Shown piece by piece: positions 1 to 64,000 of a stretch of DNA of 64,000 bases. The stretch lies in assembly GCF_988243305.1 (NCBI RefSeq), contig NZ_OZ547136.1; one strand, given 5' to 3'. The position numbers and the translations under genes were made by a program. Each line of letters begins with the position of its first letter. The stretch's first letter is position 1. The notes under the pieces were generated by a model that was not told where the DNA came from, made no database searches, and saw only the letters and a program-made list of their open reading frames with translations.

Positions 1-1010
1 TCTATCCCCTGATAATGGCGTTGCAGAGTAATCACGCCGCCCGCATGCGACGGGTTAAGTTGTGGTGCCATCGGGATTGACTGGTACTGGGTCGTTTCTC
101 GCTCCCCGGCATACATCATCACACTCATATCATCTTGTGCGCTCAGGCTACGTTCATAGCGCAACCCAGCCTGAGTTTGCTTGATGGTTTTTCGCGTGTC
201 GTACTGTTCAGCGCGTGGCGCTTGTTGCGGATTCGCCTTCCATTCTGCTTCGGTTAGCCCACCTGGGTCATCTGCTTTGATATCCACACTATTGAAAATC
301 AGGCTTAATTTGCTGGCGTCATCAATGCGTACGCCCAGTTTGGCATTGGCTAAATTTTTCTGTGCGCCACTATGATCACGATAGCCGTGGGTCGTAAAGC
401 GCGTGGTTGAGACGGTGTAATCGACATCGCCAGGCTGAGTGCCGTCGCCCATTGCGCCTGTTGCTTTCAGCCCATAGCGCCAGCTGCCAAAACTGCCGTA
501 GTAACTACTGGCTTCAATGGTTGGTGGCTGTTGTCCGGTCTGGGTGATGACATTCATTACACCGCCAGACGCGTTGCCATACAGAGCAGAGAAGGGGCCG
601 CGCAGCACTTCCACATTTTGTACACTGCTTAAATCGATGTTGGATGTTTGCCCTTGTCCGTCGGGCATGGTGGCGGGAATACCGTCCACATACAGGCGAA
701 TACCGCGAATTCCGTAAGTGGAGCGGGAGCCAAATCCGCGAATCGACAGCTGTAAATCTTGCGCATAGTTCTGCCGGTTTTGTACCTGCAAACCAGGCAC
801 GCTGGTCAGTGATTCGGACAAGTTAATGCGCGGTGTTGCCAGGCGCATCTCCTCGCCATCCACCACGCTCACGGCTGCTGGGGTATCCAGTTCTGAAACC
901 ACCTGCGGTGCGGCACTGACAATCATGGCCTGTTCATCAGCGGCAAAAACAACGGGGGAAAGGACAAGCAGTGCGGGCAAAACGGTCTGTCGGACGGAAA
1001 AAATCTTCAT
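1..1010 (-). CDS. yncD: TonB-dependent outer membrane receptor, 5' part (N-terminal ~336 aa; gene continues beyond window start)
   Basis: Reverse-strand translation from ATG (complement at 1008-1010) gives MKIFSVRQTVLPALLVLSPVVFA signal peptide and plug-domain-like sequence; divergent from yncE as in K-12. Not in ORF track because it runs off the window edge. Confidence 0.75.
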   Translation of the reverse strand, partial: MKIFSVRQTVLPALLVLSPVVFAADEQAMIVSAAPQVVSELDTPAAVSVVDGEEMRLATPRINLSESLTSVPGLQVQNRQNYAQDLQLSIRGFGSRSTYGIRGIRLYVDGIPATMPDGQGQTSNIDLSSVQNVEVLRGPFSALYGNASGGVMNVITQTGQQPPTIEASSYYGSFGSWRYGLKATGAMGDGTQPGDVDYTVSTTRFTTHGYRDHSGAQKNLANAKLGVRIDDASKLSLIFNSVDIKADDPGGLTEAEWKANPQQAPRAEQYDTRKTIKQTQAGLRYERSLSAQDDMSVMMYAGERETTQYQSIPMAPQLNPSHAGGVITLQRHYQGI

Positions 1011-1251
1011 GAAAAAAGCCAGGTTAAGAATGGGAAAACGCCGCCATGGTAATAAAATTGTAAATATATGGAAAACGAAACGGCACGATACGTTAAGTAA
1101 TTGAGAAAATTGTAGTCGTAACGGCAAGAAATGCTCCACATTTGAGAAAATAATGATTACCATTCCCATTTATAACAAGAGCGTAACGATGATTACGCTT
1201 AGCGAAGCATTGTGAAGCAGCAAAAATATCGGTTCATCAAAGGGAGTCGTC

Positions 1252-2313
1252 ATGCATTTACGTCATCTGTTTTCATCGCGCCTGCGTGGTTCATTACTGT
1301 TAGGTTCATTGCTTGTTGCTTCATCATTCAGTACGCAGGCTGCAGAAGAAATGCTGCGTAAAGCGGTAGGTAAAGGTGCCTACGAAATGGCTTATAGCCA
1401 GCAGGAGAACGCGCTGTGGCTCGCCACTTCGCAAAGCCGCAAACTGGATAAAGGCGGCGTGGTTTATCGTCTTGATCCGGTTACTCTGGAAGTGACGCAG
1501 GCGATCCATAACGATCTCAAGCCGTTTGGTGCCACCATCAATAACACGACTCAGACGTTGTGGTTTGGTAACACTGTAAACAGCGCGGTCACGGCGATAG
1601 ATGCCAAAACGGGCGAAGTGAAAGGCCGTCTGGTGCTGGATGATCGTAAGCGCACGGAAGAGGTGCGCCCGCTGCAACCGCGTGAGCTGGTAGCTGATGA
1701 TGCCACGAACACCGTTTACATCAGTGGTATTGGTAAAGAGAGCGTGATTTGGGTCGTTGATGGCGAGAATATCAAACTGAAAACCGCCATCCAGAACACC
1801 GGTAAAATGAGTACCGGTCTGGCGCTGGATAGCAAAGGCAAACGTCTTTACACCACTAACGCTGACGGCGAATTGATTACCATCGACACCGCCGACAATA
1901 AAATCCTCAGCCGTAAAAAGCTGCTGGATGACGGCAAAGAGCACTTCTTTATCAACATTAGCCTTGATACCGCCAGGCAGCGTGCATTTATCACCGATTC
2001 TAAAGCCGCAGAAGTGTTAGTGGTCGATACCCGTAATGGCAATATTCTGTCGAAGGTTGCGGCACCGGAATCACTGGCTGTGCTGTTTAACCCGGCGCGT
2101 AATGAAGCCTACGTAACGCATCGTCAGGCAGGTAAAGTCAGTGTGATTGACGCGAAAAGCTATAAAGTGGTGAAAACGTTCGATACGCCGACTCATCCGA
2201 ACAGCCTGGCGCTGTCTGCCGATGGCAAAACGCTGTATGTCAGTGTGAAACAAAAATCCACTAAACAGCAGGAAGCTACCCAGCCGGACGATGTGATTCG
2301 TATTGCGCTGTAA
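1252..2313 (+). CDS. yncE: PQQ-like beta-propeller periplasmic protein YncE
   Basis: 353 aa ORF with ATG start and N-terminal signal peptide; recognised as YncE by sequence and by position between yncD and ansP. Confidence 0.9.
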   Translation: MHLRHLFSSRLRGSLLLGSLLVASSFSTQAAEEMLRKAVGKGAYEMAYSQQENALWLATSQSRKLDKGGVVYRLDPVTLEVTQAIHNDLKPFGATINNTTQTLWFGNTVNSAVTAIDAKTGEVKGRLVLDDRKRTEEVRPLQPRELVADDATNTVYISGIGKESVIWVVDGENIKLKTAIQNTGKMSTGLALDSKGKRLYTTNADGELITIDTADNKILSRKKLLDDGKEHFFINISLDTARQRAFITDSKAAEVLVVDTRNGNILSKVAAPESLAVLFNPARNEAYVTHRQAGKVSVIDAKSYKVVKTFDTPTHPNSLALSADGKTLYVSVKQKSTKQQEATQPDDVIRIAL

Positions 2314-2394
2314 TAGATATGGCGAGGGTGAAAACGGAGAGACTTGCCTGACTTTTATCACGCCGTATCCGGCACCTTCGTCAGTAATTTGAAT

Positions 2395-2421
2395 TTGCCC
2401 GGCACGTAGCCGGGCAATTTT
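2395..2421. terminator. GC-rich hairpin (gcccggc-acgta-gccgggc) with flanking T/A runs; probable bidirectional terminator between convergent yncE and ansP
   Basis: Inverted repeat read directly; followed by aatttt on + and preceded by A/T-rich run. Confidence 0.5.
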
Positions 2422-2425
2422 GCAA

Positions 2426-3925
2426 TTAACTCGCCGTTTCAGGCTTAAACACAATTTCCTGTTGTTCTTCATCTTCCTCGACGACTGGCGCAGTGCTGTG
2501 AATTTCAGCAACGCGTTTGCGCACACCAAACCAGCCTATAACCAGCAGAATACCGATAATCGGCAGCGCCGCGATGGTATAAGTCCCGTTCGGGTAATCG
2601 AACGCCATCAGCACCAGGACGCTCAGCAAAAACAGTAATGTCAGCCAGGAAGTGAAGGGCGCGCCAGGCAGTTTAAAACTGACATCCGCGGCTTTGCCTT
2701 CTTTAATCGCTTTACGCAGGCGCATCTGGCACACGATGATAAACGCCCATGAAGCGATGATTCCCAGCGACGCGAAGTTCAACACAATCTCAAATACGCG
2801 CGACGGCACCAGATAGTTGAGGAATACGCCGACGACATACACAACCAGTGTCGCCAGAATCCCGGCATACGGCACATGCTGACGACTCATTTTCGCCATA
2901 AAACTCGGTGCGGAACCGCCCATCGCCATTGAGCGCAGAATACGTCCGGTGCAGTACAGACCTGAATTCAGGCTGGAGAGGGCAGCGGTCAGCACCACAA
3001 TGTTCATAATGCTGCCGATATATGGCACACCCAGTTTAGAGAAAAACGTCACGAACGGACTTTGCCCCGCCTGATACGCGCTCCACGGCAATAACATAAC
3101 CAGCAACACCACGGAGCCGACGTAAAACAGGCCAATACGCCAAATCACACTGTTAATCGCTTTAGGCACCATGGTCTGCGGATCTTTACATTCTCCGGCA
3201 GCTGTACCCACCATTTCAATGGAGGCAAAAGCAAACACTACGCCCTGAATCAACACCAGCGCAGGCAGCAAACCGTGGGGGAAGAAGCCGCCATTATCGG
3301 TGATTAAATGAAAGCCAGTGGTGTTGCCATCCAGCGGCTGACCACTACCGAGGAACACTGTACCCACGACCAAAAAGGTCACAATGGCGAGCACTTTAAT
3401 AAGCGCAAACCAGAACTCCATCTCCGCAAACCATTTCACACCGATCATATTCATGGTGCCAACGATGGTAAGTGCAGCGAGCGCAAAGACCCACTGCGGT
3501 ACACCACCAAATGCGCCCCAGTAATGCATATACAGTGCAACGGCGGTAATATCGACAATCCCCGTCATCGCCCAGTTGATGAAGTACATCCAGCCTGCAA
3601 CGTAAGCGGCTTTCTCTCCTAAAAACTCACGGGCATAAGAGACAAAACTGCCACTGGAAGGGCGGTGTAACACCAGCTCACCCAATGCACGCAGAATAAA
3701 AAACGAAAACAAGCCACAAATTAAATAGACCAGTGCCAGTGCTGGACCCGCCATTTGCAGTCGGGCTCCCGCGCCTAAAAACAAACCCGTACCAATCGCG
3801 CCGCCAATGGCGATCATCTGTACCTGGCGATTGCCCATCGCTTTGTGATACCCCTCTTCGTGGGCATTAAGCCAGCGGCGTTTCGCGGCGTGTTGATCTG
3901 AAGTGTCGGTGTCGTGTTTACTCAT
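2426..3925 (-). CDS. ansP: L-asparagine permease (APC family)
   Basis: ORF track gives 516 aa; the recognised AnsP sequence begins at internal MSKHDTDTSD (499 aa), so start placed at 3925. Multi-TM amino acid permease. Confidence 0.9.
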   Translation of the reverse strand: MSKHDTDTSDQHAAKRRWLNAHEEGYHKAMGNRQVQMIAIGGAIGTGLFLGAGARLQMAGPALALVYLICGLFSFFILRALGELVLHRPSSGSFVSYAREFLGEKAAYVAGWMYFINWAMTGIVDITAVALYMHYWGAFGGVPQWVFALAALTIVGTMNMIGVKWFAEMEFWFALIKVLAIVTFLVVGTVFLGSGQPLDGNTTGFHLITDNGGFFPHGLLPALVLIQGVVFAFASIEMVGTAAGECKDPQTMVPKAINSVIWRIGLFYVGSVVLLVMLLPWSAYQAGQSPFVTFFSKLGVPYIGSIMNIVVLTAALSSLNSGLYCTGRILRSMAMGGSAPSFMAKMSRQHVPYAGILATLVVYVVGVFLNYLVPSRVFEIVLNFASLGIIASWAFIIVCQMRLRKAIKEGKAADVSFKLPGAPFTSWLTLLFLLSVLVLMAFDYPNGTYTIAALPIIGILLVIGWFGVRKRVAEIHSTAPVVEEDEEQQEIVFKPETAS

Positions 3926-4191
3926 TGCTCTCCCTGATTGCTTTAATGAAAAAGTCATATAAGTTGCCATGAACAATGTTTATTCATCCTGGCGATGATA
4001 GTTATCACCATTATTCTTTATGGGTATAAAACTATCGGCGCAGCATCCTACCCGTTATCGATAAACGATGCAAAACATCCCCTTACAATCCTGAAGGGGA
4101 ATAATACAACTGACGAAAAAATGACAAATCCTTTTGCTGGTTAACCTGTGTACTGTCCTACACTTAATCTTTAAAAGATTGTGAGGGGCAT

Positions 4192-4809
4192 ATGATTAAG
4201 GTGTATGGCGTACCCGGATGGGGCTCTACAATCAGTGAGCTGATGCTAACACTGGCTGATATTCCTTATCAGTTCGTTGATGTCAGTGGTTTTGACCACG
4301 AGGGAACCTCACGCGAGTTATTGAAAACCCTGAACCCGTTGTGTCAGATTCCGACACTGGCGCTGGAAAATGACGAGATTATGACGGAGACAGCGGCGAT
4401 TGCATTGATGGTTCTCGATCGTCGCCCGGACCTTGCGCCACCGGTTGGGCGCGCCGAACGTCAGCAGTTTCAACGGCTATTGGTCTGGCTGGTTGCTAAT
4501 GTCTATCCAACATTCACTTTCGCCGATTACCCTGAGCGTTGGGCTCCTGACGCACCCGAACAGTTAAAGAATAATGTTATTGAATATCGTAAATCGCTTT
4601 ATATCTGGCTGAATTCACAATTGACCGCTGAACCTTATGCCTTTGGCGAGCAACTAACGCTGGTGGACTGTTATCTCTGCACCATGCGCACATGGGGGCC
4701 GGGGCATGAATGGTTTCACGATAATGCGCAGAATATCAGTGCGATTGCTGAAGCTGTATGTCAGTTACCGAAATTACAAGAAGTATTAAAAAGGAATGTC
4801 ATTATTTAA
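4192..4809 (+). CDS. yncG: Glutathione S-transferase-like protein
   Basis: 205 aa, ATG start; GST-like N-terminal thioredoxin-fold pattern; position after ansP as in K-12. Confidence 0.8.
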   Translation: MIKVYGVPGWGSTISELMLTLADIPYQFVDVSGFDHEGTSRELLKTLNPLCQIPTLALENDEIMTETAAIALMVLDRRPDLAPPVGRAERQQFQRLLVWLVANVYPTFTFADYPERWAPDAPEQLKNNVIEYRKSLYIWLNSQLTAEPYAFGEQLTLVDCYLCTMRTWGPGHEWFHDNAQNISAIAEAVCQLPKLQEVLKRNVII

Positions 4810-5029
4810 CAATAATGCCGGAGGTTAATGTTAATGAATCACTGGCGTAATTAACTGGATATCCATTTGTTTGCTATGAATAGTAATTAAAGTTGGTACA
4901 ACTATTTATATGATTGATGTAATTTCGTTTTTTATATGAAATATCAATTTAATATAATCCGAAAATAAAACATCTTTTCGCATGTAGAGAAACATGTCGA
5001 TATGATAGTGCAGTGCAGATCATGTCATC

Positions 5030-5210
5030 AGGGTAGGGCGGTAGCGTATTTAATCAGGGAAAGATTACGCAACGCTGCTTTTTTGTATTGAACGATTCGC
5101 ATTTTATGTTTAAAAATTGCGATATTCCTTATTTCCTGAAGCTGTTTTTATTGCTTATACATGATCAAATACTCCTTACATAATTAAGGAGAACAAAATG
5201 GAACTTAATA
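5030..5210 (+). mobile_element. Remnant of H-repeat (ISAs1-family) element left end, ~150-180 bp, truncated right after the transposase start codon
   Basis: Near-identical to the 5' leader of the H-repeat copies at 10255-10440 and 14945-15095 (cagggaaagat...ttatgtttaaaaattg...gatcaaatactccttacataattaaggagaaca-ATG-GAACTTAA), then diverges. Confidence 0.6.
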
Positions 5211-5348
5211 CACGCCAACAATTTGTATTACTTAAATAGACCAGTGAAGGTACGCATCAGAACATCCGGTGAAGTGATTAATATTTCGTTGAATATTTCT
5301 CCCGATTTTTGAAACCTGCTGCTGTAGAAATTCTGAACAGGAGGAATT

Positions 5349-5633
5349 ATGCCTTTAGCAGCCAAACTCACCGACAAAGGCACCCAGCACGACGGTTATT
5401 ACGAGACCGTCATCACCGCCGGGTCATCCACCGTCTTTATCGATGGTCTTCCCGCAGCCCGTCAGGGAGATCCGCTGACGCCGCATGCTAAACCGAAGCA
5501 TCCCCCTCATCCCCGTAAAATCGCCAGAGGTTCTTCAACCGTCTTTATTGACGGCCTGCCCGCCGCCAGAAGCGGTGATGCTGTTGACTGCGGCGGCGTG
5601 GTTATTGGTGGCGGTACGGTAAATATAGGCTGA
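5349..5633 (+). CDS. PAAR-domain protein (T6SS spike tip)
   Basis: 94 aa; AGGAGG RBS 6-11 nt upstream; repeated GSSTVFIDGLPAAR(Q/S)GD motifs typical of PAAR; immediately upstream of vgrG. Confidence 0.75.
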   Translation: MPLAAKLTDKGTQHDGYYETVITAGSSTVFIDGLPAARQGDPLTPHAKPKHPPHPRKIARGSSTVFIDGLPAARSGDAVDCGGVVIGGGTVNIG

Positions 5634-5651
5634 TATGTCTGAGAGGTATTT

Positions 5652-7616
5652 ATGTCCTTAAAAGGTCTTCGCTTTACGCTGGAGGTTGACGGCCAGGAGC
5701 CGGACACCTTTGCAGTGGTGAATTTCAGGTTAATCCAGAACCAGTCATATCCGTTTGTGATGAGTGTGGATGTTGCCAGCGACTCTTTTATGCAGACGGC
5801 GGAGATGCTGCTGGAGAAGAAGGCGACACTGACCATCTGGCAGGGCGCAGTGGCGCAGCGTTATGTCACCGGCGTGGTGGCGGGTTTTGGCATGCAGGAG
5901 AATAACGGCTGGCAGATGCGTTATCACCTGCGTATTGAGCCGCCGTTATGGCGGTGCGGGCTGCGGCAGAACTTTCGTATCTTCCAGCAGCAGGATATCC
6001 GGACGATATCGGCCACGTTACTGAACGAGAACGGCGTCACGGAGTGGACGCCGCTGTTTTATGAGGACCATCCGGCGCGGGAGTTCTGTGTCCAGTACGG
6101 AGAGAGCGACCTGGCGTTTCTGTCCCGGCTGTGGGCGGAGGAGGGAATTTTCTTCTTTGAGCGGTTTGCGGCGGACAGTCCGGAGCAGAAGCTGACGCTG
6201 TGCGACGATGTGGCGGGGCTGTCACAGGCGGGGGAGTTTCCGTTTAACCCGGACACATCGGCAGGAGCGGAGACGGAGTGTGTCAGTATGTTCCGTTATG
6301 AGGCGCATGTCCGCCCGTCATCGGTGCAGAGCCAGGATTACACGTTTAAGGTGCCGGACTGGCCGGGGATGTATGAGCAGCAGGGTGAGAACCTGAACGG
6401 ACAGCTGGCGCAGTATGAGATATTTGATTATCCGGGAAGGTACAAGGATGAACAGCACGGCAAGGATTTCACGCTGTACCGGATGGAGAGCCTGCGCAGT
6501 GATGCGGAAAAGGCCACAGGGCAGAGTAATTCACCGAAGCTGTGGCCGGGAACGCGGTTTACGCTGACGGGGCATCCGCAGAAGATGCTGAACCGTGAAT
6601 GGCAGGTGGTACAGAGCATACTGTCAGGAAGCCAGCCGCAGGCGCTGCACGGCAGCCAGGGGAGAGGAACCACGCTGGGCAATCAGTTAGAGGTGATACC
6701 GGCGGACCGGACGTGGCGTCCACGGCTGCAAAGCAAACCGAAGGTGGACGGGCCACAGAGCGCCATTGTCACCGGTCCTGCGGGAGAGGAAATCTTCTGC
6801 GACGAACACGGACGTGTGCGAGTGCAGTTTCACTGGGACAGGTATAACCCGGCAACGGAGGCGAGTTCGTGCTGGGTGAGGGTGTCACAGGCGTGGGCGG
6901 GGCCGGGGTTCGGTAACCTGGCGATACCGCGGGTGGGCCAGGAGGTGATTGTTGATTTCCTGAACGGCGACCCGGACCAGCCGATAATCATGGGACGGAC
7001 ATACCATGAGGACAACCGTTCACCGGGGAGTCTGCCGGGGACGAAGACGCAGATGACGATACGGTCGAAGACCTATAAAGGTAGCGGATTTAACGAGCTG
7101 CGGTTTGAAGACGCCACCAGTAATGAGCAGGTGTATATCCATGCGCAGAAGAACATGGATACGGAGGTGCTCAACGACCGGACAACGGATGTGAAACATG
7201 ACCATACGGAAACCATCGGTAACAACCAGAAGATAACGGTGGTGAAGGGCCAGACGGTGAATGTGGGGAGCAAAAAGGAAGGTGGTCATGACCAGAAAGT
7301 GACAGTGGCGAATGACCAGACCATTACGGTACAAAACGATCAGCGGCTGGATGTTACCCACGATCGTCACAAGGATGTAGGGAACGATCAAATCAGTAAG
7401 ATAATAGGAAAAGATACCGAAGAAGTCGTGAAATCCCAGGATATTAAAGTTGGAGAAGATTACAGCCTGACAGTTACCAACAGCCTCACCATTAAAGTCG
7501 GTGAATGCTTACTGAAAATGAATAAGGACGGTACTATCATTCTCAATGGTAAAAGTATCCAGATTGAAGGAAAAGATAAAATCAATATTTTCGGCGCAGA
7601 TATTGATCTGGATTAA
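5652..7616 (+). CDS. vgrG: T6SS spike protein VgrG with divergent C-terminal tail
   Basis: 654 aa; canonical VgrG N-terminus (GLRFTLEVDG...PPLWRCGLRQNFRIFQ) and gp27/gp5-like body; last ~90 aa and underlying DNA (from ~7380) AT-rich and unlike the canonical VgrG C-terminus preserved at 11572-11916. Confidence 0.9.
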   Translation: MSLKGLRFTLEVDGQEPDTFAVVNFRLIQNQSYPFVMSVDVASDSFMQTAEMLLEKKATLTIWQGAVAQRYVTGVVAGFGMQENNGWQMRYHLRIEPPLWRCGLRQNFRIFQQQDIRTISATLLNENGVTEWTPLFYEDHPAREFCVQYGESDLAFLSRLWAEEGIFFFERFAADSPEQKLTLCDDVAGLSQAGEFPFNPDTSAGAETECVSMFRYEAHVRPSSVQSQDYTFKVPDWPGMYEQQGENLNGQLAQYEIFDYPGRYKDEQHGKDFTLYRMESLRSDAEKATGQSNSPKLWPGTRFTLTGHPQKMLNREWQVVQSILSGSQPQALHGSQGRGTTLGNQLEVIPADRTWRPRLQSKPKVDGPQSAIVTGPAGEEIFCDEHGRVRVQFHWDRYNPATEASSCWVRVSQAWAGPGFGNLAIPRVGQEVIVDFLNGDPDQPIIMGRTYHEDNRSPGSLPGTKTQMTIRSKTYKGSGFNELRFEDATSNEQVYIHAQKNMDTEVLNDRTTDVKHDHTETIGNNQKITVVKGQTVNVGSKKEGGHDQKVTVANDQTITVQNDQRLDVTHDRHKDVGNDQISKIIGKDTEEVVKSQDIKVGEDYSLTVTNSLTIKVGECLLKMNKDGTIILNGKSIQIEGKDKINIFGADIDLD

Positions 7617-7631
7617 TCTGGAGAAATTAAC

Positions 7632-8573
7632 ATGAATATTGAAAATGAAACTGGTTTTCCTCACTTTCAGTTCGAAAAAGTGGGATATTATGGTGAGTTA
7701 TTCACAGTAGTGGTAGTTAATCAGACATTTGATTTTTCATATAGCGGCGGTCTCTGTCTGATTGCGGATGAGCAGCGACTGCCACTGATGACCGACTCCT
7801 GGTACGGCGAACCGGAAAGCAGCAGTCTTAAAACAGCAACCGATTTGGTTTGCAGAAAAGTCAGGGCAGATGTTTTATTAAATGGACACGCATGGCATGC
7901 CACCGGGGAAACCACTCGATGGCAGGCCAGTTTACAGGTGGGTAATCTTCAGCGCCAATTTGATATATGTGGCCCTTGCCAATGGCAATATATATCTAAC
8001 CGCTGGCAACTTAGCGAACCTGAATTAACTGATCGGGTACTGTTACGCCATGAACTGGCGTCAGCCAGTGAATTTAATCCTGTAGGCATTGTTATTCCCT
8101 CCCTGATAACGCTTGGCGATAAATCGCCCTGTCCAGCTCCACAGTTATCTGCCTCACCAGGAGCTATTTGCCGTAGCTGGCCTTCACGATTGCGCTATGC
8201 CAGAGGTTTTACAGAACAGTGGCAAAAGACTGTTCAACCTTTTTATCCAGATGAATTCGATTTTGCATTCATGAATTATTCTCCACCAGAACAACAATAC
8301 GATGGTTATTTAATTGGCAATGAAAAAATTATATTGAACGGCCTGTTACCTTCTAAAATGGAACAAACTTGTTTCCTTCCAGATATTAGACTATTGGCGT
8401 ATTTGTTTTACCGCTCTGATAAAAACGTAGAACTGCGCCCATTGTTGGCTGACACACTGACCATCCACACAGACGATGAGCAACTAACACTACTCTGGCG
8501 CTTAACGCTCCCCGTGGATTCTCTTCCACAACGTATTGTTTTGACGACGGAGCAGAGGGGACCTCATGGCTGA
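7632..8573 (+). CDS. DUF2169-family T6SS adaptor protein
   Basis: 313 aa; N-terminus MNIENETGFPHF...FTVVVVNQTFDF fits the DUF2169 signature; 15 nt after vgrG stop and overlaps the next gene by 8 nt. Confidence 0.75.
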   Translation: MNIENETGFPHFQFEKVGYYGELFTVVVVNQTFDFSYSGGLCLIADEQRLPLMTDSWYGEPESSSLKTATDLVCRKVRADVLLNGHAWHATGETTRWQASLQVGNLQRQFDICGPCQWQYISNRWQLSEPELTDRVLLRHELASASEFNPVGIVIPSLITLGDKSPCPAPQLSASPGAICRSWPSRLRYARGFTEQWQKTVQPFYPDEFDFAFMNYSPPEQQYDGYLIGNEKIILNGLLPSKMEQTCFLPDIRLLAYLFYRSDKNVELRPLLADTLTIHTDDEQLTLLWRLTLPVDSLPQRIVLTTEQRGPHG

Positions 8574-9699
8574 AAATCATATTGGTTGTCGTGAATCGAA
8601 GTACGTTGCGATATGTATTGCGCCTGATGTCTGCAAGGTTGGTGATGCGATAGTGCCGTTTGACAGCTTTCAGAACCTGACACATGAGAAAATTTATATC
8701 AGCAATGTCAGGGCACGGGGCAATCCAATACTGACCGTGGACTGTATTATTGCAGGTACACGAAGTAATGCCGGGAAAGGTGTCAGTTCTGGCACCAGTC
8801 TGGGCAGCGGTGACTGCCGGATACTGACAGGCGTGGATCATATAAAGTGCAAGGGAAAGCCGGTAGCCAGGAATCTTTCGCTGGTTGCCATGAATAATGA
8901 TAATACTGTTGGAAAACTGTATACCCAGACAAACCCGCCAAATCAGATAATACCTGTTAAAGAATCATCGCTTTGGGCCAAGTATCTGGAACTGCAAATA
9001 CAACAGCAAGAGTTTGAGCTTGAGTCCAAAAAGCAAGAAGCAGATGCAATGATAGGATTAGGCAAGGCATTTATTAATGGCTGGTATATGTTGGGTGCAT
9101 TGATTGCCAAAGGTCAGATGCAAAATGACATTGCCCAAATGGAAAGTAATATTGCTCTGGCGAGAGGGTTGGGGATGGATACCCAAATTATGGAGCGGGC
9201 GAATGAGACCAACAGGGAGGTAATGGAAACTATTGATCCTAGAGAGCCATTGTTGAAACCTGCCAATGAAACCCAAGCAATGGCGATGGAGGTTGAGCCA
9301 TGGCTGGAACTTATGACCGGGGTTGGAGCACTGGTGAAAGGTTTGGTCAAGTTTTCAGCGAAGTTTGCAATAAAATCGGTTGGCAGAATGGGGAGGAGCG
9401 GTGCTAAAATTGTGCTGGATGCAAATGGATTGCCTATTCCTGTTCCTCCAAGCGTTGGCGCTGCGGGAAGAGTTCCGAGAGTATTACAAACTGGAGGTAA
9501 TACTCTTGAGGCAAGAACTGCCAGGGAGTTAAATGAATTTTTTGGTAAAAATATTAACAGGAGAGAATGGGGGAAAGCTTTAGAAAAGTTGAAAAAAGAT
9601 TTACGCTTACGAGGTGATCACCATGGTCGAATACTTGATAATGGTGATTATATTGATGACTCAGGAAATATTTTAGGAAACATAGAAGATTATTTATGA
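8566..9699 (+). CDS. DUF4150 (PAAR-like) N-terminal domain fused to unclassified C-terminal toxin domain; predicted T6SS effector
   Basis: 377 aa; N-terminal ~125 aa with PDVCK motif typical of PAAR-like DUF4150; C-terminal ~250 aa not recognisable by eye (ends ...RGDHHGRILDNGDYIDDSGNILGNIEDYL); start overlaps DUF2169 stop (ATGGCTGA). Confidence 0.7.
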   Translation: MAENHIGCRESKYVAICIAPDVCKVGDAIVPFDSFQNLTHEKIYISNVRARGNPILTVDCIIAGTRSNAGKGVSSGTSLGSGDCRILTGVDHIKCKGKPVARNLSLVAMNNDNTVGKLYTQTNPPNQIIPVKESSLWAKYLELQIQQQEFELESKKQEADAMIGLGKAFINGWYMLGALIAKGQMQNDIAQMESNIALARGLGMDTQIMERANETNREVMETIDPREPLLKPANETQAMAMEVEPWLELMTGVGALVKGLVKFSAKFAIKSVGRMGRSGAKIVLDANGLPIPVPPSVGAAGRVPRVLQTGGNTLEARTARELNEFFGKNINRREWGKALEKLKKDLRLRGDHHGRILDNGDYIDDSGNILGNIEDYL

Positions 9700-10175
9700 T
9701 TAAGAATATACAATCAAGGCTTACCCCGATATCTCATGAATATCCAAGTTGTGATGAGTGCTATGCTAGCCTCTTGATTTACACAGGTAATACTCACCCT
9801 AATGAAATAAGTATTCACTTAGAACTTGAGCCAACATCAATTAATATAAAAGGAGATGAAATTATTACTCTATCGGGAAAGAAAAGATATGCAAAAAATT
9901 CATATTGGATGCTCTCGTCAGAAAATCTAGTGAACTCGAAAGATATTCGAGAACATCTGGATTGGCTACTTCACAAACTTGGACCTAAATCATCAAATAT
10001 TGCAAAATTGCAAGCATTAGAAAATATTTCAATGGGTATTGACTGTACCTGGAGATCATTGAATTGGCACGGTGGGCCAACTTTATGGCCTGAGCAGATG
10101 AAAATAATGGCTAATCTTGGATTGGAGTGTTCATTTGATATTTATTTCGTCGGCAATGAAGATGGCAATCTTTAA
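9696..10175 (+). CDS. Candidate cognate immunity protein (cytoplasmic, no signal peptide)
   Basis: 159 aa; start overlaps effector stop (ATGA), suggesting translational coupling; AT-rich; no recognisable family. Confidence 0.5.
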   Translation: MIKNIQSRLTPISHEYPSCDECYASLLIYTGNTHPNEISIHLELEPTSINIKGDEIITLSGKKRYAKNSYWMLSSENLVNSKDIREHLDWLLHKLGPKSSNIAKLQALENISMGIDCTWRSLNWHGGPTLWPEQMKIMANLGLECSFDIYFVGNEDGNL

Positions 10176-10254
10176 TTATTGCTCGCAAATTTTTAATAAA
10201 CAAATAGCACAATAAAATACTCGGTATCTATGGTATATACCTAATAAACAAGGG

Positions 10255-11571
10255 CAGGGAAAGATCATCAGAAGTACACTTTTTGTACCAGGGAAAGATC
10301 ACGTAACGCTGCTTTTTTGTACTAAATAATTCGCATTTTATGTTTAAAAATTGAGATATTCCTCATTACCTGAAGCTGTTTTTTATTGAGTATACATGAT
10401 CAAATACTCCTTACATAATTAAGGAGAACACAATGGAACTTAAAAAATTGATGGAACATATTTCTATTATCCCCGATTACAGACAAGCCTGGAAAGTGGA
10501 GCATAAATTGTCGGATATTCTACTGTTGACTATTTGTGCCGTTATTTCTGGTGCAGAAGGCTGGGAAGATATAGAGGATTTTGGGGAAACACATCTCGAT
10601 TTTTTAAAACAATACGGTTATTTTGAAAATGGTATTCCTGTTCACGATACCATCGCCAGAGTTGTATCCTGTATCAGTCCTGCAAAATTTCACGAGTGCT
10701 TTATTAACTGGATGCGAGATTGCCATACTTCAGATGATAAAGACGTCATCACAATTGATGGAAAAACGCTCCGGCACTCTTATGACAAGAGTCGCCGCAG
10801 GGGAGCGATTCATGTCATTAGTGCGTTCTCAACAATGCACAGCCTGGTCATCGGACAGATCAAGACGGATGAGAAATCCAATGAGATTACAGCTATCCCA
10901 GAACTTCTTAACATGCTGGATATTAAAGGAAAAATCATCACAACTGATGCGATGGGTTGCCAGAAAGATATTGCAGAGAAGATACAAAAACAGGGAGGTG
11001 ATTATTTATTCGCTGTAAAAGGAAACCAGGGGCGGCTAAATAAAGCCTTCGAGGAAAAATTTCCGCTGAAAGAATTAAATAATCCAGAGCATGACAGTTA
11101 CGCAATTAGTGAAAAGAGTCACGGCAGAGAAGAAATCCGTCTTCACATTGTTTGCGATGTCCCTGATGAACTTATTGATTTCACGTTTGAATGGAAAGGT
11201 CTGAAGAAATTATGCGTGACAGTCTCCTTTCGGTCAATAATAGCAGAACAAAAGAAAGAGCCAGAAATGACGGTCAGATATTATATCAGTTCTGCTGATT
11301 TAACCGCAGAGAAGTTCGCCACAGCAATCCGAAACCACTGGCACGTGGAGAATAAGCTGCACTGGCGTCTGGACGTGGTAATGAATGAAGACGACTGCAA
11401 AATAAGAAGAGGAAATGCCGCAGAATTATTTTCAGGGATACGGCACATCGCTATTAATATTTTAACGAATGATAAGGTATTCAAGGCAGGGTTAAGATGT
11501 AAGATGCGAAAAGCAGCCATGGACAGAAACTACCTGGCGTCAGTCCTTGCTGGGAGCGGGCTTTCGTAATC
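10255..11571 (+). mobile_element. Intact H-repeat (ISAs1-family) element
   Basis: Left-end leader shared with two other copies; contains full 378 aa transposase ORF; right end abuts vgrG fragment. Confidence 0.8.
10433..11569 (+). CDS. H repeat-associated (ISAs1-family) transposase
   Basis: 378 aa [55 protein letters not shown]..., the conserved H-rpt ORF found with Rhs elements. Confidence 0.85.
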
Positions 11572-11916
11572 TTGCCCTGGCAGGAGCATAAGACGACGGG
11601 GAACCATGTCAGCCTGGTGGAGGGAAAGCACAGTCTGGAGGTGAAAGGCGATCTGGCGAGGAAGGTGAGTGGCACGCTGGGGATAAAGGTGGACGGGGAT
11701 ATCGTGCTGGAGAGCTGCAGCCGGATAAGCCTGAAGGTGGGCGGTTCGTTTATCGTTATTCAGTCGGGCGGTGTGGATATAGTGGGGCCGAAGATAAATC
11801 TTAATGGTGGGGGGAGTCCGGGGACACCGGTACCGACACTGCAACCCACTGTCCTGAACACTTTAGTCACTAATGATACGGATAGTAATACTGATGATGA
11901 TATCGGTAATGATTAG
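11572..11916 (+). pseudogene. vgrG: vgrG 3' fragment (canonical VgrG C-terminal ~110 aa), orphaned by H-repeat insertion or recombination
   Basis: Translation ...SRISLKVGGSFIVIQSGGVDIVGPKINLNGGGSPGTPVP matches canonical VgrG C-terminus; ORF-track start is a TTG immediately after transposase stop, so no genuine start. Confidence 0.7.
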
Positions 11917-12093
11917 ACCAGAGTGAAGTTCATGTTCTCGTAGCGGGATAATCATTCAGATAAAGATAACGGATGACGGTAGTAATAATAATACAATAAT
12001 ACTGTGATTTTCTGCTTTCTAAGCAGAGATGCTCTGTGAATGAATAATTCATACTCGTTACATGTTTTATAATCTTAATAAGGACTATTGATA

Positions 12094-14166
12094 ATGATAA
12101 TCAGCCCTCCAATATTGCATGCGCATATAGACACTGAAAAAGACTCTGACTGGGTAAACAGAATGATGTCTGTTGATCCAGAGAGAAATTTCCCAATGAA
12201 TAGCGGTCGTTCTTGGCATGGTGGAGTTCATTTGAACGGCAATCTGTCAGAGACTGTTAGGTGTATTGCCGATGGGAAGGTTATTTCAATACGCCAGCCA
12301 GAACCAGCGAAAAATACAGTTCCCCCGTTAAATTATAACGGAGTTACGGATAAAGGCTATGTTCTGATAAAACATGAAACAGAAATCGGTAGTGGAGAAG
12401 AGGGTAAAATCGTCTATTACTCATTATATATGCACCTGAGAAGCATTGACAGTAATGTGCAGCCGGGAAACACGCTATACCGGAAAGAACCGGTTGGTGC
12501 AGCAGGGATGGTGGACGGACAGAACGCCTTTCATTTTCAGATTTTTTGTGATGATGAAAACATTCAGAAAATCACAGGAAGAATATCACCGGAAACAGAC
12601 CTGAATAAAGATGGACGAACTAATGTGGTTTACGGTGATAGTCATTTTTATCTCCCTACCGGAACACCGATTTATGGGGACATGCCGGAAGAAAACTCGC
12701 TTGCGAACAACAGTCCGGTACAAAGAACCAGCGTGCCATTGTATGTCACAATGAGTTTTGATAAAGGCAATTGTACGATGGTGACGCGTCAGCAGCATGA
12801 AGTGCTGAGTGATTCCTATACTGAAGTAGGTTCTCCCTTGATTAATGCTGATGGTAAGGATTATGAATACAATCTCTATTCCTACGCGCTGCAACTCTAT
12901 CCGAAAAGCCCAAGTGCCGGTTATGAGATGCTGCGTTTTGGTCGGGTTGTTAATACAGAATATGAAGAATTAGTCCCGGCGGATGCGCCGCTGTGGAGAA
13001 CAATCAATACGCCACAGGGTAAAGGCGTTGTTAACTTAGGGGCGAGAGATATCAGGGTTTACAGCGACGGTGATTTTCCACACTGGACAGGGTGGAAACT
13101 GGTGAACGATGATGCGGACACCAACAGCCAGTGCAATTCACCAACAATCCTGTGTACAACCCGCAATGACCTAAGTCGGATGATTTGTCATTTTCCGCTA
13201 GAATGGGACAGCGCCACCGTGGAATCACGGTTTGAGTGGCTGAAATCACCCAATGACGTATTGAGTAAGCCGATGACAGAGCCTGACCTGGATTTGCTGA
13301 TAGAACACTGTAAGGCGCTTTGTTTGGTAGAGAATCCGTTACCTGCCAGGCGTGTATGGCATTTTGATCCCAGGCAGTTTATTGCACATTTCAGGAAATG
13401 TGGATGGTTAGGAGAAAATGATATTATAAGTGTGGTAAGACGTTATCAAAATGCTTATCCCATGACATCAGAACTTACAAGACCATTAAGTAAAGACACT
13501 CTAATTGAGCGGATTACTAGCCAAGGACAAAATAGCAGTGGTGAGATGATAAGACCTGCAGGGTTGAAAAATGAACTGTCAAAGTCACTAAGGAAGTACT
13601 TAATTACAACCCCATTGCGGATTGCGCATTATTTCGGTCAGATGGCGAGAGAAACAGGCAGATTTTCGTCTTTTATAGAGAATGGTGATTTGAGTTATTT
13701 TGATATGTATGAGCCAGGAACAGAACAGGGACTTAAGCTTGGAAATAATGTTGTTGGTGATGGTGCAAGATTTAAAGGCAGAGGTACCATACATCTAACT
13801 GGTCGTGAGAATTATAGAAATTATGGAAAGTATAGAAATCCGTCAGATGATGATTTTTTTACTACAGGACCCAATAACCAACTCCCAGTTGAAAATGCCT
13901 ATTTTTCTTGCGATGCCGGGGGATACTTTTGGGCAAGTAAGCAAAAATACATAATGGTAAGCCATCGATTGACACCTAGTGGTAGTTTAGGCGTTAATTA
14001 TTGGGCGGATAAAGGATGTAGTTTGTCACATGCCAGAGAAGTTACACGGCGAATAAACCCAGCAGCAGATGGCTTCGATTTAGTACGTTGGCCAGCATTT
14101 GAGCATTCTTGGTATGTATTGAATGATGAAATAACACCTCCACTTAATTACATAAGGATTGTTTAA
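12094..14166 (+). CDS. Predicted bifunctional peptidoglycan hydrolase effector: N-terminal M23-like peptidase domain, C-terminal GH19/lysozyme-like domain
   Basis: ORF-track start 12088 is TTG; ATG at 12094 has AAGGA RBS ~10 nt upstream (690 aa). N-terminal region aligns by eye to LytM/M23 (HGGVHL...YYSLYMHL...AFHFQIF) with non-canonical metal-ligand positions; C-terminal region carries GH19-like motifs (AHYFGQMARETG...GRGTIHLTGRENY...GGYFWASK). Confidence 0.7.
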   Translation: MIISPPILHAHIDTEKDSDWVNRMMSVDPERNFPMNSGRSWHGGVHLNGNLSETVRCIADGKVISIRQPEPAKNTVPPLNYNGVTDKGYVLIKHETEIGSGEEGKIVYYSLYMHLRSIDSNVQPGNTLYRKEPVGAAGMVDGQNAFHFQIFCDDENIQKITGRISPETDLNKDGRTNVVYGDSHFYLPTGTPIYGDMPEENSLANNSPVQRTSVPLYVTMSFDKGNCTMVTRQQHEVLSDSYTEVGSPLINADGKDYEYNLYSYALQLYPKSPSAGYEMLRFGRVVNTEYEELVPADAPLWRTINTPQGKGVVNLGARDIRVYSDGDFPHWTGWKLVNDDADTNSQCNSPTILCTTRNDLSRMICHFPLEWDSATVESRFEWLKSPNDVLSKPMTEPDLDLLIEHCKALCLVENPLPARRVWHFDPRQFIAHFRKCGWLGENDIISVVRRYQNAYPMTSELTRPLSKDTLIERITSQGQNSSGEMIRPAGLKNELSKSLRKYLITTPLRIAHYFGQMARETGRFSSFIENGDLSYFDMYEPGTEQGLKLGNNVVGDGARFKGRGTIHLTGRENYRNYGKYRNPSDDDFFTTGPNNQLPVENAYFSCDAGGYFWASKQKYIMVSHRLTPSGSLGVNYWADKGCSLSHAREVTRRINPAADGFDLVRWPAFEHSWYVLNDEITPPLNYIRIV

Positions 14167-14170
14167 AACA

Positions 14171-14674
14171 ATGAATTTTAAAAAAACAATAATCACTTCG
14201 GTAGGTTTGATATTTATTTCATTCTCTTTTGTGGCAGAGTGCTCTCAACTCAAAAATTTGAATAATTACTCAGTGATGCTTTGTGGAAAAGTGTCAAGTA
14301 ATATCCTTGATGATATTGGTGGTTATAAAGAAAGAGATAAAAAATCCGAAATGGTAGATTTACTTATATTAATTAGTAATGACGAGCCTATCGGTGTTTC
14401 TGAGACCAAAGTGATTTCTAATGGTAAAATATATTTTAAGGGGGAAAGTACTATGAACTTGGATGCCTCATTCATTATGACAATAAATGGTGGAGTTCAT
14501 ACTGACACTGTCACTTATATATCAAAGAAGAATAAAATTATCGGGGGCTACTTTTATAATAATGAGAGTAAAACTGATAAGCTTAAGGAAGTATATATCT
14601 CAAACACAGGAACTGTATATCATATAAATATTGAAAGTGTCAGCGATGATAAATGTCTTGATAAATTTAAGTAA
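14171..14674 (+). CDS. Candidate periplasmic immunity protein (Sec signal peptide)
   Basis: ORF-track start 14159 is TTG; ATG at 14171 gives MNFKKTIITSVGLIFISFSFVAEC... with hydrophobic signal sequence; 4 nt after effector stop; AT-rich. Confidence 0.5.
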   Translation: MNFKKTIITSVGLIFISFSFVAECSQLKNLNNYSVMLCGKVSSNILDDIGGYKERDKKSEMVDLLILISNDEPIGVSETKVISNGKIYFKGESTMNLDASFIMTINGGVHTDTVTYISKKNKIIGGYFYNNESKTDKLKEVYISNTGTVYHINIESVSDDKCLDKFK

Positions 14675-14944
14675 CGATAAGGCAAGGATGATTGATTGGG
14701 TTTAGTTAAGTTTCGAGAACAAATTTCCGCGGCAGAGAGTATAAATGTAGGGGCAAGAATGCTAAAATCGTGAAGTGCACCACAACTATAATTCCAGTTT
14801 ACTTTGTTTATTTGATTGTAATTTAACCATTAAATGATTAGGTTTTTTAGAAAAGGACGTCTGATGAATGTTTAAATTAATTTTGAATACATTTCAATTA
14901 TTTTGTTGTATGTTGGCAAGGTCAAATAAGACATAATTTAATGG

Positions 14945-15650
14945 CAGGGAAAGATCATCGTAAGTACACTTTTTGTACTAAATAATTTGCATTTTATGTT
15001 TAAAAATTGAGATATTCCTCATCACCTGAAGCTGTTTTTTATTACTTATATATGATCAAATACTCCTTACATAAATAAGGAGAACAAAATGGAACTTAAA
15101 AAATTGATGGAACATATTTCTATTATCCCCGATTACAGACAAGCCTGGAAAGTGGAACATAAATTATCGGATATTCTACTGTTGACTATTTGTGCTGTTA
15201 TTTCTGGTGCAGAAGGATGGGAAGATATAGAGGATTTTGGGGAAACACATCTCGATTTTTTGAAGCAATATTGTGATTTTGATAATGGTATTCCTGTTCA
15301 CGATACCATTGCCAGAGTTGTATCCTGTATCAGTCCTGAAAAATTTCATGAGTGCTTTATTAACTGGATGCTTGACTGCCATTCTTCAGATGATAAAGAC
15401 GTCATTGCAATTGATGGAAAAACGCTCCGGTACTCTTATGACAAGAGTCGTCGCAAGGGAGCGATTCACGTTATTAGTGTGTTCTCAATAATGCACAGTC
15501 AGATTCCTTGGAAGATCAAGACGAATGAAAAAAACAATGAGATTACAGCTGTTTCTGAATTTCTTAACATAATGGGTATTAAAGGAAAAATAATTGCACC
15601 GATCCAATGTGATACCAGAAAGACATCGCTAAGAAGATAGCTATAGACAA
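14945..15650 (+). mobile_element. Truncated H-repeat (ISAs1-family) element, 5' ~700 bp only
   Basis: Same left-end leader as the copy at 10255; transposase ORF frameshifted and truncated (183 aa) relative to the intact copy. Confidence 0.75.
15089..15640 (+). pseudogene. H-repeat transposase, truncated/frameshifted
   Basis: 183 aa, highly similar to residues 1-175 of the intact copy, then diverges and stops. Confidence 0.75.
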
Positions 15651-15713
15651 TTATTACCCTCCGTCAGCCCTTGTTAAGCGAGGAGAGACGTAATCTGTCC
15701 AGTCCCCTAATGC

Positions 15714-16811
15714 TTATAAAGCCCATCGATTTCGCCCACTTTCTTTCGCCCGGTATAACGCAGCGTCGGCATCTGAAATAATTTGTTCAGCCGTTTTTGC
15801 GGGAGCAGAACAGGTAATCCCCTGACTAACCGTAACGAATGCATTAACAGCAGATGCCTGATGTGGGATAGCTGCCAGTTTAAGTTCTTGCTTCACTCTG
15901 GCTGCTACCGTCTTTGCTTCCGGCAATGTTGCATTAAAAAGTATGATGGCAAACTCTTCGCCACCATAACGGACAACAACATCCTCCGACTGGCGAGTTG
16001 AACGCTGTAGAGCGTCGGCAACTTGTATTAGACAACGATCCCCAGCAGGATGCCCGTAAGTGTCGTTGTAACGTTTAAAAAAATCGACATCCAGCATAAT
16101 AAGAGCAAATGACCCGCCGTTATCCATCGCGTCGTGTAAGATACTGTTCATTGCACGTCGGTTTGCTATCCCAGTTAAAGGATCACGATGTGCTAATGCA
16201 TCAAGGCGATTAATTAACTGGTTGTTATAACTGTTTTGTACCCATGCTTCTTCAAACCAACGTAACAAAATGAGTCGCCCACCATATAGCGCCAGTGAAA
16301 AAATACACCATACAACAGCAAAATGAATATTGATCTGTTGATTAAGCATAAGACTCGCTATTGGAGTGGTGAACCATAAGGGAATGACAAATGCGAGCAA
16401 TGATGGGGTATGGAAATAAAGTGCGACAACGCCACTAAGCATTAATAATACACATAGTGGATAAGCAAACTGCAGCGTCCAGTACGCAATAAAGTGATAA
16501 CTACACCATGACCATAGCAGGCTCAGGGCAACTAATAGCACCTGGATAGGTAATGTTTTTTGCCGAGGGATGAGTAGTAAACCACTGCAAATCAGCAGAA
16601 TACCCGTTGCAGATATATCAATAGAATGTATAAGGCTTTTTTCATTTAACCAGGGTGGAGTAAGGTCATTAAACAGAACACGGCGCAGCAAAATTATCAA
16701 TGCAAAACTGACATTGATAAAAGCAAACCATGGCAAACTAATTGTCATGCCGCGGATAACCATATCGCGGCGTGTTTGCCACGAGTGATGCGTTTTTCTT
16801 CTTTCAGCCAT
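15714..16811 (-). CDS. Membrane-anchored diguanylate cyclase (GGDEF domain)
   Basis: 365 aa; N-terminal multi-TM region; C-terminal GGDEF domain with RYGGEEF active-site motif and conserved DVDFFKRYND...GH.AGD pattern; absent from this position in K-12. Confidence 0.85.
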   Translation of the reverse strand: MAERRKTHHSWQTRRDMVIRGMTISLPWFAFINVSFALIILLRRVLFNDLTPPWLNEKSLIHSIDISATGILLICSGLLLIPRQKTLPIQVLLVALSLLWSWCSYHFIAYWTLQFAYPLCVLLMLSGVVALYFHTPSLLAFVIPLWFTTPIASLMLNQQINIHFAVVWCIFSLALYGGRLILLRWFEEAWVQNSYNNQLINRLDALAHRDPLTGIANRRAMNSILHDAMDNGGSFALIMLDVDFFKRYNDTYGHPAGDRCLIQVADALQRSTRQSEDVVVRYGGEEFAIILFNATLPEAKTVAARVKQELKLAAIPHQASAVNAFVTVSQGITCSAPAKTAEQIISDADAALYRAKESGRNRWAL

Positions 16812-16857
16812 TTTTTAGCCAAATAAGGGCAGGAGACCTGCCCGATACAGAGTAAAA

Positions 16858-18834
16858 TTATGGTGTCACTATATTGAACCAAAATTCAAAATTATCCATA
16901 TAACCTAACAGCTCGTTGAGCTTTTCCGCATTGCCGGTAATTTTGACATCACCTTTGTCCGTGGCTTCTTTCAGCGTCTCTTCTTTCAGTACAATTTTGT
17001 TCAATACATCACGAGATAGAGAGATAGTGGCATCAGCCTCCGAAGCCTCTACACCAGCGGTATGATTGAGAACACCATTTTCAAGCTCTACCTTATAGGT
17101 GCCGCCATCTTCACCAAAATCGAAATTCAACACGGCTTTGGCATCTGCCGCTTTCTCACCATTAATATGGACGGCAAGATAATCAAAGAACATTTCTGGC
17201 GTCATTGCACGCACAGTGTCAGGGCTGGCAGTATTTGGTGTTGGTAATTTTTGTACGCCGTTACGCAATTCCTGTGCACCAGTGAGATAGAAATTACGCC
17301 ACGGCCCAGATTCAGCCTGATAGCCTAACTGCTCAAGCGCATCAGCTTCCAGATTTCTCGCTGCCTGGTTGTTTGGATCCGCAAACACCACCTTACTAAC
17401 AACTTGGGCAACCCAGCGGAAATTACCCTGGTCATAATCCTGTTTGGCTTTCTGTAAAATGGCATCAGCACCGCCCATATACTCGACGAATTTTTTTGCG
17501 CCTTCTTCTGGCGGTAGTTCATCAAGCGTCGCGGGGTTACCATCAAACCAGCCGAGATAAAGCACGTAAGTTGCTTTCACGTCATGACTTACCGAACCGT
17601 AATAGCCGCGATTCGCCCAGGTGTTAGCCAGTGAAGAGGGCAGTTTAAAGTTTGCGGCAATTTCATCACGGGTCATCCCTTGATTAGCCATGCGCAGAGT
17701 TTGATCATTGATGTAACGATACAAATCACGCTGGCTTTTAAGCAGTTTGACCACGTTATCGTTGCCCCAGGTTGGCCAGTGATGTTGAGCGAGAATAATC
17801 TCGGCTTTATCACCCCACAAATTGAGAGCTTCATTAATATATTTTGACCACGGCAGCGGTTGGCGAATTTTAGCCCCACGCAGCGAATAGGTGTTATGAA
17901 GGGTGTGCGTGACATCTTCAGCGGTTTCGATCAGTTTCTTTTCTTCAATAAACCACAGCATTTCAGAAGGCGCTTCAGAACCTGGCGCCATCAGGAAATC
18001 ATAAGTCAACCCGTCAATAGTTTCTTTTTGTCCGGTTTTGGTGATGTAGTTAGTAGGAGCAATCAACGTGACTGTTCCTGCTGAAGTAGTCGTTCCCAGT
18101 CCAGCCCCCACCTGGCCTTTAACATCAGGTTTCAATAAGTTGCCATACATATAACTGGCTCGTCGGCTCATCACATTGCCAGCCATAATATTTTCGGAAA
18201 CGGCTTCCTCCAAAAATCCGGCTGGCGCATAGATTTTAACTTTGCCTGATTTAACGTCAGCTTCATCAATTACGCCACGAACACCACCGTAGTGATCGAC
18301 ATGACTGTGTGTATAGATAACCGCCACTACCGGTTTTTTGCCGCGATTTTTGTAATAGAGATCCATACCCACTTTGGCTGTTTCTGCTGAAACAAGGGGA
18401 TCAACGACGGTAATACCCTCTTTGCCTTCAATGATGGTCATATTTGATAGATCGAGATTGCGAATCTGATAGACACCTTCAGTTACTTCGAATAACCCGC
18501 TGATATTTATCAGTTGCGCCTGACGCCATAAACTCGGATTCACCGTATCAGGGGCTTTATCGCCTTCTTTGATAAAAGCGTAATGTTGTGGATCCCAGAT
18601 AACATTCCCTTGTTCGCCCTTAATCACGTCTTGAGGGATAGGGGCAATAAAACCTTTATGGGCATCAGTAAAGTCAGTGTTATCGGCAAACGGCAACTGG
18701 TTGGAGAGTAAATTGTTTGCTTGTTGCGTGGCTGCGGTGGCGTCTTTAGGAGCTTCCGCCGCGAGGAGAGGTAAAGAACTGGTGGTGAATAATCCCGTTA
18801 TTAGCAGACTTTTAACGATATGATTAAGCTGCAT
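16858..18834 (-). CDS. Secreted alkyl/aryl sulfatase, metallo-beta-lactamase fold (YjcS/SdsA1/BDS1-like)
   Basis: 658 aa; signal peptide MQLNHIVKSLLITGLFTTSSLPLLAAEAP; MBL motif THSHVDHYGG; C-terminal SCP2-like dimerisation region typical of the family; not at this locus in K-12. Confidence 0.8.
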   Translation of the reverse strand: MQLNHIVKSLLITGLFTTSSLPLLAAEAPKDATAATQQANNLLSNQLPFADNTDFTDAHKGFIAPIPQDVIKGEQGNVIWDPQHYAFIKEGDKAPDTVNPSLWRQAQLINISGLFEVTEGVYQIRNLDLSNMTIIEGKEGITVVDPLVSAETAKVGMDLYYKNRGKKPVVAVIYTHSHVDHYGGVRGVIDEADVKSGKVKIYAPAGFLEEAVSENIMAGNVMSRRASYMYGNLLKPDVKGQVGAGLGTTTSAGTVTLIAPTNYITKTGQKETIDGLTYDFLMAPGSEAPSEMLWFIEEKKLIETAEDVTHTLHNTYSLRGAKIRQPLPWSKYINEALNLWGDKAEIILAQHHWPTWGNDNVVKLLKSQRDLYRYINDQTLRMANQGMTRDEIAANFKLPSSLANTWANRGYYGSVSHDVKATYVLYLGWFDGNPATLDELPPEEGAKKFVEYMGGADAILQKAKQDYDQGNFRWVAQVVSKVVFADPNNQAARNLEADALEQLGYQAESGPWRNFYLTGAQELRNGVQKLPTPNTASPDTVRAMTPEMFFDYLAVHINGEKAADAKAVLNFDFGEDGGTYKVELENGVLNHTAGVEASEADATISLSRDVLNKIVLKEETLKEATDKGDVKITGNAEKLNELLGYMDNFEFWFNIVTP

Positions 18835-19139
18835 CTTAAGCGTCTCCAGAATGGATTTTTATTGGGGGTAATTACGGATGAAAATTTTTAGTGAGGGCAA
18901 GAATAACTATAATGGGCGTTAACAAATTGGCAAGCCGGGAAATTGATGTTTTCTTAATGGCATGTTGGCGAAGAATATATTCTGCAAGTTAACGTTTTCA
19001 TTGGCGCTTTATTTAAAAGTGTGTAGTACAAATATGTACAATTTCAAGTAGGCATTATTGCCGTAAAAACGCATTACCGGACACACGACATTCACAACGT
19101 GTGTTAATTTTACTGACATCTTTCAAAAGGAGCACAATC

Positions 19140-19367
19140 ATGCCGCACATAGACATTAAATGTTTTCCGCGTGAACTGGACGAACAACAAAAAGCAGCAC
19201 TTGCTGCAGATATTACCGACGTTATTATTCGCCATCTGAACAGTAAAGATAGCTCGATAAGCATTTCTCTACAGCAGATTCAACCAGAATCTTGGCAAGC
19301 TATCTGGGATGCCGAAATCGCGCCCCAAATGGAGGCTTTGATAAAGAAACCCGGTTACAGCATGTAA
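19140..19367 (+). CDS. pptA: 4-oxalocrotonate tautomerase-family protein
   Basis: ORF track starts at upstream in-frame codon; recognised PptA begins [22 protein letters not shown] (75 aa) with catalytic Pro2. Confidence 0.85.
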
Positions 19368-19370
19368 TGC

Positions 19371-19940
19371 TTAACCTGCCGTAACACGCTTGCCGCTGGT
19401 AACAAACGTGCCAGCACCTAAATGATGCAACGTATTGAGTTTGTCATCATCAAACTGCCAGCGGCCTTCGACAAATACTCGTGCGTCTGCCGCTGCAGAT
19501 ACCACTTCGCCAAATAGCGTATCGTATTTTTCTTGCGCGGAAGTTGCAGGTAGCAGGCGACACTCCATCCACGCCAGACATTTTTCCTCGACCAGCGGCA
19601 AACCAAGCACCGGGCCTCTCACTACCGGAATGCCGTAGCAATTAAATTTATCTTCTTCACGACCCGACACACTTCCCACCGCCCACGTCCAGTTAGTTGC
19701 TGCAACGCCCGGGATAACGATGCCAAACTTACCATTACGTTCAATCAACTCCCTGGTCCATGTCGATTTATCTACCACAATCGCCACGCGTGGCGGTTCA
19801 AACTCCACCGGCATTGACCAGGCTGCTGCCATAATGTTACGCCGCTGGGATTGCTCATCGAAACTGGTGATCATGACAGTTGGGCCATGATTTAACAGAC
19901 GGCTGGCATGGTGTAATTCGACGGGAATGAATTGGCTCAC
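19371..19940 (-). CDS. yddH: Flavin reductase-like protein
   Basis: 189 aa; GTG start; flavin reductase-like fold pattern; position as in K-12. Confidence 0.8.
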   Translation of the reverse strand: MSQFIPVELHHASRLLNHGPTVMITSFDEQSQRRNIMAAAWSMPVEFEPPRVAIVVDKSTWTRELIERNGKFGIVIPGVAATNWTWAVGSVSGREEDKFNCYGIPVVRGPVLGLPLVEEKCLAWMECRLLPATSAQEKYDTLFGEVVSAAADARVFVEGRWQFDDDKLNTLHHLGAGTFVTSGKRVTAG

Positions 19941-20114
19941 GATATCGCCTCGCTATGAAGGGTGTTTTAAAAGCGTAGCTCGTAACGCAATAAGTAACGA
20001 AATTAACGGGATTGGCGATTTGCGAACGTGATGCATGTCCGCGATCGCACAAAATAGCCAGTGCGGCGTCTATTCCAGGTTATAAGTTGAGAAAACCACT
20101 AAGGGAAACGCCTG

Positions 20115-20960
20115 ATGACGCCCATTCTGAATCACTATTTTGCCCGTATTAACTGGTTGGGAGCTGCTGCGGCCAATATTGATACGCTGCGTGCATTGCA
20201 CCTGAAACACAATTGCACCATTCCGTTTGAAAACCTCGACGTTTTGCTGCCCAGGGAAATACAGCTTGATGATCAATCGCTGGAAGAGAAACTGGTGACA
20301 GCCCGTCGTGGCGGTTACTGTTTTGAGCAGAATGGCGTGTTTGAGCGGGTGTTACGCGAGCTGGGGTTTAACGTTCGCAGCTTGTTAGGGCGCGTAGTGT
20401 TATCAAATCCGCCAGCATTACCGCCGCGCACCCATCGTTTGTTGTTGGTGGAAGTGGAAGGGGAAAAATGGATTGCTGATGTCGGTTTCGGTGGACAGAC
20501 GCTAACCGCGCCGATTCGATTAGTTCCCGAGCTCGTGCAGACCACGCCACACGGAGAGTATCGGTTGTTGCAGGAGGGTGATGATTGGGTGTTGCAGTTT
20601 AATCATCATCAGCACTGGCAGTCGATGTACCGTTTTGATCTCTGCGAGCAGCAACAAAGCGATTATGTAATGGGCAATTTCTGGTCTGCGCACTGGCCGC
20701 AGTCGCATTTTCGCCATCATTTGCTGATGTGCCGCCATTTGCCGGACGGCGGCAAGCTGACACTGACCAATTTTCATTTTACCCATTATGAAGATGGGCA
20801 CGCGGTGGAACAGCGAAATCTACCAGATGTGGCGTCGATATATGCCGTGATGCAGGAACAGTTTGGTCTGGGGGTGGATGATGCGAAACATGGCTTTACT
20901 GTGGATGAGTTAGCGCTGGTGATGGCGGCGTTTGATACGCACCCGGAGGCGGGAAAATAA
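20115..20960 (+). CDS. nhoA: Arylamine N-acetyltransferase
   Basis: 281 aa; NAT family with catalytic Cys motif (RGGYCFEQN); ATG start. Confidence 0.9.
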   Translation: MTPILNHYFARINWLGAAAANIDTLRALHLKHNCTIPFENLDVLLPREIQLDDQSLEEKLVTARRGGYCFEQNGVFERVLRELGFNVRSLLGRVVLSNPPALPPRTHRLLLVEVEGEKWIADVGFGGQTLTAPIRLVPELVQTTPHGEYRLLQEGDDWVLQFNHHQHWQSMYRFDLCEQQQSDYVMGNFWSAHWPQSHFRHHLLMCRHLPDGGKLTLTNFHFTHYEDGHAVEQRNLPDVASIYAVMQEQFGLGVDDAKHGFTVDELALVMAAFDTHPEAGK

Positions 20961-20972
20961 TTTATGTCAGGT

Positions 20973-21040
20973 TGCCGGATGCGGCGTAAACGCCTTATCC
21001 GGCATACATAGACCTGATAAGCGAAGCGCATCAGGCAACG
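20973..21040. repeat. REP/BIME palindromic units
   Basis: gccggatgcggcgtaaacgccttatccggc ... ctgataagcgaagcgcatcaggca are typical E. coli REP sequences between convergent nhoA and yddE. Confidence 0.55.
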
Positions 21041-21043
21041 GTT

Positions 21044-21937
21044 TCAGAATTCAATTGCCCATTCGGCATGAAACAAAATCACCGCCGTGCCAGAAATGGT
21101 GACTTTCTCCGGTTGGTTATCACGAATTGTCACCGTCACTTCAATCACGCCGTCACGCCGCAATGCGCGCCCCTGATGGCCTTTAACATGCAACACGTTG
21201 CCATCGTGGGGCAATACATTGTGATGTACCAACCATGCACCCATCGGGCCATTGGCATTGCCGGTCACCGGATCTTCCACAATACCAATGGCAGGCGAGA
21301 ACATACGACCATCGGTTTCGTTTTTGCCTGGGCGGATCTGGAACGGGAAGAAACCATTGCAGCCAATCTGTTTGCTGATAGCGGTCAGCGCAGCAAGATC
21401 AGGCGAAAGGGCGTCGATATCCACTTCTGGTTTCAGTGGGATCATCACTTTTGAGTGTCCTGTGGTTGCCACCTGAATTGGCAAGCCTGGCAGAATATCG
21501 TCTTCAGTGAGATGAAGCGCGTTGATAATTGCCGTGCGAGCTTCACCTTCCAGCGGTGGCTCAAAGCCCGGCGGACCTTGTTCCAGTGAAATACGATAAT
21601 CATCATTGTGATTTTCGATAGTCACGCGATGTTTTCCTGCCAGTGACGTTTGCCAGACCGTGCAATTTCCTAAACCTACCACCTTCGCACGTACATAGTG
21701 CGCAGCTACTGTCGCGTGACCGCAAATAGGCACTTCAACCGTTGGCGTAAAGTAGCGGATGCGCACATCGCTGTCGTCGCTGTGCAGCAGAAAAGCAGTT
21801 TCGGAATGACCTAATTCGCGGGCGATAAGCTGCATTTGCGCTTCACTGAGATTATCGGCGGGGAAAACAACACCGGCAGAATTGCCGCGAAACGGTTGTG
21901 AGGTAAAAGCATCGACGTGGTACACCTGCGGTTTCAT
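21044..21937 (-). CDS. yddE: PhzF-family isomerase-like protein
   Basis: 297 aa; PhzF/DapF-like fold pattern; position as in K-12. Confidence 0.85.
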   Translation of the reverse strand: MKPQVYHVDAFTSQPFRGNSAGVVFPADNLSEAQMQLIARELGHSETAFLLHSDDSDVRIRYFTPTVEVPICGHATVAAHYVRAKVVGLGNCTVWQTSLAGKHRVTIENHNDDYRISLEQGPPGFEPPLEGEARTAIINALHLTEDDILPGLPIQVATTGHSKVMIPLKPEVDIDALSPDLAALTAISKQIGCNGFFPFQIRPGKNETDGRMFSPAIGIVEDPVTGNANGPMGAWLVHHNVLPHDGNVLHVKGHQGRALRRDGVIEVTVTIRDNQPEKVTISGTAVILFHAEWAIEF

Positions 21938-22015
21938 TAACGTTCTCCTGTGGCTGGAGAACTATCATAGCCTGCAAGTGGCCGGAGAGCGAAGGGCTAT
22001 CCGGCCAGGGTGAAA

Positions 22016-22696
22016 TTATCGCCGCGAGCGCACAATCTGATACCGACGAGTAAAGTACTCAAACGGCGCGCTCCACACATGCACCAGTCGGGTGAACGGG
22101 AAGAGCAGGAAGATGGTCATTCCCAACACCAGATGCAGGCGGAAAACGAACGCTACGCCGTTAAGCATTTCTGACGATCCACCACGGAAAGTGACAATGC
22201 TTTGCGCCCAACCCACCAGCTTCATCATTTCGCTACCATCAGGATACTGTGCTGAAAACGGTATGGTACTTAGCCCCAGCAGACACTGAATCAGCAAAAT
22301 GATCATGATGATAATATCCGGCGTAGTGGAAGTGGCACGCACGCGCTGATTTGTCAGCCTGCGCCACAGCAGTCCTGCGCCGCCAATCAGCGTCAATACA
22401 CCGCAAATACCACCGAGCACCATCGCCATCTGCTGTTTTACCGCCACCGGCAGAAACCACGCGTACATCCAGTGCGGCGTTAACATGCCGAACAGGTGCC
22501 CGAAGAAAATCCCCAAAATGCCGATATGGAACAGATTCGACCATATCACCATCCCGCGTTTATCGAGCATCTGACTCGAGGAGGCGCGCCAGGTATACTG
22601 CCCGTAGTCGTAGCGCAGCCAGCTGCCGAGGAAAAACACCGTCGCACAAATGTACGGGTAGATATCGTAAAAAAAGACGTTCAGATACTGAATCAT
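22016..22696 (-). CDS. narV: Nitrate reductase Z gamma subunit (cytochrome b)
   Basis: 226 aa multi-TM NarI-family protein, last gene of narZYWV. Confidence 0.9.
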
Positions 22697-23388
22697 TTCC
22701 CACCTCCCGCACTGATGTCGACATATTGCGGCGCGACATCCTGGCTAAAGCGTCGCTGATATTGATTAAGCGGCGAGCTGTCACACGCCGTGGCGTTATC
22801 TTCAATAAACTTCACCTGTTCCTCTTCCCACACTGCATCAAGCGCCTGGCGGGTGTCATCGCGCTCCTCACTGTTCACCTGTTTTGTGACACTGTCACTT
22901 GAAAGTGTACTTCCTGCCAGTTGCAACAGGGTGTCAAATAACGCGTACCACGATGCCTCGCGTTGTTTTAAGCGTCCGCCAAGCAGGGCGAGGATCGGCG
23001 CAACGTTGAGCAAGCCTTCTTTCGCCTGATCGTCCGGCAGTACGCTTAAGTACTCCAGATACAGCGGTAGATAATCGGGCAGTTCTCGACAATCCAACTG
23101 CAGGCCAACCTTTTCATACTCCGCCAGCAGGTCCACCATTGCCTGGCCGCGATCGCGGGACTCGGCATGAACATGTTCGAACAGCAGCAGCGATGTGGTA
23201 CGTCCACGGTCAAACACTTCGCACCATTCGGCCTGTTTATCCAGCAGCGGCGCGTTAAGCAGGTTGCGGGTGAAATCCGTAAGCATCGGCGCGTCGCGGC
23301 GGATCAACGCCAGCGCGTCCTCCTTGCATTCCCACAACAGCTCGTCCGGATACTCCATCAACAGGCCGATCACTTTGAGGATCTGCAT
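22693..23388 (-). CDS. narW: Nitrate reductase Z assembly chaperone
   Basis: 231 aa NarJ-family; 4-nt overlap with narV. Confidence 0.9.
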
Positions 23389-24932
23389 TATTCGCCCTCC
23401 GCTTTGTCGCGCACTTCGGTGATGTTGATGGCATCGATACGGCTACTGTTGAACAGGTTGAATTTGCTGTCCGAACCGTGGCAACCGTCGCCAAAGGTAA
23501 AACCGCAGCCATTTCGTTCTGCGAAGGCATCGCCCGCCATTTCCCGATGGCTGGTCGGGATGACAAAACGATCTTCATAGTTGGCAATGGCGAGATAGCG
23601 ATACATCTCTTCGACCTGGATGACGCTCAGGCCTACTTCGTCGATGGCACGAGTATCAGTAACGCCTTCCACGGTTTGTGAACGCATATAGTGGCGCATC
23701 GCCATCATCCGTTTCAGCGCCCGCAGTACCGGACCGGTATCGCCAGCACTCAACATATTGGCGAGATATTGCACCGGAATACGCAGGCTTTCGATAGCAG
23801 GCAGCACGCCTTCGCTTTTCGGCAAACCGCCCGCATCAGCGTAAGACTGAATCGGTGACAGCGGAGGAACGTACCAGACCATCGGCAGGGTGCGATATTC
23901 AGGGTGCAGCGGTAGCGCCAGTTTCCAGTCCATCGCCATTTTGTAGACTGGCGAACGCTGGGCTGCTTCAATCACGTTTTGTGGAATACCTTGTTTCAGG
24001 GCTTCCTCGATCACTGAGGGATCGTGTGGATCGAGGAATACTTCGCACTGGCGTTCATAGAGGTCAACTTCGCGCTCGGTGCTCGCTGCTTCTTCGATGC
24101 GGTCGGCGTCGTAGAGCAGCACGCCCAGATACCGGATGCGACCCACGCAGGTTTCTGAGCACACGGTGGGTTGGCCTGACTCAATTCGTGGGTAACAGAA
24201 GATACATTTTTCTGACTTGCCGCTTTTCCAGTTGAAGTAGATTTTTTTGTACGGACAACCGCTAATGCACAAACGCCAGCCACGGCATTTATCCTGATCA
24301 ATCAGCACAATGCCGTCTTCTTCACGTTTGTAGATAGCACCGCTTGGGCAGGTCGCCACGCAGCTGGGATTGAGGCAGTGTTCGCATAGGCGCGGCAGGT
24401 ACATCATGAACGTGTTTTCAAACTGCCCGTACATCTCCTTTTGCATGGCCTCTAAGTTGCGGTCATGGGCGCGTTTTTCGAATTCGCCGCCCAACAATTC
24501 TTCCCAGTTTGGCCCCCAGATCACTTTGTCCATCCGTTTGCCGTCAATCAGTGAACGCGGGCGAGCAGTAGGGATATGTTTGCCTTCCGGTGCGCTATGC
24601 AAATGTTCGTAGTCGAAGGTGAAAGGTTCGTAGTAATCATCAATCTGCGGCACCACCGGGTTGGCGAAGATTTTGGTTATTACGCCCATCTTGCTGCCCA
24701 GACGCGGGCGGATCTTGCCATTCACATCACGCACCCAGCCGCCTTGCCACTCTTCCTGATCTTCCCAGTTTTTCGGATAACCAATGCCCGGTTTGGTTTC
24801 GACGTTGTTAAACCATGCGTACTCCATGCCTTCGCGTCCGGTCCAGACGTTTTTACAGGTCACCGAACAGGTATGGCAACCGATACATTTATCGAGGTTA
24901 AGCACCATGCCGACTTGCGAACGTATTTTCAT
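23388..24932 (-). CDS. narY: Nitrate reductase Z beta subunit (Fe-S)
   Basis: 514 aa with four Cys clusters (CIGCHTC..., CEHC..., CRGWRLC..., CIFCYPR...). Confidence 0.9.
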   Translation of the reverse strand: MKIRSQVGMVLNLDKCIGCHTCSVTCKNVWTGREGMEYAWFNNVETKPGIGYPKNWEDQEEWQGGWVRDVNGKIRPRLGSKMGVITKIFANPVVPQIDDYYEPFTFDYEHLHSAPEGKHIPTARPRSLIDGKRMDKVIWGPNWEELLGGEFEKRAHDRNLEAMQKEMYGQFENTFMMYLPRLCEHCLNPSCVATCPSGAIYKREEDGIVLIDQDKCRGWRLCISGCPYKKIYFNWKSGKSEKCIFCYPRIESGQPTVCSETCVGRIRYLGVLLYDADRIEEAASTEREVDLYERQCEVFLDPHDPSVIEEALKQGIPQNVIEAAQRSPVYKMAMDWKLALPLHPEYRTLPMVWYVPPLSPIQSYADAGGLPKSEGVLPAIESLRIPVQYLANMLSAGDTGPVLRALKRMMAMRHYMRSQTVEGVTDTRAIDEVGLSVIQVEEMYRYLAIANYEDRFVIPTSHREMAGDAFAERNGCGFTFGDGCHGSDSKFNLFNSSRIDAINITEVRDKAEGE

Positions 24933-27900
24933 TTTTTCGCCTCCTGTACCTGATCGCGACCTTCATCATCCAGCCAGTTAACGTTCTTCATCTTGCGGAT
25001 CATGATGAATTCGTCACGGTTCGAGCCGACGGTGCCGTAGTAATTAAAGCCCCAGGCCAGCTGCGCGTAACCGCCAATCATATGCGTTGGTTTCGGACAA
25101 ACGCGGGTGACCGAGTTATGAATGCCGCCGCGCATGCCAGTTACTTCCGAACCAGGAATATTCATAATGCGTTCCTGGGCGTGATACATCATGGTCATAC
25201 CCGGCGGTACACGTTGGCTGACCACCGCGCGGGCAGTCAGCGCGCCGTTGGCGTTAAACACTTCCACCCAGTCGTTATCGACAATGGTCAGTTCACGGGC
25301 ATCGGTTTCGCTAATCCAGACAATCGGTCCACCGCGAGAGAGCGTCAGCATTAGCAGGTTTTCACTGTAGGTTGAGTGAATGCCCCATTTCTGATGCGGC
25401 GTCAGGAAGTTAAGTGCTTTTTCCGGGAAGCCGTTTGGCGGTATCTGGCGCATTTCACTGACGCTACGGGTGTCGATAGGCGGGCGATAAGCCACCAGGC
25501 TTTCACCAAAGGCACGCATCCACGGATGATCCTGATAAAGCTGCTGGCGTCCCGACAGCGTGCGCCACGGAATTAACTCATGAACGTTGGTGTATCCCGC
25601 GTTATAGGAGACGTGATCGCTTTCCAGACCAGACCATGTGGGGCTGGAGATAATTTTACGTGGCTGCGCCTGAATATCGCGAAAGCGAATCTTCTCGTCC
25701 TCTTTGTGCAGCGCCAGATGGGTATGTTCGCGTCCGGTGATCTCGCCCAGCGCCTGCCACGCTTTGACTGCAACATGACCGTTGGTTTCCGGTGCCAGCG
25801 CCAGAATCACTTCTGATGCGTCAATGGCGGTGTCAATCAGCGGACGCCCCTGTGCCGGGCCTTCACGCTTGGTGTAGTTGAGTTTGCCGAGGAAATCGAT
25901 TTCATCCTGGGTATTCCACGAAATCCCTTTACCGCCGTTGCCAAGTTTGTCCATCAATGGCCCGAGCGAGGTAAAGCGTTCATAGGTAGCAGGGTAGTCG
26001 CGTTCCACCGCCACAATATTGGGCGCAGTTTTACCTGGAATCAGATCGCATTCGCCTTTGCGCCAGTCGAGCACTTCACACGGCTGTGAGAGTTCTGCCG
26101 GAGAGTCATGCAGCAGTGGTTGTAATACCACGTCGGTTTCTTTGCCAAGATGGCCCACGCACACTTGCGAAAAGGCTTTGGCAATACCTTTGTAGATTTC
26201 CCAGTCGCTGCGTGATTCCCACGCCGGATCGACCGCCGCAGATAGGGGATGAATAAACGGATGCATATCCGAGGTGTTCATATCGTCTTTTTCGTACCAG
26301 GTGGCGGTGGGCAGAACGATATCGGAGAACAGGCAGGTACTGGACATACGGAAGTCGAGCGTCACCAGCAGGTCGAGCTTGCCTTCAATCGCCGCAGTTT
26401 GCCACTCGACTTCTTCCGGTTTGATCCCGTCGCTGGCACCGAGTTCCTGACCCTGAATCCCACTTTCGGTTCCCAGCAGATACTTCTGCATATACTCGTG
26501 GCCTTTGCCGGAGGAGCCAAGCAGGTTAGAACGCCAGACAAACAAATTACGCGGATGATTGCTGCCGCTATCTGGTTGTTCGCAGGCCATGCGTAAATCG
26601 CCCGATTTCAGCGCCTGGGCGGTAAATTCTGTGGGGGATAATCCGGCCTTGTCGGCTTCAGCTTTAATCCCGAGCGGGTTACGCCCCAGCTGCGGCGCAG
26701 AAGGTAGCCAGCCCATACGTTCGGCACGAACGTTGAAATCAATCAGATGACCGCTGTACTTACTGGCATCGGCGAGCGGTGAAAGTAACTCCTGAGCAGA
26801 GACTTTTTCATAGCGCCATTGGCTGGAATGATTGTAGAAAAACGAGGTGCTGTTCATCTGGCGCGGTGGGCGGTTCCAGTCGAGCGCAAAGGCCAGCGGC
26901 AACCAGCCGGTTTGTGGGCGCAGTTTTTCCTGACCGACATAGTGTGCCCATCCGCCACCGCTTTGCCCGACACAACCGCAGAAGATCAGCATGTTGATCA
27001 TCCCACGGTAGTTCATGTCCATGTGGTACCAGTGGTTAACACCTGCGCCGAGGATAATCATCGAGCGCCCATGCGTTTTATGGGCAGTATCGGCAAATTC
27101 ACGAGCGATGGTTTCAATATACTGGCGCGGCACACCGGTAATTTGCTCACCCCAGGCTGGGGTGTACGGTTTGATTTCAGCGTAATCTTTCGCGCTGTTT
27201 TCATCTTCCAGCCCGCGATCGAGGCCGTAATTCGCCAGTACCAAATCATAAACGCTGACCACCGGACAGGTGCTGCCATCGGCTAATGTCAGGTTTTTAA
27301 CGGGTAATTGACGCACCAGGACAGGATTGTTTTTTACGCTGCGAAAATGCGGATTTTCGATGCCGCCAAAGTAGGGGAAAGCCACGCCTGCAACGGCGTC
27401 ATGTTGACCAAGCAGGGTTAATGACAATTCGGTTTCCGTACCGGCGGCAATAGATTCCAGATTCCATTTGCCTTTTTCTCCCCAGCGAAAACCAATCGAA
27501 CCGTTCGGCACCACCAGTTCACCTGCGGTATTAACTGCTACGGTTTTCCACTGCGGATTGTTGCTTTCGCCCAGTCCATCTACCAGGTCAGACGCGCGGA
27601 TCATGCGCCCGGGTACGTAGCTGCCATCGTCGCGAGGTTCCAGCATTACCAGCATCGGCATGTCGCTGTAGCGGCGGCAGTAGTTGATAAAGTAGTCGCT
27701 GGGATTATCGAGATGAAACTCTTTTAAAATCACATGGCCCATTGCCATCGCCAGGGCGCTATCAGTGCCTTGTTTTGGTGCCAGCCACTGGTCGCACAAT
27801 TTGGCCACTTCAGAGTAGTCAGGGGTAATGGCGATGGTTTTAGTGCCTTTGTAGCGTACTTCGGTAAAGAAGTGGGCGTCCGGCGTACGTGTCTGCGGTA

Positions 27901-28669
27901 CGTTAGACCCCCAGGCGATGATGTAGCTGGAGTTATACCAGTCGGCAGATTCCGGTACGTCGGTTTGCTCGCCCCAGGTCATCGGCGAGGCGGGCGGCAG
28001 GTCGCAATACCAGTCGTAGAAGCTTAAACAGGTGCCACCTAATAGTGAAAGATAACGTGTTCCGGCGGCGTAAGAAACCATCGACATCGCCGGGATCGGC
28101 GAGAAACCGGCAACGCGATCCGGGCCGTAGGTTTTGATGGTCCAGACGTTAGCGGCGGCAATCAACTGGTTTAGCTCCTGCCAGTTGGAGCGGATAAAGC
28201 CGCCGCGTCCACGTACTTGTTTGTAGCTCAGGCACTTTTGCGGATCGTTCATAATCGATGCCCACGCCAGTACCGGATCGCTGTGTTGCTTGAGGGCTTC
28301 GCGCCACAGTTTAATCAGTCGTTTACGAATGAGAGGGTATTTCAGGCGGTTAGCGCTGTAGAGATACCAGGAGTAACTCGCGCCGCGCGGGCAGCCGCGA
28401 GGTTCATGATTGGGCAGGTCAGGGCGAGTGCGCGGGTAGTCGGTCTGTTGGATTTCCCAGGTCACCAGACCATTTTTAACGTAGATTTTCCAGCTACAGG
28501 AGCCTGTACAGTTAACACCGTGGGTGGAACGCACGATTTTGTCGAACTGCCAACGCTGGCGATAGCTGTCCTCCCAGTCGCGGTTGCTATGCATCACCTG
28601 TCCGTGACCATCGGCAAAGGTTTCGCCCTTTTGTTTGAAGTAGCGAAAGCGATCCAAAAGTTTACTCAT
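24929..28669 (-). CDS. narZ: Nitrate reductase Z alpha subunit (Mo-bisMGD)
   Basis: ORF track 1287 aa; recognised NarZ begins at internal MSKLLDRFRYFKQKGETFADGHGQ (1246 aa), so start placed at 28669. Confidence 0.9.
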   Translation of the reverse strand: MSKLLDRFRYFKQKGETFADGHGQVMHSNRDWEDSYRQRWQFDKIVRSTHGVNCTGSCSWKIYVKNGLVTWEIQQTDYPRTRPDLPNHEPRGCPRGASYSWYLYSANRLKYPLIRKRLIKLWREALKQHSDPVLAWASIMNDPQKCLSYKQVRGRGGFIRSNWQELNQLIAAANVWTIKTYGPDRVAGFSPIPAMSMVSYAAGTRYLSLLGGTCLSFYDWYCDLPPASPMTWGEQTDVPESADWYNSSYIIAWGSNVPQTRTPDAHFFTEVRYKGTKTIAITPDYSEVAKLCDQWLAPKQGTDSALAMAMGHVILKEFHLDNPSDYFINYCRRYSDMPMLVMLEPRDDGSYVPGRMIRASDLVDGLGESNNPQWKTVAVNTAGELVVPNGSIGFRWGEKGKWNLESIAAGTETELSLTLLGQHDAVAGVAFPYFGGIENPHFRSVKNNPVLVRQLPVKNLTLADGSTCPVVSVYDLVLANYGLDRGLEDENSAKDYAEIKPYTPAWGEQITGVPRQYIETIAREFADTAHKTHGRSMIILGAGVNHWYHMDMNYRGMINMLIFCGCVGQSGGGWAHYVGQEKLRPQTGWLPLAFALDWNRPPRQMNSTSFFYNHSSQWRYEKVSAQELLSPLADASKYSGHLIDFNVRAERMGWLPSAPQLGRNPLGIKAEADKAGLSPTEFTAQALKSGDLRMACEQPDSGSNHPRNLFVWRSNLLGSSGKGHEYMQKYLLGTESGIQGQELGASDGIKPEEVEWQTAAIEGKLDLLVTLDFRMSSTCLFSDIVLPTATWYEKDDMNTSDMHPFIHPLSAAVDPAWESRSDWEIYKGIAKAFSQVCVGHLGKETDVVLQPLLHDSPAELSQPCEVLDWRKGECDLIPGKTAPNIVAVERDYPATYERFTSLGPLMDKLGNGGKGISWNTQDEIDFLGKLNYTKREGPAQGRPLIDTAIDASEVILALAPETNGHVAVKAWQALGEITGREHTHLALHKEDEKIRFRDIQAQPRKIISSPTWSGLESDHVSYNAGYTNVHELIPWRTLSGRQQLYQDHPWMRAFGESLVAYRPPIDTRSVSEMRQIPPNGFPEKALNFLTPHQKWGIHSTYSENLLMLTLSRGGPIVWISETDARELTIVDNDWVEVFNANGALTARAVVSQRVPPGMTMMYHAQERIMNIPGSEVTGMRGGIHNSVTRVCPKPTHMIGGYAQLAWGFNYYGTVGSNRDEFIMIRKMKNVNWLDDEGRDQVQEAKK

Positions 28670-28763
28670 GACATAACTCCTGCTCCAGGAATGAATTGGG
28701 ATCTGATGCCTTGTCGGATGCGACACGGTTGTAGCCTGATAAGACGTGTCAGGCATCGATCTC

Positions 28764-30152
28764 TTATTTTTGGCTGAACTTCCGCCGACCATAAACCAGC
28801 CAGGTCAGCAGCACACAAACGATGTAGAAGATTAAAAACACTTTCATCGCGCCTACCGGAGAGCCGGTCATATTGAGCGACATGCCAAACGCCTGCGGAA
28901 TGAAAAAGCCGCCCACTGCGCCAATGGCTGAGATAAAGCCCAGAGCCGCCGCCGTTTCGGTGACGGCTTCTCTCTGAGCTTGCTCATCACTACCGCCTTT
29001 CATCTTCACCCGATAAATGGTTATCTGGCGAAAGATGACGGCGATCATCTGGAAAGTAGAACCACTTCCCAGACCTGCGGTCAGAAACAACCCCATAAAT
29101 ACGGCGTAAAATGCGATGAAATTACCGGAGCCTGTGCCCGGTAAGGTAAGGAACAGCAGGGCGCTGAAAATCGCCATAAAAATGAAGTTGATCAACGTCA
29201 CCCGCACGCCGCCGAATTTATCGGAAATAGCACCACCAACCGACCGCGCGATGGCACCAATAAATGGGCCAAAGAACGCCAGGCGCAGAATATTCACATC
29301 AGGGAACTGAGTTTTCGCCAGCATGGCAAAACCCGCAGAAAAACCGATAAACGAACCGAAGGTGGCAAGGTAAAGCAGGCTCAGCAGCCAGAGATGCAGG
29401 CGTTGTAACACTGGCAGCTGGTCGGCAATTGACGCGCGTGAACTGGCGATATCATTCATCCCTGACCAGGCGGCGATCGTGGCAATCGCCAGTAATGGCA
29501 CCCAAATCCATGCGGCATTCGCCAGCGACATCACCGAACCGTCGGCCTGCGGTACGCCATTGACGCCGAGAAAGGCAAATACGGGTACAAAAATGACCAG
29601 CGGTGCAACCAGCTGCATCACACTTACACCTAAGTTTCCTAATCCGCCATTAATCCCAAGTGCGCTCCCTTGTTTGGCTTTTGGGAAGAAGAAACTGATA
29701 TTGCCCATGCTCGAAGCAAAGTTCGCACCTGCAAAACCGCATAGCAAAGCGATAACAATAAATATCCCAAAAGGAGTATTCGGATTCTGCACGGCAATTC
29801 CGAGCCAGACGCAAGGAATAATCAGGATTGCAGTACTAAAAACCGTCCATCGGCGTCCACCAAATATAGGCACCATAAAGGAGTAGGGGACACGCAATAA
29901 TGCGCCAGAAACGGAGGGTAATGCGGTTAATAAAAAGAGTTGATCGGTAGTGAAATTAAAACCGATTTTATTGAGATTAACAGTAACTGCGCTAAATAGC
30001 ATCCAGACACAGAAGGCAAGAAGTAGACAACTGACTGATATCCAGAGGTTTCTTCGAGCAATATGTTTTCCTTTATTTTCCCAGAAGGCCGGATTTTCTG
30101 GTTTCCAGTCGCGCAAAAGATAACGACTAGTTTTCTCATTTTGCAGTGCCAT
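28764..30152 (-). CDS. narU: Nitrate/nitrite transporter (MFS)
   Basis: ORF track 476 aa; start set at internal MALQNEKTSRYLL (462 aa); 12-TM NarK-family. Confidence 0.85.
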   Translation of the reverse strand: MALQNEKTSRYLLRDWKPENPAFWENKGKHIARRNLWISVSCLLLAFCVWMLFSAVTVNLNKIGFNFTTDQLFLLTALPSVSGALLRVPYSFMVPIFGGRRWTVFSTAILIIPCVWLGIAVQNPNTPFGIFIVIALLCGFAGANFASSMGNISFFFPKAKQGSALGINGGLGNLGVSVMQLVAPLVIFVPVFAFLGVNGVPQADGSVMSLANAAWIWVPLLAIATIAAWSGMNDIASSRASIADQLPVLQRLHLWLLSLLYLATFGSFIGFSAGFAMLAKTQFPDVNILRLAFFGPFIGAIARSVGGAISDKFGGVRVTLINFIFMAIFSALLFLTLPGTGSGNFIAFYAVFMGLFLTAGLGSGSTFQMIAVIFRQITIYRVKMKGGSDEQAQREAVTETAAALGFISAIGAVGGFFIPQAFGMSLNMTGSPVGAMKVFLIFYIVCVLLTWLVYGRRKFSQK

Positions 30153-30466
30153 ATTGTTCCTCACATGTACACATTGGTAATGAAAAAAAGACAAAACAGG
30201 AGGTAAGGCGCAATAGCCAGTTATTAGAATTAAGGATGAATTGGGTGAAGTGCTGATTGAAAGAATAGATAAGAAAGCGTAACCGCGGGGGCAGAATGGG
30301 GATTAAACAGACAGATATGTGTTACTAAATGTAACTAACAAGCTAACCATTAAACGGATGTTAACCTATGTATGCATGTCATGATCCAACCCTTCAGATG
30401 ATGAATCCAAAGGGTTTATATTTTTAACAAGACCAGACACTTATAGAATTAGTGATAATTTATTCA

Positions 30467-41901: not shown

Positions 41902-43599
41902 TTAGATGGAGGTACGGCGGTAGTCGCGGTATTCGGCGTGCCAGAAATTATCATCAATGGCCTGTTGCAGAGCTTCGGCGGAGGTTTTCACCGCCACGCC
42001 TTGCTGCTGCGCCATTTTGCCAACCGCAAACGCAATTGCGCGGGAGACTTTCTGAATATCTTTCAGTTCCGGTAGTACCAGACCTTCGCCGTTCAGGACC
42101 AGCGGCGAATACTGAGCAAGCGTTTCACTTGCCGACATCAGCATCTCATCGGTGATACGTGACGCGCCGGAAGCAATAACGCCCAGCCCGATGCCCGGGA
42201 AAATAAAGGCGTTGTTACACTGGGCGATAGGGTAGATTTTATCTTTCCATACCACTGGGTTAAACGGACTGCCAGTGGCGACCAGCGCGTTACCTTCGGT
42301 CCAGGCGATAATGTCCTGCGGTGTGGCTTCCACGCGTGACGTCGGGTTAGACAGCGGCATCACGATCGGACGCGGACAGTGTTTATGCATCTCACGGATG
42401 ATCTCTTCCGTAAACAGCCCGGTCTGTCCTGAGACGCCAATCAGAATATCTGGTTTTACATTGCGCACCACATCCAGCAGTGACAGCACATCGCTGTCGG
42501 TATCCCAGTCACTGAGGTTTTCGCGTTTCTGCACCAGTTTGGTCTGGAAAGGCAGCAGGTTCGGCATCTTGTCCGTCAGCAGGCCAAAGCGATCGACCAT
42601 AAAGACTTTCTGCCGCGCCGCTTCCTCGCTTAATCCTTCGCGCTGGGTCTGGGCGATGATCATTTCGGCAATGCCGCATCCCGCTGAACCTGCGCCAAGG
42701 AAGACGATTTTTTTCTCGCTTAACTGACCACCTGCCGCGCGGCTTGCTGCGATCAGTGTGCCGACTGTTACCGCCGCAGTGCCCTGAATGTCATCGTTAA
42801 AAGAACAAATTTCATTGCGATAGCGGTTAAGTAACGGCATCGCATTTTTTTGTGCGAAGTCTTCAAACTGCAACAGTACGTCCGGCCAGCGTTGTTTCAC
42901 AGCCTGGATAAATTCATCAACGAATTCATAGTATTCGTCGTCAGTGATACGCGGATTACGCCAGCCCATATACAGCGGATCGTTAAGCAGCTGTTGGTTA
43001 TTCGTCCCGACATCCAGCACCACCGGAAGGGTATACGCCGGGCTGATGCCGCCACAGGCGGTATAGAGCGACAGTTTACCGATCGGAATGCCCATCCCGC
43101 CGATGCCCTGGTCACCAAGCCCCAGAATACGTTCGCCGTCAGTCACCACAATCACTTTAATATTATGGTTCGGCACGTTTTGCAGAATATCGTCCATATT
43201 GTGGCGGTTCTGGTAAGAGATAAACACGCCGCGTGAACGGCGGTAGATCTCAGAAAAACGCTCACAGGCTGCGCCGACGGTTGGGGTATAAATAACAGGC
43301 ATCATCTCATCAAGATGATTGTTTACCAGACGGTAGAAGAGGGTTTCGTTAGTGTCCTGGATGTTACGCAGGTAGATGTGTTTGTCGATTTCGGTTTTGA
43401 ATCCCTGATACTGGATCCATGCTCGTTCCGCTTGCTCTTCGATGGTTTCGACCACTTCCGGCAGTAACCCCAGCAGGTTGAAGTTACGGCGTTCTTCCAT
43501 GCTGAAGGCGCTGCCTTTATTCAACAACGGAAATTCCAGCAGTACAGGGCCAGCGTAAGGGATATAAAGCGAACGCTGTTTTTTTGTTTTTGGTTCCAT
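41902..43599 (-). CDS. maeA: NAD-dependent malic enzyme
   Basis: 565 aa from [18 protein letters not shown]; malic enzyme signature; ORF track has a 12-codon upstream extension. Confidence 0.9.
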
Positions 43600-43754
43600 G
43601 TCACTCACTCTTTTTTGAATATCCATCCCTGGCACGCTTTTATCGTCTTTGCTTTACCGCCAGGGCGTCGGCCCCAAGTATAAAGCAGATAAAAACAAAA
43701 ACACCATTGCGCAGGCAATGGTGTTTAATCGTCATTGAGGACTGATGGTTATGA

Positions 43755-43892
43755 ATTACTTTTCAGAGGGGCGTTTTCTGCCGGTTGGGTTATTTACCAC
43801 GCTGGATTTGTCACCTTCGGTAACTATTTTGCGCTGGTTAGAAATTTTATGGTCCAGTCCAAGAATATGACGTGCCTGACGGTTCGATTTCA
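43755..43892 (-). CDS. sra: Stationary-phase ribosome-associated protein (45 aa)
   Basis: Reverse-strand small [48 protein letters not shown] read from sequence; below ORF-track size cutoff. Confidence 0.75.
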
Positions 43893-43994
43893 TTTTAACT
43901 CCTCAATCCTGTTGCTAGTTTTAAGGACAACATCGCCGTAGCGAAGAAACACGTGCTAAACCCCTAAATTAGGTTGCCGATCAAGCATAGCACC

Positions 43995-44210
43995 TTAAAG
44001 CGTAGGGTGCTGGCCACTGACCACATAATTGATCGTTTGCTGGTAGATATCACTGAGGATGTCGTTATCAGAAGCTTCCACCCATTTGGTCAGCTCCATG
44101 AGAATGTCATCTTCAGTGACAACACCGTGCTCTGCCCGAAGGCCTTGCTCAATGGCATTAACCAGAGCGGGTTCTGCTGTTGAATTTTCTGCCTGATAAT
44201 AAGTAAACAT
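43995..44210 (-). CDS. bdm: Biofilm-dependent modulation protein
   Basis: 71 aa from MFTYYQAENSTAEPALVNAIEQGLRAEHG; ORF track has a 21-codon upstream extension. Confidence 0.8.
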   Translation of the reverse strand: MFTYYQAENSTAEPALVNAIEQGLRAEHGVVTEDDILMELTKWVEASDNDILSDIYQQTINYVVSGQHPTL

Positions 44211-44554
44211 AGCGATTCTCCGTGTCTGTGTATTTTTGGTGTCTGCTACGGATCGCAGATTTATAAAGCACATTCAGCATGGCAAATATTTGCCGCTTCG
44301 TTGTTAAGATTAGTCCTGGTTGATAATTTTTATATTATAACACCATGATATTCATAGGGATTGTAATTTGGGCGATCCGATTAATATTGATACAATATCT
44401 TTTGGATTATATATTCCCCGTTATCTATTGTGGGAATTTAATTTAAGTACAGAGATAATGTTTTCGCCGGATTTTATTCGGAATATCCTGCTTATCCTCG
44501 TGCGGTTTCTCACGTAGTCTATAATTTCCTTTTTAAGCCCACAGGAGAGCAACA

Positions 44555-44986
44555 ATGACAATCCATAAGAAAGGTCAGGCACACTGGGAAGGCGATATCA
44601 AACGCGGGAAGGGAACTGTATCCACCGAGAGCGGCGTGCTGAACCAACAGCCGTATGGATTTAACACGCGTTTTGAAGGCGAAAAAGGAACCAACCCTGA
44701 AGAACTGATTGGCGCAGCGCATGCCGCATGTTTCTCAATGGCGCTTTCATTAATGCTGGGGGAAGCGGGATTCACGCCAACATCGATTGATACCACCGCA
44801 GATGTGTCGCTGGATAAAGTGGATGCCGGTTTTGCGATTACTAAAATCGCACTGAAGAGCGAAGTTGCGGTGCCGGGTATTGATGCCTCTACTTTTGACG
44901 GCATTATCCAGAAAGCAAAAGCAGGATGCCCGGTTTCTCAGGTACTGAAAGCTGAAATTACGCTTGATTACCAGTTGAAATCGTAA
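44555..44986 (+). CDS. osmC: Osmotically inducible peroxiredoxin OsmC
   Basis: 143 aa MTIHKKGQAHWEGDIKRGKG...; OsmC/Ohr family with two conserved Cys. Confidence 0.9.
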   Translation: MTIHKKGQAHWEGDIKRGKGTVSTESGVLNQQPYGFNTRFEGEKGTNPEELIGAAHAACFSMALSLMLGEAGFTPTSIDTTADVSLDKVDAGFAITKIALKSEVAVPGIDASTFDGIIQKAKAGCPVSQVLKAEITLDYQLKS

Positions 44987-45041
44987 AGCGTTGCCGTATG
45001 ACGCGTCAGGCGCGTGATTGCCTGATGCGTTGTTAGCATCT

Positions 45042-45968
45042 CTACAGCGCCCGCCAGCACCGGATCTCACGTCCGTCCTCCCTTATTGTTAATGATTGCC
45101 GGACTTCACATCCGTCGGTTGCCAGAGGGCAGCGTTCGCGGAAAAAACAGCCTTGTGGCAACGTGCGGTTTCCTGGTAGATCCGTTTTACGTAATGCCCA
45201 TTCTTCCTCCAGCGGTTTATCAATGGCGGGGAGGGAATCCAGCAATAATCGGGTGTATGGATGTGCCGGAGCTGTCAGCACCTGTTGCGCGTCTCCTAGT
45301 TCCACAATCTGCCCGAGATACATCACCGCCACCCGATCGCTCATATGACGTATCACCGAGACATTGTGTGAAATCAGCACATAAGTCAGCTCGCGATTTT
45401 CCTGTAGCGTTACCAGTAAATTGAGGATCTGCGCCTGCACGGAGATATCCAGCGCCGAGGTTGGTTCATCAAGCACAATCACGTCAGGCTGCGAAGAGAG
45501 TGCTCTGGCAATGGCGATACGTTGCCGCTGCCCGCCTGAGAACGCATAAGGCAAGCGGTCGAGATACTCCGGACGAATACCCACCTGCACAGCCAGCTCC
45601 TCTGCCAACGCTCGCCGCTGTTGTTCACTACTACGCTTAGCAATCCAGAGCGGTTCCGTGATGATGCGCCACACCGGTAAGCGCGGATTAAGCGAAGAGA
45701 GCGGGTCCTGAAACACCATCTGCATAATGCGTTGTGATCCTGAACGGATGTACTGCCCGTGGCTCGGTTGCAGCATACCCATTAAAAGCTGTGCGAGGGT
45801 GCTTTTGCCGCAGCCTGACTCACCGACGATCCCTAAGGTTTCGCCACGACGGATCTGTAAATCAATACCATTGATGGCATGAACATGTTCCGTAGTTTTA
45901 CCAAGCCAGTTTTTTCGGCCCGGGAAATTGATATGGACGTCGCGTAACGTTAATAACGTGTCAGACAC
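45042..45968 (-). CDS. ddpF: D,D-dipeptide ABC transporter ATP-binding protein
   Basis: ABC ATPase (Walker A GESGCGKST, LSGGQRQR signature); start set at GTG giving (M)SDTLLTLRD, overlapping ddpD by 8 nt. Confidence 0.85.
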   Translation of the reverse strand: MSDTLLTLRDVHINFPGRKNWLGKTTEHVHAINGIDLQIRRGETLGIVGESGCGKSTLAQLLMGMLQPSHGQYIRSGSQRIMQMVFQDPLSSLNPRLPVWRIITEPLWIAKRSSEQQRRALAEELAVQVGIRPEYLDRLPYAFSGGQRQRIAIARALSSQPDVIVLDEPTSALDISVQAQILNLLVTLQENRELTYVLISHNVSVIRHMSDRVAVMYLGQIVELGDAQQVLTAPAHPYTRLLLDSLPAIDKPLEEEWALRKTDLPGNRTLPQGCFFRERCPLATDGCEVRQSLTIREDGREIRCWRAL

Positions 45969-46947
45969 TAATGACCTCCTGCTGAGGATACCAACAGGCG
46001 CAGCGGTGGTTGTTGTCACCACACGCTGTCAGCGCCGGGACGTTTTCACACTGTGCACCTGCCGCATAGCAACGATCGCGAAAAGCGCAGCCGTCAGGCA
46101 AATGGGTGAGGTTTGGTACCGTCCCCGGAATAGCGGGTAATGGCTGGCGCGGTATTCCATGTTCCGGTGCGCATTGCAGCAAACCAATGGTATACGGATG
46201 CCGGGGATGATGGATAACGTCTGCCGTCACGCCGCTTTCAATCACGCTTCCGGCATACATCACGTAAACGCTATCGCACAGTTGCGACACCACGGCCATA
46301 TCATGGCTGATGAACAGTACCGCAGTTCCACTGGCGCGGGCTTTATGTTTAAGCAGACGCAGTACCTGCAACTGTACCGTGACGTCCAGCGCCGTAGTCG
46401 GTTCGTCGGCAATAATCAACTGCGGCTCGCAGGAGAATGCCAGCGCAATCATTACCCGCTGGCGCATACCACCTGAAAGCTCAAACGGATAGCGCGACAT
46501 AACTTCCACGGCATCCGGGATTTGCATCTCTTCCAGCAGGGCAATCGCTTTAGCTCTGGCTTCCCGACGACTTATTGGTTGATGATGGCGGATCACGTCC
46601 ATCATCTGAAGACCTATTCGACGTGTCGGATTAAGGGCGGTCATCGGTTCCTGAAAGATCATCGCCACTCGTGCGCCGCGCCACTGACGAAGCTGCTTTT
46701 CCCGAGCGTTAAGAGCATCTTCTCCCAGCAGTGAAATATGTCCCCGATGTACGCAATAACTGCCCGTCGGTAACAGACGCATAATCAACATTGCAGTGAC
46801 TGATTTACCCGAGCCGGATTCTCCCACCAGACCGACAATTTCACCGCGGTTGATTTTCAATGACACATTGTTGAGCGCGTGAACATCACCGTTAAAACCG
46901 GGGAAACTCAAATGCAGTTGTTGAATGTCCAGAACGGGTTGGGTCAT
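45961..46947 (-). CDS. ddpD: D,D-dipeptide ABC transporter ATP-binding protein
   Basis: 328 aa ABC ATPase with C-terminal oligopeptide-type extension (Cys cluster). Confidence 0.85.
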   Translation of the reverse strand: MTQPVLDIQQLHLSFPGFNGDVHALNNVSLKINRGEIVGLVGESGSGKSVTAMLIMRLLPTGSYCVHRGHISLLGEDALNAREKQLRQWRGARVAMIFQEPMTALNPTRRIGLQMMDVIRHHQPISRREARAKAIALLEEMQIPDAVEVMSRYPFELSGGMRQRVMIALAFSCEPQLIIADEPTTALDVTVQLQVLRLLKHKARASGTAVLFISHDMAVVSQLCDSVYVMYAGSVIESGVTADVIHHPRHPYTIGLLQCAPEHGIPRQPLPAIPGTVPNLTHLPDGCAFRDRCYAAGAQCENVPALTACGDNNHRCACWYPQQEVISV

Positions 46948-47840
46948 GACTGCTTTCCTCCTGCTTTCGGGTCAAGCAGATCGCGAATACCATCACCAAA
47001 GAGATTAAACCCGACGGCGGTAAGCAAAATCGCTGCCCCCGGAAATGCGCAATACCACCACTGATCGAGCACATAGTTGCGACCATTCGCCACCATCGCC
47101 CCCCATTCAGCACTCGGTTGTTGAGCACCCAGGCCAATAAATCCCAACGTGGCGGCCATTAAAATCGCGCTACCGATATCCAGCGATGCCTGCACAATCA
47201 GCGGCGGCAGGGAGTTACGTAAAATATGCCAGTTGATCAGATGCCAACGCGACGCACCAAAGGTTTTCGCCGCCTGAACATAGTTATACTGGCGAACAAC
47301 TAATGTTTGCCCCCGCGCCAGGCGCACATAAAAGGGAATTCGCACAATAGCAATCGCCAGCATGGCGTTAAACAAACTCGGCCCGAGAGCGGCTGCCAGT
47401 GCCATTGTCAGCACCAGCGAAGGAATCGACAGCATAATGTCCATGATGCGCATGATAATCGCGTCTGCGCGTCCGCCAAGCACACCGGATAGACACCCGA
47501 GTAGCGACCCCATCATACCTGCAATGGCGACCACCACTAATCCGGCGAGAATTGATTGCTGACTGCCGACCAGTACGCGGCTAAACAGATCGCGTCCCAC
47601 TTCATCGGTGCCAAACCAGTGCGCCGCAGAAGGCGGCAAAAGGCGGGCGGTTAAATCAATGGCGTTGGGATCATGCGTCGCCAGCCACGGTGAAAAAATC
47701 ATCATCAGTAGCATTAATACAATGATGACTGCGCCGGTCACGGTGAGCGGACTGCCTTTCAGCATCCATACCAGTTTTGCACCGTTAAATCGCGTTTGTT
47801 TTTGTGGGCGTACGGCGGACGTTTCCTCGCTTAGCATCAT
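46944..47840 (-). CDS. ddpC: D,D-dipeptide ABC transporter permease
   Basis: 298 aa, DppC-like permease; 4-nt overlaps with neighbours. Confidence 0.85.
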   Translation of the reverse strand: MMLSEETSAVRPQKQTRFNGAKLVWMLKGSPLTVTGAVIIVLMLLMMIFSPWLATHDPNAIDLTARLLPPSAAHWFGTDEVGRDLFSRVLVGSQQSILAGLVVVAIAGMMGSLLGCLSGVLGGRADAIIMRIMDIMLSIPSLVLTMALAAALGPSLFNAMLAIAIVRIPFYVRLARGQTLVVRQYNYVQAAKTFGASRWHLINWHILRNSLPPLIVQASLDIGSAILMAATLGFIGLGAQQPSAEWGAMVANGRNYVLDQWWYCAFPGAAILLTAVGFNLFGDGIRDLLDPKAGGKQS

Positions 47841-48859
47841 TCACCACCTCCACGTCCGATACGCGGATCAATCCACAAATAGAGCAAATCCACCACCAGG
47901 TTGACCAGCACATAAGCAAATGAAACCACGACGGCAAAGCCCATCACTGCCGGGAAGTCGAGCGCCTGTATTGATGTTACTACCCATGCACCCATTCCGG
48001 GCCAGGCAAAAACGGTTTCGGTGAGCACTGCGCCATACAACAAATCGCCCAGCGCCAGACCCAATACGGTAATCGAGGGGATCAACGCATTGGGTAGCGC
48101 ATAACATAAAACGATATACCAGCCGGGCAAGCCGCTGGCCCGGGCGGTACGAATGTAATCTTCACTCAATTGTTCCAGCATAGCTGAGCGGATCTGGCGA
48201 GCGACAATTCCCAGGTGAACGAACGCCAGCGTTAATGCCGGTAAGATGAGATGTTGCAGCGCATTGAAGAAGACTTCACCGTTACCTTCAAGCAGCGCAT
48301 CGAGCAGATAAAAGCCGGTAACGTGCGTTGGTGGATCCAGCCAGTCATCAAGCCTTCCGCCGCCGGGAAGAATTTGCAGATGACCATAAAACAGCACAAT
48401 GACGCCCAGCCCAAGCCAGAACGCAGGTGTGGAGATTCCGGTAATGGCCATTATTCGCACCAGATGATCCAGCCAGCGATTTCGCCAGACTGCAGAGAGT
48501 ATGCCCAGTGGGATGCCAATCAGGAGTGCCAGCAGCAGGGCACAAAAAGCCAGTTCCAGCGTCGCCGGGAAAAATATGCGCAACTCTTCCAGCACCGGAC
48601 GCCCGGTACGAATGGATGTTCCCAGGTCACCCTGAAACAGGTCGCTGACGTAGCGGTAAAACTGTACATACAGTGGCTGGTCCAGTCCCAGTTGCTGGCG
48701 AATATTATCCACGATAGCATCGCTGGCGCGGTCACCCGCCAGTAACCGCGCCGGATCGCCGGGGATCAGGTGCGAGATAATAAACGTAATCACACAGACG
48801 CCCGCCACCACGAGCACCAGCCCCCAGCAGCGTTGGCGTAAAATACTCCAGAAGGTCAC
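47837..48859 (-). CDS. ddpB: D,D-dipeptide ABC transporter permease
   Basis: 340 aa DppB-like permease. Confidence 0.85.
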   Translation of the reverse strand: MTFWSILRQRCWGLVLVVAGVCVITFIISHLIPGDPARLLAGDRASDAIVDNIRQQLGLDQPLYVQFYRYVSDLFQGDLGTSIRTGRPVLEELRIFFPATLELAFCALLLALLIGIPLGILSAVWRNRWLDHLVRIMAITGISTPAFWLGLGVIVLFYGHLQILPGGGRLDDWLDPPTHVTGFYLLDALLEGNGEVFFNALQHLILPALTLAFVHLGIVARQIRSAMLEQLSEDYIRTARASGLPGWYIVLCYALPNALIPSITVLGLALGDLLYGAVLTETVFAWPGMGAWVVTSIQALDFPAVMGFAVVVSFAYVLVNLVVDLLYLWIDPRIGRGGGE

Positions 48860-48860
48860 G

Positions 48861-50411
48861 TTATTTACTCATGGTATTGATATTGAAGACCTGTTCCAGC
48901 ATGGGATTGAACACAAAGCCTTTCACCTCTTTGTTCATCGCCAGTTGGTAGTTTTTCTGGAACAGGTACACATAAGCAGCGTCATCAATGACGATTTTCT
49001 GTGCCTGCTGGTAGTCCCGGGTACGCTGCGTCTGGTCGGTGGTCGCTAGCGCATTGCGCAGTAGCTTATCGACCTCACTGTTTTCATAGAACGAGCGGTT
49101 ACCCGGCAGACCTTTTTTGTCTGACTCAAACCAGTAATTCATAAACATATACGGGTCGGCAAAATCCGGACTCCAGTTGCCAATCGCGATGTCGTAATCA
49201 CCTTTACCCACTCTGTCGCGCATGGTGGCGTTCGCCAGCTTTTCCAGCTTCACATTGATGCCCAGCTTGTTGAGACTGGATTGTGTCGCCAGAGCAATAG
49301 GCTCCCAGTTCGGATCATTATCAGAATAGAGAAACGTCAGGCTGGTGGGTTTGCTCGTCACTTTATCCCATTCGGCTTTGGCTTTCGTTTCGTCATGGTT
49401 GTATTGCATTGCCGTCGCATCGTATCCCCACATGCCTTCCGGAATCGGGCCGCGCATTTGTTTTCCGTTACCACTCAGAATGCCGTTAACCATGCCCTGA
49501 TAATCGGTAGACCAGGAAATGGCCCGACGCAGATCCGCCTGATTAAGTGGCGCTTTGCTGTTATTCAGATACAGATAGGTGACGCGCAGTGACGGATACT
49601 CTGCCACATTGACTTTGTTTTCCTGCTTCAGTGCGTTGAGTTGATCCACCGGCAGCGCATCGGCAATGTCAATGTCGCCACGGGAGAGTTGCAGGCGACG
49701 GGAGGCACTTTCACCGATAATTTTTACCGATACCCGTTTGAAATTCGGTTTATTGCCGGGGTAATGCGGATTTGGCACCAGAACTAATTGCTGACCTTTT
49801 TGCCAGCTTTTCAGCATAAACGGTCCGGAGCCAGCGGTATTTTGCGCGAGGAAACCACGGGCATCATCCGCCGCATGCTCCTTTAAGACCGCCGGATTGA
49901 TAATGGATGCACCGTCATTCGCCAGCGTGTAGAGGAACGGTGCGAATGGCTGGCTAAGGGTAAACCTCACTGTATGTTCGTCGGGAGCATCAATCTTTAA
50001 ATCTTTGGGAAATGCTTCTGCTGGCCCCTGGCCGATTTTTAGTAACCGCTCAAAAGAGAGTTTTACTGCTTCGGCAGTGACAGGTGTGCCATCGGCAAAT
50101 TTAGCATTGTCCTTCAGGGTGAACGTCCACTCTTTTTGATCGTCAGACGCTTTCCAGCTACTAGCCAGATCGCCTTCAACGTCGGTTGAGCCTTTATCAC
50201 CGTCCGTTTTGTACTGAACCAGTCGCTGATAAGACGGGTAGGTCACTGTCCAGTCGTTATTATCAATTGTCACCGCTGGGTCGAGGGTTTGTGGGTCGGC
50301 AGCTTTACCGATCACCAGCATATCTTTCGGTACGGCGGCGTGCGCAACCGGCATTGTTGTGGCAAGGACGATCGCGAGCAATGTAGGACGAAACGAAATC
50401 GATCTCTTCAT
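48861..50411 (-). CDS. ddpA: D,D-dipeptide periplasmic binding protein
   Basis: Start set at internal MKRSISFRPTLLAIVLATTMPVAHA (signal peptide; 516 aa); ORF track extends 46 codons upstream from a GTG. Confidence 0.85.
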   Translation of the reverse strand: MKRSISFRPTLLAIVLATTMPVAHAAVPKDMLVIGKAADPQTLDPAVTIDNNDWTVTYPSYQRLVQYKTDGDKGSTDVEGDLASSWKASDDQKEWTFTLKDNAKFADGTPVTAEAVKLSFERLLKIGQGPAEAFPKDLKIDAPDEHTVRFTLSQPFAPFLYTLANDGASIINPAVLKEHAADDARGFLAQNTAGSGPFMLKSWQKGQQLVLVPNPHYPGNKPNFKRVSVKIIGESASRRLQLSRGDIDIADALPVDQLNALKQENKVNVAEYPSLRVTYLYLNNSKAPLNQADLRRAISWSTDYQGMVNGILSGNGKQMRGPIPEGMWGYDATAMQYNHDETKAKAEWDKVTSKPTSLTFLYSDNDPNWEPIALATQSSLNKLGINVKLEKLANATMRDRVGKGDYDIAIGNWSPDFADPYMFMNYWFESDKKGLPGNRSFYENSEVDKLLRNALATTDQTQRTRDYQQAQKIVIDDAAYVYLFQKNYQLAMNKEVKGFVFNPMLEQVFNINTMSK

Positions 50412-50424
50412 GACAGTTTCCTGA

Positions 50425-51006
50425 TTAACTGGCGTGCTGTGTGCCAGGGGATATAAAACAGGTGAATTGATCAGCGAGTAGTGGGTAACTCGCTGCCTGG
50501 GGTAATTCGAAGTGCCACCATTCGCTGGAGATACCGACAAAACCGCCACCAGTCATAATCGCATTCAGCAACAGCCGATTGCGCTGAGCGGCGGGCGGGA
50601 CGGAAGGGTGATAAGCATGGGAACGTTCGTGCATTTCATCGAACTCTGCACCCATATCCAGGATGTTCCCGTGCTCATCACGAAGCGTCAGGTCGATCGC
50701 CGTGCCACGGCTGTGATTAGAACCGACCGTCACATCAACAACATATTGCGGGTCTGGGCAGGCTTGCCACAACATCGCCTGTGCTTGTTGTGGGCGATAC
50801 GCATCGTAAATCACCAGTTGTAAGCCTGATAGCTGGGCGATACTGATACTTTTCGCCAGCGCGGTAATCGCATCCTTGTGTAACAGACAACGCGCTTGCT
50901 GGTAAATAGCTTTACCTGTGATGTTATCAGCGCAGGCGTATTTCAATTCGATCTCCAGATCAGGGAAGATCACGGCTAAATCAACCAGTTCGGTGGTATC
51001 CGACAT
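50425..51006 (-). CDS. ddpX: D-Ala-D-Ala dipeptidase (VanX homolog)
   Basis: 193 aa; VanX-like zinc peptidase motifs (SNHSRGTAIDL, SEWWHFE). Confidence 0.9.
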   Translation of the reverse strand: MSDTTELVDLAVIFPDLEIELKYACADNITGKAIYQQARCLLHKDAITALAKSISIAQLSGLQLVIYDAYRPQQAQAMLWQACPDPQYVVDVTVGSNHSRGTAIDLTLRDEHGNILDMGAEFDEMHERSHAYHPSVPPAAQRNRLLLNAIMTGGGFVGISSEWWHFELPQAASYPLLADQFTCFISPGTQHAS

Positions 51007-51263
51007 AAACGGTTCCTGTATAAGACAAAAATTGCTGCGCTTTCCGCTTATGCAGATCTCATGCCATGCCGGGATAAGCGCCAGAATGCTGGCTTAAAGT
51101 TATATTTTTTAACTTTTGATCAACATTTGTGCAGCGTAGTGCAGTTTTGGTGCAAGAGGGGAAGTTAAGGAAGGAATCTCCCGGAATCGTAGCTGAAATC
51201 ACAGTATTTAAGTGACAGTGTCACGTTAAATGAAAACCCGCGAGTGCGGGCGAGAGGAATTTG

Positions 51264-53663
51264 TCAGATTTTCAGCGGTAACACACTGCTCATCCAGCCT
51301 GGAATTTCTTCGGCGGGTAGGGGGCGGGAAAAGAAATATCCCTGAATAACGCGACAGTGGATCTTGCGTAGCATCTCAAATTGCTCTTTGGTTTCGACGC
51401 CTTCCGCCACGACGGTTAAATTAAGGCTTTGCCCAATGCTGGTAATGGCTTCAAGTAAGGCAAGGATGCGTTTTTCGGTCAGACAACGATCGACAAAACT
51501 TTTGTCAATTTTGATTTCCGTTACTGGAAGACTGACTAAGCGGGATAATCCGGAAAAGCCCGTGCCAAAATCATCTACCGATAAACCCACGCCCATATCG
51601 CGCAGGATCTGAATGCGCTTAAAGATTTCGGTATCGTGTTCCATCATCATACTTTCCGTGATTTCCACCGTCAGCTGGTGGCCGTCAATACCCCAGGCGT
51701 GCATTGCATCAGACACCTGATTAGGCAGTTGATTACTGCGAAAGTGCAGCGCCGACAAGTTAACGGATAACGCCGGGATATGAATATTCTGGCTACGCCA
51801 TTCTGCTAACTGACGACAAGCTTCCGCGATGACCCAGCGTCCAATATTTTCGATTTCACCGATCTCTTCTGCGAGAGGAATAAACCGTGAAGGGGGCACA
51901 TGACCATGCAGGGGATCGTGCCAGCGAGCAAGGGCTTCGATGCCGTACAGTTCACCCGTTTCTGCGAAGATTTGTGGCTGGTAAACCAGTTTCAGTTGGT
52001 TATTGCTAATTGCTTCTTTCAGCGCTGCGCCTAAAACCAAACGCTCTTTTACCATTTCGTTCATCGCCGGGCTGAAGACCTGCCAGCCGTTACCGCCATT
52101 CTTGCGAATATAATCCATTGCATTGTGAGCAGTGGAGAGCAGGTAATCGCGGTTTTTACCCACGTCGTAGCTGATGCCAATGCTCAAGGTGAGCGGGAAT
52201 GGTTTATCGTCAATCATTATCGGCTTGCTGACCACATTCCGTAGCTCATCGGCGATTTGGGTTATGTTACTGACGTCGTTTTCCAGGCTCACCAGGACAA
52301 ACTGCGTACCTTCGATACGACAGAGATACTGATCCGGTTTGAGTTTTTCACGAAAGCGATTGACCACTTCCAGCAATGCCTGATCGGCCCACGCATAGCC
52401 AAGGCTATCAATCACATCCTGAATATGGTCAACACCGATGAGATACACCACCGGAGAGACGGCTTTGTCGACCAGGTCATCGAGGTAATTGTGCAGGTTA
52501 TTGCGATTTGGCAGACCGGTCATCGGATCAAATTGGATGAGTTGTTCAATATGCTGACGGCTTTTTTCCTGTTCCAGCGCCAGCGCGGCCATATGCTGGC
52601 TGATATCTGCCACGCGTTCGATAAAGGCGCTGGTTTCTGCTCCTGACGAGGTTTTAATTTGCAGGATCCCCGCAGGCGCACCATCACGCTGACGAATGGT
52701 CGCTGACCAGCTTTGCGCATTTTGAACTTCTGCACCGTGCGAAGATGACGCCCAGTGTATCGGCATCCCGTTGCGCAGCGCGAACAGCGAAACATGCGAT
52801 TCGTTGAGAACAGATTCGATGTTACGACAAATGATTTCCCCCATTTCATGAAATGGCGGGCTGCTGCACATGGCGGCGAGAATATTGCCTTCAAGTTGGC
52901 GGATTTGCCGTTCTTCGGTGATATCCGAGAAAGTCATTACCAGGTTCTGCAGATGCGCGAGCACATCATAGACCGGGCTGATAGAGGCTTTAATCCAGAT
53001 TTTTTCACCGGTGCGCGTCAACAGCAGAAATTCGTCCTGATCGCGGGCGGTTTTCCATAGCAACTGTTGTAAACGAATGCGGTTATCAGCAGGGAATTCT
53101 GGAATGTTAAGGAGTGAATCGGGCTGCATACCGCTGGCTTCGCTAATGCAGTAACCAAACATTTCGGTAAATGCGCGATTGCACTGCACAATATGGCGTT
53201 CCGGATCGAGGACAATCACCGGTCGGTCGAGATGGTCAACGGCAATAATCAATTGTCGGGTCTGTTCTTTTTGCGCCATTTCTACGCTGGCATCCCGTAC
53301 CAGCGCCAGGTAATAAATTTTACCCTCGGCGCTCACTTTCGATAGCGCAAAACGTGTCCAGATTTTACTGCCGTCTTTTTTCTCCAGCTGCAGCTCCCGA
53401 CTCATCCCCTCGACGCGCGCTTTACCGCCTTCACGGTTGTGACGGATGTATTCAGGATGCGCGGGACGCAAATCCCGCGGAATCAGCATATCAATGTTAT
53501 TGCCAATAACTTCTTCACGTTTGTACCCCCAGAGCTTCTCTGCGGCGGGGTTGAAAAACATCACTTCATCATTTTCGTTAATTAACACCGCGCCCATCAT
53601 ATTTTGCTCAAGGGCGGGGAAAAAAATGCCATCGGCGGCATTATCCGCATCGGTTAGCTTCAT
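51264..53663 (-). CDS. dosP: Oxygen-sensing c-di-GMP phosphodiesterase (heme PAS-GGDEF-EAL)
   Basis: 799 aa from MKLTDADNAADGIFF; EAL domain present; alternative ATG 8 codons upstream (53687) abuts dosC stop. Confidence 0.9.
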   Translation of the reverse strand: MKLTDADNAADGIFFPALEQNMMGAVLINENDEVMFFNPAAEKLWGYKREEVIGNNIDMLIPRDLRPAHPEYIRHNREGGKARVEGMSRELQLEKKDGSKIWTRFALSKVSAEGKIYYLALVRDASVEMAQKEQTRQLIIAVDHLDRPVIVLDPERHIVQCNRAFTEMFGYCISEASGMQPDSLLNIPEFPADNRIRLQQLLWKTARDQDEFLLLTRTGEKIWIKASISPVYDVLAHLQNLVMTFSDITEERQIRQLEGNILAAMCSSPPFHEMGEIICRNIESVLNESHVSLFALRNGMPIHWASSSHGAEVQNAQSWSATIRQRDGAPAGILQIKTSSGAETSAFIERVADISQHMAALALEQEKSRQHIEQLIQFDPMTGLPNRNNLHNYLDDLVDKAVSPVVYLIGVDHIQDVIDSLGYAWADQALLEVVNRFREKLKPDQYLCRIEGTQFVLVSLENDVSNITQIADELRNVVSKPIMIDDKPFPLTLSIGISYDVGKNRDYLLSTAHNAMDYIRKNGGNGWQVFSPAMNEMVKERLVLGAALKEAISNNQLKLVYQPQIFAETGELYGIEALARWHDPLHGHVPPSRFIPLAEEIGEIENIGRWVIAEACRQLAEWRSQNIHIPALSVNLSALHFRSNQLPNQVSDAMHAWGIDGHQLTVEITESMMMEHDTEIFKRIQILRDMGVGLSVDDFGTGFSGLSRLVSLPVTEIKIDKSFVDRCLTEKRILALLEAITSIGQSLNLTVVAEGVETKEQFEMLRKIHCRVIQGYFFSRPLPAEEIPGWMSSVLPLKI

Positions 53664-53687
53664 GATTACCTCTGCATCCTGGCGCAT

Positions 53688-55070
53688 CTAAAGACTGGCT
53701 TTCCAGAGTTCAACACGGTTTCTACCTCGTCTTTTGGCGATATACAGAGCTTCATCGGCTATTTGAATGAGGCGCTCATAGTCAGGATGACCATTAAACA
53801 TGGCGGCACCGATGGAAAGTGAGAGGGCAATATCTTCGCCGTTTGCGGCTTTCAGTTTGGTTTTCTCCACCCGACTGCGAATACGTTCTGCGGTACGTAA
53901 CGTTTCGTTTTCCGAAGCTTCAGTCAAAACAATGATAAATTCATCGCCCCCGTAGCGGAAAACATAATCACTACTGCGGACGTTGTCATAAAAGGCCTGA
54001 GAGACTTTACGCAGAATTTCATCGCCAGTGTTATGGCCCCACGTATCGTTAATCTCTTTGAATTTATCAACGTCAATAATCAGCACTGACAGCGGTGTAC
54101 CGGTCCGGTTGGCATGGGCAATTTCGCGTTTGAAGATCGTCGGCAGGAAACGGCGGTTAAGTAATTTCGTCAGTACATCCATACCGACTTCGTGGCGCGA
54201 TACTTCTTCAAACAATTCACGCAACAAGGTAATAATTTGCGATACGGTATTTCTTATCTGTAATAAAAATTTCACCCGTAAACTTCTGTTATTCAAATTC
54301 CTGGTGTTACGCATGGTTTGATTGAAAATACCGTCAAAATCCTGAATCAGACGGGAGATATGGCCCACTTCGGCTATGCCGCTAAAATAATGTCGACCTT
54401 TATGGTTAAACCACAGGCCAAAATCAGCCTGGCTTAAAGGCAAACTACTGCCTAAATCAGAATCCAGCAGGACTTTATAGATAATATCTATTTCCCATGA
54501 AAGTAATGAGGCTATTTGCCGTTCTTTTTCTTCTTCGGCGTTTTCCAGTAACGAGAAGATACGATAGTTTTCATCTTCCTTTGAGGCACTACTGTCACTA
54601 AAGGTAAACGCGCGGGTCATCACTTCCATAGCGATATCAATACTGTTAATAGAGAAATGGTAGACCTGAAGTTTTTCTGCGGCGGAATAATCCGAAGAGA
54701 AGATGACTGGATAGAGGATTTTTTTCAGCACCCGAAACCCCATCTCGACAATTTCTACCGGAATTCCTATGCGGGCATGCACTTCCGCGACGGTATGCTG
54801 GATTTGTATTAGCCTTTCGACATCGTCAACCTGGGCAGAAAGCACGTTAATAATCCAGCGTTCCATCGCACTTTTCAACTGCCGCTCAACTTGTTCATTA
54901 CTCAAGAATTCTTCGGCATGCGGGTCGATACGGACAATTCGGTAAAACTCAATACTCAGATAATGGGCATGCGCAACGGCAATTTCCGCGGCTTTAGCAC
55001 GAATGAGCGGATCTGCTTGTTCGACAAGCCCGGTCCACTCATCTTTCATTCTTTTAAAATACATCTCCAT
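53688..55070 (-). CDS. dosC: Oxygen-sensing diguanylate cyclase (globin-coupled sensor)
   Basis: 460 aa; N-terminal globin sensor, C-terminal GGDEF (RYGGDEF). Confidence 0.9.
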   Translation of the reverse strand: MEMYFKRMKDEWTGLVEQADPLIRAKAAEIAVAHAHYLSIEFYRIVRIDPHAEEFLSNEQVERQLKSAMERWIINVLSAQVDDVERLIQIQHTVAEVHARIGIPVEIVEMGFRVLKKILYPVIFSSDYSAAEKLQVYHFSINSIDIAMEVMTRAFTFSDSSASKEDENYRIFSLLENAEEEKERQIASLLSWEIDIIYKVLLDSDLGSSLPLSQADFGLWFNHKGRHYFSGIAEVGHISRLIQDFDGIFNQTMRNTRNLNNRSLRVKFLLQIRNTVSQIITLLRELFEEVSRHEVGMDVLTKLLNRRFLPTIFKREIAHANRTGTPLSVLIIDVDKFKEINDTWGHNTGDEILRKVSQAFYDNVRSSDYVFRYGGDEFIIVLTEASENETLRTAERIRSRVEKTKLKAANGEDIALSLSIGAAMFNGHPDYERLIQIADEALYIAKRRGRNRVELWKASL

Positions 55071-55446
55071 AATTCACACCCTTATAAGGCTGGGAAAGCA
55101 GACGGAATCAAAACGAAACGCAACGTGCGAGATCGACTAACTGCACCATATTCTCCTGAAATATGAAGATATACTGAAAACAAATAAGCGACTTAGGACA
55201 GTTTCAATCTACGCTACTGTTCTTCAGAAGAGTATAGCCCATCGTAATTATTTTTCGGTGACAGCGAATATCGTATGTTTTTTCATGTTCATACATTTTT
55301 ATTAGGGGATTTATGACTGTTTAACTAAGTGTGGTTAATTGCGTAGTTAATTTGACTTAAGTAAGCATGATTACTAGTGGGATATTTCAAGAGGGTAGCA
55401 AGCCGGTGGGTAAACCACCGGCTTGTCACAAAGTATGAATGGGAGT

Positions 55447-56766
55447 TTAACTTCCCCAACGACTTTGCAGATAGCTAACCGCTTGTTGAGTCTGCGGTTT
55501 ATTCAGATAGTCCTCACGGAACAAGATTGTGCCGCTAATTTCTGGCACGGCATCGTTAAGATCGAGCTGTTTTTTCAGTTCCGGTACGCCGCCGTTAATC
55601 ATCCAGTCTGGCTCTATCTTTGAAGGTTCACCCACTTTATAGAAGGCGATACCGATATACAGGCGGGTCCTGGTCGGTTTAACGACATCTGCCCACCATT
55701 TTGCCAAAACGTCATAACGTGCGGCACTCCGTGAGAACGGCCAGTAAATTTGGGGAGCAATGTAATCCAGCAATCCTTGTTCCACCCATCGACGGGTGTC
55801 AGCGTAGGATTCGTCATAGGCTGCCGCGCCTCGGGTATCGGAACCGAGCGGATCGTGTGATCGGTTACGCCACACGCCTGCCGGGCTAACGCCAAATTCG
55901 ACTTCCGGCTTAATGCTTTTAATGGTGTGCGATACCTTCGCAATTAACTGCTGAGTATTGTTGCGCCGCCAGTTTGCTTTTGACGCAAATGCGCCTCCGT
56001 ATTTGCGGTACGTTTCGTTATCATTTAGCCGTGAACCCGGTGACTCAGTATAGAAATAGTCGTCAAACTGCACGCCATCTACCGGATAGCGGGAAACCAC
56101 TTCCGCGACTATTGATGTGATCCAGTCCTGAACTTCAGGGATGCCCGGGTCGAGGACAAAGCGATCGCCGGACGTTCTGATCCAGTCGCGGTGTTGCACA
56201 TAGACACTCGCTGGTTGTTGAGACAGAGTGCTATTCAGTTCCCTGATAGTACCGGGCTTCGTATTAACCGATACGCGATAGGGGTTAAACCAGGCGTGTA
56301 CTTTCATCCCACGCTTGTGGGCTTCGTCGAGCATGAATTGCAGCGGATCGTAACCCGGATTTTCACCAATCTTACCGGTCATAAGATCGGACCACGGCAA
56401 AATTTTCGATGGCCACAGGGCGGTACCGTCTGGCTTGACCTGGAAAAAGACCGTGTTTATGCCGAGACGTTGCAGATGATCCAGTTTGTCGATCATCGCC
56501 TGTTGTTGTACACGGGCCCGGCTGGTGGGGTTACTAATGTTAACCGAGGAAACCGGTGGCCAGTCGAGGCGAGACACCGTGGCCAGCCAGATGCCACGCA
56601 TCGGTTGTGACGATTGTTGCGTCGTGGCTGGTGGCTTTGAACCCGCTGGTGGTGTCACCATGGACTCTGGAGGCGTGCTTTTACAACTACACAGTAAAAG
56701 TGCCAGTGCAACCAGTATCGCTGGTCTTCTAATCGCTAATTTCTCGTTTCGGGAGCAGATATCCAT
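55447..56766 (-). CDS. yddW: Glycoside hydrolase-like lipoprotein
   Basis: 439 aa; lipobox LLCSC near N-terminus; GH-like TIM-barrel pattern; position as in K-12. Confidence 0.85.
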   Translation of the reverse strand: MDICSRNEKLAIRRPAILVALALLLCSCKSTPPESMVTPPAGSKPPATTQQSSQPMRGIWLATVSRLDWPPVSSVNISNPTSRARVQQQAMIDKLDHLQRLGINTVFFQVKPDGTALWPSKILPWSDLMTGKIGENPGYDPLQFMLDEAHKRGMKVHAWFNPYRVSVNTKPGTIRELNSTLSQQPASVYVQHRDWIRTSGDRFVLDPGIPEVQDWITSIVAEVVSRYPVDGVQFDDYFYTESPGSRLNDNETYRKYGGAFASKANWRRNNTQQLIAKVSHTIKSIKPEVEFGVSPAGVWRNRSHDPLGSDTRGAAAYDESYADTRRWVEQGLLDYIAPQIYWPFSRSAARYDVLAKWWADVVKPTRTRLYIGIAFYKVGEPSKIEPDWMINGGVPELKKQLDLNDAVPEISGTILFREDYLNKPQTQQAVSYLQSRWGS

Positions 56767-56896
56767 ATGTGCTGGTTTCCGGTAAACAGATGTGCGCTCA
56801 TTCTCGTACTTATCCCGGTTAAGTCAATACGACAGCAAGCACGAAAAAGGGAGCGATGAATTATCGCTCCCTTATCTTATAACCATTCAGACATGG

Positions 56897-58432
56897 TTAG
56901 TGTTTCTTGTCATTCATCACAATATAGTGTGGTGAACGTGCACGCGGGTGCAGGAAGAAGTGACCTTTTGGTGCGTTCTGACTGTTGATTGGCTCCAGAG
57001 TGACGCCGGTATTCCCTTTGCCTTTACGATCATGAACAGCATAGAGAATAAAGGGCAGGGCAAGTACCACCAGGAAACTCACGACCAGTAATTCAACATA
57101 CATATCAGTAGAGTCACCCTGGATGTTATCCGGCGGCAGGAAGGAAACAATAAACGCCATAATTGAAGTCAGCAGACCGACAACAGCCACGACCAGTTTC
57201 ACCCCTTTACCACCAGGGATATTAAATGTGCGTTTTAAGTCAGGATGTTTAAGAACCAACACAATGTAGCCAATAAACAGCATGAAATAAGCACACAGAT
57301 AAATCACCACCGTCAGCGCCAGTGCGATCAGGAAGGACATGTTGTTACCGCCACCGGTATTGGTGAGGATGATCAACGCGATAGAAGTAATCACCAGCTG
57401 CGAAATGACCAGCGTTACCGGTACGCCATTTTTGTTCATTTTAGCGAATGCCGCTGGCAGCAGGTTTTTCTGCGCTGTGACATACATCCCGCGAGAAGGA
57501 CCAACAATCCAGGAGGCGATTTCCGCCAGAACACCCAGTAACAGCAGTGCGGAGATCACGCGAACCGTCCACTCAATTTCCGGTGCCACATGGGACATCA
57601 GAACGGTAAAGGTTTGCATTACCCCAGCGGAGAGGTTGATTTCATTACCCGGAATGACCATCGCAATAGACAAACCGCCAACAGAGCTTAAGCAGATTGC
57701 CGCCACCATCAGCAGTAACATAGCCAGTGGATAGTCGCGCCCGGGGTTGCTCATTTCATTGACGTGGGTTGCGGAAGCTTCAACGCCCATATAACTCAAA
57801 ATGAAGGCAACAAATACAACCAGGGTGCCCACTTTAGAGAAGTCTGGGAAGAAGGTCTTCGCATCCATTTCGATAGCAACGGGGGCACCGGAATGCAGAT
57901 AAATAGCCGCTAATGCGATCAAAATAAATGCAGGTAACAGGATACCGGCGAAGAAGCCAACTTTAGCAATTCGCGCCGTGTATTTCGTGCCACCAAACTG
58001 CGTTAATGCCAGCGCCCAAAGAATGATGAGTGCTGCAATAGTTTTGGTAATAGGGTCTTCATTCAGCGCTGGCCATTTCAGGATGTAGGAGAGTGCCCCT
58101 AACACGAAATAGAGCATCGGAATAAAACCAATGGCGATTTGCAGATAGCCAAATGAGATCGCTGCAAATCCCCATCTCGGCCCCAGAGTATTTGATACCC
58201 AGGCGAAGACACCACCTTCTTCCCAGCCGTCGACGGTGGCCATTTCCGCAGCACAAAGTCCCACGGGAATAAACCATAAAATCCCGCCTAATAGCAGGAA
58301 GAAGACTAATGAAAAGCCCGATGTTGCGAAGGTAGGGTATTCATAAACAGCCATTACCATCGATGCCGTTATGGCAAAAAATCCGAGTAATGTGAGCTGC
58401 TTAGCTTTACCTGTCTGTACTGATGTAGCCAT
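56897..58432 (-). CDS. gadC: Glutamate:GABA antiporter
   Basis: 511 aa APC-family transporter downstream of gadB. Confidence 0.9.
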
Positions 58433-58587
58433 ATTATCCCCCTAAAACGGTATTCCTGTCGGAACCGCACCTGTTTTGTTCTGAAGCGTATTCAGAACAA
58501 TATTTTCCGTTGCTAATGCCAGTGAACAGACTTTGGAAATTGTCCCGAAACGGGTTCGTTTCGGGACACCGTTACCGTTAAACGTTA

Positions 58588-59988
58588 TCAGGTATGTTTA
58601 AAGCTGTTCTGCTGGGCAATACCCTGCAGTTTCGGGTGATCGCTGAGATATTTCAGGGAGGCTTTGTAGTCTTCCAGCAACAGTTCAGCAAAGTCCATTT
58701 CGAAGCCGCGACGACACATAATGCGCATCACCACGATGTCGGTGGCTTCACCGCCGAGAGTGAAGGCCGGAACCTGCCAGCCGCGCAGACGCAGACGTTC
58801 AGAGAGGTCGTACAGGGTGTATCCCGGATCTTCACCATCTTTCAGTTTGAAGCAAACCGCCGGGATGCCTTCGTCCGGGCGACCGGTACAGATGAACTCA
58901 TACGGCCCCAGTTTGGCGATTTCATCCGCCAGATAAGCGGCAACCTGGTAAGAGGCGTTCTGTACTTTGGTATAGCCTTCACGACCGAGGCGCAGGAATT
59001 CATAGTACTGTGCAATTACCTGACCCGCCGGGCGGGAGAAGTTGATGGCGAAAGTCCCAATCTGACCACCGAGGTAGTCAACGTTGAACACCAGTTCCTG
59101 CGGCAGCGCTTCTTCATCACGCCAGATAACCCAGCCGCAGCCCAGCGGAGCCAGACCGAATTTATGGCCTGAAGCACTGATCGATTTCACACGCGGCAGG
59201 CGGAAGTCCCAGACGATATCCGGGGCGACGAACGGTGCCAGGAAGCCACCGCTGGCGGCGTCGATGTGCATGTCGATGTCGATACCGGTGTCGGCCTGGA
59301 ATTTATCCAGCGCATCGTGCAGCGGTTGCGGGAACTCATAGTTACCGGTGTAGGTCACGCCGAAAGTCGGCACCACGCCGATGGTGTTTTCGTCGCAGGC
59401 TTCAATCATGCGTTTCGGGTCCATAAACAACTGACCGGGGCGCATAGGGATCTCACGCAGCTCCACATCCCAGTAGCGGGCGAATTTATGCCAGCAGATT
59501 TGCACCGGACCGCACACCAGGTTTGGTTTATCCGTTGGTTTGCCTGCAGCTTCCATACGCTTGCGCCAACGCCATTTCATCGCCATCCCGCCGAGCATGC
59601 AGGCCTCGGAAGAACCAATGGTGTTGGTGCCAACGGCCTGACCATTTTTCGGCGCAGGCGCATGCCACAGATCGGCAACCATATTTACGCAACGCAGGTC
59701 GATTGCTGCAGATTGCGGATATTCTTCTTTGTCGATCCAGTTTTTGTTAATGGATAAATCCATCAACTTGTGGACATTTTCGTCGTCCCAGGTCTGGCAG
59801 AAAGTGGCCAGGTTCTGACGAGCGTTGCCATCAAGATATAATTCGTCATTGATAATCTGGAATGCGACATCATCGCGCATTTCGTGCAGCGGAAATCGTT
59901 TTGATTCTGCGATAGTGGAAATAGACTTCGCACCAAAACGTGAATCGAGTAGTTCCGACCTTAAATCCGTTACTTGCTTCTTATCCAT
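58588..59988 (-). CDS. gadB: Glutamate decarboxylase beta
   Basis: 466 aa from [28 protein letters not shown]; PLP-binding region ([10 protein letters not shown]); ORF track has a 23-codon extension. Confidence 0.9.
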
Positions 59989-60067
59989 TTTAAACTCCTT
60001 AAAATGATTGGATCGCATTAAAAAAGTAGGATTTATCGATAAAGTAAGCAAGTGCAAAGGACTCGTG

Positions 60068-60087
60068 TTTAAATAACAAAATCCTAA
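60068..60087 (-). promoter_or_regulatory. GAD box (GadE binding site) upstream of gadB
   Basis: Reverse complement reads TTAGGATTTTGTTATTTAAA, the 20-bp gad box consensus, ~80 nt upstream of the gadB ATG. Confidence 0.7.
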
Positions 60088-60349
60088 TGTTATTTATCGT
60101 GAGATATTATGCGAATAATATTTTATCATTGAAAATCAATACATTATTGAATTCTTGGGTGGTGGCAAGGTGTTTTATGCTGTTATTTTTATGCACTTTC
60201 TACGCCTCCTGAATTATCACGTAAAAATCAGACCTTAAAATATCACTATTAGTACTTGGTTATTATTTTGAACGCATTTATAAAATTATTACATAAAAAT
60301 AGCGAATATTGATAAAATCCCCGCCAACGATGTGTTGACGGGGCTGTTA

Positions 60350-63133
60350 TTATTTTGGCAATAATACTCCGGTATAAGTATTTACCGGATGAGAAAGATA
60401 TTGTTTAACGGTAGTGTTAACATTCTCTACCGTCATTTGTTTCAACAATTGCTCCTGCTCAGTCCATGCTGCAGGATCGTCATATTGAATAAGACTATTT
60501 ACAATGGTGTTCGCTAATTGTTGAACGCTACGCTGTTGGATATCGAGGCTGCGCTGAACGTTTTGCTGGTATTCGTTCAGTTCTTGCTCACTGATCCCTT
60601 TAGCCAGACGTTTAACCATCACTTCATTCGCTAACGTTAACAGTTCATCATGTCGTTCCGGTTGACAAGTAAAAGCCAGCAAATGACTGATATCTTTGGC
60701 CTGAGGATCAACCGAGAGGCGAGAAGAAACGCTGTATGCTCCAGATGCCTGTTCACGAATATTAACGCGTAGATCTTTTGCCAGTGCGACGTTAAAAGCA
60801 TCGAGCGCCATACGCGTCTCCAGATTTACAGGTGTCCGGGAATCATAACGCTTCCACTGTGAAACCTGTGCCACAGGTTCATTTTGTTCTTTTACAGCAA
60901 CCGATGCGTTGTCCGTCGCGCGAGTTAATGGTTTACCTGCGGCTAATGGCGAATCAGAGTGTTTGATTGATCCTAAGTAACGCGTAATTAACGGCAGGAG
61001 TTTGTCTTCTGCGACATTACCGACAATGACAAACGTGATATCCGCTGGAGATGAAAACAACTGGCGATCGGCAGCCAGCGCATCTGCGGCAGTAAACTGT
61101 GCAATCTGATTTTCTTGCAGTAATTTCGTGCGGTCATCAGCATAGCGCGTCTCATACATCTGCTGGGCGAATTTCTCCGCTGGACGCTGGTCGAGCGTTT
61201 TCAACGCCTGAATTTGAGCATTTTGTAGCGATGCCCAAATATTATCGTTAATCGTGCTGTGGGTGATTCGCTGGTTAATCAACTGGAAACCAGGTTCAGG
61301 GTTATTAGTCCGCGTGCTAACAGAGAGCAATGTATTCATGCCACTGACTTTACTGCTCATGGTTACCGAGTTTTCCGCACTCCAGCGTTTCAGGCTGGAA
61401 GAGGAGAGTTCACCAACGCCGCTTCCGCTTACTGCTTTATTTGCCAGCGCGATAAGTGATTTTTGCTGCGCAGGGAAACTTAAATCGCCTTTATTAGATA
61501 CGGCAGTAATTTGTAGTTTTTGCTCTTCACCCGCGGATTTTGCCAGAATAACCCTGGCACCATTGGAAAGTGTTAATGATGTCAGATTCTCAGCCAGCGT
61601 TTCTTTGCTGCTAATTTCCGCCTGTGTGTCAGCGTCTACTGTTAACGATAAATTTCTGCCTGGGAAGCTGTAAGCCGCCAGCTTTTTGTTGGCGTACTCT
61701 TTTTCCAGCGCCAGGATAGCCGCAGGAGACAATGCGTTTTTGGCAGCAACCTCATTGTTTACCATTTGCTCCCAAAATGCATCCTGGTTCTTTCTTAACT
61801 GCTGCCATTTTTCCGCCAGACTTTGCACGGTAATTTGCTGCCACAGACGTTTCGAAAGTTGATATGTCTCTTCCGGCGACAAGAACGGCGTATTATTTAA
61901 TGAGCTGGATGCCAGGCGACTGGTCAGCATACGTAAATCACGTTCAGCTTGCTGATCAACCGCATTTTTCAGCCAGGTGAGGCGGGTAGATTTGACATCA
62001 TCGAGTTCTTCAGCAGAAAAACCATGCTGATCAATAGTTACCAACTCTGCCATTAATGCATTCGCAGCATCCTGCATATTATCGTCTCGTGCATTTACAC
62101 GGAAAAACAGCGACTGATAATCGGGTGCAATTTTAACGCTGCGCGCAGTGCCGCCAGAAATAGTCTTCAACTCGCCCGACTGTATGCGTTCCTGCAGACG
62201 CTGATTGAACAGCTGAACCAACATGCTCCATTCAGCTTGTTCGATAAAGCTTTGCTCATCGCTCACTTGCACCATTGGCAGGCGATAATAGAGTGCGATG
62301 CCGTTCACCCGGTTTTCTTTATCATTAATGATATTAAAGCGCAGGTGGTTTTCGGCTTTTGTCGGCCAGACGCGATTTTCAGCTGCTTTGTTAGCCGGAA
62401 GCTTACTTAAATTGTCCTTTATCAGCGCCAGCGCTTCTTTACTATCGATATCGCCGACCACGATAAAGGTCATATTATTTGGTTGATACCAGCGTTGATA
62501 AAATTGGCGCAATTGTGCCGGTGTGACCGTAGCGACAGTATCCATCAGGCCGATAGGTTCACGGTCTAAATTACGGGTATTAGCCAGCAGGAAAGGGCGG
62601 CGCGCCTGAGAGGTGCGCCATTTCGCATCCTGATGGGCACGCCATTCCTCAGTAATTACGCCGCGTTCAGCGTCTACTTCGAGTTTTTCAAAGGTTGCGG
62701 CATTACTCCATTCACTGAAGATTGCCATCACTTGTTGCAGATTTTGTTTCTGCGTAGTCGGCAAACTCACCTGATACACCGTTTCGTCATAGCTGGTATA
62801 GGCATTAACATCGCGACCAAAGCGCAGACCCATCGACTCAAATGTTTCGATGACTTTATTACCCGGCCATGTTTTTGTGCCGTTAAACATCATATGTTCT
62901 ACAAAATGAGCCACGCCGCGCTCATTGTCTCCTTCCTGCAATGAACCCGTATGAATTTGCAGCCATAAATTTACCTGATCCTTTGGTTGAGCATGCGGAT
63001 AAATCATATATCGCAAGCCATTGTCCAGTTGCCCGGTAATTAACTTTTCATCCTGCGGTAAGGCGGCGGCAATCAGTCGCCCGGGGAGCAACAGAGTTGC
63101 CACTAACGTCAGTAAGAAACAGAGGTTTCTCAT
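60350..63133 (-). CDS. pqqL: Periplasmic M16-family zinc peptidase (pitrilysin-like)
   Basis: 927 aa from MRNLCFLLTLVATLLLPGRLIAA; HFVEH inverted zinc-binding motif; ORF track extends 9 codons upstream. Confidence 0.9.
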   Translation of the reverse strand: MRNLCFLLTLVATLLLPGRLIAAALPQDEKLITGQLDNGLRYMIYPHAQPKDQVNLWLQIHTGSLQEGDNERGVAHFVEHMMFNGTKTWPGNKVIETFESMGLRFGRDVNAYTSYDETVYQVSLPTTQKQNLQQVMAIFSEWSNAATFEKLEVDAERGVITEEWRAHQDAKWRTSQARRPFLLANTRNLDREPIGLMDTVATVTPAQLRQFYQRWYQPNNMTFIVVGDIDSKEALALIKDNLSKLPANKAAENRVWPTKAENHLRFNIINDKENRVNGIALYYRLPMVQVSDEQSFIEQAEWSMLVQLFNQRLQERIQSGELKTISGGTARSVKIAPDYQSLFFRVNARDDNMQDAANALMAELVTIDQHGFSAEELDDVKSTRLTWLKNAVDQQAERDLRMLTSRLASSSLNNTPFLSPEETYQLSKRLWQQITVQSLAEKWQQLRKNQDAFWEQMVNNEVAAKNALSPAAILALEKEYANKKLAAYSFPGRNLSLTVDADTQAEISSKETLAENLTSLTLSNGARVILAKSAGEEQKLQITAVSNKGDLSFPAQQKSLIALANKAVSGSGVGELSSSSLKRWSAENSVTMSSKVSGMNTLLSVSTRTNNPEPGFQLINQRITHSTINDNIWASLQNAQIQALKTLDQRPAEKFAQQMYETRYADDRTKLLQENQIAQFTAADALAADRQLFSSPADITFVIVGNVAEDKLLPLITRYLGSIKHSDSPLAAGKPLTRATDNASVAVKEQNEPVAQVSQWKRYDSRTPVNLETRMALDAFNVALAKDLRVNIREQASGAYSVSSRLSVDPQAKDISHLLAFTCQPERHDELLTLANEVMVKRLAKGISEQELNEYQQNVQRSLDIQQRSVQQLANTIVNSLIQYDDPAAWTEQEQLLKQMTVENVNTTVKQYLSHPVNTYTGVLLPK

Positions 63134-63189
63134 AATTATCTCCATGCGAAAACCGGGCAAATTTACCCGGTTAAGTAAAATCCGAACTA

Positions 63190-64000: not shown

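Follow-up and report, generated by a model that had tools for sequence, protein, structure and literature searches.

Organization of the gadB-gadC junction

At the core of the principal system with which E. coli and Shigella survive extreme acid are the genes gadB and gadC, which are also a source of bacterial GABA. To our knowledge, the regulation of gadBC has been studied almost wholly at the promoter. In the stretch of DNA analysed here (64,000 nucleotides, referred to as the window), the two genes lie on the minus strand and are separated by a gap of 155 nt. Both the annotated gadB-gadC junctions of 5405 out of 5426 complete E. coli genomes and that of K-12 MG1655 share 99-100% identity with this region. 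The features of the junction are listed in Table 1. At the end of gadB, there are two in-frame tandem stop codons, TGA TAA (58585-58590 of the window), and the Shine-Dalgarno sequence of gadC, AGGGGGA, was found at positions 58437-58443.

Table 1. Features of the gadBC locus in the window, in the order of transcription
Feature	Position	Strand	Description
gadB (glutamate decarboxylase B)	58588-59988	-	Upstream cistron; 466 aa, 100% identical to the K-12 GadB translation
Hairpin 1	58541-58568	-	RNA 5'-UGUCCCGAAACG / CGUUUCGGGACA-3', loop AACC; begins 20 nt past the gadB stop codon
Short tail AUUU	58537-58540	-	Term-seq end 1570594 corresponds to position 58537
A+U-rich spacer and gadC leader	58433-58536	-	From hairpin 1 to the gadC AUG; 58% A+U, C/G 0.8
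Hairpin 2	58476-58500	-	Perfect 10-bp stem, 5-nt loop, inside the gadC leader; RNA UUGUUCUGAA-UACGC-UUCAGAACAA
gadC (glutamate/GABA antiporter)	56897-58432	-	Downstream cistron; RefSeq annotation of the identical E. coli sequence
Terminator hairpin at the operon end	56847-56873	-	After gadC; 11-bp perfect stem, then UUUUUCG; used for internal comparison

The string gtcccgaaacg-ggtt-cgtttcgggac was found exactly at positions 58542-58567 of the window. A sequence-only reading of this DNA had reported it as a perfect palindrome with an 11-bp stem situated between the gadB stop and the gadC start. The string, its coordinates and its location between the two genes were all confirmed, the last by the RefSeq annotation of the identical E. 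coli sequence, but the stem proved to be 12 bp rather than 11 bp long. With the extra pair T58541/A58568, the element, designated hairpin 1, becomes a perfect inverted repeat whose 12-bp stem encloses a 4-nt loop, and seven of the 12 pairs are G-C. The fold of the RNA had a free energy of -20.7 kcal/mol, corresponding to z = -4.4 against dinucleotide shuffles, and hairpin 1 was retained in both the minimum free energy and the centroid folds of the whole 155-nt intergenic region. In first-order Markov simulations of the window, 0.02 perfect stems of at least 12 bp and 0.08 of at least 11 bp were expected per 64 kb. It is therefore apparent that hairpin 1 is far beyond chance.

No annotation was present under hairpin 1 in RefSeq, and a search of positions 56000-61000 on both strands with the covariance models of Rfam 15 gave no match at hairpin 1 up to E = 10. 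A description of hairpin 1 was also not found in the full-text literature searched; early gadBC transcript papers and the De Biase 2012 review lay outside the scope of this search, and an earlier mention is possible. Two known types of element were considered and rejected. Membership of the REP/BIME repeat family was dismissed because, across 5405 E. coli genomes, a 42-nt query around hairpin 1 had one matching site per genome at the median and two at most. An element shared with the gadA paralogue was dismissed as well, the homology of gadA to gadB stopping approximately 4 nt past the stop codon.

Apart from hairpin 1, the window contains other long perfect palindromes at positions 40298-40325, 43699-43726 and 55399-55425, which look like terminators. 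Two of the three have 12-bp stems flanked by an A-run and a T-run (AAAATGGCGC...GCGCCATTTT and AAACACCATTGC...GCAATGGTGTTT) and appear to be bidirectional terminators. The third, whose stem is 11 bp long, overlaps the 3' end of the digH (yddW) ORF (55447-56766, minus strand). The terminator hairpin after gadC gave weak sub-threshold matches to the Rfam families DapZ (E = 1.3) and Plastid-psbA-2 (E = 0.37), which most likely reflect a generic resemblance among terminator hairpins.

The tail of hairpin 1 and a mapped RNA 3' end

The sequence flanking hairpin 1 on its 3' side was examined on the transcribed (minus) strand, where the stem is followed by AUUUCCAAAG. The bases directly after the stem on the gadBC mRNA are AAUUUCC, and the 3' flank AAUUUCCAAAG contains 3 U in 8 with no U-run, as had been noted from the sequence alone. 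A simple consensus terminator scan did not call hairpin 1 because the T-run is missing.

Published Term-seq data were then compared with the locus. Adams et al. (2021, eLife, PMC7815308; Supplementary file 1, sheet M63 0.4) mapped an RNA 3' end to MG1655 position 1570594 on the minus strand, with an average read count of 33,816.8 and with TAACGTTTAACGGTAACGGTGTCCCGAAACGAACCCGTTTCGGGACAATTT and CCAAAGTCTG on its two sides. When the coordinate was checked against NC_000913, this end was found to be the third U past hairpin 1, 4 nt from the last paired base. A transcript 3' end thus maps next to the hairpin, and its absence, which had been named together with stem mutations of no effect as grounds for abandoning a role in RNA stability, processing or partial attenuation, was not observed. 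The end was classed as 'orphan' by its authors because it lies 51 nt past the gadB stop, beyond the 50-bp limit for 'primary' ends (PMC7815308). The same sheet contains the end of the gadC terminator (MG1655 1568900, minus strand) with 70,553 reads (PMC7815308). The reads at the hairpin 1 end were about half those at the gadC terminator end, Term-seq counts being only semi-quantitative, and this ratio suggests that ending at hairpin 1 is partial and not complete. Among the three growth conditions, both ends were called only in M63 glucose and were absent from the two LB sheets. Since the gadC terminator end was likewise missing from LB, the absence of the hairpin 1 end there reflects detection of the operon and not the hairpin 1 site. 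The supplements of TERMITe held no entry for an end at hairpin 1. Taken together, these data indicate that hairpin 1 is a real RNA hairpin and a previously unannotated transcript-end element whose general mechanism is textbook. A 3' end immediately after a hairpin fits termination and trimming alike, and this feature does not discriminate between them.

A serious rival reading, though in our estimation rather unlikely, is that hairpin 1 is a leaky intrinsic (Rho-independent) terminator or attenuator, at which the hairpin and AAUUU release some RNA polymerases and the rest read through to gadC. Hairpin 1 does resemble intrinsic terminators and attenuators in having a stable, GC-containing stem-loop, in having its mapped end among a few following U's (on the last U of the adjacent UUU), and in a partial efficiency, as seen from the roughly twofold lower read count relative to the operon terminator. 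Furthermore, U-poor hairpins may be inefficient terminators with a backup route (Dar and Sorek, PMC6061677). On the other hand, the 7-8-nt U-rich tract of intrinsic terminators is lacking, the tail AAUUUCCA having 3 U in 8, and the tail score (d'Aubenton-Carafa/TransTermHP-style) was -2.2 to -2.7, compared with -4.8 for the gadC terminator. Intrinsic terminators usually release the RNA about 7-9 nt from the stem, whereas the end at hairpin 1 is only 4 nt from it. In addition, the stems of 12-13 bp found here and in other species exceed those of typical terminators.

Rho-dependent intercistronic termination was also considered. According to this explanation, which we regard as improbable, Rho loads on the 155-nt gap when translation initiation at gadC fails, transcription ends further downstream, and the RNA is then trimmed to the hairpin. 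The gap is long and untranslated, and the U-poor type of hairpin is known at Rho-dependent termini (PMC6061677). The gal operon provides a precedent at cistron junctions: it is reported to yield galE, galET and galETK mRNAs, the ends of which are generated by Rho or by RNase E and then processed exonucleolytically (PMC9239205; bioRxiv 10.1101/2024.10.01.616006). However, there is no C>G bias downstream of hairpin 1, the C/G ratio being 0.8 within the gap and close to 1.0 over the initial 200 nt of gadC. Moreover, Supplementary file 2 of PMC7815308 lists no Rho termination region at MG1655 15704xx-15706xx; this is weak evidence against Rho, because the bicyclomycin experiment was carried out in LB at OD 0.5, where the gadBC 3' ends were uncalled.

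Conservation of the hairpin within and beyond Escherichia

An alignment of the intergenic region was constructed from the window, K-12, six divergent E. coli genomes, three cryptic-clade genomes and E. albertii. Substitutions in hairpin 1 clustered in the loop and in the loop-closing pair at the apex. One clade (strain E69) carried a change from A-U to G-U, and E. albertii carried three double compensatory changes, one from U-A to C-G and two from A-U to G-C. The tail AAUUUCC was replaced by AAACUCC in E. albertii and by AAAUUCC and AAUUCC in cryptic clades; the bases just past this variable tail (CCAAAGUCUGUUCACUGGCAUUAGCAA...) were invariant across the alignment. These results suggest that the sequence of hairpin 1 is free to change as long as pairing is kept, and that the U's are not under selection. 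The loss of the U's in E. albertii and their reduction in cryptic clades, next to invariant neighbouring bases, argue against an intrinsic terminator.

The last 100 nt of the gap were 92% identical between E. coli and E. albertii, compared with 74% and 67% identity at the third codon positions of gadB and gadC, respectively. This difference indicates that the gadC leader is under sequence constraint. The constraint on the leader (58433-58536) could represent a site for an sRNA, a protein or an RNase, or translational control.

The gadC leader also contains hairpin 2, which lies on the 3' side of hairpin 1 at a distance of 40 nt, the gadC AUG following after a further 43 nt. Read on the plus strand, hairpin 2 precedes TATTTTCC and was called terminator-like. 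It was weakly conserved, being weakened without compensation in E. albertii and strain E69. As speculation, cleavage might occur between hairpins 1 and 2, so that each product would be capped by a hairpin. This two-hairpin model was set back by the uncompensated changes of hairpin 2 in E. albertii and by the finding that second hairpins were not generally enriched across species; a covarying second hairpin was present in an alignment dominated by Morganellaceae.

In order to survey other species, GadC was used to scan one genome per species, which gave 80 loci; gadB lay directly upstream of gadC in about 66 of these. The 59 gadB-gadC gaps of at least 40 nt were taken for the analysis of hairpins, the loci being not fully independent phylogenetically. 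The most stable local hairpin in the gap had a median z of -3.4 against dinucleotide shuffles; z fell below -2 for 47 of the 59 gaps and below -3 for 32 of them. As a control, the 120 nt upstream of gadB gave a median z of -0.35, with values below -2 at 10 of 61 loci. When gaps with any detectable sequence similarity were grouped by single linkage, the median z was below -2 in 36 of 46 clusters. The core helix had a median length of 13 bp and a median energy of -19 kcal/mol across species, and the median distance from the gadB stop codon to its start was 19 nt (interquartile range 14-30).

The tails of these hairpins bear on intrinsic termination in both directions. At least 5 T in the next 8 nt were present after nine of the 59 hairpins, and canonical terminators were found at the equivalent site in Yersinia rohdei, Serratia sp., Comamonas and Citrobacter sp. 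The T-runs after the equivalent hairpin were CTTTTTTTT in Yersinia rohdei, TTTTTTTA in Comamonas and TTTGTTTC in Citrobacter sp., and such true T-runs in a minority of species favour a terminator. In contrast, the number of T in this 8-nt stretch did not exceed 3 for 39 of the 59 hairpins. As a 'true terminator' control for the U-content of the tail, the best hairpin after gadC was taken, and the two distributions were the same. This control was uninformative because further operon genes follow gadC in many species.

The hairpin sequences differed between genera, and pairing was kept through compensatory changes. Eleven loci were aligned, nine of them belonging to Morganellaceae (Proteus and Providencia) and the other two being L026 and L029, and compensatory double changes were present in 17 of 19 predicted pairs. 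The sense fold was more stable than the antisense fold at 40 loci and the reverse was true at 17 (Wilcoxon p = 5e-4). Such an excess is expected if G-U pairs matter, and it indicates that the element functions within the gadBC message, at the level of RNA and not of DNA. The palindrome might instead be an operator for a dimeric protein or a cruciform, acting on an internal gadC promoter or on DNA transactions. Its perfect symmetry would suit such a role, and the symmetric changes in E. albertii would also have kept a symmetric protein site. Nevertheless, we consider a DNA-level element extremely improbable: the sequences are wholly different between genera with only the pairing potential kept, G-U pairs systematically stabilize the sense over the antisense folds, an RNA 3' end lies at the base of the hairpin, and the sole promoter-like match nearby overlaps the ribosome-binding site and start codon of gadC and is not convincing.

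Co-transcription through the gadB-gadC junction was demonstrated by RT-PCR in Brucella microti (PMC5695133). Related Brucella and Ochrobactrum loci carried 13-bp hairpins at this junction, and it is thus suggested that such hairpins do not block read-through. Hairpins of the hairpin 1 type accordingly lie between co-transcribed cistrons and are conserved as structure. Gaps of 19-37 nt, which leave no room for a hairpin, were found at L016, L018, L020, L053, L061, L063, L071 and L074; this minority, which includes Advenella, Kosakonia and some MAGs, indicates that the element is common and not universal. GadC was 70-81% identical between E. coli and other Proteobacteria, and the adjacent GadB was only 51-64% identical (loci L008-L073); the two proteins may have different histories, or Escherichia GadB may have evolved faster.

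In Buttiauxella (L050:2501, L052:2501 and L054:2501), a strong hairpin with the tail GGAGAGGATT was located 7-11 nt from the gadC start, against the Shine-Dalgarno sequence and away from the gadB stop, which suggests a different, possibly translational use in that genus. We also weighed whether hairpin 1 in E. coli insulates gadC translation from that of gadB, by blocking re-initiation or through the fold of the leader, or whether it is a functionless relic of a terminator that predated the downstream gadC. Both the abutment of the Buttiauxella hairpin on the gadC Shine-Dalgarno sequence and the strong sequence conservation of the gadC leader speak for explanations of this kind, and yet we find them scarcely probable. 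In E. coli, 108 nt separate the hairpin from the gadC start, and the predicted fold shows no pairing between it and the ribosome-binding site. As for a decaying relic, the order of gadB followed by gadC is widespread in the sampled Proteobacteria, and compensatory changes have actively maintained the structure, both of which argue against it.

Hairpin 1 as a candidate protective 3' end of gadB mRNA

Based on these observations, we lean towards the reading that hairpin 1 is a protective stem-loop forming the 3' terminus of a gadB-only mRNA, with some transcripts continuing into gadC. The sequence-only reading had proposed an element for RNA stability or processing, or else a partial attenuator. 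The direction of that proposal fits the mapped 3' end, the weak and unconserved U-tract, the U-poor hairpins elsewhere and the compensatory changes; as between its two halves, our preference is for protection.

A protective hairpin defining the 3' end was ranked first because its anatomy matches a class described in E. coli by Dar and Sorek (2018, NAR, PMC6061677), in which stable, U-poor stem-loops lie directly upstream of precise steady-state 3' ends. Those stem-loops protect the RNA against PNPase and RNase II once a primary end has been formed further downstream (PMC6061677). Like the members of this class, hairpin 1 is stable, has a precise 3' end just downstream, is low in U and has no upstream A-tract. 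The class differs in that its members mark where genes or operons end on Rho-dependent transcripts, with C>G downstream, whereas hairpin 1 lies inside an operon, is read through and has no C>G bias.

In the proposed mechanism, the stable stem-loop folds some 20 nt after the stop codon of gadB, at a site slightly beyond the footprint of the terminating ribosome. A primary 3' end would then arise downstream, most likely by endonucleolytic cleavage in the A+U-rich, unstructured spacer; weak termination at the short U stretch of hairpin 1, or the action of Rho on the untranslated gap, would be alternative primary events. The spacer after hairpin 1 is largely unstructured and is a candidate site of primary cleavage or termination. 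Together with this lack of structure, its base composition (58% A+U, C/G 0.8) weakly favours cleavage over the loading of Rho. PNPase and RNase II would presumably trim the RNA in the 3'-to-5' direction until halted by the base of the stem, which would produce the observed end ...GGGACAAUUU. Transcripts escaping these events would run into gadC and finish at the gadC terminator. The expected result would be a gadB message more abundant and longer-lived than the gadC message, with a presumed effect on the GadB:GadC ratio. An excess of gadB message would match an abundant soluble enzyme to a membrane antiporter.

In the classical intercistronic stabilizers, such as the malE-malF REP and those of the Rhodobacter puf operon and of the pap operon, a hairpin shields the upstream segment from 3' exonucleases and the upstream protein is produced in excess. 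Hairpin 1 is likewise stable and intercistronic, and by analogy it may stabilize the upstream message. Unlike the malE-malF element, hairpin 1 is not a REP sequence; of 5426 E. coli genomes, 5405 carry it as a single copy. In the gal operon, shorter mRNAs of the upstream cistrons are reported to arise from cistron junctions and to give graded expression (PMC9239205; bioRxiv 10.1101/2024.10.01.616006), and the candidate routes for gadBC are the same. The gal operon differs from gadBC, in which the gap between the cistrons is much longer (155 nt) and the stem is perfect and unusually long.

A wider interpretation can be put forward, which we hold to be decidedly unlikely: the hairpins would represent an undescribed class of cis-RNA, conserved in structure only and common to the gadBC operons of Alpha-, Beta- and Gammaproteobacteria and, in the set of loci studied, one Firmicute (Pectinatus), that acts as a tunable valve. 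If this were true, read-through or processing would respond to acid, stationary phase, gadC translation, or a bound protein or sRNA. The valve would set the stoichiometry of decarboxylase to antiporter, and the conserved gadC leader would be its partner element.

What is new here is the connection of a published and unexplained 3' end with a hairpin that is conserved in structure, and not in sequence, across gadBC operons. The advance is incremental; what makes it of interest is how widely and how strongly the structure is conserved. A protective hairpin would account for the 'orphan' 3' end, and hairpin 1 is a simple natural part for tuning expression inside operons. For the acid-resistance system itself, hairpin 1 probably allows the message for the enzyme to be made in excess of that for the transporter. 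A separate gadB message, if it exists, would constitute a post-transcriptional layer that fixes the ratio of enzyme to transporter.

Follow-up and report, generated by a model that had tools for sequence, protein, structure and literature searches.

An unchanged GAD box upstream of gadBC in an Escherichia coli strain

The gadBC locus

The window—the whole stretch of DNA that was analysed, 64,000 nucleotides in length—carries intact genes for a glutamate decarboxylase (gadB) and a glutamate/GABA antiporter (gadC) on its minus strand (Table 1). The gadB frame runs from the ATG at 59988 to 58588 through 466 codons without an internal stop, and the score given for it refers to TIGR01788, the glutamate decarboxylase equivalog, whose cut-off is 380.4. 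The gene upstream of gadB is pqqL, with the end of its stop codon at 60350. Seven nucleotides after this stop codon begins a terminator-like hairpin that is followed by ATTTTAT; it is strong and should insulate the gadBC promoter from pqqL read-through.

Over 501 bp around the site described below, the window is 100% identical to the complete genome of E. coli 2012C-4221, in which RefSeq places gadB between pqqL and gadC in the order yddA-yddB-pqqL-gadB-gadC-digH-dosC. By the annotation of this matching genome, none of gadE, rcsB, gadX and gadW falls within the 64-kb window.

Table 1 Features of the gadBC locus and of the variable region of the window (positions are those of the window)
Feature	Position	Strand	Sequence or basis
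VgrG	5652–7616		
DUF2169	7632–8573		
PAAR-like toxin protein	8566–9699		
DUF4279	9696–10175		
ISAs1/H-repeat-type transposase	10433–11569		
692-aa protein	12088–14166		weak, sub-threshold M23 peptidase match
MASE5-GGDEF protein	15714–16811	minus	
Alkyl sulfatase	16858–18834	minus	
gadC, glutamate/GABA antiporter	56897–58432	minus	511 aa, intact, cotranscribed with gadB; TIGR00910, 1025 bits, full-length 1–511
gadB, glutamate decarboxylase	58588–59988	minus	466 aa, intact; TIGR01788, 692.7 bits; RefSeq annotation of matching genome
gadB start codon	59988	minus	ATG
Shine-Dalgarno	59995–60000	minus	AAGGAG
Transcription start (putative)	60015	minus	by homology to K-12; 27 nt before ATG
-10 hexamer	60023–60028	minus	TACTTT; 17-bp spacer after -35; weak match to TATAAT
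RcsB box, low-affinity repressing RcsB site	60027–60038	minus	CGATAAATCCTA; abuts -10 and overlaps it by two bases; probable borders
17-bp spacer between -35 and -10	60045–60029	minus	ends in RcsB-box sequence CGATAAATCC
-35 hexamer of gadBC promoter	60046–60051	minus	TTGCTT; 16 bp after GAD box; identical to K-12
GAD box	60068–60087	minus	TTAGGATTTTGTTATTTAAA; exact 20/20 match to published box
Region homologous to two K-12 GadX ChIP-exo sites (-184, -225)	60179–60260	minus	predicted; contains AAGGTCTGATTTTTACGTGAT at 60216–60236
Terminator-like hairpin and T-run between pqqL and gadBC promoter	60319–60343	minus	10-bp stem, 7 G-C pairs

Sequence and position of the GAD box

On the plus strand, positions 60068–60087 read TTTAAATAACAAAATCCTAA. 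The reverse complement, TTAGGATTTTGTTATTTAAA, agrees at all 20 positions (60087..60068 on the minus strand) with the 20-bp GAD box consensus string published in PMC4918353, TTAGGAttTTgTTATTTAAa—including both G residues of TTAGGA. A pattern search of both strands with up to three mismatches allowed returned this as the single site in the 64-kb window, with zero mismatches, while the chance expectation at the same tolerance amounts to 0.02 matches per window (100 dinucleotide-preserving shuffles, two of which contained any match). A preliminary description of this DNA had claimed an exact 20-bp match to the GAD consensus, correctly placed upstream of the gadB start, and it is borne out in sequence, strand, position and target gene. 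The alignment with the gadA and gadB promoters that it had suggested as a check finds the box identical to both K-12 sites.

Downstream of the box, and on its own strand, follow the glutamate decarboxylase gene gadB and then gadC. Counted from the gadB ATG, the box occupies -99 to -80 (80–99 nt upstream), and it is separated from the -35 hexamer TTGCTT by 16 bp (60067..60052, minus strand). The elements of the gadBC promoter were placed by homology; a consensus sigma-70 scan of 59900–60400 missed the published gadB promoter owing to its weak -10 hexamer, TACTTT. This weakness fits an activator-dependent promoter.

The position of the transcription start follows from K-12, where the GadE ChIP-exo peak at gadBC (1570144–1570175) lies at -62.5 from the start (PMC4918353, Seo et al. 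2015), which gives a distance of 27 nt from the start to the ATG. Relative to this transferred start, the box reaches from -72 to -53 with its centre at -62.5, and the centre of the K-12 peak would coincide with the box centre if a 1975-bp offset between the K-12 reference versions is assumed. For gadA and gadB, a distance of 16 bp between the GAD box and the -35 hexamer has been described (PMC2887963, Castanie-Cornet et al. 2010). All three points of the GAD-box definition in that study can be checked in sequence and are found at gadB here, this distance being one of them; the box is centred about 63 bp before the start, as transferred from K-12.

A second regulatory element, the RcsB box, has been located directly upstream of the -10 hexamer, and its gadB version is conserved except for a C in place of a G at the left end (PMC2887963). 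This difference in the first base—G at gadA, C at gadB—is visible in our gadA/gadB alignment.

Comparison with the gadB and gadA promoters of K-12

Compared with the gadBC promoter of K-12 MG1655, the window shows zero differences from -94 to the ATG. Box, -35, RcsB box, -10 and Shine-Dalgarno as well as their spacing to the ATG are hence the same, and the gene order pqqL-gadB-gadC is common to both. Further upstream, from -95 to -297, the two align without indels and differ by 14 substitutions, of which five lie in the GadX -184 site of K-12.

The K-12 gadA promoter shares the 20-mer at 20 of 20 positions and its spacing to the -35 hexamer, and the -10 region has GATAAATCCTACTTTTTT in common. 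It differs from gadB in the 16-bp spacer downstream of the box, and upstream of the box the sequences are unrelated. The genomic setting differs too: gadA lies in the acid fitness island, and gadB next to pqqL. Because the 16-bp spacer and all upstream sequence differ between gadA and gadB, the identity of the box is, as judged from this alignment, an island, with no longer run of shared sequence around it.

Related, too, are the sites of RcsB-auxiliary-regulator heterodimers such as the RcsA/RcsB box. The GAD box has a left half, TTAGGA..., that is similar to an RcsB half-site, and in both cases RcsB binds with a LuxR-type partner. The partner is RcsA there and GadE at the GAD box, which is asymmetric and for which the assignment of half-sites is unsettled in the literature.

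Binding and activation

With a probability of roughly 95%, we regard 60068–60087 as the gadBC GAD box of an E. coli chromosome, at which the RcsB/GadE heterodimer activates transcription from upstream. Sequence, uniqueness in the window, geometry, identity to K-12 and conservation come from the present analysis, and binding and activation from the literature on K-12, where the box DNA is identical. By analogy, the same proteins would bind the box in this strain.

Within that literature, footprinting and mutagenesis concern the gadA promoter, and the support for gadB consists of ChIP-exo and the effect of a knockout, all in K-12. At gadA, RcsB and GadE together protect -50 to -76 from DNase I, whereas MBP-GadE alone protects nothing, and the gel-shift complex contains both RcsB and GadE with an apparent Kd of ~10 nM (PMC2887963). 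A G-to-C change of the conserved G of TTAGGA in the gadA box (M1) abolishes binding as well as GadE-dependent activation of gadA-lacZ; the text of the paper leaves open which of the two G residues of TTAGGA was changed (PMC2887963). At gadBC, the GadE ChIP-exo peak has a modest signal-to-noise ratio of 2.78, and deletion of gadE at pH 5.5 reduces expression, with log2 values of -6.44 for gadB and -5.85 for gadC (PMC4918353).

That GadE would bind and use the box alone, as a homodimer, is distinctly unlikely. Earlier reports of GadE binding (refs 8, 21 and 22 in PMC2887963) and the K-12 GadE ChIP-exo peak on the box (PMC4918353) speak for such a mode, as does the tendency of GadE toward homodimers in solution (PMC2887963). 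However, ChIP cannot separate a GadE homodimer from the heterodimer, and MBP-GadE prepared from rcs mutants gave, on its own, neither a footprint nor a shift even at 10–20 µM. It is RcsB and GadE together that bound with the ~10 nM affinity, and the earlier results with GadE alone were attributed to contamination by RcsB (PMC2887963). The preliminary description had called the site GadE-binding: the site itself stands, and GadE as the sole binder belongs to an older description that gave way to the RcsB/GadE heterodimer demonstrated at gadA (PMC2887963).

As an activator site for the RcsB/GadE heterodimer, the 20-bp box would act in cis, with its centre some 63 bp before the transcription start. 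It would be occupied, under acid or in stationary phase, by GadE, a LuxR-family regulator, together with the response regulator RcsB. The heterodimer at this upstream position is expected to activate the weak promoter with its -35 TTGCTT and -10 TACTTT, which in turn would allow for high expression of both the decarboxylase GadB and the antiporter GadC.

Conservation of the box

The 60-bp core centred on the box has a match in 5393 of 5426 complete E. coli genomes and is 100% identical in 3157 records. In contrast, the 242 bp upstream of this core reach an identity of 99% or more in only 68 records of the same search, which marks the upstream allele as rare; most records show 90–95% identity here. 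In an alignment of nine sequences—the window, K-12 and seven divergent E. coli strains, a small sample, and hence no census, picked because their 60-bp core had 1–3 mismatches or was only partly covered—the box is invariant and both flanks vary. The substitutions of the strains set in directly 3' of the box and, on the 5' side, from 7 bases outside of it; none falls inside.

Beyond E. coli, the exact 20-mer turned up at 11 loci when 100,044 species genomes (298 Gb) were scanned once. Eight of these are in Escherichia (E. coli, E. albertii, E. whittamii and Escherichia sp. E1V33), and at all eight the 20-mer lies 79–81 nt before a start codon of gadA type (MDQK.., or MEQK.. in E. albertii) or of gadB type (MDKK..), with strongly diverged flanks. 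As the scan finds exact copies only, the invariance among the eight loci is given by construction; what it shows is where the box occurs. The other three loci, in unrelated Lentisphaeria and Bacteroidales MAGs, have no gad gene nearby and are chance matches, about as expected in 298 Gb. An exact match to the 20-mer alone is hence not diagnostic outside Escherichia.

One strain deserves separate mention. The gadB locus of E. coli SCU-308 (NZ_CP053281.1, 2486726–2487065; aligned to window positions 59980–60257) is of gadB type through the GAD box and turns gadA-type directly 3' of it, in the spacer, the 5' UTR and the MDQ.. start. The pattern suggests a tract of gene conversion from gadA to gadB, with its upstream junction at the box.

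Gene conversion does therefore reach this promoter, and one might ask whether conversion between the duplicated gad loci, instead of a regulatory need, is the only reason for the identity of the 20-mer at gadA and gadB. We consider this very improbable and reject it because the identity is confined to the box: the 16-bp spacer downstream and everything upstream differ between gadA and gadB. At gadB promoters, strain substitutions occur on either side of the box and none inside, and at gadA the mutation of a conserved G abolishes activation (PMC2887963).

That the box is a functionless, A+T-rich chance match in an A+T-rich intergenic region (70% A+T)—as the three chance copies of the 20-mer in unrelated MAGs among 298 Gb might suggest—has next to no probability and is excluded by the single exact match against a chance expectation for the window of 0.02 with as many as three mismatches allowed, by the alignment to K-12 with the same register relative to -35, -10 and ATG, and by the conservation of the box among strains and across Escherichia.

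The upstream region and GadX/GadW

All 14 substitutions that distinguish the window from K-12 MG1655 upstream of -95 are located within 60110–60312. The region includes the putative counterparts of two K-12 GadX ChIP-exo sites (Table 1), whose coordinates were transferred from Supplementary Table 3 of PMC4918353 via a gap-free alignment to K-12; five of the substitutions fall into the -184 site and one into the -225 site. The published GadX/GadW 20-mer, ATGTCTGATTTTTATATTAT, has no match here at up to three mismatches, and thus the GadX sites are placed via the K-12 ChIP-exo coordinates only. The looser GadX/GadW core TCTGATTTTTA is all that is present, at 60216–60236. It is a rather doubtful possibility that this upstream allele alters the response of gadBC to GadX/GadW and H-NS, with the GadE/RcsB input left untouched.

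The remainder of the window

Despite the 100% identity over 501 bp, the window is not 2012C-4221 itself. This candidate was rejected since the identity over 20986–64000 (~43 kb) amounts to ~98.9% and the stretch from 4.1 to 19.4 kb has a different content; 2012C-4221, although the nearest complete genome, is hence a relative only. A further difference concerns dosP, which is open at full length here (807-codon ORF, 51264–53687, minus strand) and annotated by RefSeq as frameshifted in 2012C-4221, otherwise the closest genome.

The segment 4081–19371 is not collinear with 2012C-4221. It holds the genes from VgrG to the alkyl sulfatase listed in Table 1 and resembles a variable island of type VI secretion effectors. 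Three stretches of it, each 160–550 bp long (5049–5208, 10289–10830 and 15486–14937), all match one and the same ~550-bp segment of 2012C-4221.

Significance

The GAD box of this strain is an ordinary, already described textbook feature, in its usual place and unchanged. In K-12, the gadBC box was reportedly described by Castanie-Cornet and Foster in 2001 and by Ma and co-workers in 2003; box and spacing have been known since 2001. The statement of the preliminary description that the site is consistent with intact acid-resistance regulation holds for the cis elements, gadB and gadC, the trans-acting genes being located outside the window.

Beyond annotation, the importance of this site is small. 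gadBC is the main glutamate-dependent acid-resistance operon, and with its cis-regulatory core unchanged in this E. coli strain, it is expected to respond to GadE/RcsB as in K-12.
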